The position numbers and the translations under genes are program-made. The notes beneath the pieces are model-generated. The model searched no databases, was not told where the DNA came from, and was given only the letters and a program-made list of their open reading frames with translations. A stretch of 64,000 nucleotides of DNA from Sediminibacterium goheungense (GTDB lineage: Bacteria > Bacteroidota > Bacteroidia > Chitinophagales > Chitinophagaceae). Where the stretch lies: assembly GCF_004361915.1 (NCBI RefSeq), contig NZ_SNWP01000010.1, positions 1,016,050-1,080,049 on the forward strand. Reading direction: 5' to 3'. Positions 1 to 64,000 of the stretch are shown piece by piece (position 1 is the first letter of the stretch; each line of letters begins with the position of its first letter).

Positions 1-2
1 AT

Positions 3-464
3 ATAGATGGCAATGGCTTTATGGACCTGGTATTAACCGGTAATGAATTTTCAATGGCTGCTTATCTCGGTCGTACAGATGCCTTCAACGGATTGGTTCT
101 ATTGAACAATGGCAAAAAAGGATTTCAGCCTTTATCCATCATCCAATCTGGCTTCTATACACCTGCCAATGGAAGAGCCCTTGTTGAAATGGTGATACAA
201 AATAAACCTGCTATCGCGGCAGGACAAAACAGAGACATGCTGAAACTCTTTCAGGCAAATCAGGTTCATGAAAGGGTAGTAACATTACAAGCAGCCGAAA
301 CACATGCAATGGTTTCCCTGAAAAATGGCAGTAAACGAAAAGAAGAGTTTCCTTTCGGGCAGGGATTTCTTTCTCAGTCGTCGCGGTTTGTTTCACTGAA
401 TCCATCCATTGTATCTGTTGATTTTTTTGCCGGTAATCAGAAAACCAGAACCCTCCAACCCTGA
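3..464 (+). CDS. C-terminal ~150 aa of a CRTAC1/ASPIC-UnbV family FG-GAP (VCBS-repeat) protein; gene starts upstream of window
   Basis: Open frame from nt 3 with no upstream stop (…IDGNGFMDLVLTGNEF…). DxDGxxDLVLxGN FG-GAP-like motif and tail resemble the C-termini of the two large paralogs at 2971-6312 and 6321-9659. Confidence 0.55.
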   Translation: MDGNGFMDLVLTGNEFSMAAYLGRTDAFNGLVLLNNGKKGFQPLSIIQSGFYTPANGRALVEMVIQNKPAIAAGQNRDMLKLFQANQVHERVVTLQAAETHAMVSLKNGSKRKEEFPFGQGFLSQSSRFVSLNPSIVSVDFFAGNQKTRTLQP

Positions 465-469
465 GCCTT

Positions 470-1786
470 ATGAAGCAGTATAAAAAATGGTTTACGGTTA
501 TATGCATTTTTATAACCCTTATAGCATGTAATGAAAAAAAGAAAAACAATATTCCGAAAGGAGCTGAATTACAACACCAATGTGTGCAGGCATTAACTGA
601 AGTAGTTGTATACGATATCATTAACCCTCCTGTAGCCAGCAGGATGTATGCCTATAGCAACCTTGCTTATTATGAGGCGCTATGTCCTTCCAGTAAAAAA
701 TGTACCAGCCTGCTCCCGGTTTTAAAAGATTTCGCCACACCGGGAACACCCGATAAAAACAAAAAGTACGACTTCAGGCTATCTGCTACCGTGGCATTTA
801 TGAAGGTTGCGGAAGCACTTGTTTTTTCGAAAGACAGTATCAGAAAAAGCAGGGATAATATACTAGCCGATTTTGCAGACATAGATGAAGATGTATTTAA
901 CAACAGTATTGCCTGGGGTGAGAAAGTGGCTTCTGTTGTTTTAGAAAGAGCTGGTAAAGATGGTTACAAACTTACCCGCGGTATGCCCAAATTCAGCGTA
1001 TTGAAAGAAACCGGTATCTGGCAGCAAACGCCTCCCGATTATGAAGAAGCCGTAGAACCCAACTGGCGGTACCTGAAGCCCCTGCTCATGGATTCTGCAT
1101 CGCAGTTTAAACCCATAAGGCCTCCGGTATTTAACATGACAAAAGGAAGCCCATACTATAAAGAAGTGATGGAAGTATATGAAATGAGTACCTCATTAAC
1201 CGATGAACAAAAAATGATAGCCCGTTTCTGGGACGATAATCCTTTTGTATCTGAACATAAAGGGCACCTTACTTATGCCAATAAAAAAACAACCCCTGTA
1301 GGCCACTGGATGGGCATTACAGGTATTCTGGGAAGGCAATCCAATAAAAACGAGTTCGAAATCGCAAAAGCTTATGCATTAACTGCTGCTGCTATTTTTG
1401 ATGGCTTTATTGCTACCTGGGAAGAAAAATATACCAGCAAAACAGTAAGACCGGTTACAGTTATCAGAGAGTATATTTCTTCGGAGTGGAACCCACTGTT
1501 ACAAACACCTCCTTTTCCTGAATATACCAGCGGTCATAGTGTAATATCAGCTGCCGCAGCCACAGTCTTATCTGAGGTTTTTGGTAACAACACCGCTTTC
1601 CATGATACCACTGAAGTGAAATACCTGGGTCTGGAAAGAAGCTTTTCTTCACTGGGGGCTGCTTCCGATGAAGTAAGCATGAGTAGGATGTATGGAGGTA
1701 TTCATTACCGTTCAGCAGTTATGAATGGACAAAAGCAGGGGCAGGAAATCGGTAGCTACTACAATAAAATTTTTTTACCTGAATAA
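470..1786 (+). CDS. Vanadium-dependent haloperoxidase / PAP2-superfamily (acid phosphatase-like) lipoprotein
   Basis: 438 aa with lipoprotein signal (…LIACNEKK). PAP2/haloperoxidase motifs K-x6-RP (SKTVRPVT), SGH (YTSGHS) and SR-x5-H (SRMYGGIHYRSA). Confidence 0.65.
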   Translation: MKQYKKWFTVICIFITLIACNEKKKNNIPKGAELQHQCVQALTEVVVYDIINPPVASRMYAYSNLAYYEALCPSSKKCTSLLPVLKDFATPGTPDKNKKYDFRLSATVAFMKVAEALVFSKDSIRKSRDNILADFADIDEDVFNNSIAWGEKVASVVLERAGKDGYKLTRGMPKFSVLKETGIWQQTPPDYEEAVEPNWRYLKPLLMDSASQFKPIRPPVFNMTKGSPYYKEVMEVYEMSTSLTDEQKMIARFWDDNPFVSEHKGHLTYANKKTTPVGHWMGITGILGRQSNKNEFEIAKAYALTAAAIFDGFIATWEEKYTSKTVRPVTVIREYISSEWNPLLQTPPFPEYTSGHSVISAAAATVLSEVFGNNTAFHDTTEVKYLGLERSFSSLGAASDEVSMSRMYGGIHYRSAVMNGQKQGQEIGSYYNKIFLPE

Positions 1787-1788
1787 CC

Positions 1789-1897
1789 CCTGCGTAAACG
1801 CTGCGTTCTCTGTTCTCTGCGGTGGGATTACTGAAATCATCCTGACGGAGGAAGGAACCGCAGAGAATAAGAGATAACGGAGTTTACGCAGAGAAGG
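1789..1897. repeat. ~109-bp palindromic intergenic repeat (copy A), outer stem CTGCGTAAAC/GTTTACGCAG, inner stem CTCTGCGGT/ACCGCAGAG
   Basis: Seen directly. Copy B at 2884-2963 is its ~85%-identical reverse complement. Confidence 0.7.
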
Positions 1898-1956
1898 AAT
1901 GAGTGATTGTATAGTATTGTATGCTTACATTTGGATAATAAAATATAGTCGGGATT

Positions 1957-2883
1957 ATGAAGCGTTTTTTGTTGATTGTTTTGGTCATTATAATAGCTGT
2001 TTTTACAACAGGTTTTTTCCTCCCAAAAGAAAAAACAGTTACCCAAACCCTGAACGCTACCATACCCTTTGATGGCATTTCAAGGGCCATCGTAAATAAA
2101 AACCAGTGGCAGAACTGGTGGCCGGGTAAAGTGGTGAATGATAGTACCGTTTCTTATCAGGAAAAAGACATCACCATTAACCTGCTGCTACTGAATGGCT
2201 TTAAAGCAACCGTAAAAGATGGCAGCAATTGGGTATTTCTTGATTTTCAGTCGGCTGCTACTTATAATGCAGAAACAGCACTCACGCTTACTACTACCAT
2301 TTCTCTTTCGTCTAATCCCTTCCTGAAAGTATTTCAATACATGACTGTTGGTAGTAGTCTGAAAAAATGGGAAAGTCTGCTTCAGTCACTCAAAACAAAT
2401 TTTTCAGATATCCAAAAAATATATGGCTTCGACATTCAGTTAGGTAAAGTACCCAACTCATCCTATATCTCTGCACAGCAGAACTATGACCATGCACCTA
2501 CGAATGAGGAGCTGTATAGGCTGATTGATGAAGTAAAAAATTATATCGCCGGCGAAAACGCAAAGGTGATGAACGATCCGATTTTAAATATTGTAAAAGA
2601 AAGCGACAAAGCTTATACTGCAATGGTAGCAGTGGCTACCGATAGAGACCTGCCCGGCAAAGGCAGGTTTATGCTAAAACAAATGATGCTGGGTAATCTG
2701 GTGGTGGCGAAAGTTACCGGCGGACCTGCTATCATTGAAAAATGCAGACAGGCAGTTCAGTTTTATGTAAGCGACTATAGAAAGGTTTCACCAGCCATTG
2801 CCTTCGAAAGATTAATCAGCAACCGTTTAACCACAGACAGCACCCAATGGGTTACCACTATTAATTATCCTGTATTTCAATAG
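1957..2883 (+). CDS. Membrane-anchored protein of unknown function (possibly SRPBCC-like fold)
   Basis: 308-aa ORF with N-terminal TM helix (LLIVLVIIIAVFTTGFF). No diagnostic motif. Flanked by inverted copies of an ~80-110-bp repeat. Confidence 0.35.
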   Translation: MKRFLLIVLVIIIAVFTTGFFLPKEKTVTQTLNATIPFDGISRAIVNKNQWQNWWPGKVVNDSTVSYQEKDITINLLLLNGFKATVKDGSNWVFLDFQSAATYNAETALTLTTTISLSSNPFLKVFQYMTVGSSLKKWESLLQSLKTNFSDIQKIYGFDIQLGKVPNSSYISAQQNYDHAPTNEELYRLIDEVKNYIAGENAKVMNDPILNIVKESDKAYTAMVAVATDRDLPGKGRFMLKQMMLGNLVVAKVTGGPAIIEKCRQAVQFYVSDYRKVSPAIAFERLISNRLTTDSTQWVTTINYPVFQ

Positions 2884-2963
2884 CTCTCTGCGGTTCCTTC
2901 CTTCGCCAGGATGACGTTAGTAATGCAACCGCAGAGAACATGAGGACGCAGCGTTTACACAGG
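2884..2963. repeat. ~80-bp copy B of the same palindromic repeat, inverted relative to copy A
   Basis: CTCTGCGGTTCC…AACCGCAGAGAACATGAGGACGCAGCGTTTACAC aligns with the reverse complement of copy A. Confidence 0.7.
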
Positions 2964-2970
2964 GTATATA

Positions 2971-5900
2971 TTAGTTTTTACCCAGAACAATAACAGTTGC
3001 ATTATTCCGGGCGAGGACATACGCTTTCTTATTATTGATCATAATAGGTTTTGCATTGCGTACCTGCCCGGTGATGGGTGGTATTGCAGATGAGGATATT
3101 TTCAACCCCTTCCCTTTTTCATACGATAACAGGTTTCCAAAATCTGCATCCTGTCTGCCGATTTCAACATTATTGGCGAAGAAGTTTCCCATAGTTAGCC
3201 ATTGCGGTTGCGTGCCGTTATCAATTTTCACCACAGATCTTAACTGGCTAAACTGTGTTTCATATGGAAGTGCCGATGCCGTAAACTTCATATTACCCTC
3301 ATTCAGTAATAAGAGATGATCAAAACAATTGGCTTCTAACTGATAGGCTTTTTCAAATTTCTGCGGTGCAAACAATTGTTTAAGCTCTGCTTTTGCAAAA
3401 TCAGCAGCATATAAATATTTTTTCTTCAGGAGCGGAATCGATTTTTCCAACTGCAGTTTACTTGACAATGGCATTTCTGTACCATTTACATAATAAGTCA
3501 TAATCTGCTCCACTCTCGAGTTATCATCAAAATCGTTCATGTACATCCTTACAGGATATTTTTCTGATGCTTTTACCCGACTGTTGGCTCCGAAATTACC
3601 AGCTATAAGGTCAACATCACCATCGCCATCTATATCATCCGCATACACTGTTTGCCACCATCCTTTTTTGGCTGTAATCGTTTGCTGTACATATTGATTA
3701 CCCTGTTTTACCAATGCCTCTATACCACCCCATACATAAGATAGCAACAGATCTTTTTGTCCGTCTTTATTCAGGTCAACCCATTGTGCTGAACTGATAA
3801 AACCTCCCGGCTGTATCAATGAACTGGCAAATTCAGTTGTAACATCTTTGAAATTACCATATCCATCGTTGAGGAATAAATAAGAACGCGCGGGCATTCC
3901 ATAAGCATAGGTAACCGATCGACCGGCAAAGAATAAATCAATATTACCGTCGCCATTGATATCATGGGCAATTACTTTACTCTGTGTATTCATACCCGGC
4001 GGAAAAGCAAAATCTTTTTTACGCAGATTACCTCTGCCATCATTCATGTATAGAAGGGGTTGCAGGTGCTCATCTTCTCCATAGTATTCATTACCACCAC
4101 TGGCAATCACGAGGTCCATGGCCTGATCATTGTTCACATCAACCCAGATAGCATCTACATTTTCCCACATGGAATCCTTATCCATAGCAGGTTGCACTGA
4201 ACGAATAAAAGTTCCATTTTTATTTTGGATATACAAGGCATTTCTATACCCTTTCGAAGAACCCACAAATACATCTTCCAAACCATCGTGGTTAATATCT
4301 GCCACAGCCAGTGCAGGCCCCTCTGTTGAAATCATATGCGGAATCAATGGCTCTCTGTCAAATTCATTGAACAGGTTTTCTTCGTGACGATAGTTGATAC
4401 CAGTTGATGCTGTTATATCCTGTAGCACTGTTTGCGGAGACGTTAGCTGCTGATTCAACCTGTTGAAATTAAATGCAGGCAATCCTTTTTTATACGCTAT
4501 TTCTCCAACACTACCTTTCGTCAACTGTACCGACTGATAAGTTCTGTCGGGCCATATCAGCAACGCAGAGTCTACGGTTATATTTTTGAGTCCGGCCTGC
4601 AATGGCAGCTGCATACTGGATAAAAAACCATGTACCGGAAAATTTTCATAACTATATACCTGCCCTTCACCGTAGACCAGTAATTTGGTGCCAATGGCCA
4701 TTGTATTAGTACTATCGCCTTTTAATATCAGCTTTGCGAAATCCTTCTGCTCCTTCTTTGTATTGGTTTTGTTTTCATACACCAGTACCGGATCGTTAAT
4801 ATTGTTGACCACCAGATCGAGATCGCCATCATTATCTAAATCGGCATATACAGAACCATTTGAAAAAGTAGGCAGGTTATTATCAATACTATCAGTAAGA
4901 TTATCAAACGACAAATTCCCTTTGTTACGGTAAAACTGATTGGGAATTTTAATTTCCGGAAACTTGTTGATGAGTGCTATGTCTTTATCCTGAAGGGTAT
5001 TGTTTTTTAATTTCTCCTGCAGTTCCCCACCCGATACATAATTGATGTAATCGATATCATTCATGCGTTTGGGAATACCATTCGATACAAAGAGATCTTT
5101 TAATCCGTCATTATCAAAATCCATCCATAAAGAAGCCCAGCTCCAGTCGGTAGCATGAATACCTGCATACTGACCTATTTCACTAAAATGCCCATTTTTT
5201 CTGTTGTACTGAAGATTATTTCTCGCATACTGATGGGTATAGCCATATTGTAATTTCTGCTGGTAGATATTATAATCATCTTCTGCCATTGAGCGCTTCA
5301 GCATATAAGGATCGTATGGCAACATGTCCATAGAAATAATTTCAGGATAGGCATCGTTATTGATATCGGCAACATCTACTCCCATACTGAACTGACTGGT
5401 ATGCATTAACTGTTCGGCTCCCTTTTCTGCAAAAGTTCCGTTCTGCTGGTTGATATAGAGGTAATCATTTTCATGGAAATCATTTCCCACATAAATATCC
5501 GGCCACCCATCCAGGTTAATATCTGCTACGGTTACACCCAGTCCATACCCTATTTTACTACCATTGATACCAGCTTTTTGGGTAACATTGGTAAATACTG
5601 TTTTTTGTTTCCCATCTGCTCCCTGCTGCTGGTCGTTTCTGTATAAACGCTGACCCGCCAGTGAGTCGTAGGTATTGATAAAAAGATCTCTGGGTGCATA
5701 ATTACCATCATGGTTTACAGAATGGTTCAGTAAAAACATATCCAGGTCTCCATCACCATCATAATCCAGAAAAGCGGCCTGTGTACTGAAGCCTGAAAAA
5801 TCCAGGCCATATTCAGCGGCTCTGTCTTCGTAGACCGGAATCTTATTGGCTCCAATACCCGTACAAACCAATAACTGATTCTTTCCTTTCAGCGTTTTGT

Positions 5901-6312
5901 ATTTACCTACCCTGCAGACATAAATATCCAACAGACCATCGTTATTAATATCCACTACCGATACACCCGTGCTCCATGCACCGTCAGCAGGTATATGGGC
6001 TTCTTTGGTAACATCGGTAAACTTCATGTTTCCTGCATTCAGGTATAAGGCATTATTCTGTTGATTGGCTGCAAAAAAAAGATCAACAAGACCGTCATTA
6101 TTAAAATCACCTGCACCTACACCGGCTCCATTATAGAAATACATGTAGGAAAAAAGATTAAATTCCGGTGTGGGTTGTAATGTATTACTGAAGTGAAGGC
6201 CTGTTGCTTCATGATTCAGTGGTGTAAATACCGATAATGTTTTCTTTTGCGAACATCCTGCCAGTAAAAATATCAACAGGCCCACAATGCTATACAATGA
6301 TTTCTTTTCCAT
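2971..6312 (-). CDS. CRTAC1-family lipoprotein (FG-GAP/VCBS repeats + ASPIC/UnbV domain), PUL-associated
   Basis: 1113 aa. Lipoprotein signal LLAGCSQ. Many D-x-N-x-D-G-x-x-D integrin-like Ca-binding repeats (VDINNDGLLDIYV, ADLDNDGDLDLVV, DIDGDGDVDLIAGNF). Paralog of 6321-9659. Confidence 0.75.
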   Translation of the reverse strand: MEKKSLYSIVGLLIFLLAGCSQKKTLSVFTPLNHEATGLHFSNTLQPTPEFNLFSYMYFYNGAGVGAGDFNNDGLVDLFFAANQQNNALYLNAGNMKFTDVTKEAHIPADGAWSTGVSVVDINNDGLLDIYVCRVGKYKTLKGKNQLLVCTGIGANKIPVYEDRAAEYGLDFSGFSTQAAFLDYDGDGDLDMFLLNHSVNHDGNYAPRDLFINTYDSLAGQRLYRNDQQQGADGKQKTVFTNVTQKAGINGSKIGYGLGVTVADINLDGWPDIYVGNDFHENDYLYINQQNGTFAEKGAEQLMHTSQFSMGVDVADINNDAYPEIISMDMLPYDPYMLKRSMAEDDYNIYQQKLQYGYTHQYARNNLQYNRKNGHFSEIGQYAGIHATDWSWASLWMDFDNDGLKDLFVSNGIPKRMNDIDYINYVSGGELQEKLKNNTLQDKDIALINKFPEIKIPNQFYRNKGNLSFDNLTDSIDNNLPTFSNGSVYADLDNDGDLDLVVNNINDPVLVYENKTNTKKEQKDFAKLILKGDSTNTMAIGTKLLVYGEGQVYSYENFPVHGFLSSMQLPLQAGLKNITVDSALLIWPDRTYQSVQLTKGSVGEIAYKKGLPAFNFNRLNQQLTSPQTVLQDITASTGINYRHEENLFNEFDREPLIPHMISTEGPALAVADINHDGLEDVFVGSSKGYRNALYIQNKNGTFIRSVQPAMDKDSMWENVDAIWVDVNNDQAMDLVIASGGNEYYGEDEHLQPLLYMNDGRGNLRKKDFAFPPGMNTQSKVIAHDINGDGNIDLFFAGRSVTYAYGMPARSYLFLNDGYGNFKDVTTEFASSLIQPGGFISSAQWVDLNKDGQKDLLLSYVWGGIEALVKQGNQYVQQTITAKKGWWQTVYADDIDGDGDVDLIAGNFGANSRVKASEKYPVRMYMNDFDDNSRVEQIMTYYVNGTEMPLSSKLQLEKSIPLLKKKYLYAADFAKAELKQLFAPQKFEKAYQLEANCFDHLLLLNEGNMKFTASALPYETQFSQLRSVVKIDNGTQPQWLTMGNFFANNVEIGRQDADFGNLLSYEKGKGLKISSSAIPPITGQVRNAKPIMINNKKAYVLARNNATVIVLGKN

Positions 6313-6320
6313 GATTTCTT

Positions 6321-9300
6321 TTACCTGTTGTCATTTTTTTGATTCGTACCTGCATTGATACGATAATAAAGCGGCACATCATTGTTTCTGAGAAACAGCA
6401 ATCCCTTTGTATTCTTTTGTTTTACCTGTGCAATATCTCTTACCTGTCCTTTCACAGAAAGGCCTGCATTCAAAGAAGGCACCAGTGAAAATTGCCGATT
6501 ACCCTGATTCAGTAAAATCTGTCCGTATGAAGCATCTACGCTACAGAACTGAGGCAGAAGATCAAAGAAATTTCCCGCCAATACAATATCATTCCTGCCA
6601 TCCTGGTCTACATCAGTAATCACGGAAGCCTGCACGGAAGATAGCTGTGTCATGAAAGACAGTTGCTCCAGTTTGAAATTTCCCTTACCATCATTATACG
6701 CTACACAGTTCGCTGCATTGTTTACGGTAAGAACAGTGGCATCTTTCAAGCCGTCTTTAAATACCTGCTGAATGCTTTTGTCGGCATAGTCAGCATGTTT
6801 GAGATTCGATTTTTTCAATGAGGGTATCTGTTCCGTAATATCTTTCTTCAGAAATACGGGTACTTCTTTACCGTTAAGTGTGTGACTGAAAATTTTATCA
6901 ATGGTACCATTCTGGTCAAAATCCTTGATCCATACTTTCACCGGATTATTGGCATCAGGTTTCATATAAAAATTCTGTCCCAGATTGCCCAATACCAGAT
7001 CAGGATAACCGTCTCCGTTCAGGTCACCTACGCTTACAGACTGCCACCAACCCATTTCATTTTCCAGTCCGGTTTTTTGTTCAGTGAATTTTCCGTTTTT
7101 ACAGGCATATACTTTAGGCGACATCCACTCACCTACCAGGAGTAGTTCTTTCTGGTTATCTCCATTCAGGTCTGTCCAAACCGCAGCTGTTAGCATACCT
7201 GCTGTTTGTAAAAAAGGGGCTGCTTTCTCTGTAACATCGGTAAAGACCGCCGCACCCTCATTATGAAAAAGGAAGCTTTTGGGGGCAATCCCGTAATTCT
7301 GCGGCTCACTTCTGCTGCCGATAAAAAGATCCATCTTTCCATCACCATCATAATCTAAGGGAAGGGCCACTGCTGTATTCGTATGACTGAGCGGAAATTT
7401 ACCAGGCTGTAAGGTGAAGTTGGCCTTACCATCATTCAGGTACAGCTGGTGCTGGTACTTTTCAGAAGATGCCGGTGCAAAATTGCCACCACCACCGATA
7501 AAAAGATCCATATCACCATCCTGATCGGCATCAAAAAAAGTGGCTGCTGTTACATCATTGAAAGTAAATTTTCCAAAATCGGGTATATTCTTTTTTGTAA
7601 AACCACTGGCGGTTTGCAGATACAGTTGTGATGGCTGGCCTACTGCACCACCAATAAAGATATCCTCCTGTCCATCACCATTTACATCTGCCACTGCCGT
7701 TTTAGGCCCCTGCTTTGAAAGCATAAAAGGAATATTACGCTCTACATAAAAATCTACATGCTCATCTTCTTTATGTGTATCAAATGGCATAGTTACCTGC
7801 GTAACCAATGTTGTTTGCGGCAACTCATGTTGGAATAAATTGATCCGTGTTTTACTGCTATCATACTGCACTTTCAGTACCTGATTGATGGCGGGCTTCA
7901 GAATAGTAGTGATTTTTTTATTGGGCCAGAGCACCTGAACAGAATCGGGCTGATATTTACCCAATCCAATGGTTTGTTTGTATTCTACAGATGACTGGAA
8001 CCCTTTACTCGGAATCAACTCTCGCGTAATTACCTGATCTTTTGCATACACTCTAATAGTACTACCTACTGCAAATGGATTTTGTTTTTCATATTGCAAC
8101 TGAACAGCCAGGTAGCTGGATGCTGAATCATCACGACTATTGTTTCTGTATACCAGGGCTTCCTGGTTTACATTATTGATGATCAGATCCAGGTCACCAT
8201 CATTATCCAGATCAGCATAAGATGCACCGTTTGAGAAAGTAGGTTTATCGAGGCCCCAGGCTTTTCCTGCATCACTAAAACGCAGATTACCCATATTCTG
8301 AAAAGCTTTATTGGGTATCGGAACAGAAGGCATTTTATCGATGATCGTATTCACTTCTTCTTTCTTTCCTTTTAATACCATCTGGTTCACTACATCGTTG
8401 GCAAAGAAGTCTATAAAATCCTGATCGGTTACATCGCGGAAAATACCATTACATACGATGATATCGGAAAGACCATCATTATTGGCATCAAACATCAAAG
8501 CACCCCAACTCCAGTCGCTGGCAGCAACACCGCTGTAAAAACCGGTTTCCAGAAACTTACCATCGCCATTGTTTACCTGTAATGCATTCTGGGTAAACTG
8601 GTTATAGAAACCCTGGTTCTGTTTTAGTTTATAGGTATCGTAACCTTCAAAAGAAGTATTGGTTTTTAATCGATAGTCGTCTCCCGGCAGCATATCTGTA
8701 GTGAAGATATCAGGCTTACCATCGTTATTAATATCCTGCAGGTCTGCTCCCATAGAAGAGAAACTGATATGTTGGGTACGATCTTCGATTTCATCTTTAA
8801 AAGTGCCATTGCGCTGATTGATGTACAGGTAATCTTTCTCAAAGAAATCATTAGACACATATACATCCGGATAGCCATCGAGGTTAATATCACCAACAGT
8901 TACACCTAACCCAAAGCTGATGATACTTCCATAGATACCCGCTTCTTTGGTTACATCTGTATATTTTCCATTATCATTTCTGTATAAATGATCCCCACCA
9001 CCTTTCAGGAACTCAGCATAAGGTGCTTCCGCATCAGGTATGCTGCGCATATTGGCGTAGTTGAGAGAGTTAACAGGTATGGGGCTGTTATTTACCAGAA
9101 AACAATCCAGATCACCGTCCAGGTCATAATCAAAGAAGGATGCATGCGTAGAGTAACCATCATTATCCAATCCGTATTCAGCGGCTTTCTCGGTGAATGT
9201 GAGATTTTTATTATTGATATAAAGTTTGTTTTTACGAAGCGACTTATTGAGCATATTGCCCGCATTACAAACATAAATATCCAGCCATCCATCGGCATTG

Positions 9301-9659
9301 ATATCTACAAAAACAACACCTGTACTCCATTCATTATTATAAACGATACCCGCTTTCGCAGTAATATCTTCAAATTGTAAGCCTCCTTTATTAAGGTATA
9401 GTTTATTACTGCTTTGGTTGGCGGTAAAAAATATTTCAGGCAGTCCGTCATTGTTCAGATCACCGGTTGCTACACCACCACCGTTATAAAAATTTCTATA
9501 CTTGAATACATTGAAAGATTCCGATTCAGTGAGTGTATTGGTAAAATTGATGTTGGTATTGGTTACCAGAGAGAATACTGTTTTTTCTTTGGTATTGGTA
9601 CAGGCTATCATACCCGATACACAGGCCATGAGCAACCCTATTCTTTTCGTCAGCGTCAT
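6321..9659 (-). CDS. CRTAC1-family lipoprotein (FG-GAP/VCBS repeats + ASPIC/UnbV domain), PUL-associated paralog
   Basis: 1112 aa. Lipoprotein signal MIACTN. Repeated DxNxDGxxD motifs (GDLNNDGLPEIFF, ADLDNDGDLDLIINN, VDQDGRNDIVLAGNFF). Collinear with the neighbouring paralog. Confidence 0.75.
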   Translation of the reverse strand: MTLTKRIGLLMACVSGMIACTNTKEKTVFSLVTNTNINFTNTLTESESFNVFKYRNFYNGGGVATGDLNNDGLPEIFFTANQSSNKLYLNKGGLQFEDITAKAGIVYNNEWSTGVVFVDINADGWLDIYVCNAGNMLNKSLRKNKLYINNKNLTFTEKAAEYGLDNDGYSTHASFFDYDLDGDLDCFLVNNSPIPVNSLNYANMRSIPDAEAPYAEFLKGGGDHLYRNDNGKYTDVTKEAGIYGSIISFGLGVTVGDINLDGYPDVYVSNDFFEKDYLYINQRNGTFKDEIEDRTQHISFSSMGADLQDINNDGKPDIFTTDMLPGDDYRLKTNTSFEGYDTYKLKQNQGFYNQFTQNALQVNNGDGKFLETGFYSGVAASDWSWGALMFDANNDGLSDIIVCNGIFRDVTDQDFIDFFANDVVNQMVLKGKKEEVNTIIDKMPSVPIPNKAFQNMGNLRFSDAGKAWGLDKPTFSNGASYADLDNDGDLDLIINNVNQEALVYRNNSRDDSASSYLAVQLQYEKQNPFAVGSTIRVYAKDQVITRELIPSKGFQSSVEYKQTIGLGKYQPDSVQVLWPNKKITTILKPAINQVLKVQYDSSKTRINLFQHELPQTTLVTQVTMPFDTHKEDEHVDFYVERNIPFMLSKQGPKTAVADVNGDGQEDIFIGGAVGQPSQLYLQTASGFTKKNIPDFGKFTFNDVTAATFFDADQDGDMDLFIGGGGNFAPASSEKYQHQLYLNDGKANFTLQPGKFPLSHTNTAVALPLDYDGDGKMDLFIGSRSEPQNYGIAPKSFLFHNEGAAVFTDVTEKAAPFLQTAGMLTAAVWTDLNGDNQKELLLVGEWMSPKVYACKNGKFTEQKTGLENEMGWWQSVSVGDLNGDGYPDLVLGNLGQNFYMKPDANNPVKVWIKDFDQNGTIDKIFSHTLNGKEVPVFLKKDITEQIPSLKKSNLKHADYADKSIQQVFKDGLKDATVLTVNNAANCVAYNDGKGNFKLEQLSFMTQLSSVQASVITDVDQDGRNDIVLAGNFFDLLPQFCSVDASYGQILLNQGNRQFSLVPSLNAGLSVKGQVRDIAQVKQKNTKGLLFLRNNDVPLYYRINAGTNQKNDNR

Positions 9660-9738
9660 ATGCTAAAATAATACAAATAGTGGGTGTTAGTCCATTCAAG
9701 TTCATATAAAAAGCAACTCTGTTCTTCGTATCCCACAT

Positions 9739-9835
9739 CTTCCTTTCTCTCCTTCTCCCTGAAAAAGAATGCTTACCAATAATGAAGTCCGAATAATCGA
9801 ATTTTTTTTGCAGGGAGAAGGGTAGAAAGGGAGGG
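9739..9835 (-). promoter_or_regulatory. Long pyrimidine/purine-arm inverted repeat between susD terminator and CRTAC1 genes
   Basis: CTTCCTTTCTCTCCTTCTCCCTG … 48 nt … CAGGGAGAAGGGTAGAAAGGGAGG. Could fold in mRNA or DNA. Confidence 0.4.
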
Positions 9836-9869
9836 AAAAAAAGAGCCGGTCAGAAAACTGACCGGCTCT
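9836..9869 (-). terminator. Rho-independent terminator after susD
   Basis: On the minus strand: AGAGCCGGTCAG-TTTT-CTGACCGGCTCT followed by TTTTTTT. Confidence 0.75.
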
Positions 9870-9891
9870 TACTACTATTCAATCACATCTA

Positions 9892-11505
9892 TTAATAACC
9901 GAAATTCTGCTTCAGGTTAGGGTTTGATGCCAATGCTGTAGTTGGTATAGGATATACCACTTTATAAGCATCAGATGCGTTAGGTCTTTCTTCAACAGGA
10001 GCGTTGAAGGCACCGAAACGGATCATATCTGTTCTTCTGTGACCTTCGAGGTAAAGTTCACGACCTCTTTCAGCCAGTAATACAGGAAGTGTTACGGCTG
10101 TCAGAGCTGAAGCTCCTCTTATGGTACGAATACTGTTTACGATTGTTAATGGAGTTTCACCATTCGCACCTGTAGTTCCACCTCTTAACAAAGCTTCTGC
10201 TTTCATGAGACGAACATCAGAGAAACGTAAGAAAGGAAACTCATTGGAACTGCTCCATCCACCATCATTGATCGTAGAAGGATCGAGAGGGAACTTGTTT
10301 ACACGGATACCGCTTGCTTCACCATTGAAGAAGATAGAAGCGTTACGGGTAAAGACCAGTGGGTTACCACTTCTGTCGTAAAGGTTACCGATCGGGTCTC
10401 CGATAGCACCTGGTTCTTTAGGGTTATTGGCCTTAACAGGACCACGTGCCTGACCTACGATGAAACCGGCATTAGAACCTACACGGTTTGTATAACCAGC
10501 CAATGGTGTTGACTTACGAACGTCAACATCTTCAAAGCTATCGTAGAACTGAGACAGGGTTACGAAACCATTCCAGCTTGATGGACGCTGGTTATAGTGC
10601 CAGCTCTGGCAGGTTTGCCATACGAGGTTAGCACCGTTACCCGCTCTCGCATCACCACCTGGTTTACGTACGAAGATGTTTTCAGTTGATGCTGTACCAT
10701 TATCCCACTTGAAATTATCCCAATAGTTAGGATCAAGTGAGAAGCTCGCATTAGCTGCAACCAGGTTACAATATTCAATCACTTTATTCATATCAGCAGC
10801 CGCAAAACTGTATGGGCCGGCTGGTGAAGTAGGTGCTTGTTTATAAACGGCTTTGTTCAGGTAGGCTTTAGCCAGTAAAGCATAAGCTGCTTCTTTGGTT
10901 ACCTGACCACGGAGAGCTGGTGTAAATGTAGGCAGTGATGGTACCGCTGCTTCCAGTTCTGTGATGATCGCATCGATCGCTTCTGATCTTGTCATAACAG
11001 TAGGTACTACATTCGCTGCTGCTGTTGCAGGACGGGTTTGTACCTGACCATAAATATCACATACCAGGAAGCGGAAGAAAGCACGCAGGAACTGACCTTC
11101 TGCTTTGGTTAAACCGGTTGCTGTTTCAGCAATCAGTGTTGTCTGGAACAATGCACCATTCAAACCATTCCAGGTATCGTTGATCTGGTTATGATCAGGA
11201 CCCCAGGTATGGAGGTGCAGACGGCGCCATGTACCGAAGTCATCCCAGTCGGTACCACGTGTTGGGCCCATGATTTCGTCGGTAGAGTGTTCCTGTAAAC
11301 CGAACCAGTTACCCTGGCCACCGGTTAATTGGTTGAGTTGCTCATACACCGCAGCAATAGATGGCGGCGTTGGCGCACCACTGCCCGTATTAGGAGCAAT
11401 GGAATTAGGTGCTTCCAGTTTTGGATCAAGCTTAGAGCATGATACGCTAAGTACAGTTACAGCGGTAAGCACCGGTATAAATCTACTTTTGATTATATTT
11501 TTCAT
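9892..11505 (-). CDS. susD: SusD/RagB family nutrient-binding outer-membrane lipoprotein
   Basis: 537 aa with lipoprotein signal (VLSVSCSK). Immediately downstream of SusC on the same strand. SusD-like TPR-rich composition. Confidence 0.8.
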   Translation of the reverse strand: MKNIIKSRFIPVLTAVTVLSVSCSKLDPKLEAPNSIAPNTGSGAPTPPSIAAVYEQLNQLTGGQGNWFGLQEHSTDEIMGPTRGTDWDDFGTWRRLHLHTWGPDHNQINDTWNGLNGALFQTTLIAETATGLTKAEGQFLRAFFRFLVCDIYGQVQTRPATAAANVVPTVMTRSEAIDAIITELEAAVPSLPTFTPALRGQVTKEAAYALLAKAYLNKAVYKQAPTSPAGPYSFAAADMNKVIEYCNLVAANASFSLDPNYWDNFKWDNGTASTENIFVRKPGGDARAGNGANLVWQTCQSWHYNQRPSSWNGFVTLSQFYDSFEDVDVRKSTPLAGYTNRVGSNAGFIVGQARGPVKANNPKEPGAIGDPIGNLYDRSGNPLVFTRNASIFFNGEASGIRVNKFPLDPSTINDGGWSSSNEFPFLRFSDVRLMKAEALLRGGTTGANGETPLTIVNSIRTIRGASALTAVTLPVLLAERGRELYLEGHRRTDMIRFGAFNAPVEERPNASDAYKVVYPIPTTALASNPNLKQNFGY

Positions 11506-11523
11506 TACTTCAGTTTTTATTGA

Positions 11524-14500
11524 TTAAAATCCAACATTCAAACCTACAGTGATAATCCTTGGTCTTGGATATTGCGTATAGTCAAATCCACGTGAAGGAA
11601 TACCATTGATGTTCTTATCTACGTTCACCTCAGGATCGATACCAGAGTAACCTGTAATCAGTGCCAGATTCTGACCTGATGCAAATACTGACAATGATTT
11701 GAAGAGGCTGCTCTTTCTCAGGTTAAATGCATAACTCAGGTTTACGTTAGCCAGACGGATGAAATCTCCTTTCTCCAGGAAGCGTGTTGAAACAGAACCT
11801 GGGTTGAATGGATTTTCAGGACCGTTACCTATTGCATTGGTTACGTTACGTGCATTACGCAAGCTACCTTTCAGGAACAGGGCATTGGCAGTGTTGTTAT
11901 ACACTTTGAAACCAGTGATCGCATTCAGGAACACACTCAGGTTCCATCTTCCATAAGAGAAATTGTTGGTTAAACCGGCAAAGAAAGTAGGTAAAGCACT
12001 TCCTACCAGTTGGTTAGAAGCACCATTTCCGTAACGGGCATTACCATTACCATCGAAGCCATTAAACACTGGCATTGACCAGGTAAAGATGGGCGATCCA
12101 TTGGTAAGGGTTTGCGCAAACGCACCTGTAAGACCCTGACCACTTACCGAACCAGTGTTGATCGGTGTAGGCAGACCTTCGATGTTATTGCTTACAGTTG
12201 TCATGTTATAGTTGATATCCCAGCTGAATTTCTTGCCCTGGATAGCTCTATAGTTAACACTTGCTTCCCATCCTTTGTTGATTACTTTACCATCTAAATT
12301 AATCCACCAGTTAGCAGTGGGTGCAAAACCACCCGGTGTTGGTGCGAAGAACAGCATGTTCTTACGGTTGTTATTATAGTAGTCAACAGTTACAGATAAT
12401 CTTTTGTCTTTGGTAGTGAAGTCAACCCCTATACCAGTCGTAGCAACTTCTTCCCATTTCAGGTTAGGGTTACCCTGCTGAATAAAGCGGGTTACAGGAC
12501 CGGCACCTACATCAAATGTTTGCTGCAGGTTCAGGGCCGCATAAGAACCTAAGTTATCCTGGCTACCCAGTTTACCATAGTTGGCACGGAAGCTCAGGTC
12601 GCTGAGGAATCCACCAAATACTTTCTGAGCCCATGCTTCTTCCAGTACTCTCCACTTAAAGGCAAAAGCCGGGAAAGTAGCATAACGGTTGTTAGAACCG
12701 AATTTAGAAGAACCATCAGATCTTACGGTTACAGTAAGGAAGTATTTGTCGTTATAAGTGTAGTTCAAACGACCAAACACAGACTGTAATTCGTTTCTAT
12801 CGAAGTTAGGAACGAAGTTGGCGTAGTTGTTAAACGCTGCAAAGTCTTTCACAAACACATCTTTCGGACCTACCACAGGTGTTTTTACACCCCAGCCAAA
12901 TGAACCGTTGTAACGATTCTGGAAGCTCTGGTATGAATAACCTGCAATGGCATTGATCGCATGCTTGTCGTTGAAAGTTTTGTCGTAAGTCAGATAGTGT
13001 TCAACCAGTTGAGATTTGGTCTCCAGATTTTGTCTGGTGGTACGACCATTACCCTGGATCTGGTTACCATAATCCTTACCGAAAATATTTACAGTACCAC
13101 CATATGCACCTGTACCCAAACGTGGGTCAGCAAATGAAGTACGCTGTGATTTAGAGTTATCCAGACCTAATACTACTTTATAGCTCAGGTCTTTGGTGAT
13201 CTGATAACTTGCAGAGAAGTTACCCAGGAAACGATTGATGTAATCGTTGTCAGTGAAGTAAGCCAGCATTTGTGTTGGGTTACGCTGATCACCTGGCTGA
13301 TAGAATGAGCCATCTGCATTGTAAACAGGGTTGGTTGGGTTAAACTGCAAAGCAGCACCTAACAAACTACCCTGATAACCTGCGTTGTTAGAAAGTGGAG
13401 CATAAGAGTTCTCTGTACGAGACATGGTAACATTTGCTTCCAGTTTCACTTTGTCATTGAATAATTTCTGACTGAGGTTTGCGCGACCGGTTAATCTTTT
13501 CAGACCCGTATTCTTAACAATACCCTGTTGGTTATCGTATGAACCACTCAAACGGGCAGTTGTACCCTTGTTGCTCATAGACCAGCTCAGGTTATGGTTC
13601 TGAGAAATGGCTGTTCTGAAAATTTCATCCTGCCAGTCAGTGTTAGCACCTTTATCGATACTTGCTACCGCCGCAGCTGCAGCAATGGGATCTGCACCAC
13701 CATCAATATTGGCTTTTTTAGCAGCCAATAAGAAATCCTGTGCATTCATTAGATCGTAACGACGTGCAATTTTTGCGATGGTAGTAGATGCACCATAAGA
13801 AAGTACGCCACGCTTACCACCCTTACCTTGTTTGGTAGTGATAAGGATTACACCATTCGCACCTCTTGAACCATAGATCGCAGCAGCAGATGCATCTTTC
13901 AGCACTGTGATGCTCTCGATATCTGTTGGGTTCAAAAAGATCAAAGGGTTTTTGGCAGAAGTACCACCTTCAACACCACTGTTGTTGGTACCCAGTGTAC
14001 CACCCTGAATCAGGGGCACACCATCAATTACATACAAAGGTTCCTGTGCACCACTGATAGAACCGGTACCCCTGATATTAATGGTAGCAGCAGCACCCGG
14101 CTCACCGGTTGAAGGTGTAACGAGTACACCCGCTGTACGACCCTGCAGTAATTGCTCAGGAGAAGCGATCTGACCTTTGTTAAAGTCTTTTTCAGTTACA
14201 CGGGAAACAGAACCAGTTACGTCTTTCGACTTTCTGGTACCGTAACCAATTACCACCACATCAGCCAGCGCATCTGCAGTAGCAGTGAGCGAGGCATTGG
14301 CAGTATTGGAAGAAGAAATGTTCACATCGGCAGAGCTATATCCTGAAAAGGAAATAGTTAAGGTTCTTGCTGATGATGGAACGGAAAGTTTAAAAGTACC
14401 ATCGGCACCGGTTTGTGTACCAGTCGTTGATCCTTTTACTAGAACAGATGCACCAGCCAATGGCGATCCGTCTTTGGAGTCGGTTACTTTACCAGTAACC

Positions 14501-14586
14501 GTTTTCGTTTGTGCCTGCGCGAATAGGGTAAATACGCAAGCGAGTAAACCCACAAGCGTGGGCCTGACAAGCTTCGAAAGGTTCAT
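11524..14586 (-). CDS. susC: SusC/RagA family TonB-dependent outer-membrane transporter
   Basis: 1020 aa. Signal peptide. N-terminal carboxypeptidase-regulatory-like domain (KTVTGKVTDSKDGSPLAGASVLVKGST). TonB box DVVVIGYGT. Plug and barrel. C-terminal aromatic residue. Confidence 0.9.
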   Translation of the reverse strand: MNLSKLVRPTLVGLLACVFTLFAQAQTKTVTGKVTDSKDGSPLAGASVLVKGSTTGTQTGADGTFKLSVPSSARTLTISFSGYSSADVNISSSNTANASLTATADALADVVVIGYGTRKSKDVTGSVSRVTEKDFNKGQIASPEQLLQGRTAGVLVTPSTGEPGAAATINIRGTGSISGAQEPLYVIDGVPLIQGGTLGTNNSGVEGGTSAKNPLIFLNPTDIESITVLKDASAAAIYGSRGANGVILITTKQGKGGKRGVLSYGASTTIAKIARRYDLMNAQDFLLAAKKANIDGGADPIAAAAAVASIDKGANTDWQDEIFRTAISQNHNLSWSMSNKGTTARLSGSYDNQQGIVKNTGLKRLTGRANLSQKLFNDKVKLEANVTMSRTENSYAPLSNNAGYQGSLLGAALQFNPTNPVYNADGSFYQPGDQRNPTQMLAYFTDNDYINRFLGNFSASYQITKDLSYKVVLGLDNSKSQRTSFADPRLGTGAYGGTVNIFGKDYGNQIQGNGRTTRQNLETKSQLVEHYLTYDKTFNDKHAINAIAGYSYQSFQNRYNGSFGWGVKTPVVGPKDVFVKDFAAFNNYANFVPNFDRNELQSVFGRLNYTYNDKYFLTVTVRSDGSSKFGSNNRYATFPAFAFKWRVLEEAWAQKVFGGFLSDLSFRANYGKLGSQDNLGSYAALNLQQTFDVGAGPVTRFIQQGNPNLKWEEVATTGIGVDFTTKDKRLSVTVDYYNNNRKNMLFFAPTPGGFAPTANWWINLDGKVINKGWEASVNYRAIQGKKFSWDINYNMTTVSNNIEGLPTPINTGSVSGQGLTGAFAQTLTNGSPIFTWSMPVFNGFDGNGNARYGNGASNQLVGSALPTFFAGLTNNFSYGRWNLSVFLNAITGFKVYNNTANALFLKGSLRNARNVTNAIGNGPENPFNPGSVSTRFLEKGDFIRLANVNLSYAFNLRKSSLFKSLSVFASGQNLALITGYSGIDPEVNVDKNINGIPSRGFDYTQYPRPRIITVGLNVGF

Positions 14587-14808
14587 AAATGGCAGTTTAT
14601 TGGTTATTAAGCGTGTACAAAGTACACATTTTTTTCAGAAACAAAATTTTTTCTTAAAATTTTCTATTGTTTCAGGAAAAATGATACAAGTACCCATTAT
14701 AAGACCAAGTTACAGGGAAAAAAGATGCACAGAAACTAACATAATGACGCTTTTTTACGTCTGAATTTTATATAAGTAATTGATTATAAATACTTTAAAG
14801 ATAATTGA

Positions 14809-14840
14809 AAACATTTTCGCAAAGGTTTGCGGAAATGTTT
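14809..14840. promoter_or_regulatory. 15-bp-arm palindrome AAACATTTTCGCAAA-GG-TTTGCGGAAATGTTT, ~45 bp upstream of LacI-family regulator start (candidate operator)
   Basis: One mismatch between arms. Located in the divergent susC / lacI-family intergenic region. Confidence 0.45.
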
Positions 14841-14884
14841 GTTGTGGAAATTTTATTACATTCAACTTTAGAAACTACGCCTGC

Positions 14885-15871
14885 ATGCACAATACCACAC
14901 TTAAAAAGATCTCAGAAATACTGGGAATCAGCATCTCTACCGTTTCAAGAGCCCTGAAGCACCATCCGGATATTTCACTTAAAACAAGACAAAAAGTTAT
15001 TGATCTGGCCGAAGCCCTCGATTATGAGCCCAATGCCAGCGCCGTTCAGTTGAGAACCAGAAACAGTAAGCTGCTGGGACTGATGGTACCCACCATTTCT
15101 AATTATTTCTATGAAACATTTATTGCAGCCGTAGAAGAAGATGCCAGAAAACAAGGCTACTCTGTAATGATCTTACAATCCGGCAACGACCCTGTTATTG
15201 AACTGGAGAATCTGAAACTTTTCCGCCAGAACCGTGTATCGGGCGTATTCGCATGCCTGAGTTTGTCTACCACTGATATGAAGGGCTTTGAACGTATGCG
15301 GGAATTAGATATACCAGTAGTGTTTTTTGATAATGTACCGGAAGAAGACGGCCTGCATAAAATATGTATGGCCGATGAAAAAAGTGCCCAACTGGCAGCA
15401 GAATTGATTCTGCAACAGCCCTATCAATCCGTGCTCGCCTTGTTTGGCAACCCACAATTGTCGATCACCAAAAAAAGAGAAGAAGCGCTGAAGCTTGCTT
15501 TTCAATCGCACCCCAAAATTGAATTACTCGTTGAACATGCAGGCAATTCTGAAGAAGCGCAAAACATTACGCATGCTATGCTTGATAAGCACCAACCCGA
15601 TATTATCTTTTGCATGAGCGATGAAATACTGATAGGTGTATTAAAAACCATTCAGCAAAGAGGATTACACTACCCTGATAATATTGCGCTGCTCACCATC
15701 AGCAATGGCACCATTCCAAAACTGTTCCATCCTCAGATTACTTATATCGAAACCAGCGGAGAAAAACTGGGTCGCCTCGCCTTTTCACACATGCTCAACT
15801 GCATCAACGGCAACAGCGAAGCGAAAGAGCTATTGGTAGATGCAGTATTGGTGAAAGGAGGATCGGTGTGA
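14885..15871 (+). CDS. LacI-family transcriptional regulator, divergent from PUL
   Basis: HTH TLKKISEILGISISTVSRAL followed by periplasmic-binding-fold sugar-sensor domain. ORF opens at 14780 but the HTH-proximal ATG is at 14885. Confidence 0.85.
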   Translation: MHNTTLKKISEILGISISTVSRALKHHPDISLKTRQKVIDLAEALDYEPNASAVQLRTRNSKLLGLMVPTISNYFYETFIAAVEEDARKQGYSVMILQSGNDPVIELENLKLFRQNRVSGVFACLSLSTTDMKGFERMRELDIPVVFFDNVPEEDGLHKICMADEKSAQLAAELILQQPYQSVLALFGNPQLSITKKREEALKLAFQSHPKIELLVEHAGNSEEAQNITHAMLDKHQPDIIFCMSDEILIGVLKTIQQRGLHYPDNIALLTISNGTIPKLFHPQITYIETSGEKLGRLAFSHMLNCINGNSEAKELLVDAVLVKGGSV

Positions 15872-16000
15872 GCAGAAAGTGAGTAGTCAGTAGTGAGTAG
15901 TGAGTAGTGAGTAAAAAGCTATATCTTTATTGATACCCTACTGACTACTGACTACTGACTACTGACTACTGACTACTGACTACTCACTACTCACTCTCTG
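15872..16000. repeat. Heptad-repeat hairpin element, (GTGAGTA/GTCAGTA)n arm – loop – (TACTGAC/TACTCAC)n arm
   Basis: Left arm has 5 heptads, right arm 8. Sits between convergent gene ends (LacI regulator / Gfo oxidoreductase). Confidence 0.8.
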
Positions 16001-17353
16001 CTAATATTTAAAAATCTTCCCCCCTGCCATCACTTCCTGTTTCGCTTCATCAAATGTGGCTTTCATGCCGTTACGGGAGGCGGCGGTGGTCATAATATTG
16101 GCTATTGAATGATAGTAGCCCGCTTCTACAGGTGCGTTGGGTTGTTTACGGCTTCTTACACATTCCATCCAGTTACGCATATGCGCAGAAGTGAGTACAT
16201 CGCCACCTGTATTCGCCGATGCAACTACCTTGGGTGCATTATCGGTAAGGTTCAGCTCCGGTAACAAGTTCGGTTGCATCTGCATAGCATCTGCATGGTT
16301 CTTACGCAATCCTCCTTTGGGAGAAATTTTATTGGTATTGAGGTTCATTTCTCCGCCATTGGAATAATAGATCTCTGTCGGATTTTCATCCCCATTGTGC
16401 ATACGTGAAGTGAATATTACCTGGAAGCCATCTTTATCATTCGATCCATAATCGAATACAGCAGTAGTGGTATCCCAGTTTCTTCTTCCATCGTTCCACA
16501 TATAAATACCTCCATTGGCTACCACACTTCTCGGATGTTTCAATCCGGTGAACCAATGCACCGTATCAATCTGGTGCGACATCCACTGACCCGGCATACC
16601 TGAAGAATAAGGCCAGAACAAACGGTACTCCAGGTATTTCCTGGGATCCCATTGTTCAAAGGGACGGTTCATCAGAAACCGTTTCCAATCTGTATCAGCT
16701 TCTTTTAATTGATCTACAAGTCCCGGACGGCGCCAGCGACCGGGTTGATTTACGTTCCAGCTAAGCTCAACCATCGTAATTTTTCCGAACTTACCTGCTT
16801 TGATAAATTCATCAGCCGCCTTGTAGTTTACACCGCTTCTCCGCTGCGAACCGATCTGTACAATTTTATCGGATGCTTTTACGGCTTTCAGTGCCGCCTT
16901 ATTATCTTCCATGGTTTCTGCAAAAGGTTTTTCTACATAAGCATCACACCCTGCTTTTACAGCTTCTATACAATGAAGGGCATGCTGAAAATCGGCCGTA
17001 CTGATGATAACAGCATCTACCGATTTGGACGCATAGAGTTCTTCATTGTTTCTAAAAGCCATGATATCATGACCCATTTTTTCTTTGAGATAAGCCTGCC
17101 CTTCTTCTCTTCTGATCTTCCATAAATCAGAAACCCCTACAATATCAAAATTGAGCTCTTTGAAATGATGTTGAAAACAGGGCAGCAATGAAAACTTAAA
17201 CCGTTCCGAGTAACCCACCACACCTACACGCACGCGATCATTGGCACCGATAATTCTGGCATAACTGGCAGCACTCATACCCATCGATGCTGCATACACA
17301 GCAGCAGATGCTTTCAACGACTGCTGAATAAATTTTCTTCTGTTGCTTGACAT
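16001..17353 (-). CDS. Gfo/Idh/MocA family oxidoreductase with Tat signal
   Basis: Tat motif SNRRKFIQQSL and Rossmann GxGxxG-type N-terminus (VGVVGY). Start chosen at M43 of the ORF to avoid a 107-nt overlap with the upstream gene. Confidence 0.8.
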   Translation of the reverse strand: MSSNRRKFIQQSLKASAAVYAASMGMSAASYARIIGANDRVRVGVVGYSERFKFSLLPCFQHHFKELNFDIVGVSDLWKIRREEGQAYLKEKMGHDIMAFRNNEELYASKSVDAVIISTADFQHALHCIEAVKAGCDAYVEKPFAETMEDNKAALKAVKASDKIVQIGSQRRSGVNYKAADEFIKAGKFGKITMVELSWNVNQPGRWRRPGLVDQLKEADTDWKRFLMNRPFEQWDPRKYLEYRLFWPYSSGMPGQWMSHQIDTVHWFTGLKHPRSVVANGGIYMWNDGRRNWDTTTAVFDYGSNDKDGFQVIFTSRMHNGDENPTEIYYSNGGEMNLNTNKISPKGGLRKNHADAMQMQPNLLPELNLTDNAPKVVASANTGGDVLTSAHMRNWMECVRSRKQPNAPVEAGYYHSIANIMTTAASRNGMKATFDEAKQEVMAGGKIFKY

Positions 17354-17372
17354 ATTGCTTGTTTTAACCTTG

Positions 17373-18728
17373 TTACTTGATTTCTTGAATCTTGATACTT
17401 CTAAACCACACTTCGTTTCCATGATCCTGCAACAGCAATTTACCTTTTGCTGCCATTCCGAAATTGGGCCACTGTGCATATTTGCTTTTTGCTACCAATG
17501 CGTAATAATATTGTGCCCCACGCTGGTACTCCAGCATTTTCCATCCATTCAAGTAATGGGTTACCCAACCATTGGGCTGCACAACAATCATACACCTGTT
17601 CCATTCACCAATTTTTCTTCTGGCCCTTGGCTCTCTTAGCGATGGAATGAGGTCATACAATGAGGCAAGTGTTCTGTTATGAATAGAACCCATTTTCGCA
17701 TCCGGATGTCTTTCATCATCCAGTAACTGGTATTCGAGTCCGATAGCAGAACCGGGATTCTTCTCATTCTCCGTTACAAAATATTTCACACCACTGTTGG
17801 CACCTTCTGTGAGCTTGCTCTCAAACTGAAGAATAAAGGCACCATATTCTTTTTCAGAAACAATATCACCTCCATTTATCGATTCGCCACCGGTTGATGC
17901 CAATACACGCAGCGTACCATCTTTTACCTGCCAGCCTTTTTCAGGAAACGTACTTTTATAAGCACCTCTCCATCCTTTTGTACTGGTACCATCAAATAAT
18001 AACTGAACCCCATTTTGTTTTTCCTGTTCAGATAAAGTGTTGGGAATAAAATTGGCCACAAAAACCTTATCAGCCGGGGTAGCTTGCAGGTTATTGGTTT
18101 TGATGAAGATATTACGCCAGCGTATTTGTTTGCCCGACTCCTCCGGTTTACCCACAGAATGTACCTGTAAAGCAATCAGCCCTTCCGTCGTCATATCATC
18201 CACAATATGTGCAGCGGGTATACCATTTACAAATGTGCGGATGGTATTGCCAATACATTCAATGCGACATTTGTTCCATTCACCTGCTTTATATGTTGTT
18301 TTGGCGGTTGGATTGTAATCCAGTGTATACAACCAGTCTCTCCTGGCTTCATCATAAATGCCACCTGTCCATGCACGCGGCGAGGGATCTATTTCAAACT
18401 GATAACCATGTACACGACCGTTCTGGTATTCAGGTTTGCTTTCGCTACGGAACTGTATACCTGAGTTCATTTCGGCATCCAGCTTAAATTCAAGTTCGAG
18501 AATAAAATCTTTGTAATTTTTTTCAGTGGCCAGAAAAGAGTTGGGCTCTCCATAAACCGTAGTACCGGTAATTTCACCATTTACCACGGCATATTTTGCC
18601 TTACCATTTAGTTGCTTCCATCCTGAAAGGTCACGACCATTGAATAAAGACGTCCAGCCGGGTAATTTTTTTTGTGCAAACAGTTGAAAGGGTGTTATCA
18701 ATACCAGTAACCAGCATACCAATTTCAT
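17373..18728 (-). CDS. Tandem DUF1080 (3-keto-disaccharide hydrolase-like, concanavalin-type) protein, secreted
   Basis: 451 aa with signal peptide. Two repeats of a W..F.G.DL.GW……G motif (LFNGRDLSGWKQ and LFDGTSTKGWRG). Typically partnered with Gfo/Idh/MocA oxidoreductases. Confidence 0.7.
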   Translation of the reverse strand: MKLVCWLLVLITPFQLFAQKKLPGWTSLFNGRDLSGWKQLNGKAKYAVVNGEITGTTVYGEPNSFLATEKNYKDFILELEFKLDAEMNSGIQFRSESKPEYQNGRVHGYQFEIDPSPRAWTGGIYDEARRDWLYTLDYNPTAKTTYKAGEWNKCRIECIGNTIRTFVNGIPAAHIVDDMTTEGLIALQVHSVGKPEESGKQIRWRNIFIKTNNLQATPADKVFVANFIPNTLSEQEKQNGVQLLFDGTSTKGWRGAYKSTFPEKGWQVKDGTLRVLASTGGESINGGDIVSEKEYGAFILQFESKLTEGANSGVKYFVTENEKNPGSAIGLEYQLLDDERHPDAKMGSIHNRTLASLYDLIPSLREPRARRKIGEWNRCMIVVQPNGWVTHYLNGWKMLEYQRGAQYYYALVAKSKYAQWPNFGMAAKGKLLLQDHGNEVWFRSIKIQEIK

Positions 18729-18780
18729 TCGTAAAATTTTGATTGAAAAGGTACATATTTTCTTATACAGAAAACACTAC

Positions 18781-19605
18781 TTACTTCAACATTTGAATAG
18801 CAGTAGCAAAGATGGTACTCAACGAGTCGTCGGCCCTTCCGGCAACCTCAATGATCTCAGCAATATTAACAGGTGTTAGGTTATCAGGGTCGCATTCATC
18901 GGTGATTACACTTACAGCAGCACAACGCAATTCAATATGATTGGCTACAATAACTTCAGGTACTGTACTCATGCCTACCATATCGGCACCCGATGCCCTT
19001 AGATAACGGTATTCGGCCCTTGTTTCCAGATTAGGGCCCTGTACCGAAACATATACACCATGCAATAATTCTTTCTGTACTGTATGTGCTGCTTTTATCA
19101 GTACCTGTGCCATAGCTTCATCATAAGGCCGGCACATGTCTACAAAACGATTTCCAAACCCCGGATCATTCAATCCTCTCAATGGGTTTTCAGGCAACAT
19201 ATTGATATGATCATTAATCAATACCATGTCTCCCTTTTTATACAATGGGTTCATACCACCTGCGGCATTACTCAAGAGAAGGTATTTTACACCCATTTCT
19301 TTCATAACACGAATAGGGAAAGTAATCTGCTGCATGCTATATCCCTCATAATAATGAAAACGTCCCTGCATGGCTATTACTTTCACTCCATGAACATTTC
19401 CATATAAAAGCTGCCCTTTATGAAATTCGACCGTGGCTACCGGGAAATGAGGTATCTCATGATAAGGAATGGTAAACTCAATATCCATTTTTTGCACAAA
19501 TGCACCCAGTCCTGTTCCAAGCACCACGCCTGTCTCAGGTGCCTGAAAGCCTTTTGAAAGGAGGAAAGCAGCTGTTTCTTTAATTTTTTGTAGCATATTC
19601 TCCAT
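18781..19605 (-). CDS. Purine nucleoside phosphorylase (PNP/MTAP family)
   Basis: Phosphate-binding N-terminus (GVVLGTGLG…) and family-typical length. Start trimmed to an internal Met. Confidence 0.8.
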   Translation of the reverse strand: MENMLQKIKETAAFLLSKGFQAPETGVVLGTGLGAFVQKMDIEFTIPYHEIPHFPVATVEFHKGQLLYGNVHGVKVIAMQGRFHYYEGYSMQQITFPIRVMKEMGVKYLLLSNAAGGMNPLYKKGDMVLINDHINMLPENPLRGLNDPGFGNRFVDMCRPYDEAMAQVLIKAAHTVQKELLHGVYVSVQGPNLETRAEYRYLRASGADMVGMSTVPEVIVANHIELRCAAVSVITDECDPDNLTPVNIAEIIEVAGRADDSLSTIFATAIQMLK

Positions 19606-19669
19606 AATAACAGGTAATTTTTCGTTCTGTAAAATAAAACTATCTGCGTTCAATGAACGTATTTATATC

Positions 19670-20458
19670 ATGCAAAAAGTATTTCTTTTTTTATTTCTTT
19701 TTTTGCTTCAGATCATTGCTCTTGAAAAAGCAAGCGCAGGTACTGTTGTAGATGCTGATGAAAACAGGCTCACAAAAGCATCACAATCTTTTTTACTGGC
19801 CGTTAAAAAAAGAGAGCCGGTTGATTCCTTCCTCCTGTTTTTCCAAAAAATCACACCTGCTGAACTGATGGCAGAATTAAATACAGATAACAGAAAAAAA
19901 ACATTCTGGTTAAATATCTACAACGCTTATACTCAATTATGGCTGTCTGAAAACCCTGCGCAATACAAAAAAAGAAGCCAGTTCTTCGGAAATAAACGCA
20001 TTGCTATTGCCGGTGAACGGTTAAGTCTCGATAGAATAGAACATGGACTGCTTCGCAGATCAAAAACCAAATGGAGCATGGGTTATGTGAATCGGTTGTT
20101 CCCCTCCGGCTTTGAAAAAAACAATCGGGTAGATACTGTAGATTACCGCATTCATTTTGCCTTGAATTGTGGTGCAAAAAGTTGCCCGCCGATTGCTTTT
20201 TACCGGGCCGAGCAATTAGACAAACAATTAGACCTTGCCACCAGGGTATACCTGAAGAGTGAAGCAGATTATGATACCACAAAAAACCAGATTGCACTAC
20301 CAGCCATTATGGGTTGGTTCAGGGCTGATTTTGGCGGCAAAAAAAATATGAAACAACTATTAAAGAAAACGGGTGTTATCCCTATGGAAGCCGCACCTTC
20401 TATCTCGTTTAAAAAATATGACTGGAATCTATATTTAGATAACTACAAAACCGAATAA
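19670..20458 (+). CDS. DUF547 domain protein (secreted)
   Basis: 262 aa with signal peptide. DUF547-like conserved HFALNCGAKSCP segment. Confidence 0.6.
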   Translation: MQKVFLFLFLFLLQIIALEKASAGTVVDADENRLTKASQSFLLAVKKREPVDSFLLFFQKITPAELMAELNTDNRKKTFWLNIYNAYTQLWLSENPAQYKKRSQFFGNKRIAIAGERLSLDRIEHGLLRRSKTKWSMGYVNRLFPSGFEKNNRVDTVDYRIHFALNCGAKSCPPIAFYRAEQLDKQLDLATRVYLKSEADYDTTKNQIALPAIMGWFRADFGGKKNMKQLLKKTGVIPMEAAPSISFKKYDWNLYLDNYKTE

Positions 20459-20459
20459 T

Positions 20460-20795
20460 ATGGCTAACCATTATTACAACGCAGAAGATTTGGGAAAATT
20501 TGCCGCTGTTGGCGAATACCAGAAAGAAATGGCAGATAAATTTTTTGCCTGGTATGGTGAAGTATTCAAAGACAGTGCGCTCAGCGCCCGTGAAAAATCA
20601 TTGATTGCACTGGCTGTATCACATGCCGTACAATGCCCTTATTGCATTGACGCCTATAGTGGAGATGCTTTTGAAAAAGGATGGAGTGAAGCACAGATGA
20701 TGGAAGCCGTTCATGTAGCTTCTGCCATTAAAGGAGGTGCTGCATTGGTACATGGTGTTCAAATGATGAATAAAGTGAAAGCTATATCCATGTAA
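20460..20795 (+). CDS. AhpD-like (carboxymuconolactone decarboxylase family) arsenosugar-biosynthesis-associated peroxidase-like protein
   Basis: 111 aa with CxxC-containing AhpD-like core (HAVQCPYCIDAYS). Immediately precedes arsS. Confidence 0.65.
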   Translation: MANHYYNAEDLGKFAAVGEYQKEMADKFFAWYGEVFKDSALSAREKSLIALAVSHAVQCPYCIDAYSGDAFEKGWSEAQMMEAVHVASAIKGGAALVHGVQMMNKVKAISM

Positions 20796-20824
20796 AAGAT
20801 TGCTCAAACCTATAAGGCCCAAAG

Positions 20825-21865
20825 ATGAAATCATTAAAAGCATTACAACATGCACTCGCCGATGCGGGTCATCAGATTGATATCCTGGAACAGGAAAAAA
20901 ATCTGCCCGCATTTTCAGCTAGCATGAAAACGGCAGGTTTGTTCCCTTTACTACCTACAGAACCTACCATCTTTCAGGTGAATATCGGGAAAATGTGTAA
21001 CCAGGTTTGTAAGCATTGCCATGTAGATGCCGGTCCCGACAGGAAAGAGATCATGACCCCCGCAACCATGCAGCTCTGTTTAGATGTACTGAAACAGCAA
21101 GCTTCATTTACCACAGTTGATATTACCGGAGGAGCTCCGGAAATGAACCCTGATTTCAGATGGTTTGTTCAGGAAATTAAAAAGCTGCATAAACATATCA
21201 TTGTTCGCTGTAACCTTACCATTATTCTGGCCAATAAAAAATACCATGACCTGCCACAATTTTTTAAGGATAACAGTATTGAAGTGGTTTCATCACTTCC
21301 TTTTTACACACAGGATCGTACAGACAGACAAAGAGGCAATGGCGTTTTTGAAGATTCTATCAAGGCCTTACAAATGCTCAATGAAGTCGGTTATGGAATA
21401 GATGGTAGTGGGTTATTATTGAACCTTGTATACAACCCTGCAGGTGCTTTTCTGCCCCCTGCACAAACAGCACTGGAAAAAGAATACAAGGAAGCTTTAC
21501 TAAACAGGTATAATATACAGTTCAATAATCTGTATGTAATAACGAATATGCCCATCAGCCGCTACCTTGACTATTTACTGGTGAGTGGCAACTATGAAAC
21601 CTATATGCAAAAACTCGTACAGGCATTTAACCCATCTGCTGCTGCCAATGTTATGTGCCGGAATACATTATCAGTGGGATGGGATGGCTACCTCTACGAC
21701 TGCGACTTCAATCAGATGTTGGACCTTAAAGTAGCCTGTAAAGAATCGAACCATCTCTCAAACTATGTACATGAGGCCATTCGAAGCCGTGAAATCATTT
21801 TAAATCAACATTGCTATGGCTGTACTGCCGGCTCAGGATCGAGTTGTGGTGGAGCTGTAGCCTAA
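20825..21865 (+). CDS. arsS: Arsenosugar-biosynthesis radical SAM protein ArsS
   Basis: CxxxCxxC radical-SAM motif (CNQVCKHCH). Cys-rich C-terminal tail (CYGCTAGSGSSCGG). Clustered with arsM and TIGR04282/04283-type GTs. Confidence 0.75.
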   Translation: MKSLKALQHALADAGHQIDILEQEKNLPAFSASMKTAGLFPLLPTEPTIFQVNIGKMCNQVCKHCHVDAGPDRKEIMTPATMQLCLDVLKQQASFTTVDITGGAPEMNPDFRWFVQEIKKLHKHIIVRCNLTIILANKKYHDLPQFFKDNSIEVVSSLPFYTQDRTDRQRGNGVFEDSIKALQMLNEVGYGIDGSGLLLNLVYNPAGAFLPPAQTALEKEYKEALLNRYNIQFNNLYVITNMPISRYLDYLLVSGNYETYMQKLVQAFNPSAAANVMCRNTLSVGWDGYLYDCDFNQMLDLKVACKESNHLSNYVHEAIRSREIILNQHCYGCTAGSGSSCGGAVA

Positions 21866-21874
21866 ATCCTTTGT

Positions 21875-22471
21875 TTGGAAAAAGCACTCATCATATTTGC
21901 GAGAAATCCTGTTTTAGGAAAAGTAAAGACCAGACTTGCCGCTACAATCGGCAATGAAAAAGCATTAGCTATTTACAAAACCTTACTCGCTTATACAGCT
22001 GATATATGCAGCAAACTTGCTTGCAACAGGTTTGTATTTTATGTAGACGGTGTTTCAAAAAAAGATAGCTGGAATGATGATTTGTTTGTAAAGTATCAAC
22101 AGCAAGGTGAAGATCTCGGTGAAAGAATGCAGCAGGCTTTTGAACTACTCTTCCAACAGGGCTATAAAAAAGTATTGATCATTGGCACTGACTGTTTTGA
22201 ACTCAATACCGCTATCATTGAACAGGCTTTTGAATCGCTGGAGCATTACAATGCCGTAATCGGACCTTCTGCAGATGGCGGCTATTATTTACTGGGCACA
22301 ACGATGTTTTACCCTTTTTTATTCGATAATAAACCCTGGAGCACTGATGAAGTTTTCGTTGCAACAACAAATGATTTATCAGCAAATCATATCTCCTATT
22401 TTACGCTTCCGGTTTTACATGATATAGATACCGAAGCAGACTGGAACCAATACAAGAGCAAAACCCATTAA
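21875..22471 (+). CDS. DUF2064/TIGR04282-type arsenosugar-biosynthesis glycosyltransferase
   Basis: N-terminus MEKALIIFARNPVLGKVKTRLA is typical of DUF2064. GT-A-like fold. Confidence 0.7.
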   Translation: MEKALIIFARNPVLGKVKTRLAATIGNEKALAIYKTLLAYTADICSKLACNRFVFYVDGVSKKDSWNDDLFVKYQQQGEDLGERMQQAFELLFQQGYKKVLIIGTDCFELNTAIIEQAFESLEHYNAVIGPSADGGYYLLGTTMFYPFLFDNKPWSTDEVFVATTNDLSANHISYFTLPVLHDIDTEADWNQYKSKTH

Positions 22472-22481
22472 AAGATTCATT

Positions 22482-23453
22482 ATGGCCAACTACCTCGAAA
22501 CCACTTATGATGTTTATAAAGAAGCGGCAGAAAATCCACAAAAGGGTTTGTGCTGTACTACCACACCTGTATGGCAATTACCTGGCCTTTCTATTCCACA
22601 GAAAATGCTGGAAATGAATTATGGCTGTGGCAGTACTGTAAATGCCAGGGACCTGGTGAATCATCCTACAATATTGTATGTTGGTATTGGCGGAGGTATG
22701 GAACTATTACAGTTTGCTTATTTCAGCAGAAGGAATAAAGGAGTGATTGGTGTAGACATAGTAGATGAAATGATCGGTGTATGTAAGGAGAATATGCTGG
22801 AAGCAGCGCAACAAAACCCCTGGTTCAGCACTGAATTTGTAGATATCCGAAAAGGCAGTGCATTGAGTTTGCCAATCGATGATAATAGTATTGATGTTGC
22901 TGCGCAGAACTGCCTGTTCAATATTTTTGAGGAAACAGAACTGAAACAGGCACTTACCGAAATGTATCGGGTACTAAAACCCAGAGGCAGGCTTGTATTG
23001 AGTGATCCTACCTGTGAGCAGCCTATGCCCGAAGGATTAAAACAGGATGCCCGTTTACGTGCATTATGTTTAAGCGGTGCCCTTCCGCTTCAGGAATATG
23101 TGAACATGATTACCTCCATTGGTTTTGGCACTGTAGAGATCCGCGCCAAAAGACCTTACCGCATACTTGATCCGGAACATTATCAAACAGATGAGCTGAT
23201 CTATATTGAGAGTGTAGAAGTTTGTGCCATCAAAGATCCGATGCCGGCCGATGGTCCTTGTGTATTTACCGGCAAAACAGCTATTTATTATGGTGGAGAG
23301 GAATATTTTGATGATGAGAAAGGTCATGTGCTTTTACAGAACCAGCCACTGGCCGTTTGCGACAAAACAGCTGCTGCCTTATATAACCTAGGTAGAAAAG
23401 ATATTTTTATTTCGCCTTCTACTTTCTTTTACGATGGAGGAGGTTGTTGCTGA
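22482..23453 (+). CDS. arsM: Arsenite S-adenosylmethionine methyltransferase ArsM-like
   Basis: Class I SAM-methyltransferase motif (LYVGIGGGMEL). Conserved Cys pairs (CC at N-terminus, GGGCC at C-terminus). Cluster context. Confidence 0.7.
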   Translation: MANYLETTYDVYKEAAENPQKGLCCTTTPVWQLPGLSIPQKMLEMNYGCGSTVNARDLVNHPTILYVGIGGGMELLQFAYFSRRNKGVIGVDIVDEMIGVCKENMLEAAQQNPWFSTEFVDIRKGSALSLPIDDNSIDVAAQNCLFNIFEETELKQALTEMYRVLKPRGRLVLSDPTCEQPMPEGLKQDARLRALCLSGALPLQEYVNMITSIGFGTVEIRAKRPYRILDPEHYQTDELIYIESVEVCAIKDPMPADGPCVFTGKTAIYYGGEEYFDDEKGHVLLQNQPLAVCDKTAAALYNLGRKDIFISPSTFFYDGGGCC

Positions 23454-23466
23454 TAGCTAAAATACT

Positions 23467-24510
23467 TTATTTCACTTTGTTCCATCCCAGCATAGATACC
23501 ATCCAGTTGGGGAGTGGTTTATGGGTACGACGTTTGTTAAGCTGAAGATACCAGCCTAGCTTTTTTACTAAAGGTACTTTGTGTGTCTGCACAAGTTCAA
23601 TTAAAGTACCGTCCGGATCCTCAACATAACAAAAACGCCCTGCTGCATCTTGCATAGAAAAACCCGATGCGCTGTCAACCGTAAATACATATCCATTTTC
23701 TTTCATCACCTTTTTAAGTGCATCCATATCCAGTACATCAAAACAAATATGAATGAAGCCACAATCACCCCAATATCTGTCGTGAAAGAGATGCTGAGGT
23801 CGTTCATCCATCAGTTGTATCAGTTCTATATCAGTATTACCAAGCAAGCGGGTAAATGCACCTTTTTCCAACATGGTTTTACGCAGCAAAACCCTTCTCC
23901 GACTGATTCGAAAGCCATTTATTTCATTCGTTTCTATAATGTCGTATACAAGTTTTGCTGTTCCGAGCAGGAGTTGATAAAATGATATGGATTTTTCCAT
24001 ATCCGTAACACCTATAATCGCTCCTGTAACACCTCCGAAACAATGGGTATTTTTTTGGAACCAGTCATAAGCTTCAATCAGCTGAAAACAATTTCCGTAT
24101 CCGTCTATTACTTCAAAGAACTTTTTGTTATCGGGATCTGACTGGATCTGTGTAATGACTAAATCCTTATATTGTTTAAGATAGATATAAGCCGTATCTG
24201 TACAATGCACTTTCATCTTTACGGCATTGATACCAGGTGCGCCCCTGGTAAAATCATTTTTCTGTGGTGTAGCCGCCCTGCTGAGGAACTGCCATATTTC
24301 AAATCCACCACCACCATTCATATTCATGGTGAGGAGGGCCCTTCTCGTATAAATTTGATTTCCTGTATACGCTGTCATCAAACCTGCGGGTGCCCTGTCA
24401 TCAAAAACAAGCGCATTCATGCCAAATAGATCACGGTACAGGTATTTAGCATCCTCTGCATCTGTAACACCAATGCCCACTTGCTGAATGCCAGTTGTGT
24501 ATGAAAACAT
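23467..24510 (-). CDS. VOC (glyoxalase/bleomycin-resistance/dioxygenase) family protein, multi-domain
   Basis: 347 aa with repeated VOC-like beta-alpha-beta-beta-beta modules. Confidence 0.5.
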   Translation of the reverse strand: MFSYTTGIQQVGIGVTDAEDAKYLYRDLFGMNALVFDDRAPAGLMTAYTGNQIYTRRALLTMNMNGGGGFEIWQFLSRAATPQKNDFTRGAPGINAVKMKVHCTDTAYIYLKQYKDLVITQIQSDPDNKKFFEVIDGYGNCFQLIEAYDWFQKNTHCFGGVTGAIIGVTDMEKSISFYQLLLGTAKLVYDIIETNEINGFRISRRRVLLRKTMLEKGAFTRLLGNTDIELIQLMDERPQHLFHDRYWGDCGFIHICFDVLDMDALKKVMKENGYVFTVDSASGFSMQDAAGRFCYVEDPDGTLIELVQTHKVPLVKKLGWYLQLNKRRTHKPLPNWMVSMLGWNKVK

Positions 24511-24558
24511 GTAAGATTTTATGAAATATACGGTAACCCTGAGTAAAAAGATGATTAA

Positions 24559-25257
24559 TCATCGGTACTGAAGTAAGCTTTTATAGGTATTCACCATCTC
24601 ATCCTGACCGGCTCCTTTCTTATACATCCTGATAATGGTAGAATTGGCCCACTGTACCTGTATCCAGCTATTTGTTTCGTATTTGCGTGCCGATACCAAT
24701 GCTGCTTTTTTAAAAATTTTATACCGGGCTTTCTGTTCTTTTGCCCTCACCACAATATCATAGTCTTCCATTATGCGCATCTGACTGTTAAAACCATCGA
24801 TCTTTTGAAAAAGCGCTTTCTGTATAAATAGTGTCTGATCGCCACCGTAACAGATAAAAAGATCTAAACGTGTAAACCAGGCATTAAATAGTAATATTTT
24901 CTTTGGCGAATCAAATTTTGTTCGGTATCTGCCAAAAGCATATCCGGCATCAACTGCTTCCTGAATATCTCTTGCAAAAGAAACAGGAGGAAAGGTATCG
25001 GCATGAACAAAATAAAAAATATCGCCACTGGCCTGTGCTGCGCCGCTATTCATCTGACCCGCCCTTCCTTTTACAAGAGAAATAACAACCACTGCACCCG
25101 CTTCTTTCGCAAGCAGTACTGTATTGTCTGTACTTCCACCATCCGATACAATGATTTCTTTTATATAGGACCCTCCATGATCCATCAGAAAACGAATCAG
25201 CTCGCGGATATTCCCGGATTCATTCAGTGTTGGAATAATGATACTGATGGAGTGCAT
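24559..25257 (-). CDS. Family-2 glycosyltransferase (TIGR04283-type arsenosugar-biosynthesis GT)
   Basis: N-terminus ISIIIPTLNESGNI. DxD-type GT-A core (VSDGGSTDNT). Confidence 0.7.
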   Translation of the reverse strand: MHSISIIIPTLNESGNIRELIRFLMDHGGSYIKEIIVSDGGSTDNTVLLAKEAGAVVVISLVKGRAGQMNSGAAQASGDIFYFVHADTFPPVSFARDIQEAVDAGYAFGRYRTKFDSPKKILLFNAWFTRLDLFICYGGDQTLFIQKALFQKIDGFNSQMRIMEDYDIVVRAKEQKARYKIFKKAALVSARKYETNSWIQVQWANSTIIRMYKKGAGQDEMVNTYKSLLQYR

Positions 25258-25365
25258 GGTTAATACAATTTAAATTCGCTTTACATAGATACGACAGTTA
25301 TGTATTTTACGGATGACTAACTTAAAGAAATCAAGATCTTGCAAAACTGATTTCGCAATAATGGT

Positions 25366-25406
25366 ACCCAAATAAAGAGCGGCCTCATTACTGAAGCCGC
25401 CCTTTC
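25366..25406 (-). terminator. Terminator hairpin after the DUF4097 / ECF operon
   Basis: AAAGAGCGGC-loop-GCCGCCCTTT stem. T-tract on the minus strand. Confidence 0.5.
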
Positions 25407-25470
25407 AGACTATCCTTCACGATTAACAGTTCCGGATAACCGATGCACATGAGAACCTATTGGGGGTAAT

Positions 25471-26295
25471 TTATTGTTTCGTTTTTCGGATCACCAGATC
25501 GCCACTCCAGCTCTTAATCATCATTTCTGCACCACCACCATTGATCTTACCGGAAACCCAGCTGTCTTTAATGATTTTATACACGCCGCCATTATTGGTT
25601 TTTTGAGCAGGTCCACTCCCTTTTTCTACGGCCACTTCAAAATCACTGTAAATTTCTCCCTGATCTGTTTTCATTTTCAGGTTGGCCTTGGTGGAAGCAG
25701 GGAAACTGATATTTACATCGCCATTGAAGGTGGAGAATGCCATGGGTTTACCATCTGTTACACTGTTGAAATCAACATTAATATCACCATTCGTAGTAGT
25801 AGCTACAGCAGAACCTGTAATACCGGAAAGTTTGATATCGCCATTGATATTACTGATCTCCAATTCACCTTTTACATTGGTAACCGTAATATCGCCCTGG
25901 TTAACTGTTCTCAATACCAGCGTACCGTTTTGCGGAACTTTTAATTCTATATCTACTTTGCGCGATATACTGCCATTACTTACCGATACTTCATTGTTTT
26001 TTTCTGCGGCCCTTACTTCAAAACCGCTGGCTCCTCCTATTCTTTTCAGACCATCTTTCGATTTATCTTTTGCCTTGGACGAACGGTCTTCTTCTGCCTC
26101 AACAGACACCAGAATATTATCTGCTGCATGACCGGTTACTTTGATGGAACCCGTAATCAGTTCTACCCTCAGCTTATAAGGTTTACCCGGACTGCTTAAC
26201 GCTACGGTTAACTGTTCTTTATCGCCCGACTGTGCCAGCATCCCTGTAGTTATACAGATGAATGCAAGTACCATGATATATTTTATCTGTTTCAT
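25471..26295 (-). CDS. DUF4097 beta-strand-repeat (putative adhesin-like) protein
   Basis: Signal peptide. Repeated GDI.V...G....... NG-type beta-helix strands. Paralog of the adjacent gene. Confidence 0.6.
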   Translation of the reverse strand: MKQIKYIMVLAFICITTGMLAQSGDKEQLTVALSSPGKPYKLRVELITGSIKVTGHAADNILVSVEAEEDRSSKAKDKSKDGLKRIGGASGFEVRAAEKNNEVSVSNGSISRKVDIELKVPQNGTLVLRTVNQGDITVTNVKGELEISNINGDIKLSGITGSAVATTTNGDINVDFNSVTDGKPMAFSTFNGDVNISFPASTKANLKMKTDQGEIYSDFEVAVEKGSGPAQKTNNGGVYKIIKDSWVSGKINGGGAEMMIKSWSGDLVIRKTKQ

Positions 26296-26305
26296 ATTCT
26301 TTGTT

Positions 26306-27169
26306 TTATGATTTTTTGATATAAACGTTTCCGTTCAGTGTTTCAAAATGAAATTGTTTGCCGCCATTGCCAATCTTTACGCCGGCATTTTTTACAATTT
26401 TATAAACCGTTCCTTTGTCGTTTTTTTCTCCGTTTTTCACCAGTGTATTACTGATGGGTTCTGCATTATCGAAATCGGTATAGTAACTACCATTCATACT
26501 TTTGAAAAACAGTTCAGCATCGAGATTGGTTTTGTAATACACCGTAATATCGCCATTAATGGTATGATAAGTAGAAGCTGCCGGTGGATTTGCTGCATAG
26601 CTTACATTCAACTTACCATTCACCGTTGTGGCTTTTGTAATACCTTTTGCATTTTCAATGTCAATGGAACCGTTTACATTACTTACAAACAGGTTACCAA
26701 ATACATTACTCACCTGGATATTTCCATCATTTACAGTCGACACGCGTAAACGAATACCCTGCGGTACTTTTACCACCAGGTCAAGGTAATATTTATAGCG
26801 TATATTTCTACGGTCCTCATTCCTGTCCCAGCTTCGCCGGGGTCTGGAATCATTGGGTGCGGCTACATATAATACTATACTGTCTTGTAACTGCTCTATT
26901 TCAAATTTAAATTCTTCTTTCCCTTTATCCACTTCATCCTGCGATTTAGCGGTTATTTTCTTATCAATTTCCAGCAGTACTTTATCGCCATCATAGCCCT
27001 CTACTTTAATAGAGCCAAATATATTGTATACCGCCAGTACAGCTTCTGTATTCTTTGCATTCACTGTAAACTGTTTCGATACATGTTCCTTGAACTCCTG
27101 CGCGGGCAGGTCAGTGCAGGCGCATAGAGATACTGTTCCTGCCAGCAGCAGGTGATAGATCTTTTTCAT
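26306..27169 (-). CDS. DUF4097 beta-strand-repeat protein (lipoprotein)
   Basis: Lipoprotein signal (SLCACTD). Same repeat architecture as 25471-26295. Confidence 0.6.
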   Translation of the reverse strand: MKKIYHLLLAGTVSLCACTDLPAQEFKEHVSKQFTVNAKNTEAVLAVYNIFGSIKVEGYDGDKVLLEIDKKITAKSQDEVDKGKEEFKFEIEQLQDSIVLYVAAPNDSRPRRSWDRNEDRRNIRYKYYLDLVVKVPQGIRLRVSTVNDGNIQVSNVFGNLFVSNVNGSIDIENAKGITKATTVNGKLNVSYAANPPAASTYHTINGDITVYYKTNLDAELFFKSMNGSYYTDFDNAEPISNTLVKNGEKNDKGTVYKIVKNAGVKIGNGGKQFHFETLNGNVYIKKS

Positions 27170-27193
27170 GTTTTGGGGGTTTTATGAAATGAA

Positions 27194-28003
27194 TTAACTC
27201 AGTTGGTGTATGGTCTGTTTAATCTTGTCTTTAATGGCTTCATTGGTTTCAGGCTTCTTCAGCAACTGCTGCAGGGAGCGAACCGATTTTTTAGCCTGCA
27301 TTTTCAACATCAGGTCGGCCAATGCCGATTGTATCAGCGGAGAATCCTGGTGAACAATAGATTGAATAAGGCCCTCTCTTACTTTCGGATCAGCCGTCAT
27401 TTTTGATAAGGTTTCCAATGCTGTGAGACGAACATTGATATTCTCATCATTATTAAGTGTGGTAAGCAGCGCATCTTTTACACGCGCATCTACCGTATCA
27501 ATTTCTTCTACATAACTAACGGCCCTTAATCTTTCTGAAGCCGACGGATGTTCCAGTAAACTCAATGCCAGCATCTCGCGCATTTCTTTTACCTGGGCAG
27601 ATAATTGCTGCACATCATCTCCAGCTTTGTTGTTTGTGGTAAAGAAAAAAGTAGTAGCAATCACACCAATCAGCAACATAGCAAGTCCGTAACCAAATTT
27701 TGGCGTAACCATGCCGGCAACCAATGAACGCAACCGCTCTTTCCACATAGAGAAGCCATTGCTTTTCGACAACTGTTTTTGTTGATAGTTTTCCAGTTCT
27801 GCCATAAAGCGTTGCTTCATACCTGCAGGTACTTCCGGTTCGGGTAAGGCTGCGGTGATATTCCAGAAACCCATGATGTCATTCAGGGCAGCCTTACACT
27901 CTTCGCAGGATGCCACATGCTGGTTTACCGTTGCTTTTTCTGACTCACTAAGCTCATTCAGTGCCAGTGACCATAATTGCTCTTTATCAAATGCACAGTT
28001 CAT
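27194..28003 (-). CDS. Anti-sigma factor (zf-HC2) with TM helix and C-terminal HEAT-like repeats
   Basis: N-terminal HxxxCxxC zinc-finger (HVASCEECKAAL). Central hydrophobic helix. 4-nt overlap with the ECF sigma gene. Confidence 0.65.
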   Translation of the reverse strand: MNCAFDKEQLWSLALNELSESEKATVNQHVASCEECKAALNDIMGFWNITAALPEPEVPAGMKQRFMAELENYQQKQLSKSNGFSMWKERLRSLVAGMVTPKFGYGLAMLLIGVIATTFFFTTNNKAGDDVQQLSAQVKEMREMLALSLLEHPSASERLRAVSYVEEIDTVDARVKDALLTTLNNDENINVRLTALETLSKMTADPKVREGLIQSIVHQDSPLIQSALADLMLKMQAKKSVRSLQQLLKKPETNEAIKDKIKQTIHQLS

Positions 28004-28569
28004 GATAGAATGGTTTTATGGCTGAGTTGTAAATAGTTCTCCTTTAATTGTTTTACCGCACGATGGATCCTTACTTTAATAGCGCCTTCCGATAGATTCA
28101 TCAAGACAGCGATTTCTTGGTATTTCATTTCCTGATAGCGGGAAAGGATAATCAATTCTCTGTCTGTTTCATTAAGCAGTTCAAGTGCTTTTTTCAATAA
28201 TCGCTCTTCTTCCTTTCTGTGGATTTTATCATCTGCTTCTGCACTGTCTTTTAATTGACTGGTCACTTCATCTGCATCCACAAATCCGGCTGATCTTTTG
28301 TTTTTCCGGTAATGATCCTTGAGTGCGTTTCTGGCTATCGTGTACATCCAGGTTTCAAATTTGTGCGATCCCGTGAAAGTGGCCCTCGAACGGATCATAT
28401 TCATAAATACGGTCTGTACCAGATCCTCACTCTCGTTTTTCAAACCCGTATTATGGTAAAAAAAACCATATAGCGATCGATGGTGCCTGTCGAAAAGCAG
28501 TCCCATCTGATCCAGGTTACCTTCTTTTACCCTGAACATGAGTTGATTATCAATGGATTCGCTGGTCAA
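28000..28569 (-). CDS. ECF-type RNA polymerase sigma-70 factor
   Basis: Sigma-70 region 2 (DLVQTVFMNM…) and region 4 (ELIILSRYQEMKYQEIAVLMNLSEGAIKVRIHRA). Confidence 0.85.
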   Translation of the reverse strand: MTSESIDNQLMFRVKEGNLDQMGLLFDRHHRSLYGFFYHNTGLKNESEDLVQTVFMNMIRSRATFTGSHKFETWMYTIARNALKDHYRKNKRSAGFVDADEVTSQLKDSAEADDKIHRKEEERLLKKALELLNETDRELIILSRYQEMKYQEIAVLMNLSEGAIKVRIHRAVKQLKENYLQLSHKTILS

Positions 28570-28749
28570 TCTCGGGTTAGTTTTATTCGGTTTGAGATAT
28601 AAACTGCAGGAGAAAGGGAAAGTTACAGGATAATCGAATTTTTTTCACAGTCCCGCAACCGCTTAGATAGAATTTTTAAAACAAAAGAGAACAGCCATTG
28701 TCAGGTAATGGGTATGTTCTACAACACTGCACCTGATATGTACGTCAGG

Positions 28750-28953
28750 TTATGGATTATTTTTCTTCATAGCCCTGATCATTCTGTCTGTTCTTCTGTC
28801 TGCCCTGGCATTCTGTAAAGAAATAACGGCCCAGATAGCCGCAGGTATCCACCCGATCAAAGTGATTTGTAAAATGAGGCAGATGATACCTGTAAATATC
28901 CTGCCCCTTAATAAAAAAGAGAGAAAAGGAAAAAATATGGCAATGAGGGTCAT
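28750..28953 (-). CDS. YqaE/Pmp3 (UPF0057) family small membrane protein
   Basis: 67 aa with two TM helices and Pmp3-like motifs (FFPFLSFLLRG…IICLILQITLIGWIPAAIWAVI). Confidence 0.6.
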   Translation of the reverse strand: MTLIAIFFPFLSFLLRGRIFTGIICLILQITLIGWIPAAIWAVISLQNARADRRTDRMIRAMKKNNP

Positions 28954-29443
28954 GGCACAATATTCATTTAGTAAATTATATAGACAATTTCTACATAAAT
29001 GCTGATGTATACAAATATTGTTCTTTCAATTTGTCATTTGCCTTGTATAAACCAGTTGCGCCTGACTGTCTTGTATTGAAAAAATAAAGGAAGAAGTATT
29101 ATTGAATTAATCTGCAAATCGTTATTCAGCCATCCCGGCAGTATTCAAAAAGCTTTTTTATCAGTCCCAAATTCTGCATGCTGAAGTAAGGCTGGAAAAA
29201 TTTACTCTTAATAAATCTATCTCATTTTATTTTCTACTTATAACAATGTGCTGTTGGATTATTTTTTGGAAAAAGCGAAATAAAATTTTTTTAGTTCATA
29301 AAATAATACAACTTTGCAAACGAAATATTAAAACAATGCTACGCAAACAATCACATATTAATTCACAAAATGGCTTTGATGCTCGTGGGTATCATATGTT
29401 TTGCGGGGTCTTATAATTTGATTACAACAACCAATTATAGTAA

Positions 29444-29470
29444 AGCCCCGCTGATTGCGGGGTTTTTTAT
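29444..29470 (+). terminator. Rho-independent terminator in a gene-free AT-rich region
   Basis: CCCCGC-TGATT-GCGGGG followed by TTTTTTATT. Confidence 0.6.
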
Positions 29471-29631
29471 TGACCGATCATGAAAACATGTAAACACATA
29501 TTCGCTTTTGATACCATCAATCGCATGATGGCTACAGGGAGTACTATGCCTGTACAATATCAATTGCAAAAGCAAACCCGACCGTGGTATGGTGAACTGC
29601 TTGGCTGAATTAATTTCAGCAAGAAGGTATG

Positions 29632-29664
29632 ACCCGGTCTGGTAACAGGCCGGGTTTTTTATTT
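29632..29664 (+). terminator. Rho-independent terminator (second) in the same region
   Basis: ACCCGGTCT-GGTAAC-AGGCCGGGT followed by TTTTTTATTTAT. Confidence 0.65.
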
Positions 29665-29709
29665 ATAACATAAGGATTCAGTTAATAGAATCCTTCTAAA
29701 ACGAACTGT

Positions 29710-30867
29710 ATGGGAATACTTTTAATTATACTACTGTCTATCTACCTGCTGGCCTGGTTACTTAGCAATATGCCATCTTGGTATCGAAGGCTGACCAGAC
29801 TGATCAGCAAACTGGGTAACAAAAACACACAATTGTTTGACAGCTATTTCGTTGAACCTAAAGCATTTTATTTGAGAGAGTTCAATAAGGTTCCAGCAAT
29901 GGCTTTTATCGGCAGTATAAATACTGATGCCGTATTAACGATGATCAATGAAAAGCAGTTTGGTGAACCTGTTGCTGTCTACCAACGTAATTATTACAAT
30001 TGGAAGGCAGAAAGAATTGAATTTACCAAAACACTGGTGGTACTGGAAAAGCGTATGATAATTATGCTTGATGAAGATAGTGCTGAAATACTGTTTTGCA
30101 ATACCGATTATGAAAAAGCCAGCAACATGATCCTTGCATTCAGTAAACATAAAGCTTTACAGAAAGAAGCTGATTTTGAAATCAATATTATTACACAATC
30201 TACGTATGGACTGGATTTGAAATCACTGGCGATTAAACCTACGGAACTGGATATCGATCTGTATTATAATGATGACTTCAAAGAAGTAGATGCGGTAATT
30301 AAAGAGCGGCTGAGTAAAGAAAATGAAAAAGGTATCGTGTTGTTACACGGTTTACCAGGTACGGGCAAAACAACTTATCTGCGACACCTGATCGGAGGAC
30401 TCAAGAAAAAAGTACTCTTCGTATCACCCGGTGTTGCCGGTAATTTAATGAACCCCGAGTTCATGGATCTCTTACTCGATAATCCGAATGCTGTTTTGAT
30501 TATAGAAGATGCAGAAAACATCATCATGGACAGAAGATACAGCAGTCAGAGTAGCGTAAGCAACCTGCTCAATATCAGCGATGGTTTGTTGAGCGACTGT
30601 CTGAATGTACAGATCATCTGCACTTTTAACAGTGCAGTAAATATGGTTGATGAAGCACTGATGAGAAAGGGCAGGCTGATTGCGCGATACGAGTTTGCAA
30701 AACTGGAAACAGTGAAAGCGCAAAAACTGAGTAAACATTTAGGGCTGAATCAACTGATCAGTAAACCTATGACATTGGCAGAAATTACCAACCCTGATGA
30801 AAACTTTCATGAGGTAGTACATACCAATGTTATCGGATTCAGACGAGATGCCGCATTGGTTAACTAA
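29710..30867 (+). CDS. AAA-family ATPase
   Basis: Walker A GLPGTGKTT and Walker B LIIEDAEN. Classical AAA second region of homology (…LMRKGRLIARYEF). N-terminal ~190 aa uncharacterised. Confidence 0.75.
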   Translation: MGILLIILLSIYLLAWLLSNMPSWYRRLTRLISKLGNKNTQLFDSYFVEPKAFYLREFNKVPAMAFIGSINTDAVLTMINEKQFGEPVAVYQRNYYNWKAERIEFTKTLVVLEKRMIIMLDEDSAEILFCNTDYEKASNMILAFSKHKALQKEADFEINIITQSTYGLDLKSLAIKPTELDIDLYYNDDFKEVDAVIKERLSKENEKGIVLLHGLPGTGKTTYLRHLIGGLKKKVLFVSPGVAGNLMNPEFMDLLLDNPNAVLIIEDAENIIMDRRYSSQSSVSNLLNISDGLLSDCLNVQIICTFNSAVNMVDEALMRKGRLIARYEFAKLETVKAQKLSKHLGLNQLISKPMTLAEITNPDENFHEVVHTNVIGFRRDAALVN

Positions 30868-31048
30868 TGTAAAAACTTATAAAAGAACGGATGAAGCATC
30901 CATAAAAGCTTGCCTGACGGCAAGAAGGATAATATACTTTGTTATCAAACCAGAAGTGTGTTTAATAAAGCACCTTAGTGCGGAGGTAGTAACCATCTGT
31001 ATGCTATTGCTGCAAAGTGTAATGTCCTCCATTAATCTGCTGTATGTT

Positions 31049-31196
31049 GGGGGTTCGAGTCCTCCTTCCGGTAATACCGGAATAGCTCAACAGGTTAGAG
31101 CATCAGCCTTTATGTGGGTTCGAGTCCCACTTCCGACTTTGTCGGAATAGCTAAATGGTAAAGCACTACATAAAGATGTAGAAGAAGTACATCACT
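31049..31196 (+). other. Three tandem tRNA-gene remnants, none intact
   Basis: Fragment 1 (31049-31073): T-arm GGGGG-TTCGAGT-CCTCC plus acceptor 3' strand. Fragment 2 (31076-31138): acceptor 5' strand, D-arm (TAGCTCAACAGGTTAGAGC), half anticodon arm, then T-arm GTGGG-TTCGAGT-CCCAC and acceptor 3' strand. Fragment 3 (31141-31196): GTCGGAATAGCTAAATGGTAAAGCA… with a degenerate anticodon/T region. Confidence 0.6.
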
Positions 31197-31451
31197 TCTA
31201 TAAAAAGATGCCAGCAAATAGTTGTAGCACAGGGGAAGGGATAACAGGTATTGGCATATACCAGTTGCTGTTATTCCACATTTCCCTACACCTGCAGCCC
31301 GACACAATGAAGTAGCATACAATTGGTTTACATGAATTGTTCATTGAACATAAAAGTGAACCCTTGCAGCAAGTTTCATCCTGTCAGACTCCGTGAAAAG
31401 AAATGCCACTGTGCTGCTGCTATTATTATTAAGTATGTAAAATTGAAACAA

Positions 31452-32549
31452 ATGAAAAATGTACTAATCAATGCCTATCAGATTGGTATTGTATTAAAAA
31501 GAGGCGTTTACCAGGGTTTCCTTACAGAAGGCAAATACTGGTTATGGGGTAAAGAGGTATTGATCTTCGATCTGTACAAGCCCTTCGTTGCACCTGTGGA
31601 ATTGAATATCCTGTTACAGGATCAGGCACTGGCTGAAAAACTACAACTGGTAGAAGTCAGAGATAATGAAATAGCCCTTCAGTTCGAAAACGGTTATTTC
31701 AAAGAAGTGCTTACTGTGGGAAGGTATGCTTTCTGGAAAGGAGTGAATGAATACCGGTTTGTTATAGCCGATATCAGCAAACCAGATATTGACGAAGCTA
31801 TCGACAAAAGCCTGCTACCACATAAACTGCTTGCACCCTATATACGTATGTATACCGTAGAAAACTATGAAAAAGCATTGCTTTTCATAGATGGAAAATA
31901 CATGGGTATACTGGAAAGTGGTATGTACCAGTGGTTTAAAAACCCTGTACCGATCTTTATTGGTAAAGCCGATATGCGGCAACAACAAATTGATCTCAAC
32001 GGTCAGGAAATTCTAACCAGAGACAAAGCTGCTTTGCGGATTAACGCCTATGCACAGTTTAAAGTTGCAGACATTGAAAAAGCATTACTTGACAACAAGG
32101 ATTACGACAAACAATTGTATGCGCTGTTTCAGCTGGCATTGCGGGAATATATCGGCACTGTAAACTTTGATGATCTGTTGGAGAAAAAAGAAAGTATTTC
32201 TGCAGCAATATTAAATGGTTTGCAGGTAAAAGCAGCAACACTGGGCGTGCAGGTGATTGAACTGGGTATCAGGGATATTATTTTACCAGGCGATGTGAAA
32301 GATATCATGAACCAGGTATTGATTGCTGAAAAGAAAGCACAGGCCAATATCATCATGCGGAGAGAAGAAACCGCAAGCACCAGAAGCTTACTCAATACAG
32401 CTAAGCTGATGGAAGACAACACTATGCTTTGGAAACTGAAGGAAATGGAGTATGTTGAAAAAATCGCTGATAAAATCAACACCATCACTGTAAACAACAG
32501 TGGCGTGTTATCTGATCAGCTAAAACAGCTCTTCATTCCAGGTAAATAA
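31452..32549 (+). CDS. SPFH/band-7 (stomatin/prohibitin-like) domain protein
   Basis: Band-7 core with coiled-coil tail (…DIMNQVLIAEKKAQANIIMRREETAST…). ORF opens at 31323 but runs across the tRNA remnants, so first internal ATG used. Confidence 0.7.
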   Translation: MKNVLINAYQIGIVLKRGVYQGFLTEGKYWLWGKEVLIFDLYKPFVAPVELNILLQDQALAEKLQLVEVRDNEIALQFENGYFKEVLTVGRYAFWKGVNEYRFVIADISKPDIDEAIDKSLLPHKLLAPYIRMYTVENYEKALLFIDGKYMGILESGMYQWFKNPVPIFIGKADMRQQQIDLNGQEILTRDKAALRINAYAQFKVADIEKALLDNKDYDKQLYALFQLALREYIGTVNFDDLLEKKESISAAILNGLQVKAATLGVQVIELGIRDIILPGDVKDIMNQVLIAEKKAQANIIMRREETASTRSLLNTAKLMEDNTMLWKLKEMEYVEKIADKINTITVNNSGVLSDQLKQLFIPGK

Positions 32550-32658
32550 AATGCACCGGGAGTTGTATAATAACGTATAGCTTCCGGTATTTTTTCCAAA
32601 GTGAATAAAAAACAAAACAGATAGCGCTTATACAGCACTATCTTAAACAACAAATGAA

Positions 32659-34104
32659 ATGAGCAGGTTAAAAATAACAGCAAAAGAATTAAGGGCTATC
32701 GGATTTCCAGAGAGTCCGGTAATTCCTGTGGCCATGTCGGTAGTAGATAAGTTTTATAGATTCAGTAAAAAAGACGAGGTGATCGAACTATTAAAAAAAG
32801 TATTGACACAACCTGCCGACTATAAAAATGATCCCATGCTTGAGAGTATTGCTTTAAAACTGCTTCCGAAAGAAGTGGCGAATGCAACGGGCATAGCACT
32901 AAAAGAATCAGGAGCAGCCGTAAGTATTTTCGGGCCCAAACATATTGAAGCAGGTGCATTACACCAGATTCATATGGCAGCTAAACTACCCATATCGGTT
33001 AAAGCTGCATTGATGCCCGATGCCCATCATGGCTACGGCCTGCCTATTGGTGGTGTACTGGCAACTAAAAATGCCGTAATACCCTATGGTGTAGGCGTGG
33101 ATATTGGTTGCAGGATGTGTTTATCAGTTTTCGATATGGATCCCGACCTGCTGAAAAGCAAAACATCTTTTTTTGCAAGGGAAATTCATGAAGCTACATT
33201 ATTTGGCAGTGGTGCACAATTTAAAACAGCAGAAGAGCATGAAGTAATGGACAGGAATGAATTCCATTCTACCCCATTACTCAGGTCGCTCCATGGCAAA
33301 GCATGGAAACAGCTGGGCTCATCGGGTAGTGGTAATCACTTTGTAGAATTTGGCGTAGTTGAAATTCAGGAGAAAGATGAAATACTGGGTATTGAAACCG
33401 GAAAATATATCGGTCTCTTATCGCACTCCGGTTCGAGAGGGCTGGGTGCCAATATTGCCAACTACTATACCAAGCTGGCCATTGAAAAAAGAAAACTGCC
33501 CAACGATGCAAAAAACCTGGCATGGCTCGATTTACAGGAAGCCGAAGGACAGGAATACTGGATGGCGATGAACCTTGCAGGTGACTATGCCAGTGCCTGC
33601 CACCACATTATTCACAGGAAAATTGCCAGACAACTGGGGAGAACACCTATGAAGATGGTAGAGAACCACCACAATTTTGCCTGGAAAGAAATATTGGATG
33701 GCGAAGAAGTTATCGTTCATAGAAAAGGGGCAACACCGGCCGGTAAAAATGTATTGGGTATTATTCCTGGCAGTATGTCGGCCAATGGTTTTATTGTAAA
33801 AGGCAGGGGTATGGCTGATGCTATTCATTCTGCGGCACATGGTGCAGGTAGAAAAATGAGCAGGTCTGCCGCCATCAGTGCCATTACCCATAAAGCTATG
33901 AGGGATGCACTCGATAAAGCAGGCGTAACTTTATTAGGTGGCGGACTTGATGAAGCGCCGTTTGCTTATAAAGATATTCATACGGTAATGTCTGCTCAGA
34001 CTGAACTGGTGGATATTGTAGGCAGTTTTACACCTAAAATTGTAAAAATGTGTGGCGATGGTCCAAAGCAGTTGAGAAAAAGAAACCCTTCAGATGGCGA
34101 ATAA
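32659..34104 (+). CDS. rtcB: RNA 3'-phosphate/5'-OH ligase RtcB (long archaeal/eukaryal-type form)
   Basis: Metal/GMP-site motifs MPDAHHGYG, VDIGCRM, GSGNHF, HRKGAT and AAHGAGR. 481 aa. Confidence 0.8.
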   Translation: MSRLKITAKELRAIGFPESPVIPVAMSVVDKFYRFSKKDEVIELLKKVLTQPADYKNDPMLESIALKLLPKEVANATGIALKESGAAVSIFGPKHIEAGALHQIHMAAKLPISVKAALMPDAHHGYGLPIGGVLATKNAVIPYGVGVDIGCRMCLSVFDMDPDLLKSKTSFFAREIHEATLFGSGAQFKTAEEHEVMDRNEFHSTPLLRSLHGKAWKQLGSSGSGNHFVEFGVVEIQEKDEILGIETGKYIGLLSHSGSRGLGANIANYYTKLAIEKRKLPNDAKNLAWLDLQEAEGQEYWMAMNLAGDYASACHHIIHRKIARQLGRTPMKMVENHHNFAWKEILDGEEVIVHRKGATPAGKNVLGIIPGSMSANGFIVKGRGMADAIHSAAHGAGRKMSRSAAISAITHKAMRDALDKAGVTLLGGGLDEAPFAYKDIHTVMSAQTELVDIVGSFTPKIVKMCGDGPKQLRKRNPSDGE

Positions 34105-34145
34105 AAAGAGCGGTACAAAATGTGCCGCTCTTTTATCAACTGATA

Positions 34146-35879
34146 TTACCTCTTCACCGGTATTTTAATAAACCCATCATTGTGCCATCGAATCTTCAGC
34201 GGTTCTTTTGCATCCTGAATGGTTTCGCTGCTTACATCTTTCCCCGTTCCGTAATTGATTTGTTCCGACTGACTTTTGTTTACGTTTACAATTAATACCA
34301 GCCTGCTGCCCTTCGCTATTTTTCTACTGGTGAAATAACTGTTCGTGAAAGGTAGTGTGGTTTTTTTACCCGGTATCAGCAATTGTCTTTTGGTATTGTC
34401 TCTTGCATAACTGGCCCTGCCCATAAAATAACTGAGGTAGAAATAGCGACCATCAGGTAACTGTTCAAACAACACAGCACTGTAATCCATATCTCGTTTG
34501 TTGATGGTAACTTTCAGGTTGCCGGTAAAACAGCCGGTAAATTCTGTGGCTGTTTCGAAGGGTTTGCTTTTATACATCACACCACCACCACTGAAAAGAC
34601 TGTCCCATATAATACGGAACTCGTAGAAATAACTGTTCATGGAACTGCGATCGGCAAAATCAAGTTCCATATTCGAATAACCCGGCTGTGTTGGTTTTTT
34701 TCGGTTGAGCAGACCTTCGTTTTTATGATCGAGGTAAAAAGTAAGGGTATCATTGCTTACCTTATCAAGCGAAGCAGCATGTTTCCATTCGTTGGAAGCC
34801 ATCGGCTGGTAATTGATCTTGTCTTTTAAAAAAGCGGGCTTGGGTTTTCCCTTCAGTATATAATCGAACCATTCGTAAATGATGTTGTGAATGGAAATAT
34901 TGGCCACCGCATCAATGGTATAACCATGGTAAACCGTATCCGGATGACCCTGTGACCCGAAATGACCATAAGGACCAATGATGACATAATGCTCTGCACC
35001 CGGTTTGTATTTGTTGTGTTCGCGTGTATAATACAGCGCACCCACCTGCCCGCCATCGTAATAACCGGTAGTGGTTAATACGGGTATATCAATATTGGCA
35101 AATTCATGTTTATATGGAATCATGTTTTGCCAGTAGGCATCATAGGTAGGATGTTGCAACCAGGTTTGAAATATTTTATTACGGGGTCTGCCTTCTACCA
35201 AACTATCCAATGCGCGATAAGCCAGGCCTTGCTGAAACCATTGATATTCCAGTTCTTTCCATTTCGGGCTGTTATAATCTTCCGTATCGAGAAAGCGGTT
35301 ATTGGATACATAATAGGTCCAGGAGAAAGGAAAACTCATGATAACATTGTTCATCATCGGCACATCCAAACCCGGTGCAACGGTGGCTGAGGGCACAATG
35401 GTTTTGAGTGCGGGGTGCATACGTTTGGTGGCGGCCCATTGGGTAAAGCCATTATAGCTGCCACCATACATTCCTATTTTTCCATTGCACCATTTCTGCT
35501 TGCTGATCCAGTCTATTACTTCATACACATCTTTTGCATCGTGTTCATAGGGCGTAATTTCACCGGTACCATAGCGCTTGCCACGCGAATAAGCCATCAC
35601 ACCCACATACCCTTTCTCTGCCGCTTCAATGGCTTTTTTAATATCGGTATGGCGGGCATAAATAGTGAACTGGAGAATCACAGGCAGTGGTTGCTGCTGC
35701 TCTTTTTTCAGCACCACCAATGCAGAAATAACGGCACCATCTTTTGAAGGAATCAAAACACTGTCGTACACATGGTAGTACGCGCCTTTAATTAATGTAT
35801 CTCTTCCTGTTGTGTTGTTGGCTTTTACACAAAGCGATGCCCCCAGGCAGCAGACTGCCATGATGAATAGTTTGATCAT
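34146..35879 (-). CDS. CocE/NonD-family (S15 X-Pro dipeptidyl-peptidase-like) alpha/beta hydrolase, secreted
   Basis: Signal peptide. Nucleophile elbow GGSYNG. S15-family length. Confidence 0.7.
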   Translation of the reverse strand: MIKLFIMAVCCLGASLCVKANNTTGRDTLIKGAYYHVYDSVLIPSKDGAVISALVVLKKEQQQPLPVILQFTIYARHTDIKKAIEAAEKGYVGVMAYSRGKRYGTGEITPYEHDAKDVYEVIDWISKQKWCNGKIGMYGGSYNGFTQWAATKRMHPALKTIVPSATVAPGLDVPMMNNVIMSFPFSWTYYVSNNRFLDTEDYNSPKWKELEYQWFQQGLAYRALDSLVEGRPRNKIFQTWLQHPTYDAYWQNMIPYKHEFANIDIPVLTTTGYYDGGQVGALYYTREHNKYKPGAEHYVIIGPYGHFGSQGHPDTVYHGYTIDAVANISIHNIIYEWFDYILKGKPKPAFLKDKINYQPMASNEWKHAASLDKVSNDTLTFYLDHKNEGLLNRKKPTQPGYSNMELDFADRSSMNSYFYEFRIIWDSLFSGGGVMYKSKPFETATEFTGCFTGNLKVTINKRDMDYSAVLFEQLPDGRYFYLSYFMGRASYARDNTKRQLLIPGKKTTLPFTNSYFTSRKIAKGSRLVLIVNVNKSQSEQINYGTGKDVSSETIQDAKEPLKIRWHNDGFIKIPVKR

Positions 35880-35911
35880 ATGGTTGTTGATTTTTTTAGT
35901 GAAGCCATTGG

Positions 35912-36673
35912 CTACAGGCTTCCATATTTATTTTTTAAACGTGCCGACTGCCTGTTCGAAACAGTAAGCCTTTTACCATTCTTCAGCAGAACGGTTAATT
36001 GTCCGTTCGGCAAAGCCTGCATTTGACTGATGAAACCGGTATTGATGATTTCCTGTCTGCTGATGCGGAAGAAAAAAGTTGCATCCAGTGTTTGCTCTAA
36101 TTGGTTCAGCGATTTTTTGATCAATACTTTTTGCTGGTTAAAATAGATTTTTGCATAATTACCTGCCGATTCTATCAGCGAAATCTCATCTGTTTTAATC
36201 ATGTAATAACGGTCGCCCTCTTTCACAAAAAGATGCTGCATCCCCACCCTTGTACCTTGTTCCCTTGTACCTTGCCCCCTTGTATCTTGTTCTTCTTGTT
36301 CTTCGTGTTTCCTTGCAACCTGTTCCTTCACCCTGTTAACCGCCATGGCAAAACGCTCATCGCGTATAGGCTTAACGAGGTAGTCGAGTGCATTGATTTC
36401 AAAAGCTTTCACAGCATAGGCATCGAAAGCAGTGGTGAAAATAACAGCAGGTATGGTATCGAGCGATTCCAGTAATTCAAAACCGGATTTGCCGGGCATT
36501 TGAATGTCTAATAAAAGCAGGTCGGGTTGCATTTCGGTGATGCGTTGTACTGCTTCATCGGCATCAGCAGCTTCGCCCACCAATTCGAAGTCGGCATGCT
36601 GCTGCAGGTGTCTTTTCAGCTCTTCCCTTGCGAGACGTTCATCATCTATTACCAACACTTTTATGCGGTTCAT
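35912..36673 (-). CDS. LytTR-family two-component response regulator
   Basis: Receiver domain (VLVIDDE…LLLLDIQMPG) plus C-terminal LytTR DNA-binding domain. Q/E/T-rich linker encoded by a short tandem DNA repeat. Confidence 0.85.
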   Translation of the reverse strand: MNRIKVLVIDDERLAREELKRHLQQHADFELVGEAADADEAVQRITEMQPDLLLLDIQMPGKSGFELLESLDTIPAVIFTTAFDAYAVKAFEINALDYLVKPIRDERFAMAVNRVKEQVARKHEEQEEQDTRGQGTREQGTRVGMQHLFVKEGDRYYMIKTDEISLIESAGNYAKIYFNQQKVLIKKSLNQLEQTLDATFFFRISRQEIINTGFISQMQALPNGQLTVLLKNGKRLTVSNRQSARLKNKYGSL

Positions 36674-37743
36674 GCTAAGGGTATTTTGAGTGTGGCCAAT
36701 ACGGTATCTGCTGTATGCTGTGTTATCCGGAACGATGCATTGCCATCATACTGCAGTTGCAGCCGCTCCTGTAGGTTTTTTATACCCAGCCCATGGGTGG
36801 CAGCCTGTTGTAGTTTACCGGGGTTTTGCACTTCTACCCGCATGCTGTTGCCATCCTGCACTACCCTGATGCTGAGCATACCGCTTTCTTTGCAGTGGGC
36901 GATACCATGTTTAATGGCATTCTCTGCCAATACCTGTATACTAAATGGTAGCAGTGGCTGCGACAACAATGCTTCGGCTATGGTAAGGGAGGTTTGTAGT
37001 CTTTTTTCTAATCGTATCTGTTCCAGTTCGAGGTAATCTTTTACCATATCCATTTCTTCCTGTAAGGATATGAGGCCGGCTTCTTTCCGGTATAAGGATC
37101 TGCGTAACAGGTCAGACAAAAGATCGATGGCCCTGCGGGTGGCTTGTGGATTTTCAACTACCAGTGCTTTGATGCTGTTGAGTGCATTGAAAAAGAAATG
37201 CGGGTTCAGCTGTGCCGTGAGGTTATTAAAGGCGGCGTCTTTGGCCATCATACCCAAACGGCTGCTTTCTTTTACCGCATTGATTTCGCGGAGGGCAAAA
37301 TGATACCCATAATAGGCCAGCAGCCAGATGCTCATGAGGCGCATACCCGTGGCCATTACCACCAGCCATTGCGCCGATAACTGTTCTGTATAACGCATAG
37401 AGAAACCCGGCTCAAACCAGTATCGCAGCAGGTAATTTTTAGAAACCGTGAGCCACATAAATGCGGCACCCAGCAATACCACTACCGGCAGCAGCCGCCC
37501 TACCAATGGCCGGATGGCCAGTTGATGCCAGCCCCATTGAATAGAAACATTTCTATACAGGTGCGATAAGCCGATATAGATGGAGAGATCGGCCAGAAAA
37601 TGCAGGATGGCCAGCGTCCAGCTGAAACCCGATCCCAGAAAACCCTGCAGCCCCCAATACAATGCCGCCGCCGACCAGCCCAGCAACTGACATTTCCAGT
37701 ACAACGATATTTTTGGTAATAGCTTCATGCTTTTGTTTGACAA
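36670..37743 (-). CDS. Sensor histidine kinase (LytS/YehU-type, His_kinase PF06580-like) with multi-TM sensor
   Basis: N-terminal TM helices. Signature LNPHFFFNALNSI. HATPase_c tail. 4-nt overlap with the response regulator. Confidence 0.8.
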   Translation of the reverse strand: MSNKSMKLLPKISLYWKCQLLGWSAAALYWGLQGFLGSGFSWTLAILHFLADLSIYIGLSHLYRNVSIQWGWHQLAIRPLVGRLLPVVVLLGAAFMWLTVSKNYLLRYWFEPGFSMRYTEQLSAQWLVVMATGMRLMSIWLLAYYGYHFALREINAVKESSRLGMMAKDAAFNNLTAQLNPHFFFNALNSIKALVVENPQATRRAIDLLSDLLRRSLYRKEAGLISLQEEMDMVKDYLELEQIRLEKRLQTSLTIAEALLSQPLLPFSIQVLAENAIKHGIAHCKESGMLSIRVVQDGNSMRVEVQNPGKLQQAATHGLGIKNLQERLQLQYDGNASFRITQHTADTVLATLKIPLA

Positions 37744-38031
37744 ACAAATTAAACTATTACCAGCTTAAGAAATATTTGTACAGGAACGTGAGGGTTTGGG
37801 GGATGGGGGGTTGCTATAGCTTTAATAAGTTTAGGTACTGACTATTTACTGAGCGGTTATAGACAGAGATACTAGAGGCACAAGAGAACCATTAGAGAGT
37901 GCTAGTGAAAACATAGTTTTTTGTAATGAATTCACTTTACAGACTAGTGTATAGTATTGGTAATGTCTAATCTGCCTAGATGCAACTATAGGAAAGTTTA
38001 TGAATTTTTAAAATCAATTCTCATTATATTA

Positions 38032-38409
38032 CTAAGATTGTGGGTAATAAACAAAAGATTGCGGCGGAAGTAAATTATAGTCTGCCCTTAAACATTTTGG
38101 TTGTCTATACTTTTTTGCCTTTTTAATTTGTATAGCAAACCCCTCGGTTCGGTTCTCAAAGTATTGGTAAAAATAATCCTCTGTTATTCCTGATAAATCT
38201 TGCGTCATTTCCCAAAGACTATCAATATCTTTATTAATAATCCTTTCAATGTCAAACTCCCCAATTACCTGCTGAACTGGTGAAGAAGCATATACAATTA
38301 CAGTTTTTATTTTAGTGTTTTTAAAAATAGCTTTTCGAAACTCGAACTTCTTAGTTCCGTCAAATATTTTAAATGCGAATTCAGGTTTTATTGATAATAC
38401 TACTTTCAT
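38032..38409 (-). CDS. ASCH (PUA-like) domain protein
   Basis: 125 aa beginning SIKPEFAFKIFDGTKKFEFRK, the ASCH consensus. 4-nt overlap with the upstream gene. AT-rich. Confidence 0.75.
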   Translation of the reverse strand: MKVVLSIKPEFAFKIFDGTKKFEFRKAIFKNTKIKTVIVYASSPVQQVIGEFDIERIINKDIDSLWEMTQDLSGITEDYFYQYFENRTEGFAIQIKKAKKYRQPKCLRADYNLLPPQSFVYYPQS

Positions 38410-39905
38410 TTCCCGATTGAATAATTTGCAATTTTAAGAAAATTTTCGCGGCTTATTTCCCTAAATCCTCTTGGCATATCTAATATGTCTTGGATAACTC
38501 CATTTTCATTAAGCCACTTCAAGTTAGGTCTTTTTCTAAACGAGTAAGCATAAATAAAGTTTACGATAAAGGGTTTGTCTGTTTTTCTATAATTCCAATG
38601 CTCTTTTAATTGCTGGTCTGTGAAAACACTTCTTTTTCTACAAGACTGAATGAAAACGGTTTCGTTTGGAATATTATCAATCACGGATTCTACAATTCCA
38701 TAAGTTGTAACTACCCCTTGATAAATACCACCTGTTCGATAGAATACGACAATATCCCCCGGTTTTAAGTCCCGCACAAAAGAACGGGAAATATACACCT
38801 TACTTAGTGCATTTCGGTGGGGTTCATTTTCTGTAAAATTTATTGGGGATTCAGTTCTCAGAATTGAGTCTGGAAATAATTCAGTATGGTACTGGGGATA
38901 AATGGGAACTATATAAATTTTGTTTTGGGATGAAATAAACGGAAATGTTTTTTTAGGTTGCAAGGAATTTATTTCTTGTGCTCTATCAAAATTTTTCACA
39001 TAAACATTTTCATCGCCAGTTGCAGTGGTTTTGATTCCAAAGTAGTAGAAACCCCATTCTTCAAGTAAAGCAATTAATCTAATTTGTTCTGGTCTTTTAT
39101 TGAAGATAGTTACATATATTTCTGATACATTATATTGAAGTGCGTTGTCAAATATGATTTTTAAAAATCGTTCTCCAATTTTGAATCCATTACTTGCTAC
39201 TTTTAGTGTCCCTATTTTTAAACGTTTTTTTCGTTTAAAGTTTGGCTGAATATCTGAATAGTTTTCTGTCTCTTCTTCAACTTTTATGTATAAAAATGCC
39301 GAAAGAGCATTATTGCTATAACAGACGTATGCTATTTCATCTGCTTTTTTATTAAACCATCTGTCGAACCCGTCATAATCTTCCCTAAAACTGTCAAAAA
39401 AAGTGTCTTGCACATTAACTTGTCCAAAATCGACTTTCTTAACTGCCAGAACTTTATAATCAACCAAACTAGGGTTTTCTGCAGTTACCTTTTCAAGGAA
39501 CTGGTCAATTTTGAAAACTTTTTCTGATATCCCAAGCAGTAAAGCTTTTGTGTGAATTTTTTTATCTTCTGATATTAAAATGTCAACTCTTTCAGAAAAC
39601 ACTTCATTAAGTATTCTTGTGTCATTTATATCGTTTGCTACAGTGTCAATTTGCTTACTAACTTGTTCGATAATTTGGCTTGTTGGAGCAAGGTTTCTAA
39701 TTAAGTTATAGCTAGCGATTTTTATTGCCATTGTGGCGACCGTTTGTGGATCTTTATTACGATTAAGTTCTTCAATTGTTACGGGATGTATGAATTTTTC
39801 ATACTTAAGTTTGTCAAGCCAATTAAACAATATGCCAATATCCTGATTGATGATTTTGGAAGCTTCTCTATGGATAATTATGTTGGTGTCAAGTAAAACT
39901 TTCAT
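38406..39905 (-). CDS. Multidomain protein: N-terminal PIN nuclease-like, central GNAT acetyltransferase-like, C-terminal PUA-like (EVE/ASCH-type) domain
   Basis: 499 aa. PIN start MKVLLDTNIIIHRE with later acidic motifs (IEELNRN, DINDTR, ILISEDKKIH). GNAT motif-A-like LKIGTLKVASNGFKIGERFLKII…SEIYVTIF…LLEEWGFYYFG. PUA-like segment KPGDIVVFYRTGGIYQGVVTTYGIVESV. Gene is markedly AT-rich. Confidence 0.55.
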   Translation of the reverse strand: MKVLLDTNIIIHREASKIINQDIGILFNWLDKLKYEKFIHPVTIEELNRNKDPQTVATMAIKIASYNLIRNLAPTSQIIEQVSKQIDTVANDINDTRILNEVFSERVDILISEDKKIHTKALLLGISEKVFKIDQFLEKVTAENPSLVDYKVLAVKKVDFGQVNVQDTFFDSFREDYDGFDRWFNKKADEIAYVCYSNNALSAFLYIKVEEETENYSDIQPNFKRKKRLKIGTLKVASNGFKIGERFLKIIFDNALQYNVSEIYVTIFNKRPEQIRLIALLEEWGFYYFGIKTTATGDENVYVKNFDRAQEINSLQPKKTFPFISSQNKIYIVPIYPQYHTELFPDSILRTESPINFTENEPHRNALSKVYISRSFVRDLKPGDIVVFYRTGGIYQGVVTTYGIVESVIDNIPNETVFIQSCRKRSVFTDQQLKEHWNYRKTDKPFIVNFIYAYSFRKRPNLKWLNENGVIQDILDMPRGFREISRENFLKIANYSIGK

Positions 39906-40279
39906 TCAGTTAGTTTAATGATGCAAGGTGTCAATAACATAATTCACGACTACTAAAGTTTCGGAACAACGCGTTAATAACCTTCACCAATCAACCCAAA
40001 AAAATGGTGCATAGGAGAAAGTATTTATTGAATTTCTTGAAACAACAGTTTACACAAAACTGTCACTGGGGGGAATAGTAAGATAGAAAGAAAAAATGAA
40101 ATATGCAAATTTATGCTAACATATTTAAGTGGGGGTTCCAGGGCTGGTTTAATAAATGATAAGTACTTTTCTTGAAGTTCCTTGCTATGTGTGGCGTAAT
40201 GGCTGGTACTCAAGCATCAAATTCTTCCAGGAAATCTTCAGGTATGTACACCGCTAAGACAGGGATGCTCTTTAGTTGC

Positions 40280-40510
40280 CTATGTTTTATCCTTGTAATA
40301 CAAATCTTTCAAATCGGCACGCATATTTACCTTTGCGGGAGTTTCCAGCTTATTTACCATGTCAATAATATTCTTCCTCTTTGCGGGCCTGGCAACAGTT
40401 TTAAAATAATGCTCCACCAGTTCAGAAATACTGGTTCCCCTCTTCAGGGCATAAGTCTTCATGTTTTTAAGCAGGGCATTATCTATAATAAGGTTTAATC
40501 TCGTTTTCAT
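40280..40510 (-). CDS. DUF6364-like ribbon-helix-helix antitoxin-family small protein
   Basis: ~76 aa: MKTRLNLIIDNALLKNMKTYALKRGTSISELVEHYFK… RHH-antitoxin pattern. No adjacent cognate toxin gene. Confidence 0.5.
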   Translation of the reverse strand: MKTRLNLIIDNALLKNMKTYALKRGTSISELVEHYFKTVARPAKRKNIIDMVNKLETPAKVNMRADLKDLYYKDKT

Positions 40511-40552
40511 GGAACAAAGATGTGCATATTTTATAATTATGCGCATATCTTG

Positions 40553-41935
40553 TTATTTCCCAATACAAAACTTACTAAATATAAAATCCAGCTGATCCTC
40601 ATTGGTAATTTCACCGGTTATGAGGCCGAGGTAGTGCAGGCATTGGCGTATGTCGAGGGCCAGCAGGTCGCCGGGTACCTGATCATGCATACCATTGCGT
40701 ACATCGGTTAATGATTGGGAGAGTTTTAATAAGGCATCGTAATGGCGGGCATTGGTTACAATGGTGGCTTCGGTATTTACATCGCCACTGATGGCTTTTT
40801 GCGTGAGGGCCTGTTTCAGCACATCTATACCGGTATGGGTTTTGGCTGAGATACTGATGGCGTATGGCATATGGGTAATGGCCTGGATGCTGCCGAGCTT
40901 GGCCGTATCGGTTTTATTGGCCACGAGCAGGTATTGTATGTTTTTTTCTTTCAGGGTTTGTTCAAATGCCTTCAATTCTTCTGCCGTAGTTTCATTTACA
41001 TCAAAGAGGTACAACACAATATCTGAGGCATTCATTTTTTCCAGGCTCTTCGCTACTCCTATCTGCTCAATAATATCAGCCGTATGTTCACGAATACCCG
41101 CTGTATCTACCAGGCGAAACAGAATGCCATTGATATTAATCACTTCTTCAATCGTATCTCTTGTGGTTCCGGCTATATCACTTACAATGGCGCGGTTTTC
41201 ATTCAGTAATGCATTGAGTAAAGTAGATTTTCCTGCATTGGGTTTACCGATAATGGCTACCTGCACCCCATTGCGTATTACATTACCCAATGAAAAAGAT
41301 CGTATCAACTGTTGTATCGATCCATCCAGTTCATCGATCAGTTGTTTCAACGCAGTACGATCTGCAAACTCCACATCTTCCTGCGAAAAATCGAGTTCCA
41401 GTTCTATCATCGCCGAAAAACGAATGAGCTGCTCGCGCAGTTGTTTCAGGTCAGATGAAAAGCCACCACGCATATTATGCAGTGCTGTTTTTCTGCTGGC
41501 TTCTGTATTACTCGCAATCAGATCGGCCACCGATTCGGCCTGTGCCAGATCTAACTTACCATTCAGGAAAGCTCTTTGTGTAAACTCACCGGGTTTGGCT
41601 AGTCTTGCCCCTTTTTTGGTAATCGCACGAATTACCTGCTCCTGTATAAACGGTGAACCATGACAGCTGATCTCAATCACATCTTCACCTGTATATGAAC
41701 GCGGACCTTTAAACAGCGATAATACTACTTCATCCAATACCTGATCATCTTCTTTCAGATAACCCACCTGTATGGTATGTGAAGCTTGTGCCGTTAAATC
41801 TTTAGAAGGAAATAGCTGATTCAGAATATGAAAACTTTCTTTCCCACTTACCCTGATCACCCCAATCGCCCCAATACCCTGTGGTGTAGCCAGTGCCACA
41901 ATGGTATCATCCCAACCAGATAAGTGAATAGACAT
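40553..41935 (-). CDS. mnmE: tRNA uridine-5-carboxymethylaminomethyl modification GTPase MnmE
   Basis: N-terminal THF-binding domain (DTIVALATPQGIGAIGVIRVSG). G-domain GKPNAGKSTLLNAL…DTAGIRE. C-terminal FCIGK. ORF's extra 45 N-terminal codons run into a repeat element, so start trimmed. Confidence 0.9.
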   Translation of the reverse strand: MSIHLSGWDDTIVALATPQGIGAIGVIRVSGKESFHILNQLFPSKDLTAQASHTIQVGYLKEDDQVLDEVVLSLFKGPRSYTGEDVIEISCHGSPFIQEQVIRAITKKGARLAKPGEFTQRAFLNGKLDLAQAESVADLIASNTEASRKTALHNMRGGFSSDLKQLREQLIRFSAMIELELDFSQEDVEFADRTALKQLIDELDGSIQQLIRSFSLGNVIRNGVQVAIIGKPNAGKSTLLNALLNENRAIVSDIAGTTRDTIEEVININGILFRLVDTAGIREHTADIIEQIGVAKSLEKMNASDIVLYLFDVNETTAEELKAFEQTLKEKNIQYLLVANKTDTAKLGSIQAITHMPYAISISAKTHTGIDVLKQALTQKAISGDVNTEATIVTNARHYDALLKLSQSLTDVRNGMHDQVPGDLLALDIRQCLHYLGLITGEITNEDQLDFIFSKFCIGK

Positions 41936-41965
41936 GTTGTTTCTTATTTCCGCAAAGATAGAGAA

Positions 41966-42130
41966 TCGTGAATTGTCAATTGTCAATTGTGAATGGTGAA
42001 GAAAGGTGAGTAGTGAGTAGTCAGTAGTGAGTAAAGAAAAGTGAGTAATTTGACGGGCTACATTCAGCACTGACTAGTGACTACTGACTACTAACTACTG
42101 ACTACTCACTACTCACTCCCCTCACTGCTC
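41966..42130. repeat. Heptad-repeat hairpin element of the same family, with leader GTGAATTGTCAATTGTCAATTGTGAATGGTGAA
   Basis: Between the tonB-2 stop and the mnmE start. Loop GAGTAATTTGACGGGCTACATTCAGCACTGAC is shared with the copy at 43006-43126. Confidence 0.8.
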
Positions 42131-42952
42131 GGTAACTTTGAACGTGATCATCTGTTTGTGTCTGTACACTACGGGACGGCCGTTTTGGTTGGCGGGGATC
42201 CATTTGGGGCCTCTTTTGATCACACGGATGGCTTCATCTTTGGTGCCATAGCCGGGATCGTTTTCTGCTTTTACATCACTTACCTTCCCTTCTGTATCTA
42301 CCACAAATGAAACGGTTACGGTATATACACCTGTAGGTGCGCCATTTTCTGTTGGCAGATCACTGTTCAGGTTACGTTCCAGAAAACGTTGCCATTCTTT
42401 GATACCACCGGGAAATTCTGCTGCGATTTGTACAGATTTAAAGTCTTCATCTAATTCATTTTCTTTTGACTTTATGCCTTTAGTAACACCTGTAGTTAAC
42501 TCAACAGGTGGCTCAACAATACCTATATCAGCAGTGCCTTCTATTTTTTGTAAACCGATTTTCACATCATTATACACTTCTACTTCCTGCATAACATCAT
42601 CTTCTTTTACCATTTCATCCTGAACAATTTTTGGTGGTGTTAATACTTCTGTTGCAGTTTGTGGTTCTTCTACTTTTGGTTCCGGTGGTTTTACTTCTTC
42701 AACAGGTGGTTGCTCTTCAATATTGGTAAGTTCAATTTCAGGGCCTACATAAGCAAGATTATCTTTTTTGCTTTTTGCATTGGCAAGAATAGAACCTACG
42801 GTAAACAATAAACAGAGCAGGAACATGGCTGATAGTGCATACTTCATGCGTTTGTTATACATCACACGCAATTCATAAGCACCATAATCTTTGTTTCGAT
42901 TGGCGAATAATATCTCTAAGATATCATTACGCTGGTTGAATTTTTTTTCCAT
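42122..42952 (-). CDS. tonB: Energy transducer TonB (paralog 2)
   Basis: N-terminal TM anchor, Pro/Glu-rich spacer (EEQPPVEEVKPPEPKVEEPQ), and C-terminal TonB domain (…DPGYGTKDEAIRVIKRGPKWIPANQNGRPV). Confidence 0.8.
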   Translation of the reverse strand: MEKKFNQRNDILEILFANRNKDYGAYELRVMYNKRMKYALSAMFLLCLLFTVGSILANAKSKKDNLAYVGPEIELTNIEEQPPVEEVKPPEPKVEEPQTATEVLTPPKIVQDEMVKEDDVMQEVEVYNDVKIGLQKIEGTADIGIVEPPVELTTGVTKGIKSKENELDEDFKSVQIAAEFPGGIKEWQRFLERNLNSDLPTENGAPTGVYTVTVSFVVDTEGKVSDVKAENDPGYGTKDEAIRVIKRGPKWIPANQNGRPVVYRHKQMITFKVTEQ

Positions 42953-43005
42953 AGCGTTTCGTTTTTAATGAGACGCCGGGGGGAGAAAATTCCATATGGA
43001 GAGGA

Positions 43006-43126
43006 AGAGTGAGTAAAGAAAAGTGAGTAGTCAGTAGTGAGTAAAAAAAACGAGTAATTTAGCGGGCTATATTCAGCACTGACTACTGACTACTGACTAC
43101 TGACTACTGACTACTCACTACTCACA
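43006..43126. repeat. Heptad-repeat hairpin element of the same family
   Basis: Between tandem tonB paralogs. Loop near-identical to the 41966-42130 copy. Confidence 0.8.
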
Positions 43127-43157
43127 AAAAAGCCACCCCGATACACAGAGTGGCTTT
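43125..43157 (-). terminator. Rho-independent terminator immediately after tonB paralog 1
   Basis: On the minus strand: AAGCCAC-loop-GTGGCTT then TTTTTT. Confidence 0.6.
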
Positions 43158-43180
43158 TGAAAATTTATCAGGAAAAGAGA

Positions 43181-44014
43181 TTACTCTTCTGATACCATGA
43201 AAGTGATACTTTGTTTGTGACGATAGATCACCTGACGTCCGTTCTGAACGGCTGGTTTCCAGTTGGGACCACGTTTGATAACGCGTACCGCTTCGTCTTT
43301 TGTACCATAACCGGGATCATTCTCAGCTTTTACTTCACTGATACCACCGTTTTTATCAACGATGAATGATACGATTACAGTGTATTTACCCGGAGGTGCA
43401 CCATTTTCAACAGGTAAGTCTCTGTTCAGGTTACGTTCCAGGTATTTGGTCCAGGCAGGAATACCACCGGGGAATTCCGCAGGAATCTGTACTACGGTAA
43501 ATACTTTATCGTAGTCTTCTTCCTGTTTAGGTGCTTCTACAACGCCGGTACCTTTGGCTTCCACGGGTGGAGCAACGATACCTTCGTCTTTAATACCTTC
43601 CTGGTTAATGGTACCAATTTTGGTATCTTCCAGTTTCTCCACTTCCTTGATTTCCTCTTCGGGTTTCACTTCTTCATCCTTCACAATTTTGGGAGGGGTG
43701 AATTTGGTGATCTCCACTTTCGGAGGCTCTTGTTTAGGTGGTGGAGGCGGAGGTGGTGGCTCAGGTTTTTTCTCTTCCTTCTGAACATCCTGTAACTGCA
43801 CATCTTCAACCAGGATCTGCGTTTTATTTTTGTCAGAGGAATTGGCAATCAATGAACCTACCAGAAAAAGCAGGCACACCACTACAGTTCCTATGATAGC
43901 GTAAGTAATACGCTTGTTATAGGTTCTGCGGAGTTGGTACGCACCGTACTCTTTGTTTCTACCCTCGAATACGATATCGAGGATATCCGCGGTTAATATT
44001 TTATTTACGTCCAT
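43181..44014 (-). CDS. tonB: Energy transducer TonB (paralog 1)
   Basis: Same architecture. PEPPPPPPPPKQEPP spacer. C-terminal domain nearly identical to paralog 2. Confidence 0.8.
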   Translation of the reverse strand: MDVNKILTADILDIVFEGRNKEYGAYQLRRTYNKRITYAIIGTVVVCLLFLVGSLIANSSDKNKTQILVEDVQLQDVQKEEKKPEPPPPPPPPKQEPPKVEITKFTPPKIVKDEEVKPEEEIKEVEKLEDTKIGTINQEGIKDEGIVAPPVEAKGTGVVEAPKQEEDYDKVFTVVQIPAEFPGGIPAWTKYLERNLNRDLPVENGAPPGKYTVIVSFIVDKNGGISEVKAENDPGYGTKDEAVRVIKRGPNWKPAVQNGRQVIYRHKQSITFMVSEE

Positions 44015-44072
44015 TGTTAGGTCTTTAAAATGTATGATTCATTTGCGGGTATTTTCCATACCGAAAAGTCAA

Positions 44073-44630
44073 TTAATTTGAACCTGCTCCTCCGGCAGCA
44101 CCGGCGGCATCAGATAACTTAACCAATTGTTCTTCGACAGGAGAAATATCCACGAGCGCATAGCGCTTTAACACATTGATAGTCATTTCATCCAGAATAT
44201 CCACCACATTTCTGTAAGTGCTCTCAGATGAAGGCTTCAATACCACTACCAGGTCTTTCTCGTTGGTACGTGCTTTTTTCTCGAGCAGTACGGTACGGAT
44301 TTCCTTGAAGTTGGATGATTTGAAGTTAGAACCATCTGGTGCCAGCTGACCCTCATAGTAGAAGACATTATTGTCTTTTCCCAGGAGGAGTGTGATAACA
44401 CCTGATTCTTTTGCCTTATTCTGATCCTCCGGATTTTCAGCATCTTTTGGTAAAAAGAGCTTCATAGCCGTAGGTTGACTCATCGTTGTGGTGAAGATAA
44501 AGAATGTGATGAGCAGGAAGCCCAGGTCAACCATGGGCGTCAGGTCTACACGGGTAGATAATTTCTTCCCTTTCTTGACCCCGGGGCCCTTTTTGTGGCC
44601 CCCGCCACTCGAGGTATCCATTTCTGCCAT
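44073..44630 (-). CDS. exbD: Biopolymer transport protein ExbD/TolR
   Basis: 185 aa. Single TM (LTPMVDLGFLLITFFIFTT) plus periplasmic domain. Confidence 0.8.
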   Translation of the reverse strand: MAEMDTSSGGGHKKGPGVKKGKKLSTRVDLTPMVDLGFLLITFFIFTTTMSQPTAMKLFLPKDAENPEDQNKAKESGVITLLLGKDNNVFYYEGQLAPDGSNFKSSNFKEIRTVLLEKKARTNEKDLVVVLKPSSESTYRNVVDILDEMTINVLKRYALVDISPVEEQLVKLSDAAGAAGGAGSN

Positions 44631-44687
44631 AACGGTAGAATTTAGTTTTCGTGAGTAATTTGTTTACTTACTACTGATCAACAGTAT

Positions 44688-45335
44688 TTATTCTTCTCTT
44701 TTCTCTCCGGCCATGGTTTTCTTCCATAACTCGGTACCGGTTGGAACACTTTCAGGATTGGTGATCATCTGGAACTTCAGCTGATCTGTTTTCTTGAAAG
44801 CATCGATCACAGCTTTGAAAGCCGGATACTTGGCAGCATTATCGCCTTTTACCAGCAGGTTGATTTTACTTCCCAGGTAAGCATCTGTAATGGCTCTCAT
44901 CCAGGTAACCATCTGGTTATCGGTTGAGTCTAATACAGGGATACCAGGTAATTTATCGCCCTTACGCTGATCTTCAGCTAATGCGAGAAAAGATGCCATT
45001 TGTCCGAAGGGTGCACCAAAGAAACCTGCTTTTTTAAATGCAGCAACATTCATATTCAGGTTCAGCTGGCTATTCAAAGCATTACACACCGCTTCTTTCT
45101 TTTGTTCTTCATCCATCGTAATAAATACCTTGCCATCCTTGTCGATCGTAATCATTACAATGTCTTTATCGGGGGCCACTTTTGCTGCCACTGAATTCGG
45201 AGTGGTTACAGCAATGGCTTCAGCCGGCTTAAACTTTGTAGTTAAGATAAAGAACGACAACAGGAGAAAGGCCACATCGCACATGGCAGTCATGTCGATA
45301 TTGGTACTTTTACGAGGTAATTTGGCTCTTCCCAT
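44688..45335 (-). CDS. exbD: Biopolymer transport protein ExbD/TolR (second copy)
   Basis: 215 aa. TM MTAMCDVAFLLLSFFILTT. ExbD fold. Confidence 0.75.
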   Translation of the reverse strand: MGRAKLPRKSTNIDMTAMCDVAFLLLSFFILTTKFKPAEAIAVTTPNSVAAKVAPDKDIVMITIDKDGKVFITMDEEQKKEAVCNALNSQLNLNMNVAAFKKAGFFGAPFGQMASFLALAEDQRKGDKLPGIPVLDSTDNQMVTWMRAITDAYLGSKINLLVKGDNAAKYPAFKAVIDAFKKTDQLKFQMITNPESVPTGTELWKKTMAGEKREE

Positions 45336-45404
45336 TGTTATTTATTTATTGCATTCACTAATTAAGATTCAAAACTTTTCAATTTCCATACAAACAATCA
45401 ACGA

Positions 45405-46271
45405 TTATTTGTAGTTAGCAGCAAAGCTTTGAGTTAAAGTGAATCCAGACTCGTCGATACCATACGTGATTGCATCGATACGAGTGGTAAATACGTTATA
45501 CATTACGATCGCAATCGCAGAAGTACCGATACCAAGGGCTGTATTGTACAGGGCCTCAGAGATACCTTGAGAAAGTTCGCGGGCAGCTTCTCCACCACCT
45601 TCATCACCGAGTTTAGAGAATGAACGGATCATACCCAATACGGTACCGAACAGACCCAACAGGGTTGCTACAGAAGCGATGGTTGAAAGGAATACGAGGT
45701 TTTTCTCCAGCATAGGCAGTTCCAGTGCAGTAGCTTCTTCGATTTCTTTCTGGATATTCAATACTTTCTGCTCAGTAGCCAGTTCAGTATTGGTGATCAT
45801 TTCTTTATACTTACGCAGACCTGCTTTCATTACATTACCTACAGATCCTTTTTGTTTGTCGCACTCAGCCAAAGCCTTATCAACATCTTTATTAGCCAGG
45901 TGGAACTGTACTTTGCGGATGAACTCAGCAATGTTACCAGCACCAGTTGCTTTAGATACAGTTAATAATCTTTCAATACTAAAAGTAACAGCAGTTAAGA
46001 AAGTACCAATCAGGATAGGTACTACGATACCACCTTCATACATTTTGGTAAATGTACCTTTAGGACCCTGGTGTGCTGGCCAGAACCAATGGCTTGGATC
46101 GGGATCAGGAGTAGTAAAATTGCCTGCGCTTCCTAAAACTACGCGCCAGATAAAATAACCGCCCAGGATACATAAGATGGGGGCAAGTGTTGCAACTAAA
46201 TTACTGCTCTTCTTAGGTTGAACAGACGTGGCGCTCTTTGCAGCCGTTGCAGTTGGTTTTGTCTCAGCCAT
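45405..46271 (-). CDS. exbB: MotA/TolQ/ExbB proton-channel protein
   Basis: 288 aa with three TM helices and conserved C-terminal channel helices (LSTIASVATLLGLFGTVLGMIRSF). Confidence 0.8.
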   Translation of the reverse strand: MAETKPTATAAKSATSVQPKKSSNLVATLAPILCILGGYFIWRVVLGSAGNFTTPDPDPSHWFWPAHQGPKGTFTKMYEGGIVVPILIGTFLTAVTFSIERLLTVSKATGAGNIAEFIRKVQFHLANKDVDKALAECDKQKGSVGNVMKAGLRKYKEMITNTELATEQKVLNIQKEIEEATALELPMLEKNLVFLSTIASVATLLGLFGTVLGMIRSFSKLGDEGGGEAARELSQGISEALYNTALGIGTSAIAIVMYNVFTTRIDAITYGIDESGFTLTQSFAANYK

Positions 46272-46615
46272 GATTCGATTGATTTTTGTTTTTTTAAAAT
46301 AACTGGTTGATTTAAAAAATTATCCTCGCAATGCTAATGAAAAATGTAATTCACAGGTCAAACATTGTTTCAAAAGTCTGAAAGGGGTTACAAAATAGGT
46401 ATTTTCCTGAAAGCGGCAAATTTGATTCGGCAAAAACCCGCAAAGCTTTGCGTATTCAGGAATGGGCAAGATAAGGGGTTTATCAGAACCTCGCTCACCT
46501 TTTCACCGACCCAAATTAAAGATTTTACCTTTCATCCAACACTATCAGAAAAAAAATTGTTGATTAATTTACGATGCTATCTTTAACGATTATTCAAAAC
46601 CATTTAACTGAAACA

Positions 46616-49195
46616 ATGAGAAATTATTTTATCGCAGCAGCTTTGCTGGCTTCTACTGTGTCGGTTGCCCAAACCAGAGACACATCCAGACCCGCAGGTA
46701 CCCCGCAGATAAGTAATCTTGGCGGGGGGTTCCCCGGCGCAGGTGGCGCAGCCCGAAGCGGACCAAGAGCTTACAGGGACGTAATTACCAATAAAGCCAT
46801 TTCACAAAAAGGAATGGTGACTGTACACAAAGTAGAAGACAAATACTATTTTGAAGTACCTAATTCTATCTTAGGCCGTGAAATTCTTGCAGTTACACGT
46901 TACGTTAAAGTACCTGCTATTTCCGGCAACGGTCGGGGTGCCTATGGTGGCGAAGTAGCCAACCAGCAGACACTGGCATTTGAGAAAGGCCCTAACAGCA
47001 ATATCTTCCTCCGTACCATCACGCTGATTAACGCAGCAGATCCGAAAGATGATATCTATAAAGCCGTTACCAATTCTAACCTGAACGCCATTGCAGCCGC
47101 TTTCCCGATTGCAGCCTATGGTAAAGACAGTGCTTCTGTGGTACTGGATGTTACCGACTATTTTAAAGGTGATAACCAGGTTGTAAGCATCAATGCCAAT
47201 ATCAAACGTTCTTTAGGTCTGGGACCTATCTCAGCCGACAGATCTTATATTCAGAAAATCAGCACCTACCCTATTAATACCGAAATCAGAACGGTGAAAA
47301 CCTTTACCGCTGGTGGTGGTGGCGCAGCGATTGTAATTGGCGGCGGCGGCGGTGGAGCCAATATACCAGCTGCCAACGCTGCAGGTGCCGTAACCATTGA
47401 GCTCAATACTTCTATGCTATTGCTGCCTGAAAAACCAATGACACCCAGAATCGCAGACAAACGCGTTGGTTTCTTCACAGACGACTACGTGCTCTTTGGC
47501 GATAATCAGCAAAAAGTAGAAAACAAAGAATTTGCTGTTCGCTGGAGACTCGAACCAAAAGACGAAGATGTTGAAAAATGGAAAAGAGGTGAACTCGTTG
47601 AGCCTAAAAAACCCATCATCTACTATATCGATCCGGCTACACCAAAAGTGTGGAGAAAACACCTGATCCTCGGGATCAACGACTGGCAGAAAGCTTTTGA
47701 AAAAGCCGGTTTCAAAAATGCCATCATGGGTAAAGAGTGGCCTGAAAACGACACTACCATGAGCCTGGAAGATGCCCGCTATTCTGTAGTACGCTATTTC
47801 GCTTCTCCTACCGAGAATGCCTATGGACCCAATGTACACGATCCCAGAAGTGGTGAAATTCTTGAAAGCCATATCGGCTGGTACCATAACGTTATGAAAC
47901 TGGTACACGACTGGTACATGATTCAAACCGCCGCTACAGACCCACGTGCACGCAAAATGAAGTTTGATGATGACCTGATGGGCGATCTGATCCGTTTTGT
48001 ATCCTCACATGAAGTAGGTCATACCCTCGGTCTGCGCCATAACATGGGTAGCAGCAGCAAAACACCGGTTGAAAAACTGCGTGATAAAGCATGGGTTGAA
48101 GCCAATGGACATACCGCTTCTATCATGGACTATGCACGTTTTAACTATGTAGCACAGCCTGAAGATAATATTACCAAAGACGGTTTATATCCACGTATTG
48201 GCGAGTATGATGCATGGGCCATGCGTTGGGGTTATGGTTATATTCCTGGTGCTACAGAAGAAGAAGTAAAAAAGAACAGCAACAAGCTCGTTACAGAAAC
48301 CCTGAAAGCCAATCCACGTACCTGGTTTGGTACTTATGAATCAGGTAACCAGAGCGATCCAAGAAGCCAGAGCGAAGACCTGAGTGATAATGCCGTAAAA
48401 GCCAGCGATTATGGTATTAAAAACCTCCAGCGTATTCTCGCCAATCTGGTAGAATGGACCAAAGAAGAAGGCGACCAGAATGAAAATATCGCCACTATGT
48501 ATGGTCAGTTATTGGGTCAGTACCGTCGTTATTACGGACATGTTGCACGTAATATCGGAGGTGTATATGAAACCTTTAAAGTGGCAGAACAGGATGAGCC
48601 TGTATATGAGCCCACACCAAAAGCTATGCAGCGTGATGCATTGGCTTATATGAACCGTCAGGTATTCCAGACACCAAAATGGCTGATCGACAAAAAAATC
48701 TGGGATAAAATCAACGCACCTGGTACAGCCGATCCCCTGGCATCTGCACAGGAAGGCGCACTTGCTACCTTATTAACCCTCGACAGGTTAAACCGTATGC
48801 AGTATGCAGCTGAGCGTTTTGGTGCTGATAAAGCCTACAGCGCTATCGAAATGATGAATGACCTGCAGACTGACCTGTTCAGCGAGCTGAAATCAAATAA
48901 AGCCATTGACAACTATCGCAGAATGTTGCAGAAGAGCTATGTGGAGAAACTGAATAACCTGCTGAACCCAGCATCAAATAATGCTACTACCATTATTCTT
49001 GGTGGAGGTGGTTTCACCAATCCATACGCTTCTGGTGCCAACAGCCGTAGTGATGTTTACAGTATTGCCCGCGCACAACTTACACAGTTACGTGCCCAGG
49101 TAAATGCTGCTGCAGCTACCAACAGCGACAGAATGAGCAAGATCCACTTACAGGATCTCGCAGAAAAAATCAAAAGAGCATTAGATCCTAAATAA
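46616..49195 (+). CDS. Secreted zinc-dependent metalloprotease (DUF5117/DUF4953-type)
   Basis: Signal peptide. HExxH+ motif HEVGHTLGLRHN. ~860 aa. ORF opens at 46574; start set at the signal-peptide Met. Confidence 0.75.
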   Translation: MRNYFIAAALLASTVSVAQTRDTSRPAGTPQISNLGGGFPGAGGAARSGPRAYRDVITNKAISQKGMVTVHKVEDKYYFEVPNSILGREILAVTRYVKVPAISGNGRGAYGGEVANQQTLAFEKGPNSNIFLRTITLINAADPKDDIYKAVTNSNLNAIAAAFPIAAYGKDSASVVLDVTDYFKGDNQVVSINANIKRSLGLGPISADRSYIQKISTYPINTEIRTVKTFTAGGGGAAIVIGGGGGGANIPAANAAGAVTIELNTSMLLLPEKPMTPRIADKRVGFFTDDYVLFGDNQQKVENKEFAVRWRLEPKDEDVEKWKRGELVEPKKPIIYYIDPATPKVWRKHLILGINDWQKAFEKAGFKNAIMGKEWPENDTTMSLEDARYSVVRYFASPTENAYGPNVHDPRSGEILESHIGWYHNVMKLVHDWYMIQTAATDPRARKMKFDDDLMGDLIRFVSSHEVGHTLGLRHNMGSSSKTPVEKLRDKAWVEANGHTASIMDYARFNYVAQPEDNITKDGLYPRIGEYDAWAMRWGYGYIPGATEEEVKKNSNKLVTETLKANPRTWFGTYESGNQSDPRSQSEDLSDNAVKASDYGIKNLQRILANLVEWTKEEGDQNENIATMYGQLLGQYRRYYGHVARNIGGVYETFKVAEQDEPVYEPTPKAMQRDALAYMNRQVFQTPKWLIDKKIWDKINAPGTADPLASAQEGALATLLTLDRLNRMQYAAERFGADKAYSAIEMMNDLQTDLFSELKSNKAIDNYRRMLQKSYVEKLNNLLNPASNNATTIILGGGGFTNPYASGANSRSDVYSIARAQLTQLRAQVNAAAATNSDRMSKIHLQDLAEKIKRALDPK

Positions 49196-49215
49196 AACAG
49201 GATTTACCTCTGTTA

Positions 49216-49250
49216 AAAAGGCGCAGTAAATATTTACTGCGCCTTTTTTA
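49216..49250. terminator. Bidirectional terminator AAAAAGGCGCAGTAAA-TAT-TTACTGCGCCTTTTTT
   Basis: Perfect 13-bp stem flanked by A-run and T-run. 20 nt after the metalloprotease stop. Confidence 0.85.
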
Positions 49251-49395
49251 ATTTGGAAATTTTTTAATTTGGAAATTTGGAAATGAAAATATTGCTGATG
49301 ATCTGATAGAGTATCTACGGTAATTAAAAACAACGCAGTTGTTTCATTCTTCACATTTCCAAATTTCCAAATTGTCTCATTTTCAAATTATCCTT
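49250..49395. repeat. Octamer-unit hairpin element, (AATTTGRA)n … (TYCCAAAT)n
   Basis: Arms at 49250-49291 and 49353-49391. Downstream of the metalloprotease terminator. Confidence 0.7.
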
Positions 49396-49416
49396 ACATT
49401 GTGTAAAACCATCCAT

Positions 49417-50145
49417 ATGCTTGAACCATGGCGCACAGGTAAGGTCATCAGGATTGAAGACGCTACCGATTCTACACGTCGTTTCTGGATCGAGATCCCG
49501 GAATTGGCTTCTTTTGATTTTAAGCCTGGTCAGTTTGTAACACTTGACCTTCCTATTCATGAGAAAAAAAACAAACGCTGGCGCAGTTATTCCATCGCCT
49601 CTGCACCGGATGGTACCAATATTATTGAGCTGGTTATCGTATTACTCGAAGACGGTGCAGGCACCAATTATTTATTCAAAGAAGTACAGGTAGGTACAGA
49701 ACTTACACTTCGTGGTCCGCAGGGTGTTTTTACCTTACCTGAAATCATAGAAAAAGATTTATTCCTAATCTGCACCGGCACAGGCATTGCGCCATTTCGC
49801 TCAATGGCGCACTATATTCACCAACATAAAATTCCACACCAGGAAATTCATATCATTTTTGGCTGCAGAAAGCATGGTGATTGTCTATATGGGCCTGAAT
49901 TAAAACAACTGGAAAAAGACATGCCCGGCTTCTATTACCATCCGGTTTTTTCGCGCGAAGATGCAGTACCGGAAGGCGCTTATACCGGTTATGTACACGG
50001 TGTGTATGAAGAACTGCTACGCATCCATAAAAAGCCCGTTCATTTTTTCCTCTGCGGATGGAAGAACATGATCGACGAAGCCAAACAACGCATCATCGCT
50101 ATGGGATATGAGAAGAAAGATATTCACCTGGAGCTGTATGGGTGA
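49417..50145 (+). CDS. Ferredoxin-NADP reductase-like FAD/NAD(P)-binding oxidoreductase
   Basis: FAD-binding RSYSIAS and NAD-binding GTGIAP motifs. Start trimmed past a repeat element. Confidence 0.65.
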   Translation: MLEPWRTGKVIRIEDATDSTRRFWIEIPELASFDFKPGQFVTLDLPIHEKKNKRWRSYSIASAPDGTNIIELVIVLLEDGAGTNYLFKEVQVGTELTLRGPQGVFTLPEIIEKDLFLICTGTGIAPFRSMAHYIHQHKIPHQEIHIIFGCRKHGDCLYGPELKQLEKDMPGFYYHPVFSREDAVPEGAYTGYVHGVYEELLRIHKKPVHFFLCGWKNMIDEAKQRIIAMGYEKKDIHLELYG

Positions 50146-50153
50146 GGGAACAG

Positions 50154-50713
50154 AGAAATAAGAAATAAGGAATAAGGAATAAGGAATAAGGAATAAGGAA
50201 TAAGAAATTAGGGATGAGACGATTTACGGGTATTATTCTTTTTAGCAGTGTCAATACTTTTGAGGAATATAAATACGAGTTCTGAACATTCCTGTCTTAG
50301 TGTTGACAGATTAATTGGAATTTTCCAGTTCAATTTTTCTATAATAGCCAGACAATTTCTTGTTTCGCGCAATTCTTTGAGTGCGACTTTCATCTTATGA
50401 ATGAAGTCTGTTCGTGATTCCGCTGATTGAGCCTCTCCATAATGTAAAGCCGGGGCTGATCCACTTCTGGTCAATTGTCCTCCCAAATGATTTCCAGCAA
50501 ATGTCCTTGGAAGTTTCTCTGCTGCCTGAATACAACTAACTGCAAATTGAATCAACCTGTCTTCAAGATCAAACTTATATCTGGTTTCCATATAACTGAT
50601 TTATCATACAAATTTCAACCTCATACCCACAAAAAAATAGCGTATTTATACGGTGTACAAATACGCTACTCATATTACTTTCTTATTCCTTATTTCCTAT
50701 TCCTTATTCCTCT
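50154..50713. mobile_element. IVS-like mini-element: four-helix-bundle gene bounded by inverted (AATAAGG)n / (CCTTATT)n heptad arrays
   Basis: Left arm 50154-50211 (AATAAGG x ~7). Right arm 50676-50713 (CCTTATT x ~5). Wedged between the stops of two convergent genes. Confidence 0.45.
50208..50591 (-). CDS. Four-helix-bundle protein (23S rRNA intervening-sequence protein family, TIGR02436-like)
   Basis: 127 aa. Helical IVS-protein-like sequence (…KMKVALKELRETRNCLAIIEKL…). Lies between long heptad inverted repeats. Confidence 0.65.
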   Translation of the reverse strand: METRYKFDLEDRLIQFAVSCIQAAEKLPRTFAGNHLGGQLTRSGSAPALHYGEAQSAESRTDFIHKMKVALKELRETRNCLAIIEKLNWKIPINLSTLRQECSELVFIFLKSIDTAKKNNTRKSSHP

Positions 50714-50715
50714 GT

Positions 50716-52179
50716 TTACAATGCCTCCATTACAATTCTCCGTACTTCTTTCATCGCAACTCGCTCCTGCACCATGCTGTCTCTATGGCGGATGGTTACG
50801 GTGCCGTCTTCTTTGGTTTGGTGGTCGATGGTTACACAGAAAGGAGTGCCGATGGCATCCTGCCGGCGGTAACGTTTACCGATGGCATCTTTTTCTTCGT
50901 AGAAACATTTGAAATGCGGTTTGCATTCATTCAATAATTCTTTGGCTATTTCAGGTAATCCCTCTTTTTTCATCAGGGGAAGAATCGCCAGTTTATTGGG
51001 TGCAATCTTTGCAGGAATACGCATTACCACACGGCTGTCTGTTGAACCATCTTCTTTGGTAATGGTTTCCTCATCATAAGCATGGCTCATTACCAGCAGG
51101 AACATACGATCGAGACCAATAGAGGTTTCTACTACATACGGAATATAATTGCCATAAGGCTTACCTGTTGCCGGATCAATATCAGCATCAAAATACTGTT
51201 GCTTTTTCTTACTGTATTCCTGATGACTCTTCAGGTCAAAATCCGTTCTGCTATGAATACCTTCCACTTCTTTAAAACCAAAAGGAAATTCATATTCAAT
51301 ATCCAGTGCCGCATCTGCATAATGCGCCAGTTTTACGTGGTCGTGGTAACGATATTTTTCTGCGGGTATACCCAGACTGGTATGCCATTTCATCCGCTCT
51401 TCTTTCCAGAAGTTATACCATTCCATCTGGGTACCGGGGCGTACAAAAAACTGCATTTCCATCTGTTCAAACTCACGCATACGGAAAATAAACTGACGGG
51501 CCACAATCTCATTTCGGAATGCCTTACCGGTTTGTGCAATACCAAAAGGTATTTTCATCCTGGCTGTTTTCTGCACATTGAGGAAGTTTACAAAAATACC
51601 CTGTGCCGTTTCCGGCCTCAGGTAAATGGTATCCGCATCTTCCGCTACAGAACCCAGCTGGGTAGAGAACATGAGGTTAAACTGGCGTATATCTGTCCAG
51701 TTAGCCGTACCACTTACACTACACACAATTTTATGGTCGTTCATCAGTTGTTTCAGGCCTGCAAAATCTTCTGCTGCCAGCAACTGATCCATCGATGCCA
51801 GCAATGCATCTGCACCGGCTGCATCGCCGTTTTCTCTTAACTGATCAGCTTTTGCTTCCAGCAAATGATCTACCCGGTATCTTTTTTTACTGTCTTTATT
51901 GTCGATCATCGGGTCACTGAAATTGTCTACGTGACCGCTTGCTTTCCAGGTGGTGGGGTGCATAAAAATAGCCGCGTCGATACCCACGATATTGTCGTGC
52001 ATCTGTGTCATGCTTCTCCACCAGTAATCGCGGATATTCTTCTTCAGCTCTGCCCCGTACGGACCGTAATCATATACCGCACTTAACCCATCATAAATTT
52101 CACTACTGGGAAATACAAATCCATACTCTTTGGCATGCGAAATAATAGCCTGGAAACGATTGTCTTGTTGTATGCTCAT
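50716..52179 (-). CDS. glyQS: Glycine--tRNA ligase (dimeric class II GlyQS form)
   Basis: 487 aa. N-terminus QDNRFQAIISHAKEYGFVFPSSEIYDGLSAVYDYGPYG. Class II motifs. Confidence 0.9.
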   Translation of the reverse strand: MSIQQDNRFQAIISHAKEYGFVFPSSEIYDGLSAVYDYGPYGAELKKNIRDYWWRSMTQMHDNIVGIDAAIFMHPTTWKASGHVDNFSDPMIDNKDSKKRYRVDHLLEAKADQLRENGDAAGADALLASMDQLLAAEDFAGLKQLMNDHKIVCSVSGTANWTDIRQFNLMFSTQLGSVAEDADTIYLRPETAQGIFVNFLNVQKTARMKIPFGIAQTGKAFRNEIVARQFIFRMREFEQMEMQFFVRPGTQMEWYNFWKEERMKWHTSLGIPAEKYRYHDHVKLAHYADAALDIEYEFPFGFKEVEGIHSRTDFDLKSHQEYSKKKQQYFDADIDPATGKPYGNYIPYVVETSIGLDRMFLLVMSHAYDEETITKEDGSTDSRVVMRIPAKIAPNKLAILPLMKKEGLPEIAKELLNECKPHFKCFYEEKDAIGKRYRRQDAIGTPFCVTIDHQTKEDGTVTIRHRDSMVQERVAMKEVRRIVMEAL

Positions 52180-52204
52180 AACGGAGCAAAAGTAAGAGAT
52201 TTTA

Positions 52205-52335
52205 GGGGAAGCTGTGAGCCCCGAGCTATGAGCGTTGAGCTGTAAAATTTCATTATCTATTTTAATTCATCATCAGATTTCCCTTAAACCACCATCAAGC
52301 TCAAGGCCTGCAGCTCATAGCTCACAGCCTCCCTG
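52205..52335. repeat. Inverted repeat built from GAGCT/TGAGC units, in the divergent glyQS / aminopeptidase promoter region
   Basis: Arms AAGCTGTGAGCCCCGAGCTATGAGCGTTGAGCT and AGCTCAAGGCCTGCAGCTCATAGCTCACAGCCT. Confidence 0.6.
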
Positions 52336-52408
52336 CTAGCCTTTCCTCATTTTTTTTCGAAGGGCTCGCCGAAAACCTATAGTTTTAATGCGCTCAAAAA
52401 AATACAAC

Positions 52409-53803
52409 ATGCTTAGAAAAATCTCTTTCAGGCTACTTTGCTTGCTGATGCCTGCCATTTCTCTGGCCCAGCAAACCACCGAGTACCCCAACGATTACCT
52501 TAGTCCGGAATTTCATGCCGGCCGCCGTGCTGCTTTCAGGGAAATGATGCCCGATAATGCTGTAGGGGTGTTTTTTGCCTCACAGGTAAGGGTAAGAAAC
52601 AATGATGTGGATTACCAATATGCACAAAGCAAAAATTTTTACTATTTCACCGGACTTGAAGAACCCAATTCACTGCTTTTACTTTTCAAAAAGCCGGTTA
52701 CCATTTTAGGAGCTACAGGCACTGAATTCATTTTCGTACAGAACCGCAACCCACAACAGGAAATGTGGACGGGTAAGATACTCGGCGTAGAGGGCGTTAA
52801 GAATAAGTATAAAATTGCCAATGTATTTACGAATGATAAGTTTACCGCCAATACTTTAGACCTGAGTGCTGTTGATACAGTTCTCACCGTGTACAAAGGA
52901 GAAAACATTCTTTCTAAATACGGAAGTCGTGATCAGCTGTCTCGTATGGCTGGTATTGTAGACAGTATGATTACTGCACTTAAAAAACCTGTCGGTGAAC
53001 GCACTACCGGCAGAATTATGACAGCACTGCGTGGCATTAAACAGCCGGAAGAAATTCGTTTACTTGAAAAAGCGGCTGCTATGAGCTGCGAAGGACATAA
53101 TGATGTGATGCGTGCCGTTAAACCAGGCATGACTGAATACCAGGCGCAGGCCATTATGGAATATAATTTCAAGAAAAATGGTTCTGAATATCCTGGTTAT
53201 CCCAGCATCAATGGATCTTCTGAAAATTCCTGCGTACTGCATTATGTTACCAATCTCCGTTTAATGAAAGATGGTGATTTATTACTGAGTGATTGTGCTG
53301 CAGAATACCATGGCTACACGGCTGATGTTACCAGAACCATTCCTGTAAACGGCAAATTCACACCCGAACAAAAGCTCATTTATGAACTGGTATTGGAAGC
53401 ACAGGATTCAGGCTTTGCGGCCTGCAAGCCCGGTAACCCTTTTGGTGCCGTAGATGCTGCTGCCCGTCGTGTTATTAACCGCGGACTCATTAAACTGGGT
53501 ATTGTTGCTAATGAGCAGGAAGCCCGTCAGTACTTCCCTCACGGCACTTCACATCATCTGGGTCTTGACGTACATGATATGGGACCTCGTACTTTAATGG
53601 AAGGTGTATGTTTAACGGTAGAACCCGGTATTTATATCCCACCGGGAAGTAATTGCGATAAAAAATGGTGGAATATCGGTGTTCGTATTGAAGACGATAT
53701 CCTGATCACCAAAGATGGTCATCGCAACCTCTCTGCTTCTTCGCCAAGAACAGTTGCTGAGATAGAGAAAATGGCGAAGCAGAAAAGCATTTTTGATAAA
53801 TAA
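52409..53803 (+). CDS. Xaa-Pro aminopeptidase (M24B, aminopeptidase P family), secreted
   Basis: Signal peptide. AMP_N domain plus M24 pita-bread domain with metal ligands (HGTSHHLGLDVHD, EPGIY, RIEDD). Confidence 0.8.
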   Translation: MLRKISFRLLCLLMPAISLAQQTTEYPNDYLSPEFHAGRRAAFREMMPDNAVGVFFASQVRVRNNDVDYQYAQSKNFYYFTGLEEPNSLLLLFKKPVTILGATGTEFIFVQNRNPQQEMWTGKILGVEGVKNKYKIANVFTNDKFTANTLDLSAVDTVLTVYKGENILSKYGSRDQLSRMAGIVDSMITALKKPVGERTTGRIMTALRGIKQPEEIRLLEKAAAMSCEGHNDVMRAVKPGMTEYQAQAIMEYNFKKNGSEYPGYPSINGSSENSCVLHYVTNLRLMKDGDLLLSDCAAEYHGYTADVTRTIPVNGKFTPEQKLIYELVLEAQDSGFAACKPGNPFGAVDAAARRVINRGLIKLGIVANEQEARQYFPHGTSHHLGLDVHDMGPRTLMEGVCLTVEPGIYIPPGSNCDKKWWNIGVRIEDDILITKDGHRNLSASSPRTVAEIEKMAKQKSIFDK

Positions 53804-53805
53804 AC

Positions 53806-53915
53806 AATTTGAAAATTTGGAAATTTGGAAATTTGAAAATGGTGGTTATTATAACCAGAACGTTATCGAAAGGTTAGGCCTTATGACATTTTCAAATTTC
53901 CAAATTTTCAAATTA
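53806..53915. repeat. Octamer-unit hairpin element, (AATTTGRA)n … (TTYCAAAT)n, same family as 49250-49395
   Basis: Between the convergent pepP-like and mazG-like genes. Right arm abuts the mazG stop. Confidence 0.7.
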
Positions 53916-54234
53916 ACTTATCATTCTCCTTGTGCCTGTTCCCATCTCTCAGGTTTTTCTTTTCGAAGTTTTTCCGCAGGGATTCTGTAAGGTTTACGCC
54001 GGTTTGATTGGCCAAACAGATTAACACCCATAACACATCCGCCATTTCATCACTCAGCTCCTTCCCTTTATCAGATTCTTTGAAGGATTGCTCTCCATAG
54101 GTTCTTACCATCAACCTGCTGAGTTCACCTACTTCTTCCATAAGAATACCCAGATTGGTTAATTCATTAAAATAACGAACACCGGTGGTATTGATCCATT
54201 GATCTACCTGTTGTTGTGCCTCTTCAATAGTCAT
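53908..54234 (-). CDS. MazG-like nucleotide pyrophosphohydrolase
   Basis: 108 aa with EExxE-type all-alpha NTP-PPase motifs (LMEEVGELSRL…ELSDEMADVLWVLICLA). Confidence 0.75.
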   Translation of the reverse strand: MTIEEAQQQVDQWINTTGVRYFNELTNLGILMEEVGELSRLMVRTYGEQSFKESDKGKELSDEMADVLWVLICLANQTGVNLTESLRKNFEKKNLRDGNRHKENDKLI

Positions 54235-54236
54235 GA

Positions 54237-54635
54237 TTAATTGTTTTGTAGGTTGATGGGCGATGCTCCATGAATGGTTTTTATTTTCATTACCGTTGCG
54301 ATAGATAGTGCTCTTTGTTTGGCCAGTTCCGCTTTATCACCCTCAAATAATGCTGTTACCGTTGACTGAAACAGGTTTACCCATCTTTCAAAATGCTGTT
54401 CTGTAAAAGGAGATTTTGTATGCAAATGCTGATGAACCGCGATAGCATTCGATTTATACCTTGCCACACCAAACAATACCGTTTCCCAAAAATCTACAAT
54501 CACAGGCAGGTGCTTTTCAAGATCCATTTGGATAACTTCGGTAAAATAATGTCCGATGATGGCATCGGGAATGGCTTTGGCGTAAAAGGCACGCATCAGC
54601 TGTTCAATATCTTCTCTGGTTTCAATATCGCTCAT
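54237..54635 (-). CDS. Truncated hemoglobin (group III-like globin)
   Basis: 132 aa with pattern HLPVIVDFWETVLFG…YK.N…H..L……HFERW. Confidence 0.55.
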   Translation of the reverse strand: MSDIETREDIEQLMRAFYAKAIPDAIIGHYFTEVIQMDLEKHLPVIVDFWETVLFGVARYKSNAIAVHQHLHTKSPFTEQHFERWVNLFQSTVTALFEGDKAELAKQRALSIATVMKIKTIHGASPINLQNN

Positions 54636-55090
54636 TCCTTATTTTTTGAATCCATCACAATTGTTACCGGACCATCATTCAATAAACTCACTTTCATATC
54701 TGCGCCAAAGATACCTGTTGCAACAGGCTTACCCAGATCTTGTGATAACTGCTGAATCATACTTTCATACATAGGAACCGCTATATCGGGCTTTGAAGCG
54801 CGGATATAAGAAGGCCGGTTTCCTTTTTTGGTACTGGCGTGCAGGGTAAACTGACTAACCAGCAGAATACCACCACCTACGTCTTTAACAGATAGGTTCA
54901 TGACGCCATCAGCATCATCGAACAGACGGATATTGGTGATTTTATTGCTCAGCCAATCAATATCTTCTCTGGTATCTGCGTCTTCAATACCCACCAATAC
55001 CAGCAGCCCTTTACCGATGCTGCCCGTAACCTTCCCCTCTACCCGTACTGCTGCTTCACTCACTCTTTGTATCACAATTCTCATATTCAA
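54632..55090 (-). CDS. dtd: D-aminoacyl-tRNA deacylase
   Basis: 152 aa. RIVIQRV…GLLVLVG…SQFTL…GNRP motifs. Confidence 0.85.
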   Translation of the reverse strand: MNMRIVIQRVSEAAVRVEGKVTGSIGKGLLVLVGIEDADTREDIDWLSNKITNIRLFDDADGVMNLSVKDVGGGILLVSQFTLHASTKKGNRPSYIRASKPDIAVPMYESMIQQLSQDLGKPVATGIFGADMKVSLLNDGPVTIVMDSKNKE

Positions 55091-55120
55091 TTCCTCTTTT
55101 TATACGAACTTTATTTTGAA

Positions 55121-55531
55121 ATGAAGATAGATATTAGAACTGAAATATTGTTTCAGACAGCCCGCAGTGGTGGCAAAGGTGGTCAGAACGTGAACAAAGT
55201 AGAGACCATGGTGGAGGGCCGTTGGAAAGTGGCTGACTCCGTATTTTTTACAGAAGAAGAAAAAGCACTGATCCTGGAAAGATTGTCTAACCGTATTACA
55301 GATGATGGCTATTTACTGGTAAAGTCGCAGTCTGAAAGATCGCAACTGGGTAATAAAGATGAAGTGATCCGTAAAATTACCCAACTGATCACTACTTCTC
55401 TTATCAAAAGAAAAATACGTAAACCTACCCAACCTTCCAAAGCAGCGAAAGAAAAGAGACTGGAGTCAAAGAAAAAGCATACCCGAAACAAAGAGCAAAG
55501 AAGAAAAATCAATAAGAACGATTATCTCTGA
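55121..55531 (+). CDS. arfB: Alternative ribosome-rescue factor ArfB (peptidyl-tRNA hydrolase, GGQ family)
   Basis: GGQ motif (SGGKGGQNVNKVET) and basic C-terminal tail. ORF opens earlier; start set at the conserved Met. Confidence 0.85.
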   Translation: MKIDIRTEILFQTARSGGKGGQNVNKVETMVEGRWKVADSVFFTEEEKALILERLSNRITDDGYLLVKSQSERSQLGNKDEVIRKITQLITTSLIKRKIRKPTQPSKAAKEKRLESKKKHTRNKEQRRKINKNDYL

Positions 55532-55534
55532 TTC

Positions 55535-56233
55535 GTGAAAAAAACTATTGTATTCATATCCCTGTTCATCTGCTATACTATGATGGTATCGGCACAAAAA
55601 AAACAAGTGCTTACCATCTGGTTTGAAAACCGTTTTGGAAAAGAACGGTTGATACCCGAACAAACTTTTTACCTGAATGGAACAGACACCCTGGTGATCA
55701 ATCGTTTTAAATACTATGTCTCCCATATACAATTAACGAACACTGCAGGTAAAACCATTGTTCCCGAAAATCAATACTATCTGATTGATATAGCCGACGA
55801 AAAAAGTACATCTGTTCAAATAACGGTTCCTGAGGGATCGTATACAGGTATTCAGTTTTTATTAGGTGTTGACAGTAGTCGTAATGTATCGGGCGTACAA
55901 ACAGGTGCACTAGATCCGTTAAACGGCATGTTCTGGACCTGGAACAGTGGTTATATTATGGCCAAGATGGAGGGGACAGCCAGCAGCTCAATGATAGCAG
56001 GCAAACAATTTACCTATCATATCGGTGGGTTTCGTCAGCATCAACAAACTGCCAGAAATATCCGGCTGCAAACCACTCCATTCCACACCTCTGTTACCAT
56101 TGTTGCAGATGCGGAAAAATGGTTGGAGGGTATTTCCATCGCCAAAGAACCTGTTTGCCATAGCCCTGGTACCCTGGCGGTTCGGATAGCAGATAATTAC
56201 AGCAAAATGTTTTCTATTAGTGTAAAGGAATGA
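55535..56233 (+). CDS. MbnP-family periplasmic protein
   Basis: 232 aa with signal peptide. Translationally coupled (4-nt overlap) to a di-heme cytochrome c peroxidase, the MbnP/MbnH arrangement. Confidence 0.55.
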   Translation: MKKTIVFISLFICYTMMVSAQKKQVLTIWFENRFGKERLIPEQTFYLNGTDTLVINRFKYYVSHIQLTNTAGKTIVPENQYYLIDIADEKSTSVQITVPEGSYTGIQFLLGVDSSRNVSGVQTGALDPLNGMFWTWNSGYIMAKMEGTASSSMIAGKQFTYHIGGFRQHQQTARNIRLQTTPFHTSVTIVADAEKWLEGISIAKEPVCHSPGTLAVRIADNYSKMFSISVKE

Positions 56234-57303
56234 GGTACCCAAAAACCATAGTAACCATACTCTGCTTAGGCATACTTTGTACCGGCTGGATACAGATGGG
56301 AAATTATTTCAGACCCACACCCATTCGCTTTCAGGTTCCGAAAGGATGGCCGCAGCCTTTGTATAATTTTAAAGAAAATCCACTTACCAAAGAAGGCATC
56401 GAACTGGGCAGGCAATTATTCTATGATACTCGTTTAAGCAAAGACGGTTCTATTTCCTGTGGTACCTGCCACCAGCAGTTTGGTGCATTTAATACCTATG
56501 ACCATAACCTGAGTCATGGTTTTAATAATTCACTTACCACCAGAAATGCGCCTGGTTTGTTTAACCTGGCATGGCAGAAAGAATTTATGTGGGATGGAGG
56601 CATCAACCACCTTGACCTGCAACCACTGGCTCCCATTACTGCGGAAAATGAAATGGCTGAAAGCCTTGCCCATGTGATTCAAAAGCTAGAGAAAGAAAAA
56701 GAATACAGAAAGCTTTTTAAAGCTGCTTTTGGGGATGAAGCCATCAATACCCAAAGGATGACAAAAGCACTGAGCCAGTTTCTGCTTACATTGGTAAGCA
56801 GCAACAGTAAATACGACAGAGTAAAAATGGGGTTGGATACTTTTATTCTTCCGGAGAAACTGGGGTATGAAATTTTCCAGAAAAAATGTGTGAGTTGCCA
56901 TACAGAACCTTTCTTTACTGATTTCAGTTACCGGAACATTGGTATTCCGGTTGACCCCTTCCTGAAAGATTTAGGGCGGATGAAAATTACCGGCGAAAGC
57001 AAGGACTCTCTCAAATTCCGTGTTCCCAGTCTCCGTAATGTAATGCGTACTTTCCCTTATGGACATGATGGCCGCTTTTTCTCGGTATTGAGTGTGATGG
57101 AACATTACAGGAAAAATATGGTGCTAAGCCCCACAACAGATAGTTTATTAAAAAGCAGACTATCTCTTTCCAATTTTGAAATCGGACAGCTCACGGCTTT
57201 CCTGTATACACTAACCGACAGTAGTTTTCTCAGTAACCCCGCTTTTGCCGCGCCCGGCAAAGGCATCAGTACCACAGCACCTGTAGATATTCATAATAAT
57301 TAA
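56230..57303 (+). CDS. Di-heme cytochrome c peroxidase (MbnH/MauG-like)
   Basis: Two CxxCH heme motifs (CGTCHQQ and CVSCHTE). CCP family length. Confidence 0.8.
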   Translation: MRYPKTIVTILCLGILCTGWIQMGNYFRPTPIRFQVPKGWPQPLYNFKENPLTKEGIELGRQLFYDTRLSKDGSISCGTCHQQFGAFNTYDHNLSHGFNNSLTTRNAPGLFNLAWQKEFMWDGGINHLDLQPLAPITAENEMAESLAHVIQKLEKEKEYRKLFKAAFGDEAINTQRMTKALSQFLLTLVSSNSKYDRVKMGLDTFILPEKLGYEIFQKKCVSCHTEPFFTDFSYRNIGIPVDPFLKDLGRMKITGESKDSLKFRVPSLRNVMRTFPYGHDGRFFSVLSVMEHYRKNMVLSPTTDSLLKSRLSLSNFEIGQLTAFLYTLTDSSFLSNPAFAAPGKGISTTAPVDIHNN

Positions 57304-57358
57304 TGAATGTTACCCGCTATTCTTGAATTTAATGCCAAGAAATGCGATGTTTGTAGCG

Positions 57359-57427
57359 TTAGTGAGCAGTGAGCAGTGAGTAGTGAGTAAAATCTCCTAC
57401 TCACTACTCATTACTCACTACTCACTT
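57359..57427. repeat. Heptad-repeat hairpin (GTGAGCA/GTGAGTA)x4 – AAATCTCC – (TACTCAC)x4, followed by TTTTA
   Basis: Directly after the stop of the di-heme peroxidase gene. Near-perfect stem. Confidence 0.8.
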
Positions 57428-57433
57428 TTAACG

Positions 57434-58939
57434 ATGAGTAGTATTAAGAAATTAGCAGGACAAACTTTGTGGTATGGTGTGCCCACCATTGCCGTTCGTT
57501 TTTTGGGCTATGCATTGAACATCCTGTTATTCTGGTGGTATGAACCGAGCAGTACTGCTGGTATTACACAGATTTATGCTGCTATTCCTTTTTTGAACAT
57601 TCTGTTTACTTATGGACTTGAAACCAGCTATTTCAGGTTTATACAGGATCATGATAAAACAAAAGTGTTCAATACATTTTTAACGTCCACCATTATCACT
57701 ACGGTTCTCTTCACAGGCTTTTTATTGTGGCAGGCACAGGCTGTGGCTGGCTTGATCGATTTTGCAGATCATCCTGAATATATACGTTGGATGGCGTGGA
57801 TACTTTTTTTCGATACACTATCTGTTATTCCTTTTGCAAAATTAAGACAGGAAGGAAGGCCACGCATGTATGCATTTATCAAAGCATCCGGTATTGTGGT
57901 CAATGTTTTGCTGGTATTGTTTTTTATTGGCACCTGCCCAAAACTATACCGGGAAAACCCTGAAAGCATATGGTTATCATTTTATAATCCCTTGATAGGT
58001 ATCGGTTATTATATCATTGCCAATGTGGTTGCCAGCATATTTACATTGTTATTACTTACTAAAGAGTTCCGGGGTTTCAGGTTTGCCTTCGATTTTGCGC
58101 TTTGGAAGACGGTCATGAAATATTCGTATCCATTAATTATTGTAGGGCTTGGTGGAATGATTAACGAAATGCTGAGCAGGTTGGTGTATACAAGGGTATT
58201 GGATTTACCACGCAAGGAAGAATTACATCAACTGGGTATTTTCGGAGCCAATTACAAAGTGGCTGTACTGATCACCATTTTTATACAGGTGTTCAAGATG
58301 GGGGCGGAACCTTTTTTCTTTAACCAATCAAAAGAAGAAAATGCACCACGGACTTATGCAAGGGTGATGAAATTTTTTGTGATCGCCTGCGCATTTATGT
58401 GGCTGGCCATTGTGGTGAATCTTCCTATAATTATGCGGTTTGCTTACGGCTCTAATGCTGCTGCCTATGGAGAAGGCATTTCGATTGTTCCAATACTGGC
58501 CATGGGTAGTGTATTTCTGGGTATTTATTATAACCTGAGCGTATGGTACAAGCTCACTAACAAAACGCTCACAGGTGCATGGATCACGCTGGCTGGTGCC
58601 GCTATCACCATACTGCTGAATATATGGTGGATTCCTTTATTCGGATATACAGGCAGTGCCTGGGCAACTTTTGCATGTTATGCTTTTATGATGATCATTA
58701 GTTATCAACTCGGCCAGAAACATTACCGCATTCCGTATGCCAGCAAAAAACTGATTGCCTATCTGGTGATCGTTACCCTTCTTTACCTGATACACCAACT
58801 CTTTGTATATTTTCTACCACAATTATGGTTAGGAACGGCTTTCGGTTTATTACTCCTAGGCGTTTTTGCCTGGTTTATTTTACTGGTGGAAAGAAAAGAG
58901 TTTCAGAAAATGCCCGTAATCGGTAAATACATCAAATAA
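57434..58939 (+). CDS. Polysaccharide biosynthesis/oligosaccharide flippase (Wzx/MOP family) membrane protein
   Basis: ~14 predicted TM helices. N-terminus SIKKLAGQTLWYGVPTI. ORF's first 17 codons lie in a repeat element and were trimmed. Confidence 0.65.
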   Translation: MSSIKKLAGQTLWYGVPTIAVRFLGYALNILLFWWYEPSSTAGITQIYAAIPFLNILFTYGLETSYFRFIQDHDKTKVFNTFLTSTIITTVLFTGFLLWQAQAVAGLIDFADHPEYIRWMAWILFFDTLSVIPFAKLRQEGRPRMYAFIKASGIVVNVLLVLFFIGTCPKLYRENPESIWLSFYNPLIGIGYYIIANVVASIFTLLLLTKEFRGFRFAFDFALWKTVMKYSYPLIIVGLGGMINEMLSRLVYTRVLDLPRKEELHQLGIFGANYKVAVLITIFIQVFKMGAEPFFFNQSKEENAPRTYARVMKFFVIACAFMWLAIVVNLPIIMRFAYGSNAAAYGEGISIVPILAMGSVFLGIYYNLSVWYKLTNKTLTGAWITLAGAAITILLNIWWIPLFGYTGSAWATFACYAFMMIISYQLGQKHYRIPYASKKLIAYLVIVTLLYLIHQLFVYFLPQLWLGTAFGLLLLGVFAWFILLVERKEFQKMPVIGKYIK

Positions 58940-58944
58940 AAAAT

Positions 58945-59265
58945 ATGCTACCGGCCAAAAAATTTGCAGACCTCGCATTATCCATGGCCGATACAGATAC
59001 AGTACCACATTTCGACAAACAGGCTTTCAGAAAACATACAAAGATTTTTGCTACGCTGCATCCTGTAACACTGGTGGCCATGGTGAAATTAACACCTGAA
59101 CAGCAATCTGTTTATCTGCAATTACCTGGTGAAATATTTTATCCCGCTTCTGGCGCCTGGGGCAAAGCAGGCTGTACACACTGTAACCTGAAAATGATCA
59201 ATACGAAGCTTGCAAAAGAAGTGCTGAGACTGGCATGGGGGAATATTCATCTGAAGAAAAAATAA
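58945..59265 (+). CDS. MmcQ/YjbR-family protein
   Basis: 106 aa. Length and composition typical of the family. Weak call. Confidence 0.4.
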   Translation: MLPAKKFADLALSMADTDTVPHFDKQAFRKHTKIFATLHPVTLVAMVKLTPEQQSVYLQLPGEIFYPASGAWGKAGCTHCNLKMINTKLAKEVLRLAWGNIHLKKK

Positions 59266-59432
59266 TCGGGATTTTATTACCGGACTGAAGTCTGGTGCTG
59301 GGTTAAAGAAACCTAATTAAGTATAGCTTATCCCAAAAACATAGCATACCCGAACCTCAGAAAATAGAATATTGCTTTCCTGAAATATCAGAGACCCGTT
59401 CCTTGCACCGGACTTCAGTCCGGTGATAAAAA

Positions 59433-60572
59433 TCAAATCAGTTGTTTTTGAAAAATCCTGAATCGTTTATACAACTCCCCTCCCAACTTCTCACATTCGG
59501 CCCGCATGGTAGTATTCGTTTCCAGAATCAGGTGGCTGTCCATATGTGTCATTCCTCTCGCAGAAGCTGATTGTATCAATGCCATGGCCATATACACATC
59601 CAGCCCCTTTCCTCTGTATTTTTCTTTCACAGCGCCTAATAAAAGATTGAGTTGCTTACTTTTTCGCATAGCTGAGAAAATATGAAAAAGTCCGAATGGA
59701 AATAATTTTCCTTTGGCTTTTTGTAAGCCCATACTCAAGTCGGGCATAGCTACTACAAAGGATAACAAATTGCCGTTCTCATCAATCATCGCTTTTACAA
59801 AAGATGGGTTCAGGATCGGCAGGTACTGCTTTGCCATTTTTTGTATTTCAGCATCCGACATAGGTACAAACCCAAATAAGGGTGTATAGGTTTCGTTGAT
59901 CAACTGAAAAACCGGTACGATATAGGGTTTGAGCGCTTTTCTGCTCTTGAATTCCAGCAGTTGAAGTTTTGGATTGCGGCCAATTCTCCCTAATATACGC
60001 TCATACAAAGCAGGTAATTGCTCCGGTATGGGAATCCGATACGAAACACAATCGATATACTTCTCATAGCCAAGCGATGCAAGTAAAGCAGGCATATAAG
60101 CCGGATTTGATGGTGTTGCAATCACAGGAAGATGTTCCAGTCCTTGAACCTGAAAGCCTTGCGGGTCTTTATCAGAAAAACCAAATGGACCAATCAGTTT
60201 ATCCATGCCGTGTTCCCTGGCCCATGCTTCTACGGTTTTGATGAGCAGCGATGCAACCGCCGGATCATCGATACAATCCATCTGAAAAAAGCGGGCTGTT
60301 TTTTCCTTGTGTATACGGTTATAGGCATGATGAATGATGCCCATAATTCTTCCAACAGCTAAATTTTTCCTATATACTATCCATTTTTCTGTAACAGCGT
60401 CCTTGTAAGCAGGATTTTTTAAAGGATCATGAAACTGATACTCATCCACATACAGCGGTGGTACCCAGCGGGGAATATTTTCATAGATGCTGGCAGGCAA
60501 ATGAATAAATGCCCTCAGCTCAGAAGGGCCATTAATTTTCTCAATGCGTAAATGCGTATCAAGCATCACCAA
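59433..60572 (-). CDS. Uncharacterised protein, possibly GNAT-fold N-acetyltransferase family
   Basis: 379 aa. N-terminal FIHLPASIYENIPRWVPPL motif resembles a Bacteroidota GNAT-like family. Weak. Confidence 0.35.
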   Translation of the reverse strand: MVMLDTHLRIEKINGPSELRAFIHLPASIYENIPRWVPPLYVDEYQFHDPLKNPAYKDAVTEKWIVYRKNLAVGRIMGIIHHAYNRIHKEKTARFFQMDCIDDPAVASLLIKTVEAWAREHGMDKLIGPFGFSDKDPQGFQVQGLEHLPVIATPSNPAYMPALLASLGYEKYIDCVSYRIPIPEQLPALYERILGRIGRNPKLQLLEFKSRKALKPYIVPVFQLINETYTPLFGFVPMSDAEIQKMAKQYLPILNPSFVKAMIDENGNLLSFVVAMPDLSMGLQKAKGKLFPFGLFHIFSAMRKSKQLNLLLGAVKEKYRGKGLDVYMAMALIQSASARGMTHMDSHLILETNTTMRAECEKLGGELYKRFRIFQKQLI

Positions 60573-60596
60573 ACTTAAGTTTTTTATCTTTGCGTT

Positions 60597-61073
60597 ATGG
60601 CAGAAGACTTAAGCATCATCAAAGGTGATAAACGCACACAGTACGAATCACTGATACCGCAGATAAAAGCATTAGTGGAAGGAGAAAAGGATCTGGTGGC
60701 CAACCTTGCCAATATAGCAGCCGCTTTAAAAGAGCAGTTCGGCTGGTTCTGGGTGGGTTTTTACTGGGTTAAAAATGAAGAGTTGGTATTGGGACCTTTT
60801 CAGGGACCCGTTGCCTGCACACGTATCCGTAAAGGTCGTGGAGTTTGTGGCACCAGCTGGGCAGAAGCAAAAACATTGATCGTTCCCGACGTTGAAAAAT
60901 TTCCCGGACATATTGCCTGCAGCAGTCTTTCCAAATCAGAAATCGTGGTACCTATCATCAGAAATGGCGATTTACTTGGCGTATTAGACGTAGACGCCAG
61001 CGAACTGGATCAATTTGATGAAACAGATAAGTTGTACCTGGAGCAGATAGTTGCAATGGTGAATGGTGAATAG
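60597..61073 (+). CDS. GAF-domain protein (free methionine-R-sulfoxide reductase-like)
   Basis: 158 aa with conserved Cys residues in fRMsr-like positions (PVACTRIRKGRGVCGTSW). Last five codons are encoded by the downstream heptad repeat. Confidence 0.65.
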   Translation: MAEDLSIIKGDKRTQYESLIPQIKALVEGEKDLVANLANIAAALKEQFGWFWVGFYWVKNEELVLGPFQGPVACTRIRKGRGVCGTSWAEAKTLIVPDVEKFPGHIACSSLSKSEIVVPIIRNGDLLGVLDVDASELDQFDETDKLYLEQIVAMVNGE

Positions 61074-61159
61074 TGAGTAGTGAGTAGTGAGTAGATTTAA
61101 CTTATCTAATTAAATGTATTCTTTACTCACTACTGACTACTGACTACTCACTACTCACT
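61056..61159. repeat. Heptad-repeat hairpin (GTGAATG GTGAATA GTGAGTA…) – loop – (TACTCAC TACTGAC…)
   Basis: Overlaps the last codons of the GAF gene and is followed by TTTTCTCC. Confidence 0.8.
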
Positions 61160-61340
61160 TTTCTCCATCTCAATTTTTTTACTTAGCTTTGCATTATACA
61201 TATACTCTCTCTACACACGACCGATTTCCTTCCGTGACAAAGTTCATCAGTCTTTATAACAGGTAGCATAAGCACCCACGTAGGAAGGTTATATAACAAC
61301 TGAGCGATTTCAGTTGTGTTTTATTTAAAAATTTATTCCA

Positions 61341-62606
61341 TTGACATTTGATTCATTGAATCTGATCGAGCCCATATTACGTGCGCTCCAGACAGAAGGT
61401 TACACAACACCCACCCCTATTCAGCAACAATCGATACCGGTAGTATTAGCGGGAAAAGATTTATTGGGTTGTGCCCAGACAGGAACAGGAAAAACAGCAG
61501 CATTTGCCATTCCGGTGATACAGTTACTTTCACAACAAAAAAATTTCACACAGGGTATTAAAGCCTTGATACTTACCCCCACCAGAGAACTGGCCATTCA
61601 GATCGACGAAAGTTTTGCGGCCTATGGTCGTCATACATCTATCAGACATGCCGTAATTTTTGGCGGTGTTTCTCAACTGCCACAAACACAGGCATTGAAA
61701 AGAGGTGTTGATGTATTGATTGCCACACCAGGTCGTTTACTCGATCTCATGCAGCAGGGGTATATTAATTTACAACAGCTACAATTATTTGTACTGGACG
61801 AAGCCGATCGCATGCTTGACATGGGCTTCATTCATGACGTGAAAAAAGTTATTGCAAAACTGCCGTCAAAAAGACAAACGCTTTTCTTTTCCGCTACCAT
61901 GCCGCCTGAAATTGCGGGGCTGGCCAACAGTATCTTACAAGAGCCTGTAAAAGTAGAAGTAACACCTGTTTCCTCTACTGCCGAAAAAATTGAACAATCG
62001 GTTTATTTTGTAGAGAAACAAAACAAACGTCTTTTACTTAATCATCTTTTACAGGATAGCGCGATTGAAACCGTACTGGTTTTTACACGTACCAAACATG
62101 GTGCAGATAAAGTAGTAAAAGATTTGCAGAAAGCTGGCATTGGTGCTGCTGCCATTCACGGTAATAAATCGCAGAATGCGCGCCAGCGTGCCCTTACCGA
62201 TTTTAAATCGGGTAACCTGCGTGTACTGGTAGCCACCGATATTGCCGCAAGGGGCATTGATGTGGAACAACTCTCGCATGTAATTAACTATGAGCTGCCC
62301 AATATTCCGGAAACCTATGTTCACCGTATTGGCAGAACAGGAAGGGCCGGTGCTTCAGGTATTGCCATTTCATTTTGCGATGCAGAAGAGAAAGCCTATT
62401 TAAAAGATATCCAAAAGTTAATCAGCATTTCAGTACCACAGGTGCTGGATCATCCTTATGCTATGAGTGATATTTCACTGACCAATTTCAAGCCTGCACC
62501 CAAGCAACAGCAGGGCAACAGAAATGGTCAGCGCAGATCATTCAGAGGCGGCGACAGCAGAAGGTATGCCGGCAATAATGGTCAGCAGCGTCAGCGGAGG
62601 GATTAA
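61341..62606 (+). CDS. DEAD-box ATP-dependent RNA helicase (RhlE-like) with Gly/Arg/Gln-rich tail
   Basis: Q-motif. Motif [16 protein letters not shown]. Motif [13 protein letters not shown]-terminal RGG-like tail. Confidence 0.9.
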
Positions 62607-62654
62607 AAGACCTACTACTTAACTGATACAAAGCTATTTCGCTAATTTAGTTTC

Positions 62655-63893
62655 ATGAAACAGCGAAATAGCTTTTTTGTATGTATACTGCTGATCGTCG
62701 TCTCCAGCAGTTCTTCATTTGCACAGAAAACAACGACCACCTATTTTCCTACAGCCGGAAAATGGGAACAGCGTATGCCCTCATCCATGGGCATAAAAGA
62801 AAGTATACTAAATGATGCCATTGCATTGGCCAAGGCGGGTGAATCAAAAAATCCCCGCAGTATGGAAATCAACCATTACCGCACTTTTGGTAAAGAACCT
62901 TTTGGCGAAGGCATTGGTCCTTTTGCCGATCGTGGTGAAGCTACGGGTATCATCATTTACAAAGGTTATATCGTTGCACAATGGGGCGAACCGGATCGTT
63001 GCGATATGACGCATAGTGTTACCAAAAGCTTCTTGTCTGCGATTGTGGGTGTTGCTGCTGATAAAGGTATGATCAACAGTGTTACAGATACGGTTGCGAA
63101 ATATGTTCCGCCGATTGAGCTGTACCAGCCACAGCAACCGGTAAACAGACCGGCAGAAAATATAGGCGAGCCACAAATGCTTTTCCCCTTCGCATCAGCA
63201 CATAACCGTACCATTACATGGGATGATCTGTTAAGACAAACCAGCGATTGGGAGGGCACACTCTGGGGTAAACCCGAATGGGCCGACAGACCGGATGCAG
63301 ATGCCAATAAATGGATTGGCAGACCCCGCAATAAACCGGGTACCGTTTATGAATACAATGATGTACGCGTGAATGCGCTGGCCCTGGCCGCTACCAGTGT
63401 ATGGAGAAGACCCTTACCACAGGTACTCAAACAATATATTATGGACCCCATCGGCGCATCCAATACCTGGCGCTGGACCGGTTACCGGAATGCATGGATT
63501 GTACTCGACGGACAACCCGTACAATCGGTAAGTGGTGGCGGACATTGGGGAGGCGGTATGTTTATCAATGCCTATGATATGGCCCGTTTTGGATGGCTCA
63601 CCCTGAACCGGGGTAAATGGAACGGACAGCAGTTACTGAGTGAAGTATGGATACAAAGATCCCTTACACCCACTGTACCCAAAACAGATTATGGCTATAT
63701 GAACTGGTTCCTGAATACAGGGCGTAAATTTTTACCCAGTGCCCCTGAAACCGCCTTTACACATGTAGGTAATGGCAACAATATTATTTACGTAGATCCT
63801 GAACATGAGCTCGTAGCGGTTATTCGCTGGATCGATGGCCGTTCGCAGGATGCCGTCATAGGCAAAATCATTGAGGCACTACCTGTTAAATAA
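62655..63893 (+). CDS. Beta-lactamase-family serine hydrolase, secreted
   Basis: Signal peptide. SxxK motif SVTKSF. Length typical of class C-like serine hydrolases. Confidence 0.6.
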   Translation: MKQRNSFFVCILLIVVSSSSSFAQKTTTTYFPTAGKWEQRMPSSMGIKESILNDAIALAKAGESKNPRSMEINHYRTFGKEPFGEGIGPFADRGEATGIIIYKGYIVAQWGEPDRCDMTHSVTKSFLSAIVGVAADKGMINSVTDTVAKYVPPIELYQPQQPVNRPAENIGEPQMLFPFASAHNRTITWDDLLRQTSDWEGTLWGKPEWADRPDADANKWIGRPRNKPGTVYEYNDVRVNALALAATSVWRRPLPQVLKQYIMDPIGASNTWRWTGYRNAWIVLDGQPVQSVSGGGHWGGGMFINAYDMARFGWLTLNRGKWNGQQLLSEVWIQRSLTPTVPKTDYGYMNWFLNTGRKFLPSAPETAFTHVGNGNNIIYVDPEHELVAVIRWIDGRSQDAVIGKIIEALPVK

Positions 63894-64000
63894 AGAAAGC
63901 CGGGGAGCGAATTTTATGTGTAAATCCCCTACTTTTGCCACCCGATCTAAACCATTAGCGGATGTGGCGAAACTGGCAGACGCACTAGACTTAGGATCTA

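Follow-up and report, generated by a model that had tools for sequence, protein, structure and literature searches.

Five long hairpins built from tandem 7-nt units lie between the genes of a stretch of the Sediminibacterium goheungense genome, and comparison with close relatives showed that these elements are long-term occupants of particular Sediminibacterium spacers, not recent insertions. Units are gained and lost independently in each arm; in the course of time, one unit variant gives way to another, and the two arms come to carry complementary units. The explanation that we prefer, with a confidence just short of even, is that resident intergenic hairpins change through 7-nt slippage and through copying from locus to locus and act in RNA as hairpins at the ends of transcripts. 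The DNA analyzed (here called the window) is 64 kb of a Bacteroidota chromosome with a G+C content of 41.6%, and its genes include those for MnmE, two TonB paralogs, ExbB/ExbD, RhlE, and a LacI-type regulator. A cyanobacterial origin, which the heptads and the G+C content might suggest, was rejected on the basis of gene content and homologs: the homologs of MnmE pointed to Sediminibacterium, and the flippase is 100% identical to an S. goheungense protein. When the window was searched against Rfam at the gathering score, the sole match was a tRNA model at 31076-31138, and the heptad elements had no match.

All five copies of the original prediction were present where it had placed them, and the family of modular heptads that it described (GTGAGTA/GTCAGTA in one arm and TACTGAC/TACTCAC in the other) proved to be real. 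The five elements are as follows.

15872 to 16000, E1: left arm at 15879-15913 (5 units), a loop of 25 nt, right arm at 15939-15994 (8 units).
41968 to 42117, E2: left arm at 42006-42047 (4+1 units), loop at 42048-42068, right arm at 42069-42117 (about 7 units).
41968 to 41995, extra units of E2: four GTGAATT/GTCAATT units.
43009 to 43125, E3: left arm at 43009-43043 (1+3 units), right arm at 43078-43125 (about 7 units).
57362 to 57425, E4: left arm at 57362-57389 (4 units), a loop of 8 nt, right arm at 57398-57425 (4 units).
61059 to 61158, E5: left arm at 61059-61093 (5 units), a loop of 30 nt, right arm at 61124-61158 (5 units).

In all five cases, two nearby arrays, one per strand, converge on each other. 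Each arm consists of three to eight 7-nt units arranged head to tail, with GTGAGTA, GTCAGTA, GTGAGCA, or GTGAATG on the left and TACTGAC or TACTCAC on the right of a loop of 8 to 34 nt. E4 is the most regular copy, and the left arm of E5 reads GTGAATG and GTGAATA followed by three GTGAGTA units. The loops of E1, E4, and E5 bear no relation to one another. Two consecutive GTSAGTA units (at most one mismatch) were matched 39 times, every time within E1 to E5, while 0.07 matches were expected by chance according to 100 shuffles.

Folding of each element, a check proposed along with the original prediction, gave strong hairpins on both strands. The RNA minimum free energies ranged from -41 to -64 kcal/mol (z scores of -5.9 to -9.8, both strands). 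As single-stranded DNA, the elements folded at -21 to -30 kcal/mol (z scores of -5.3 to -8.2), and none of 200 shuffled sequences was equally stable. In either form, each element makes an imperfect hairpin of about 30 to 50 bp. A search for G3 tracts suited to G-quadruplexes found zero or one GGG per element. The expected single G.G or C.C mismatch in each unit was found in E1, E2, E3, and E5 and was absent from E4. In E1, the variable base is GCGGG across the left arm and GGGGGGCC across the right arm, and the patterns were alike in E2, E3, and E5. In E4, it reads GGGG on the left and CCC on the right, so all detected units pair at this position, and the fourth right unit, TACTCAT, deviates at another one. 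In E1 to E3, the left arm amplified GTGAGTA and the right arm TACTGAC, which leaves one G.G (or C.C) mismatch per unit. Replication-strand skew was rejected as the source of G in both arms on the plus strand because the GC skew of the window (-0.03) and its GC3 value (-0.05) have the opposite sign.

The GTGAGTA family is one case of a broader palindrome architecture in the S. goheungense genome. An orientation-blind scan of the window found 16 arrays with periods of 5 to 8, 14 of which had a period of 7 or 8, and 12 were in inverted pairs. About 9 of the 21 spacers of at least 100 nt bear such an element. With the identical detector, 6 to 8 elements were found in the 64-kb window, compared with 3 in 908 kb of background loci, which came mostly from more distant Bacteroidota and included metagenome RhlE relatives (59 to 74% identical) used as background DNA. 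The other palindromes considered here are listed below.

44651 to 44674: a mini hairpin of one unit, GTGAGTA ATTTGTT TACTTAC, between two exbD genes.
49249 to 49390, O1: an octamer palindrome, AATTTGGA / TCCAAATT, with the architecture of E1 to E5.
50149 to 50716, AATAAGG/CCTTATT pair: AATAAGG eight times at 50157-50212 and an inverted CCTTATT array at 50676-50716.
52211 to 52329, D1: a GAGCTNT heptad palindrome (GCTGTGA, GCTATGA ... CTCATAG, CTCACAG) in the divergent glyS / peptidase spacer.
53806 to 53914, O2: an octamer palindrome that fills the convergent peptidase M24 / MazG spacer.

The mini hairpin is possibly a seed of the GTGAGTA family or one of its relics. The AATAAGG/CCTTATT arrays enclose a terminator and a PF05635 gene (23S rRNA IVP / Avd-like; 50208-50591, minus strand).

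We then considered the placement of the elements, which had been described as lying right after stop codons or between convergent genes. They do hug gene 3' ends, but E3 and E4 do not directly follow a stop codon. E1 spans the entire convergent spacer from the stop of the LacI-type gene (15871) to that of the GFO-type oxidoreductase gene (16001). E2 occupies the spacer of tonB2 and mnmE; it begins 4 nt past the tonB2 stop (42122, minus strand) and reaches the promoter region of mnmE (start at 41935), its GTGAATT/GTCAATT units adjoining a TAnnTTTG-like box on the minus strand (41950-41960). In E5, the left arm includes the TAG codon (61071-61073) that ends the GAF gene, and the right arm ends 25 nt before another TAnnTTTG-like box, TAGCTTTG (61184-61191), upstream of rhlE. 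E3 follows the canonical tonB1 terminator, 55 nt downstream of the stop codon, and precedes the tonB2 start (42952). E4 is located 58 nt past the stop of the MauG-like gene (57303), and its far end is 8 nt short of the flippase ATG. The two neighboring features are as follows.

43126 to 43159, minus strand: the tonB1 terminator, a canonical GC stem with a T-run that abuts E3 and is not a family member.
57434 to 58939: the flippase gene, with its ATG at 57434.

In a census of the window, the elements were intergenic and closer to the upstream ORF end than to the next start. The tonB1 terminator was kept in seven of the seven relatives compared. O1 likewise lies behind a canonical terminator (49215-49249), ahead of the fnr-like gene, and the canonical terminators ahead of E3 and O1 were conserved in all relatives.

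This placement bears on the claim of the original prediction that the elements are strong terminators, possibly in both directions. E1, E2, E5, O2, and the glyS-fnr element begin 0 to 8 nt past stop codons and are the sole terminator candidates in their spacers, short T runs follow E4 and E5, and the polarity of the elements (G-rich 5' arm, C-rich 3' arm) is that of the canonical terminators in the window. However, the stems are AT-rich, 30 to 50 bp long, and mismatched, and no element is followed by a tail with at least 5 T in 8, the tails having at most 4 T. A stem-plus-T-run terminator scan of the 40- to 60-kb region listed the glyS terminator and missed E2, E3, and E4. In addition, conserved canonical terminators make E3 and O1 redundant, 8 nt separate the end of E4 from the next ATG, and D1 is located between divergent genes. 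Therefore, a single 3'-end function cannot cover all copies, strong termination does not hold as the main role, and a role of the elements as primary, bidirectional intrinsic terminators for the genes on either side is highly improbable.

Next, the syntenic regions of eight related assemblies or contigs were examined (MnmE 88 to 99% identical, flippase 87 to 95%; designated by L numbers below). Eight sites (E2, E3, E4, E5, glyS-fnr, O1, O2, and D1) were compared in up to seven relatives each. Nearly every relative had a tandem-unit palindrome at these sites, and the unit differed among genomes, with GTGAGTA, GTGAATG, GTGAAAG, and GTGAGAC as variants. At the E3 site, GTSAGTA was found in the window, L161, L162, and L247; GTGAAAR in L243; GTGAAAR together with GTGAGAC in L244; and GTGAATK together with GTGAGTA in L245. 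At the E4 site, the window and L337 have GTGAGYA, L338 has the octamer GTCCGAAA, and L339 has another palindrome. At the glyS-fnr site, AAATAGG is found in L244, the window, and L162, and GCTTTTA / GCCATTA is found in L243, L245, L338, and L339. L162 and L247 at E2, and L339 at E4, have a palindrome of the CACAGAG type instead. In L244, the AATAAGG/CCTTATT arms make a 110-nt hairpin without the gene. The two arms of O2 co-vary across species, with GTGCT in one arm and AGCAC in the other. Both arms of D1 are kept in L338, L339, L243, and L245, and only the right arm is kept in L337. The O1 site is kept in eight relatives, one of which, L245, retains one arm only. No empty orthologous site was found at the E1 to E5 sites in the relatives compared.

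Between species, the two arms always changed together. Where the units differ, native arm pairs folded far more stably than cross-species swaps: -71 versus -38 kcal/mol at E2, -68 versus -43 kcal/mol at E3, -47 versus -26 kcal/mol at E4, and -39 versus -21 kcal/mol at glyS-fnr. The strain comparison of heptad counts that had been suggested as a check revealed variation in unit number. It also supported the proposal of slippage-type change, since unit number was seen changing in one arm between relatives while the other arm remained constant. At E3, L162 and L247 have identical right arms and left arms that differ in length by two to three units, and the comparison of the window with L161 provided a further case of unit gain or loss in one arm. 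Even L246, a 99% strain, has a different set of heptads, in both number and type, ahead of mnmE than the window does. The contig of L246 breaks off inside E2. Complementarity was incomplete in a few cases. At the E1 site of L244, a GTSAGTA arm is opposite a TTTCACG arm, and L338 has a nine-unit array without a partner. Together with the single arm of O1 in L245, these cases indicate that pairing is not strictly required.

Copies within one genome were more alike than orthologs across genomes. The loop said to be shared by E2 and E3 was confirmed, with 36 of 42 identical positions in a 42-nt loop region. Over the whole elements, loop included, 103 of 119 positions (87%) are identical, and the two elements share derived bases in each genome, both reading GTGCTGAAT in the window and GTGTTGAAT in L161. 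The adjacent tonB paralogs are only 63% identical, which rules out the likeness of E2 and E3 as a remnant of the tonB tandem duplication. A mobile loop module was also rejected, as the loop core is limited to those two sites in the window and L161. More generally, the unit type tracks the genome and not the site: the L243/L338 lineage has YTTTCAC at E2, E3, and E5, and the window has TACTSAC. This pattern across loci is concerted evolution, and it points to gene conversion between arrays.

Several features could recall MITE-like non-autonomous transposable elements, with the arrays as terminal inverted repeats and mobility provided in trans by a transposase: the 64 kb contain five copies, the identity of E2 and E3 (87%) is far above that of their flanks, and the GTSAGTA hairpin is found in distant phyla (see below). 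We nevertheless give this possibility hardly any credence. The elements have no target-site duplications, the longest direct word common to both flanks being 2 to 3 nt, and no relative has an empty orthologous site; both results argue against transposition. Moreover, the loops of E1, E4, and E5 are unrelated, the loop core of E2 and E3 is confined to those two sites, and control heptads are equally widespread, so the occurrence across phyla needs no transfer.

Tracking of the unit type by genome could also be expected if the arrays were phased sites for a sequence-specific DNA- or RNA-binding protein with drifting specificity and co-evolving heptads. Regulators, domesticated transposases, and proteins of the nucleoid or partition type would be conceivable binders. 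In line with this, GTGAAAR / YTTTCAC is present at E2, E3, and E5 in the L243/L338 lineage and GTSAGTA at the same three sites in the window, all variants at the E1 to E5 sites have an invariant G-T-(G/C)-A core followed by three variable bases, and the arrangement is always convergent. However, the same architecture is built from unrelated units (AATAAGG, AATTTGGA, GAGCTNT, and GTCCGAAA), so several proteins would be needed; a role as stop codon could likewise account for the conserved TGA; and no candidate protein was identified. We therefore consider this alternative very unlikely.

The family had been regarded as genome-specific, which turned out to be wrong: GTSAGTA hairpins are also present in other Sediminibacterium and Chitinophagaceae, in Acidobacteriota, and in Alpha- and Gammaproteobacteria, and the class is known from Xanthomonas. 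Three consecutive GTSAGTA units were found in at least 118 stretches of species genomes, including those of Cyanobacteria, Bacteroidota, Acidobacteriota, Proteobacteria, and Planctomycetota, and in 42 stretches of viral contigs. Full GTSAGTA hairpins occur in Pyrinomonadaceae, Mesorhizobium, Chelativorans, Rhodanobacteraceae, Cyclobacteriaceae, and other Chitinophagaceae. In viral contigs, permuted control heptads gave 39, 42, and 7 stretches, compared with the 42 of GTSAGTA. Since the control heptads are about as frequent, GTSAGTA was rejected as a special, horizontally spread sequence, and it is the architecture, not the heptad sequence, that is special.

In other genomes with an exact partner array at most 300 nt away, GTSAGTA came first in all 13 cases. 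To extend this observation to other units, an orientation-blind detector was run on the window and about 340 loci from many phyla, and 92 palindromic arrays with 46 distinct units were obtained. G exceeded C in the 5' arm of 84 arrays, C exceeded G in 2, and both were equal in 6 (84 of the 86 informative arrays); counted by distinct unit, the numbers were 39 versus 2. Purines outnumbered pyrimidines in the 5' arm of 87 of the 92 arrays. Most of the loci were fetched by G-rich heptad patterns; both strands were searched, however, the detector ignores orientation, and many units in the 92-element set differ from those searched for. Such a strand-polar rule is predicted by a constraint on RNA or single strands, and a purely double-strand constraint would not give strand polarity.

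The 5' arms were also rich in stop codons. A stop triplet was present in the 5' arm and absent from the 3' arm in 53 cases, and the reverse was found in 6. Neither 7 nor 8 is divisible by 3, so a unit that includes a stop triplet puts a stop into each reading frame within three copies of the unit. Stop codons were rejected as the full cause of the polarity, since 9 of the 10 5' arms that lack them still had more G than C; G-richness is thus the more general rule for the 5' arm. Outside the window and its orthologs, none of 73 elements was located inside an ORF, and their flanking genes were tandem in 39 cases, convergent in 16, and divergent in 11. The median distance from an inward-pointing ORF end to the array edge was 5 nt, and the ORF ended inside the array in 29 of 75 cases. 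These data could be read as the mark of a cross-phylum, transcription-polar, frame-proof cassette that would first stop translation and then stop or protect the transcript. The G-rich 5' arm would provide stops in all frames to genes from either side, the C-rich arm would close the hairpin, the length would be free to change without harm to the gene, and active copying from arm to arm and from locus to locus would maintain complementarity. We regard this far-reaching proposal as unlikely.

It is somewhat unlikely, in our opinion, that the elements are functionless, self-perpetuating palindromic microsatellites, which would expand by slippage until they met a selected sequence such as a coding end, a promoter, or a real terminator. 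The similarity of the arms would then come from template switching or gene conversion and not from selection. This explains most of the facts. The elements occupy any free spacer, whether convergent, tandem, or divergent, and adjoin conserved canonical terminators; one-armed and mismatched states occur; the unit sequence is not special, as the control heptads in viral contigs indicate; and no function has been found for the Xanthomonas counterpart discussed below. Even polarity and stop adjacency could arise without function, if arrays were seeded at stop codons or if replication were biased. On the other hand, the polarity (84/86) and the covariation of the arms through full unit turnover need an added mechanistic bias, and the hairpins stay at the same sites across relatives that are 88 to 99% identical despite total sequence replacement.

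The combination of the strand-polar rule, arm covariation, and stop-codon adjacency fits a hairpin that acts in RNA and is entered from either side, from which we infer that a role as transcript-end hairpins is the most plausible function. According to the explanation that we prefer, two convergent arrays of a 7-nt unit, with a core of GTGA or GTCA and three variable bases, would gain and lose units by replication slippage, and arms and loci would be homogenized by recombination, gene conversion, or template switching. The product that is selected or tolerated would be an RNA hairpin, equivalent on both strands, where transcription units begin or end. Such a hairpin may shield 3' ends, damp read-through, and insulate adjacent units, an effect like that of REP elements, and would be a back-up terminator at best; the canonical terminators, where present, would take the primary job.

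Among the long simple-sequence repeats of bacteria, heptamer repeats are the most common. Sediminibacterium offers a clean comparative series of them, with complete unit turnover and co-varying arms at the same sites in relatives that are 88 to 99% identical. This series, the cross-phylum polarity rule (G-rich arm first), and the stop-codon adjacency rule are useful additions. They raise testable questions: whether the hairpin is selected at the RNA level, what agent copies from arm to arm, and whether the stop-rich arm guards gene ends from slippage. On the practical side, the elements break short-read assemblies, as in the contig of L246, and may be mistaken in annotation for CRISPR-like, REP, or terminator features.

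We compared the elements with known systems; our literature search found no paper on these elements in Sediminibacterium. They resemble Rho-independent terminators in that a hairpin with a G-rich 5' arm and a C-rich 3' arm follows a stop codon and looks the same from both strands. Unlike such terminators, they have neither a short GC-rich stem nor a T-tract, and genuine canonical terminators are found in the same spacers. In enterobacteria, REP elements act as 3'-end protectors, insulators, or back-up terminators. REP, BIME, and REPIN elements are, like the elements described here, abundant extragenic hairpin repeats at gene ends that are often in inverted pairs. In REP elements, however, the unit itself is a palindrome of 20 to 40 nt that bears a GTAG or CGTC tag and is accompanied by a cognate RAYT transposase (Di Nocera et al. 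2013, PMC3733652). The designation "REP/BIME-like" in the original prediction is thus not appropriate, since self-palindromicity is the defining feature of REP units and the unit here is a non-palindromic 7-mer, the hairpin forming only between two arrays. GTAG does recur at each GTGAGTA|G junction, and it is absent from the orthologous GTGAAAG, GTGAATG, and GTGAGAC variants. No RAYT (Y1 transposase) gene was noticed among the ORFs examined in the 64-kb window.

Other heptamer repeats are also known. The cyanobacterial STRR heptamers CCCCAGT, TTGGTCA, and CAACAGT were reportedly described by Mazel et al. in 1990. Like our elements, STRRs are short tandem heptanucleotides dispersed in intergenic DNA, but they belong to another taxon, have other units, and are not defined by inverted pairing. 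TAACTGA direct repeats occur in Beggiatoaceae, Cyanobacteria, and five Bacteroidetes; a single one of 170 is inverted, most have their ends immediately ahead of start codons, and they were interpreted as sites for a translational regulator (MacGregor 2015, PMC4679880). They share with the present elements an intergenic location, a patchy spread across phyla, other heptamers in adjacent spacers, and differences between near relatives at one and the same site. No tandem pair of TAACTGA, CCCCAGT, TTGGTCA, or CAACAGT was found in the window, which rules out an identity of the heptads with the STRR units.

The closest precedent of E1 to E5 is the convergent GGGAATC heptamer pairs of Xanthomonas. 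According to Rehm et al. (2015, PMC4692102), these repeats form 183 to 186 arrays per genome with 70 to 75 pairs, always convergent, about 90% are intergenic, and the mean distance from the upstream ORF is 28 nt; the sites persist between species while length and sequence vary, slippage was suggested as the mechanism, and no function was found. Both systems consist of heterogeneous 7-nt arrays with a conserved core (GGGANTN there and GTGANNN here), and they agree in position, in convergent pairing, and in the retention of sites with variation in length and sequence. They differ in phylum and unit, and there are no G tracts, and hence no quadruplex potential, in the elements described here, which fall outside the quadruplex-forming subtype of this repeat class. 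Full unit replacement with co-varying arms, as well as genes or other palindromes nested in loops, was found here and has not been reported for Xanthomonas. Nearly all arrays in this window are paired, compared with about 40% in Xanthomonas. E1 to E5 belong to a widespread class of bacterial "palindromic microsatellites," a class already described for Xanthomonas.

The orientation and position of the palindromic arrays, meaning two facing runs of a 7- or 8-nt unit (left arm, loop and right arm), were examined in about 340 loci from many phyla together with the window. Most of these loci had been retrieved with G-rich heptad patterns sought on both strands, and the array detector was blind to orientation. 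This sample contained 92 palindromic arrays of period 7 or 8, and the G-rich, purine-rich arm was 5' on both strands in 84 of the 86 informative cases. The arrays adjoined or overlapped stop codons (median distance, 5 nt).

Among the five GTGAGTA/GTCAGTA hairpins of the window (E1 to E5), both arms of E1, E2, E3 and E5 carried G at the variable heptad base on the + strand, which accounts for their G.G mismatches. The L161 orthologs showed the same pattern. The GC skew of the window was slightly negative. The other features noted, in the window and in other contigs (L numbers), were as follows.

Window 41968-41995 versus L246 1-92: heptads between E2 and the TATCTTTG box of mnmE
Window 1790-1893 and 2884-2964; L162, L244 and L247 at the E2 site; L339 at the E4 site and 11506-11584: CTCTGCGGT...ACCGCAGAG / CACAGAG-type palindromes
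Window 49249-49390 and 53806-53914; L166 8893-9272: octamer (AATTTGRA) palindromes
L057 (a Chitinophagaceae contig) 2100-2260 and 4200-4360: two composite arms, inverted copies 2.1 kb apart
Window 9739-9835: pyrimidine/purine palindrome CTTCCTTTCTCTCC ... GGGAGAAGGGTAGAAAGG, 97 nt
Window 59254-59449; L337 11832-12225: small ACCGGACTGAAGTCCGGT hairpin copies in the convergent YjbR/377-aa spacer
Window 30980-31170: run of tRNA-like fragments with GGTTCGAGTCC T-arm motifs
Window 50149-50716; L161 1105-1710; L162 1271-1834; L244 1553-1664 (hairpin without the gene): PF05635 gene and hairpin loop

The number and type of heptads upstream of mnmE varied between the window and L246, strains whose MnmE proteins are 99% identical. 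These heptads occupied the -33 region of the putative mnmE promoter.

The long CACAGAG-type palindromes formed a second repeat family. One was nested within a heptad hairpin loop in L244, and it was also present in L162 and L247, flanked there by single GTGAGAC / GTCTCAC units. The octamer palindromes, found at two window sites and on one distant Chitinophagaceae contig, had in common a small inner hairpin resembling AACAACGCAGTTGTT; on that contig, the octamer unit and a spacer of about 55 nt were repeated three times as a block. Each composite arm in L057 consisted of GATCTTTGA units, five GTGAGTA heptads, a unique spacer and CAACCTC units, and the two arms enclosed tpiA and a nucleotidyltransferase-like gene.

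The 97-nt palindrome adjoined a canonical terminator, lacked tandem units and had its pyrimidine arm first, a polarity opposite to that of the heptad and octamer arrays. The ACCGGACTGAAGTCCGGT hairpin occurred twice in the window, inverted and separated by 106 nt, and four times in L337; the L338 spacer was only 22 nt long. In the tRNA-like run, the Rfam tRNA model scored 35.6 bits at 31076-31138, and ARAGORN called no tRNA.

In the window, the AATAAGG hairpin loop held the PF05635 gene with its own promoter region, together with a terminator. L244 had the hairpin without the gene, which was also absent from this site in L243, L245, L338 and L339. The L161 copy was 68% identical, reversed in orientation relative to the window and flanked by ACAGAGA / CTCTGTTT arrays. 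The loop gene matches PF05635, an Avd-like family of 23S rRNA intervening-sequence proteins, with an E value of 4.8e-11, and looks like a cassette entering or leaving hairpin loops.

Follow-up and report, generated by a model that had tools for sequence, protein, structure and literature searches.

The window analysed here, a 64,000-nucleotide stretch of Sediminibacterium goheungense DNA, contains two overlapping genes on its minus strand. Gene A (positions 38406..39905), defined by its open reading frame and by a match to the PADLOC profile PDLC04422 (PDC-M11A), encodes a 499-aa PIN-GNAT-EVE protein. Gene B (38032..38409), matched by PDLC04425 (PDC-M11B), encodes a stand-alone ASCH protein of 125 aa. 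The stop codon of A and the start codon of B share 4 nt (ATGA, 38406..38409, minus strand), and the junction reads ...GGG AAA TGA / ATG AAA GTA. These open reading frames, their coordinates and the ATGA coupling had been called in a first-pass annotation, and they agree exactly with the ORF list and the sequence. The neighbours of the pair in the window are mnmE, which encodes a tRNA-modification GTPase and lies upstream, a LytTR two-component system and a peptidase gene, with RtcB encoded ~4 kb downstream. No defence island and no RM or CRISPR neighbours of the pair were found in this window. No VapB-type antitoxin gene is located directly upstream of A. A DUF6364 gene located 375 bp upstream of A might have supplied the PIN domain with a VapB-like partner, but this candidate was dismissed, as it is not found repeatedly beside A in 80 related loci.

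The base composition of both genes differs markedly from that of the rest of the window. Gene A has a GC content of 0.324 (z-score of -4.1) and a GC3 of 0.265 (z-score of -3.2), and gene B has a GC content of 0.315 (z-score of -4.5) and a GC3 of 0.256 (z-score of -3.4), as compared to a mean GC content of 0.423 (sd 0.024, minimum 0.379) for the remaining 52 ORFs in the window that encode 100 aa or more. The AT-richness that had first been noted by eye is therefore real. In a sliding window the GC content was 0.30-0.34 over positions 37750-40250 versus 0.40-0.50 in the flanks, and the lowest-GC 2.1-kb stretch of the entire 64 kb is found at the A-B pair. By blastn of four related contigs (L083-L086) against the window, a genome-specific inserted islet was delimited at 37917..39929. 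The DNA bordering it also occurs in related Sediminibacterium-like contigs, from which the pair is absent. In the sequence available, no A-B pair precedes the histidine kinase orthologs of four related genomes (88, 80, 75 and 69% identity), and the HK-RR-S15-RtcB synteny is retained in all four. The proposed horizontal acquisition of the islet is thus supported both by the outlying composition of the pair and by related genomes without it at the same site, and the pair sits at a variable intergenic site.

Both conserved flanks are present in contig L085 alone, with different cargo between them. Contig L083 was rejected as a clean empty site, because the 88-aa gene before its kinase is not an ortholog of the DUF6364 gene and the contig ends there, and L084 was rejected because it is too short. 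Immediately upstream of A, a conserved non-coding element of 190 nt (39930..40119, minus strand) shows 79% identity to positions 6097-6283 of L085, where it is followed by a different cargo gene. The element opens with the Bacteroidota-type -7 promoter motif TAAATTTG and has no match in Rfam; it probably represents a promoter and leader. Searches for flanking direct or inverted repeats, a tRNA, an integrase, an intrinsic terminator or an Rfam family marking the islet gave no result.

Beyond the window, clustering at 90% leaves more than 5,000 relatives in the family, and clustering at 50% identity yields ~1,900 clusters. In 77 of the 80 related loci, B follows A immediately and in the same orientation, the contig ending first in the other 3, and the spacing between the two genes is -4 or -23 nt in most of them. 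Natural fusions occur in both orders, ASCH-A as well as A-ASCH. The pair has a lower GC content than the flanking DNA at 75 of the 78 loci compared (mean difference of -0.08). Homologs are carried by plasmids, by lambdoid prophages, where they follow cI immediately, and by the archaeal virus psiM100. The pair known from lambdoid Escherichia phages as GevT/GevA is encoded by 275 (~5%) of the 5,426 complete genomes of E. coli, O157:H7 prophages included, and the overall distribution is patchy and extends across many phyla.

These observations bear on the view that A and B form a housekeeping pair of the core genome that is involved in RNA modification or turnover, for example in tRNA or rRNA ac4C metabolism. 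This view could draw on the positions of mnmE and RtcB, and on the fact that the ASCH proteins YqfB and EOLA1 act in ac4C salvage. However, the pair is a strong compositional outlier that is missing at the same site in the four related genomes despite the conserved synteny, its homologs reside on plasmids and phages with a patchy spread across phyla, and its neighbourhood is not conserved across the 80 loci, as 440 of the 546 genes around it are singletons. The distribution data effectively refute a housekeeping function, which we regard as very improbable.

The first-pass annotation had raised the question whether the pair, or a fusion, recurs in defence islands. The pair is recurrent, but defence genes, which among ~290 neighbours include type I RM, type II MTase, Dnd, MADS and PDC-S02 genes, were encountered in a minority of the sampled loci only. 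A gene for an AAA_17 ATPase accompanies the pair in about 26-28 of the 80 related loci and is absent from the window, where the upstream gene is that for DUF6364. Since the AAA_17 gene is optional, its absence does not exclude membership of the same operon family.

The initial impression that the pair resembles no named toxin-antitoxin (TA) or defence system could not be maintained. PDLC04422 matches A with an E-value of 8e-219, aa 1-495 aligning to profile positions 1-491 of 501, and PDLC04425 matches B with an E-value of 9e-52. PDC-M11 is one of 145 PADLOC PDC candidates (Payne et al., bioRxiv 10.1101/2024.01.29.577857) and was defined by guilt-by-embedding (CAS_00069) in BREX, DISARM or type I RM systems. 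Both window proteins match over their full length, and the two genes are neighbours in the same orientation, so that nothing structural differs, but the window copy lies outside any known defence system. Operons encoding (PIN)-GNAT-EVE and ASCH proteins, with or without AAA_17, have been described by Matelska et al. [quoted passage not shown] According to papers citing it, Iyer et al. 2013 likewise described a GNAT-EVE/ASCH-type operon. The window copy shares with these operons the domain order, a second PUA-like protein encoded by the adjacent ASCH gene, the sporadic mobile spread and a degenerate GNAT motif A, whereas it lacks AAA_17, an HTH domain on the ASCH protein, and RM or CRISPR neighbours. 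Judged by these profile matches, the pair is a member of a widespread and already catalogued candidate phage-defence module, PDC-M11. Given the match to PDC-M11 and at least three earlier comparative-genomics descriptions of the operon, the pair does not represent a new kind of system. The toxin/defence and acetyl-type modification functions put forward for the locus are the same as those predicted in the literature, where both have candidate status.

Further relatives are found in lambdoid Escherichia phages, the PIN-less homologs of which are named GevT toxin and GevA antitoxin in a 2025 GenBank record (PV340567.1). Residues 160-492 of A are 38% identical to GevT of phage PhiR47_2, and B is 47% identical to GevA (E-value of 2e-44), a protein of equal length (125 aa). 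The phage genes are arranged in the same order and likewise overlap, but GevT has no PIN domain and is encoded immediately behind cI in the immunity region of a prophage. It should be noted that the labels ‘toxin’ and ‘antitoxin’ are database annotation alone; a literature search on the family, including GevT/GevA, GNAT-EVE and ASCH antitoxin, retrieved no experimental study.

Protein A did not match any PDB chain significantly, either as a single sequence or as a family profile, and its domain folds therefore required a fold search, which was based on an AF2 model with a pLDDT of 81.8. Together, the profile and fold searches confirmed the three domains proposed for A, namely a VapC-like PIN domain (39516..39905; ~aa 1-130), a GNAT-fold domain (38976..39458; ~aa 150-310) and a C-terminal PUA-like domain of the EVE/ASCH type (38409..38933; ~aa 325-499), all encoded on the minus strand. 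The PIN domain has the complete set of four acidic residues of VapC PIN domains (D6/E46/D95/D114), whereas ~22% of the PIN-bearing family members have lost acidic residues. The GNAT fold is supported by Foldseek matches that include the ‘bacterial toxin’ GNAT 7byy. In this respect the description of the central domain as a convincing GNAT core was correct, but it was overstated with regard to the acetyl-CoA motif. Motif A of the protein reads N239-G-F-K-I-G244 and retains only the last Gly of the canonical pyrophosphate loop Q/R-x-x-G-x-G/A, so that this loop of active GNAT N-acetyltransferases is absent. Matelska et al. 2017 noted the same degeneracy and concluded that the domain is probably devoid of acetyltransferase activity. 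In an hhalign alignment of low probability (2%), which is indicative only, the catalytic residues E103 and Y115 of RimI align to T266 and L281 of A. The degenerate motif and these replacements make an acyl-CoA-dependent transfer by A doubtful.

The GNAT core, and not the PIN domain, is nevertheless the most conserved part of the A family. Its family-invariant residues are F170, Y177, W183, E210, K230, Y264, T266, F286 and E299, of which F170, Y177, W183, E210, Y264 and F286 are conserved in 100 of 100 members. Judging from this conservation, E210, K230, Y264, T266 and E299 could form a putative alternative active site.

The loss of motif A would be readily explained if the GNAT-like domain were dead and served as a scaffold or ligand sensor, leaving the PIN RNase as the sole effector. 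The EVE and ASCH domains would then detect phage-type modified nucleic acids and free the PIN domain, in a manner resembling type IV restriction but directed at RNA, and B would inhibit A through binding alone. This explanation is in line with the conclusion of Matelska et al., with the intact PIN tetrad of the window protein, with the resemblance of the C-terminal domain to the readers of the modification-dependent nucleases VcaM4I, McrB-N and PD-T4-3, and with the A-B fusions, which are compatible with inhibition through binding. However, it does not account for the GNAT core being better conserved than the PIN domain, for the loss of acidic residues in PIN-bearing members, or for the many relatives without a PIN domain, the annotated GevT toxin among them. 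In addition, the near-invariant polar pocket of B looks catalytic. We therefore consider this explanation unlikely.

For protein B, the Pfam ASCH score was slightly under the gathering threshold, but its ASCH identity, as originally assigned, is upheld by a phmmer match to the Zymomonas ASCH structure 5GUS/5GUQ (E-value of 2e-11) and by the presence of the GxKxxExR signature. This Zymomonas mobilis protein, ZmASCH, is itself a member of the PDC-M11B family (E-value of 1.6e-27). It shares the GxKxxExR signature with B, and its residues Y47 and S128 correspond to Y40 and S118 of B, while K53 is replaced by Q46. In assays that covered nucleic-acid binding and cleavage only, Kim et al. 2017 found ZmASCH to bind nucleic acids and to act as an Mg-dependent ssRNA nuclease in vitro; a partner protein was not discussed. 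The alpha-proteobacterial partner of ZmASCH-type proteins has an HTH domain. The invariant or near-invariant residues of B are S6, K20, E23, R25, Y40 and P116-Q117-S118. S6, K20, E23 and R25, which are kept in 77-79 of 79 homologs, correspond to S7, K21, E24 and R26 of EOLA1, the YqfB counterparts being K21, T24 and R26. B thus combines an ASCH fold with the Lys-(Thr/Glu)-Arg pocket and conserved Ser/Thr of the N4-acetylcytidine amidohydrolases YqfB and EOLA1, its Ser/Lys/Glu/Arg pocket being of the EOLA1 type. The near-invariance of this pocket gives some support to the idea that B may be a YqfB-like ‘eraser’. The GxKxxExR motif is a general signature of the ASCH superfamily and does not therefore prove amidohydrolase activity.

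Altogether, the pair is a self-contained, horizontally acquired module of the PDC-M11 family, which in our view most probably (with a probability of about 0.62) works in a TA-like manner and would protect against phages by abortive infection. A would be the effector, with the GNAT-EVE core as its conserved toxic or active part. The EVE domain would steer A to a base, possibly modified, in RNA or DNA, and the VapC-like PIN domain would contribute RNase activity. B, produced through translational coupling, would act together with A as its cognate neutraliser. The mechanism we favour for such a module is that of a writer and an eraser, in which A would attach an acyl group to an exocyclic nucleobase amine, most obviously that at N4 of cytosine, and the amidohydrolase-type pocket of B would take the mark off. 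This mechanism is plausible, though unproven, as B retains the Ser/Lys/Glu/Arg pocket of the ac4C-deacetylating ASCH enzymes. The domain folds, the strict linkage of A and B with their natural fusions, the mobility and the conserved residues are observed, whereas the toxicity of A, its neutralisation by B, the anti-phage function and the transfer or removal of an acyl group are what we infer for this module. In its fully specified form, namely a TA system based on reversible nucleobase acylation in which the GNAT-EVE part writes an N-acyl mark such as N4-acylcytosine, the ASCH protein erases it and the PIN domain cuts RNA, this idea is tentative and, in our view, rather improbable. A would then use an atypical acyl-donor site and act on RNA or DNA, and the PIN domain would cleave marked or unmarked RNA during infection.

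GNAT-RHH toxins, such as those of TacAT, AtaRT, KacAT and ItaRT, are likewise GNAT-fold proteins of coupled, mobile two-gene modules. These toxins, which acetylate aminoacyl-tRNA, are single-domain proteins of ~170 aa in which the acetyl-CoA site is canonical, and their RHH/DUF1778 antitoxins are encoded upstream. The present pair differs from them in its ASCH partner, in the location of the GNAT domain within a three-domain protein and in the degenerate motif A. The likeness to DarT-DarG, where a base-modifying toxin and a mark-erasing enzyme act in phage defence, is a functional analogy only, as the folds and the chemistry (ADP-ribosylation, macrodomain) are unrelated.

A mark of this kind need not belong to a TA system. 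In the proposal of Iyer et al. 2013, as conveyed by papers citing it, the GNAT domain places an acetyl group on a base of DNA or of RNA-guided DNA. The mark would have a self or regulatory role, with EVE and ASCH as readers and the PIN domain processing an RNA substrate or guide. A GNAT fold surrounded by two PUA-like base-reader domains would suit such a system, as would the operon association with type I RM, which is likewise mark-based, and the HTH-ASCH and HsdS-ASCH fusions of Bell et al., which suggest DNA binding by ASCH. The degenerate acetyl-CoA motif of A speaks against it, and GenBank names the homologs toxin and antitoxin. Moreover, the sporadic, highly mobile, moron-like spread, including the slot after cI, and the TA-like coupling fit addiction or defence better than stable epigenetics. 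A base-modification system thus appears improbable in comparison with the TA-like module.

ASCH/EVE reader and eraser folds serve eukaryotes for ac4C, 5mC and m6A. If the writer-eraser mechanism is correct, the pair would bring new nucleic-acid chemistry to phage defence and give these folds a bacterial role. It would also be the first acyl-based writer/reader/eraser immunity module acting on nucleic acids, an acetyl counterpart of DarTG. For the window itself, the value of our analysis lies mainly in annotation, since two ‘hypothetical’ genes can now be assigned to the PDC-M11 or (PIN)-GNAT-EVE + ASCH module, a catalogued architecture that is widespread in many phyla, plasmids, archaeal viruses and E. 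coli prophages.

Lastly, when the B family was aligned with the A family by hhalign, no paralogy of B and the C-terminal domain of A was detected at the sequence level. A match of 95% in this comparison is due to the ASCH extension that a natural fusion protein carries.

Both open reading frames called in the first-pass annotation are present on the minus strand. A, the 499-aa PIN-GNAT-EVE protein, is encoded at 38406..39905 and B, the 125-aa stand-alone ASCH protein, at 38032..38409, and the end of A (...GGG AAA TGA) shares the proposed ATGA with the start of B (ATG AAA GTA). The AT-rich islet that had been noticed by eye was confirmed by both windowed and per-ORF composition. The GC content was 0.30-0.34 in sliding windows across ~37750-40250, compared to 0.40-0.50 on either side, and the pair is the lowest-GC 2.1-kb stretch in the whole 64 kb. 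GC and GC3 were 0.324 and 0.265 for A, and 0.315 and 0.256 for B, which is 4.1-4.5 SD (GC) and 3.2-3.4 SD (GC3) below the 52 other window ORFs of ≥100 aa (GC 0.423±0.024, minimum 0.379).

Pfam produced only sub-threshold matches of A to PIN_3/PIN_4 and EVE, no GNAT match in A, and a sub-threshold match of B to ASCH. The domain calls needed fold-level evidence. When aa 320-499 of A were modelled separately (pLDDT 77.9), the predicted structure was clearly PUA-like, with fold comparison scores of ~11.4 to EVE-family proteins, 10.7 to the 5mC reader THYN1, 9-10 to YTH domains and 7.8 to YqfB. It also matched VcaM4I and McrB, both modification-dependent nucleases, in their reader domains. Among 100 diverse relatives of A, Pfam recognised PIN_3 in 20, EVE in 19, Acetyltransf_1 in 9 and ASCH in 14, and the solved Zymomonas mobilis ASCH protein (ZmASCH, PDB 5GUS/5GUQ) is a sequence homolog of B (E 2e-11). 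With this support, the assignment of PIN, GNAT and PUA-like domains and of an ASCH partner holds.

The pair had also been thought to resemble no named toxin–antitoxin or defence system, which proved incorrect. A and B match PADLOC PDC-M11A (E 8e-219) and PDC-M11B (E 9e-52) over their full lengths. PDC-M11 is one of 145 'phage defence candidates' of Payne et al. (bioRxiv 10.1101/2024.01.29.577857), which came from genes lying inside BREX, DISARM or type I RM systems; in the supplement of that study it is entered only as cassette CAS_00069. Moreover, Matelska et al. (2017) described PIN_15/PIN_17 proteins with fused GNAT-like and PUA-like domains, the GNAT of which misses motif A, in an operon with a second PUA/ASCH protein and an optional ATPase. 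Bell, Wolf and Koonin (2020) described operons of (PIN)-GNAT-EVE plus ASCH, with or without AAA_17; forms with PIN were close to type I RM and CRISPR systems, and those without it were in prophages. They stated that none of the components had been characterised. The window pair is therefore one more member of a family already known from computational work, and its interest lies in its mechanism rather than in the finding of the architecture.

This family is large, with more than 5,177 relatives of A in a 90%-clustered database; clustering at 50% identity leaves 1,900 representatives. Its conserved core corresponds to aa 150-495 of A (GNAT and PUA-like). Some forms have no PIN domain (~350 aa) and others carry an additional ASCH domain at either terminus, the fused C-terminal one being of the B type (hhalign probability 95%). 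In 77 of 80 species genomes, B lies 3' of A in the same orientation, the contig ending first in the other three; most overlaps are of -4 or -23 nt. In about a third of the loci (~26-28 of L002-L081), a P-loop gene is translationally coupled upstream of A, for example immediately upstream in L048 (4325-4936) and L065 (9468-10004). Its product of ~175 aa (Walker A GGIHGVGKST; Pfam AAA_17, E 7e-17) has weak nucleoside/nucleotide-kinase similarities and is the optional ATPase of the literature. A third gene is inserted between A and B in 8-9 loci (L009, L011, L012, L017, L019, L020 and L022, with a ~1-kb gap also in L045 and L053). Its product, ~310-320 aa long with a hydrophobic helix at the C-terminus (…NNWKTI…IELFSNWLYD…), found no match in Pfam, PADLOC or PHROG, and may be a membrane effector or sensor variant of the system. 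Both additional genes are absent from the window copy.

Several observations concern mobility. GC was lower in the pair than in the flanking sequence at 75 of 78 loci (mean difference -0.08), among them loci in hosts of 60-69% GC. Of the 546 genes in the neighbourhoods, 440 were singletons, and 33 plasmid records contained homologs. Copies at 57-81% identity are labelled Bacteroidota, Proteobacteria, Planctomycetota, Verrucomicrobiota, Chloroflexota, Acidobacteriota and archaea, some MAG labels being doubtful. A contig labelled 'MAG: Citrobacter freundii' (QFQQ01000035.1), with a copy of A at 68% identity, has 42% GC, and a Chitinophagaceae-like histidine kinase (P0305) bears the same label. 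This bin is probably contaminated or mislabelled, which calls for caution in judging taxonomic breadth from MAG names. The module also has a copy in an archaeal virus, Methanothermobacter virus psiM100 (NC_002628.3, 8233-10078), where ORFD is a PIN-GNAT-EVE protein (27% identity to A) overlapped at its 3' side by ORF5 (40% identity to B), at the annotated 'inserted fragment IFa'. Such a distribution speaks against a housekeeping role for the pair, which is effectively excluded.

The histidine kinase of the window is 100% identical to that of Sediminibacterium goheungense, which places the stretch in this species or a close relation. At the insertion site, a kinase–response regulator–peptidase S15 block is kept in four related contigs, none of which has A and B upstream of it in the available sequence. 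One of these relatives, L085, has both window flanks (39930-40119, and 37810 and below) around a different AT-rich gene of 168 aa, so that the islet spans roughly 37917-39929 and the site is variable. The 93-nt segment downstream of B (37824-37916) is 85% identical to positions 163-254 of the related contig L083, where 455 nt of extra sequence lie between it and the promoter region of the kinase, again pointing to a variable site. No repeats, tRNA or integrase were found at the islet. Just upstream of A lies a 190-nt non-coding element (39930-40119, minus strand; 79% identity to L085 6097-6283), which in L085 precedes the 168-aa cargo gene. It starts with a Bacteroidota-type -7 motif (TAAATTTG), has no match in Rfam, and may be a promoter and leader driving whatever the hotspot insert is. 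The proposed horizontal origin is thus upheld by the outlying composition, the pair-less relatives and the other cargo at the site. The first interpretation stands for domains and origin, but not for novelty, as the family was already catalogued.

The best-supported reading of the pair is a mobile toxin–antitoxin-like defence module, in which A would be the effector and B its partner. The GNAT core is the site of the strictest invariants of the family: F170, Y177, W183, E210, Y264, F286 and P322 were invariant in 100 of 100 relatives, and K230, T266, E299 and K369 in 99. The acidic PIN tetrad, complete in the window copy, is intact in ~78% of the PIN-bearing members. PIN-less homologs were detected by tblastn against phage records in lambdoid E. 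coli phages, and are labelled 'GevT toxin' (38% identity to the core of A) and 'GevA antitoxin' (47% identity to B, E 2e-44) in PV340567.1, directly after cI. This pair is present at ≥99% identity in 275 of 5,426 complete E. coli genomes, and its PGAP names there are 'hypothetical protein' and 'ASCH domain-containing protein'; literature searches found no papers using the names GevT/GevA or testing the system. In an alternative reading, A would be a pseudo-enzyme that serves as a sensor, and the PIN domain alone would be the effector. This is made less likely by the facts that the invariant part is the GNAT core and not the PIN domain, and that the forms annotated as toxins are the PIN-less ones.

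As for the partner in such a defence module, B shows an enzyme-like pattern of conservation: S6, K20, E23, R25, Y40 and P116-Q117-S118 are invariant or almost invariant across 79 homologs, GevA and ZmASCH among them. The first four of these residues are the counterparts of S7, K21, E24 and R26 in EOLA1, an ac4C deacetylase, which lends support to the earlier idea of B as a putative 'eraser' and to a DarTG-like writer–eraser logic; YqfB has K21, T24 and R26 in the pocket positions of K20, E23 and R25. However, GxKxxExR is the general ASCH signature, and ZmASCH, which falls in the M11B family (E 1.6e-27), has been described as an ssRNA nuclease and nucleic-acid binder. In addition, the acetyl-CoA site of the GNAT domain is degenerate: in a weak alignment, which is indicative only, N-G-F-K-I-G occupies the place of the canonical motif A Q/R-x-x-G-x-G/A, and the RimI catalytic residues E103 and Y115 lie opposite T266 and L281. 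Nucleic-acid acetylation was proposed by Iyer et al. (2013), as cited by Matelska et al. and Bell et al., and a base-modification system of that kind is a less likely reading of the pair.

The RtcB RNA ligase gene (32659-34104, plus strand) and its Band_7 and AAA neighbours, 4-8 kb from the pair, were rejected as module parts and assigned to the host core context, because the block is syntenic in the pair-less L085. An 88-aa DUF6364 protein (40280-40546, minus strand; Pfam E 5e-14) with weak CopG-antitoxin similarity is encoded 375 bp upstream of A, by a gene whose GC content resembles that of the host. Since it was not seen as a recurrent neighbour of A among 80 related loci, it is probably unrelated or an orphan antitoxin. 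Most of the ~290 neighbours in other loci are ordinary genes, and the defence genes among them encode type I RM methylase and specificity subunits, type II methylases, DndC, MADS and PDC-S02.
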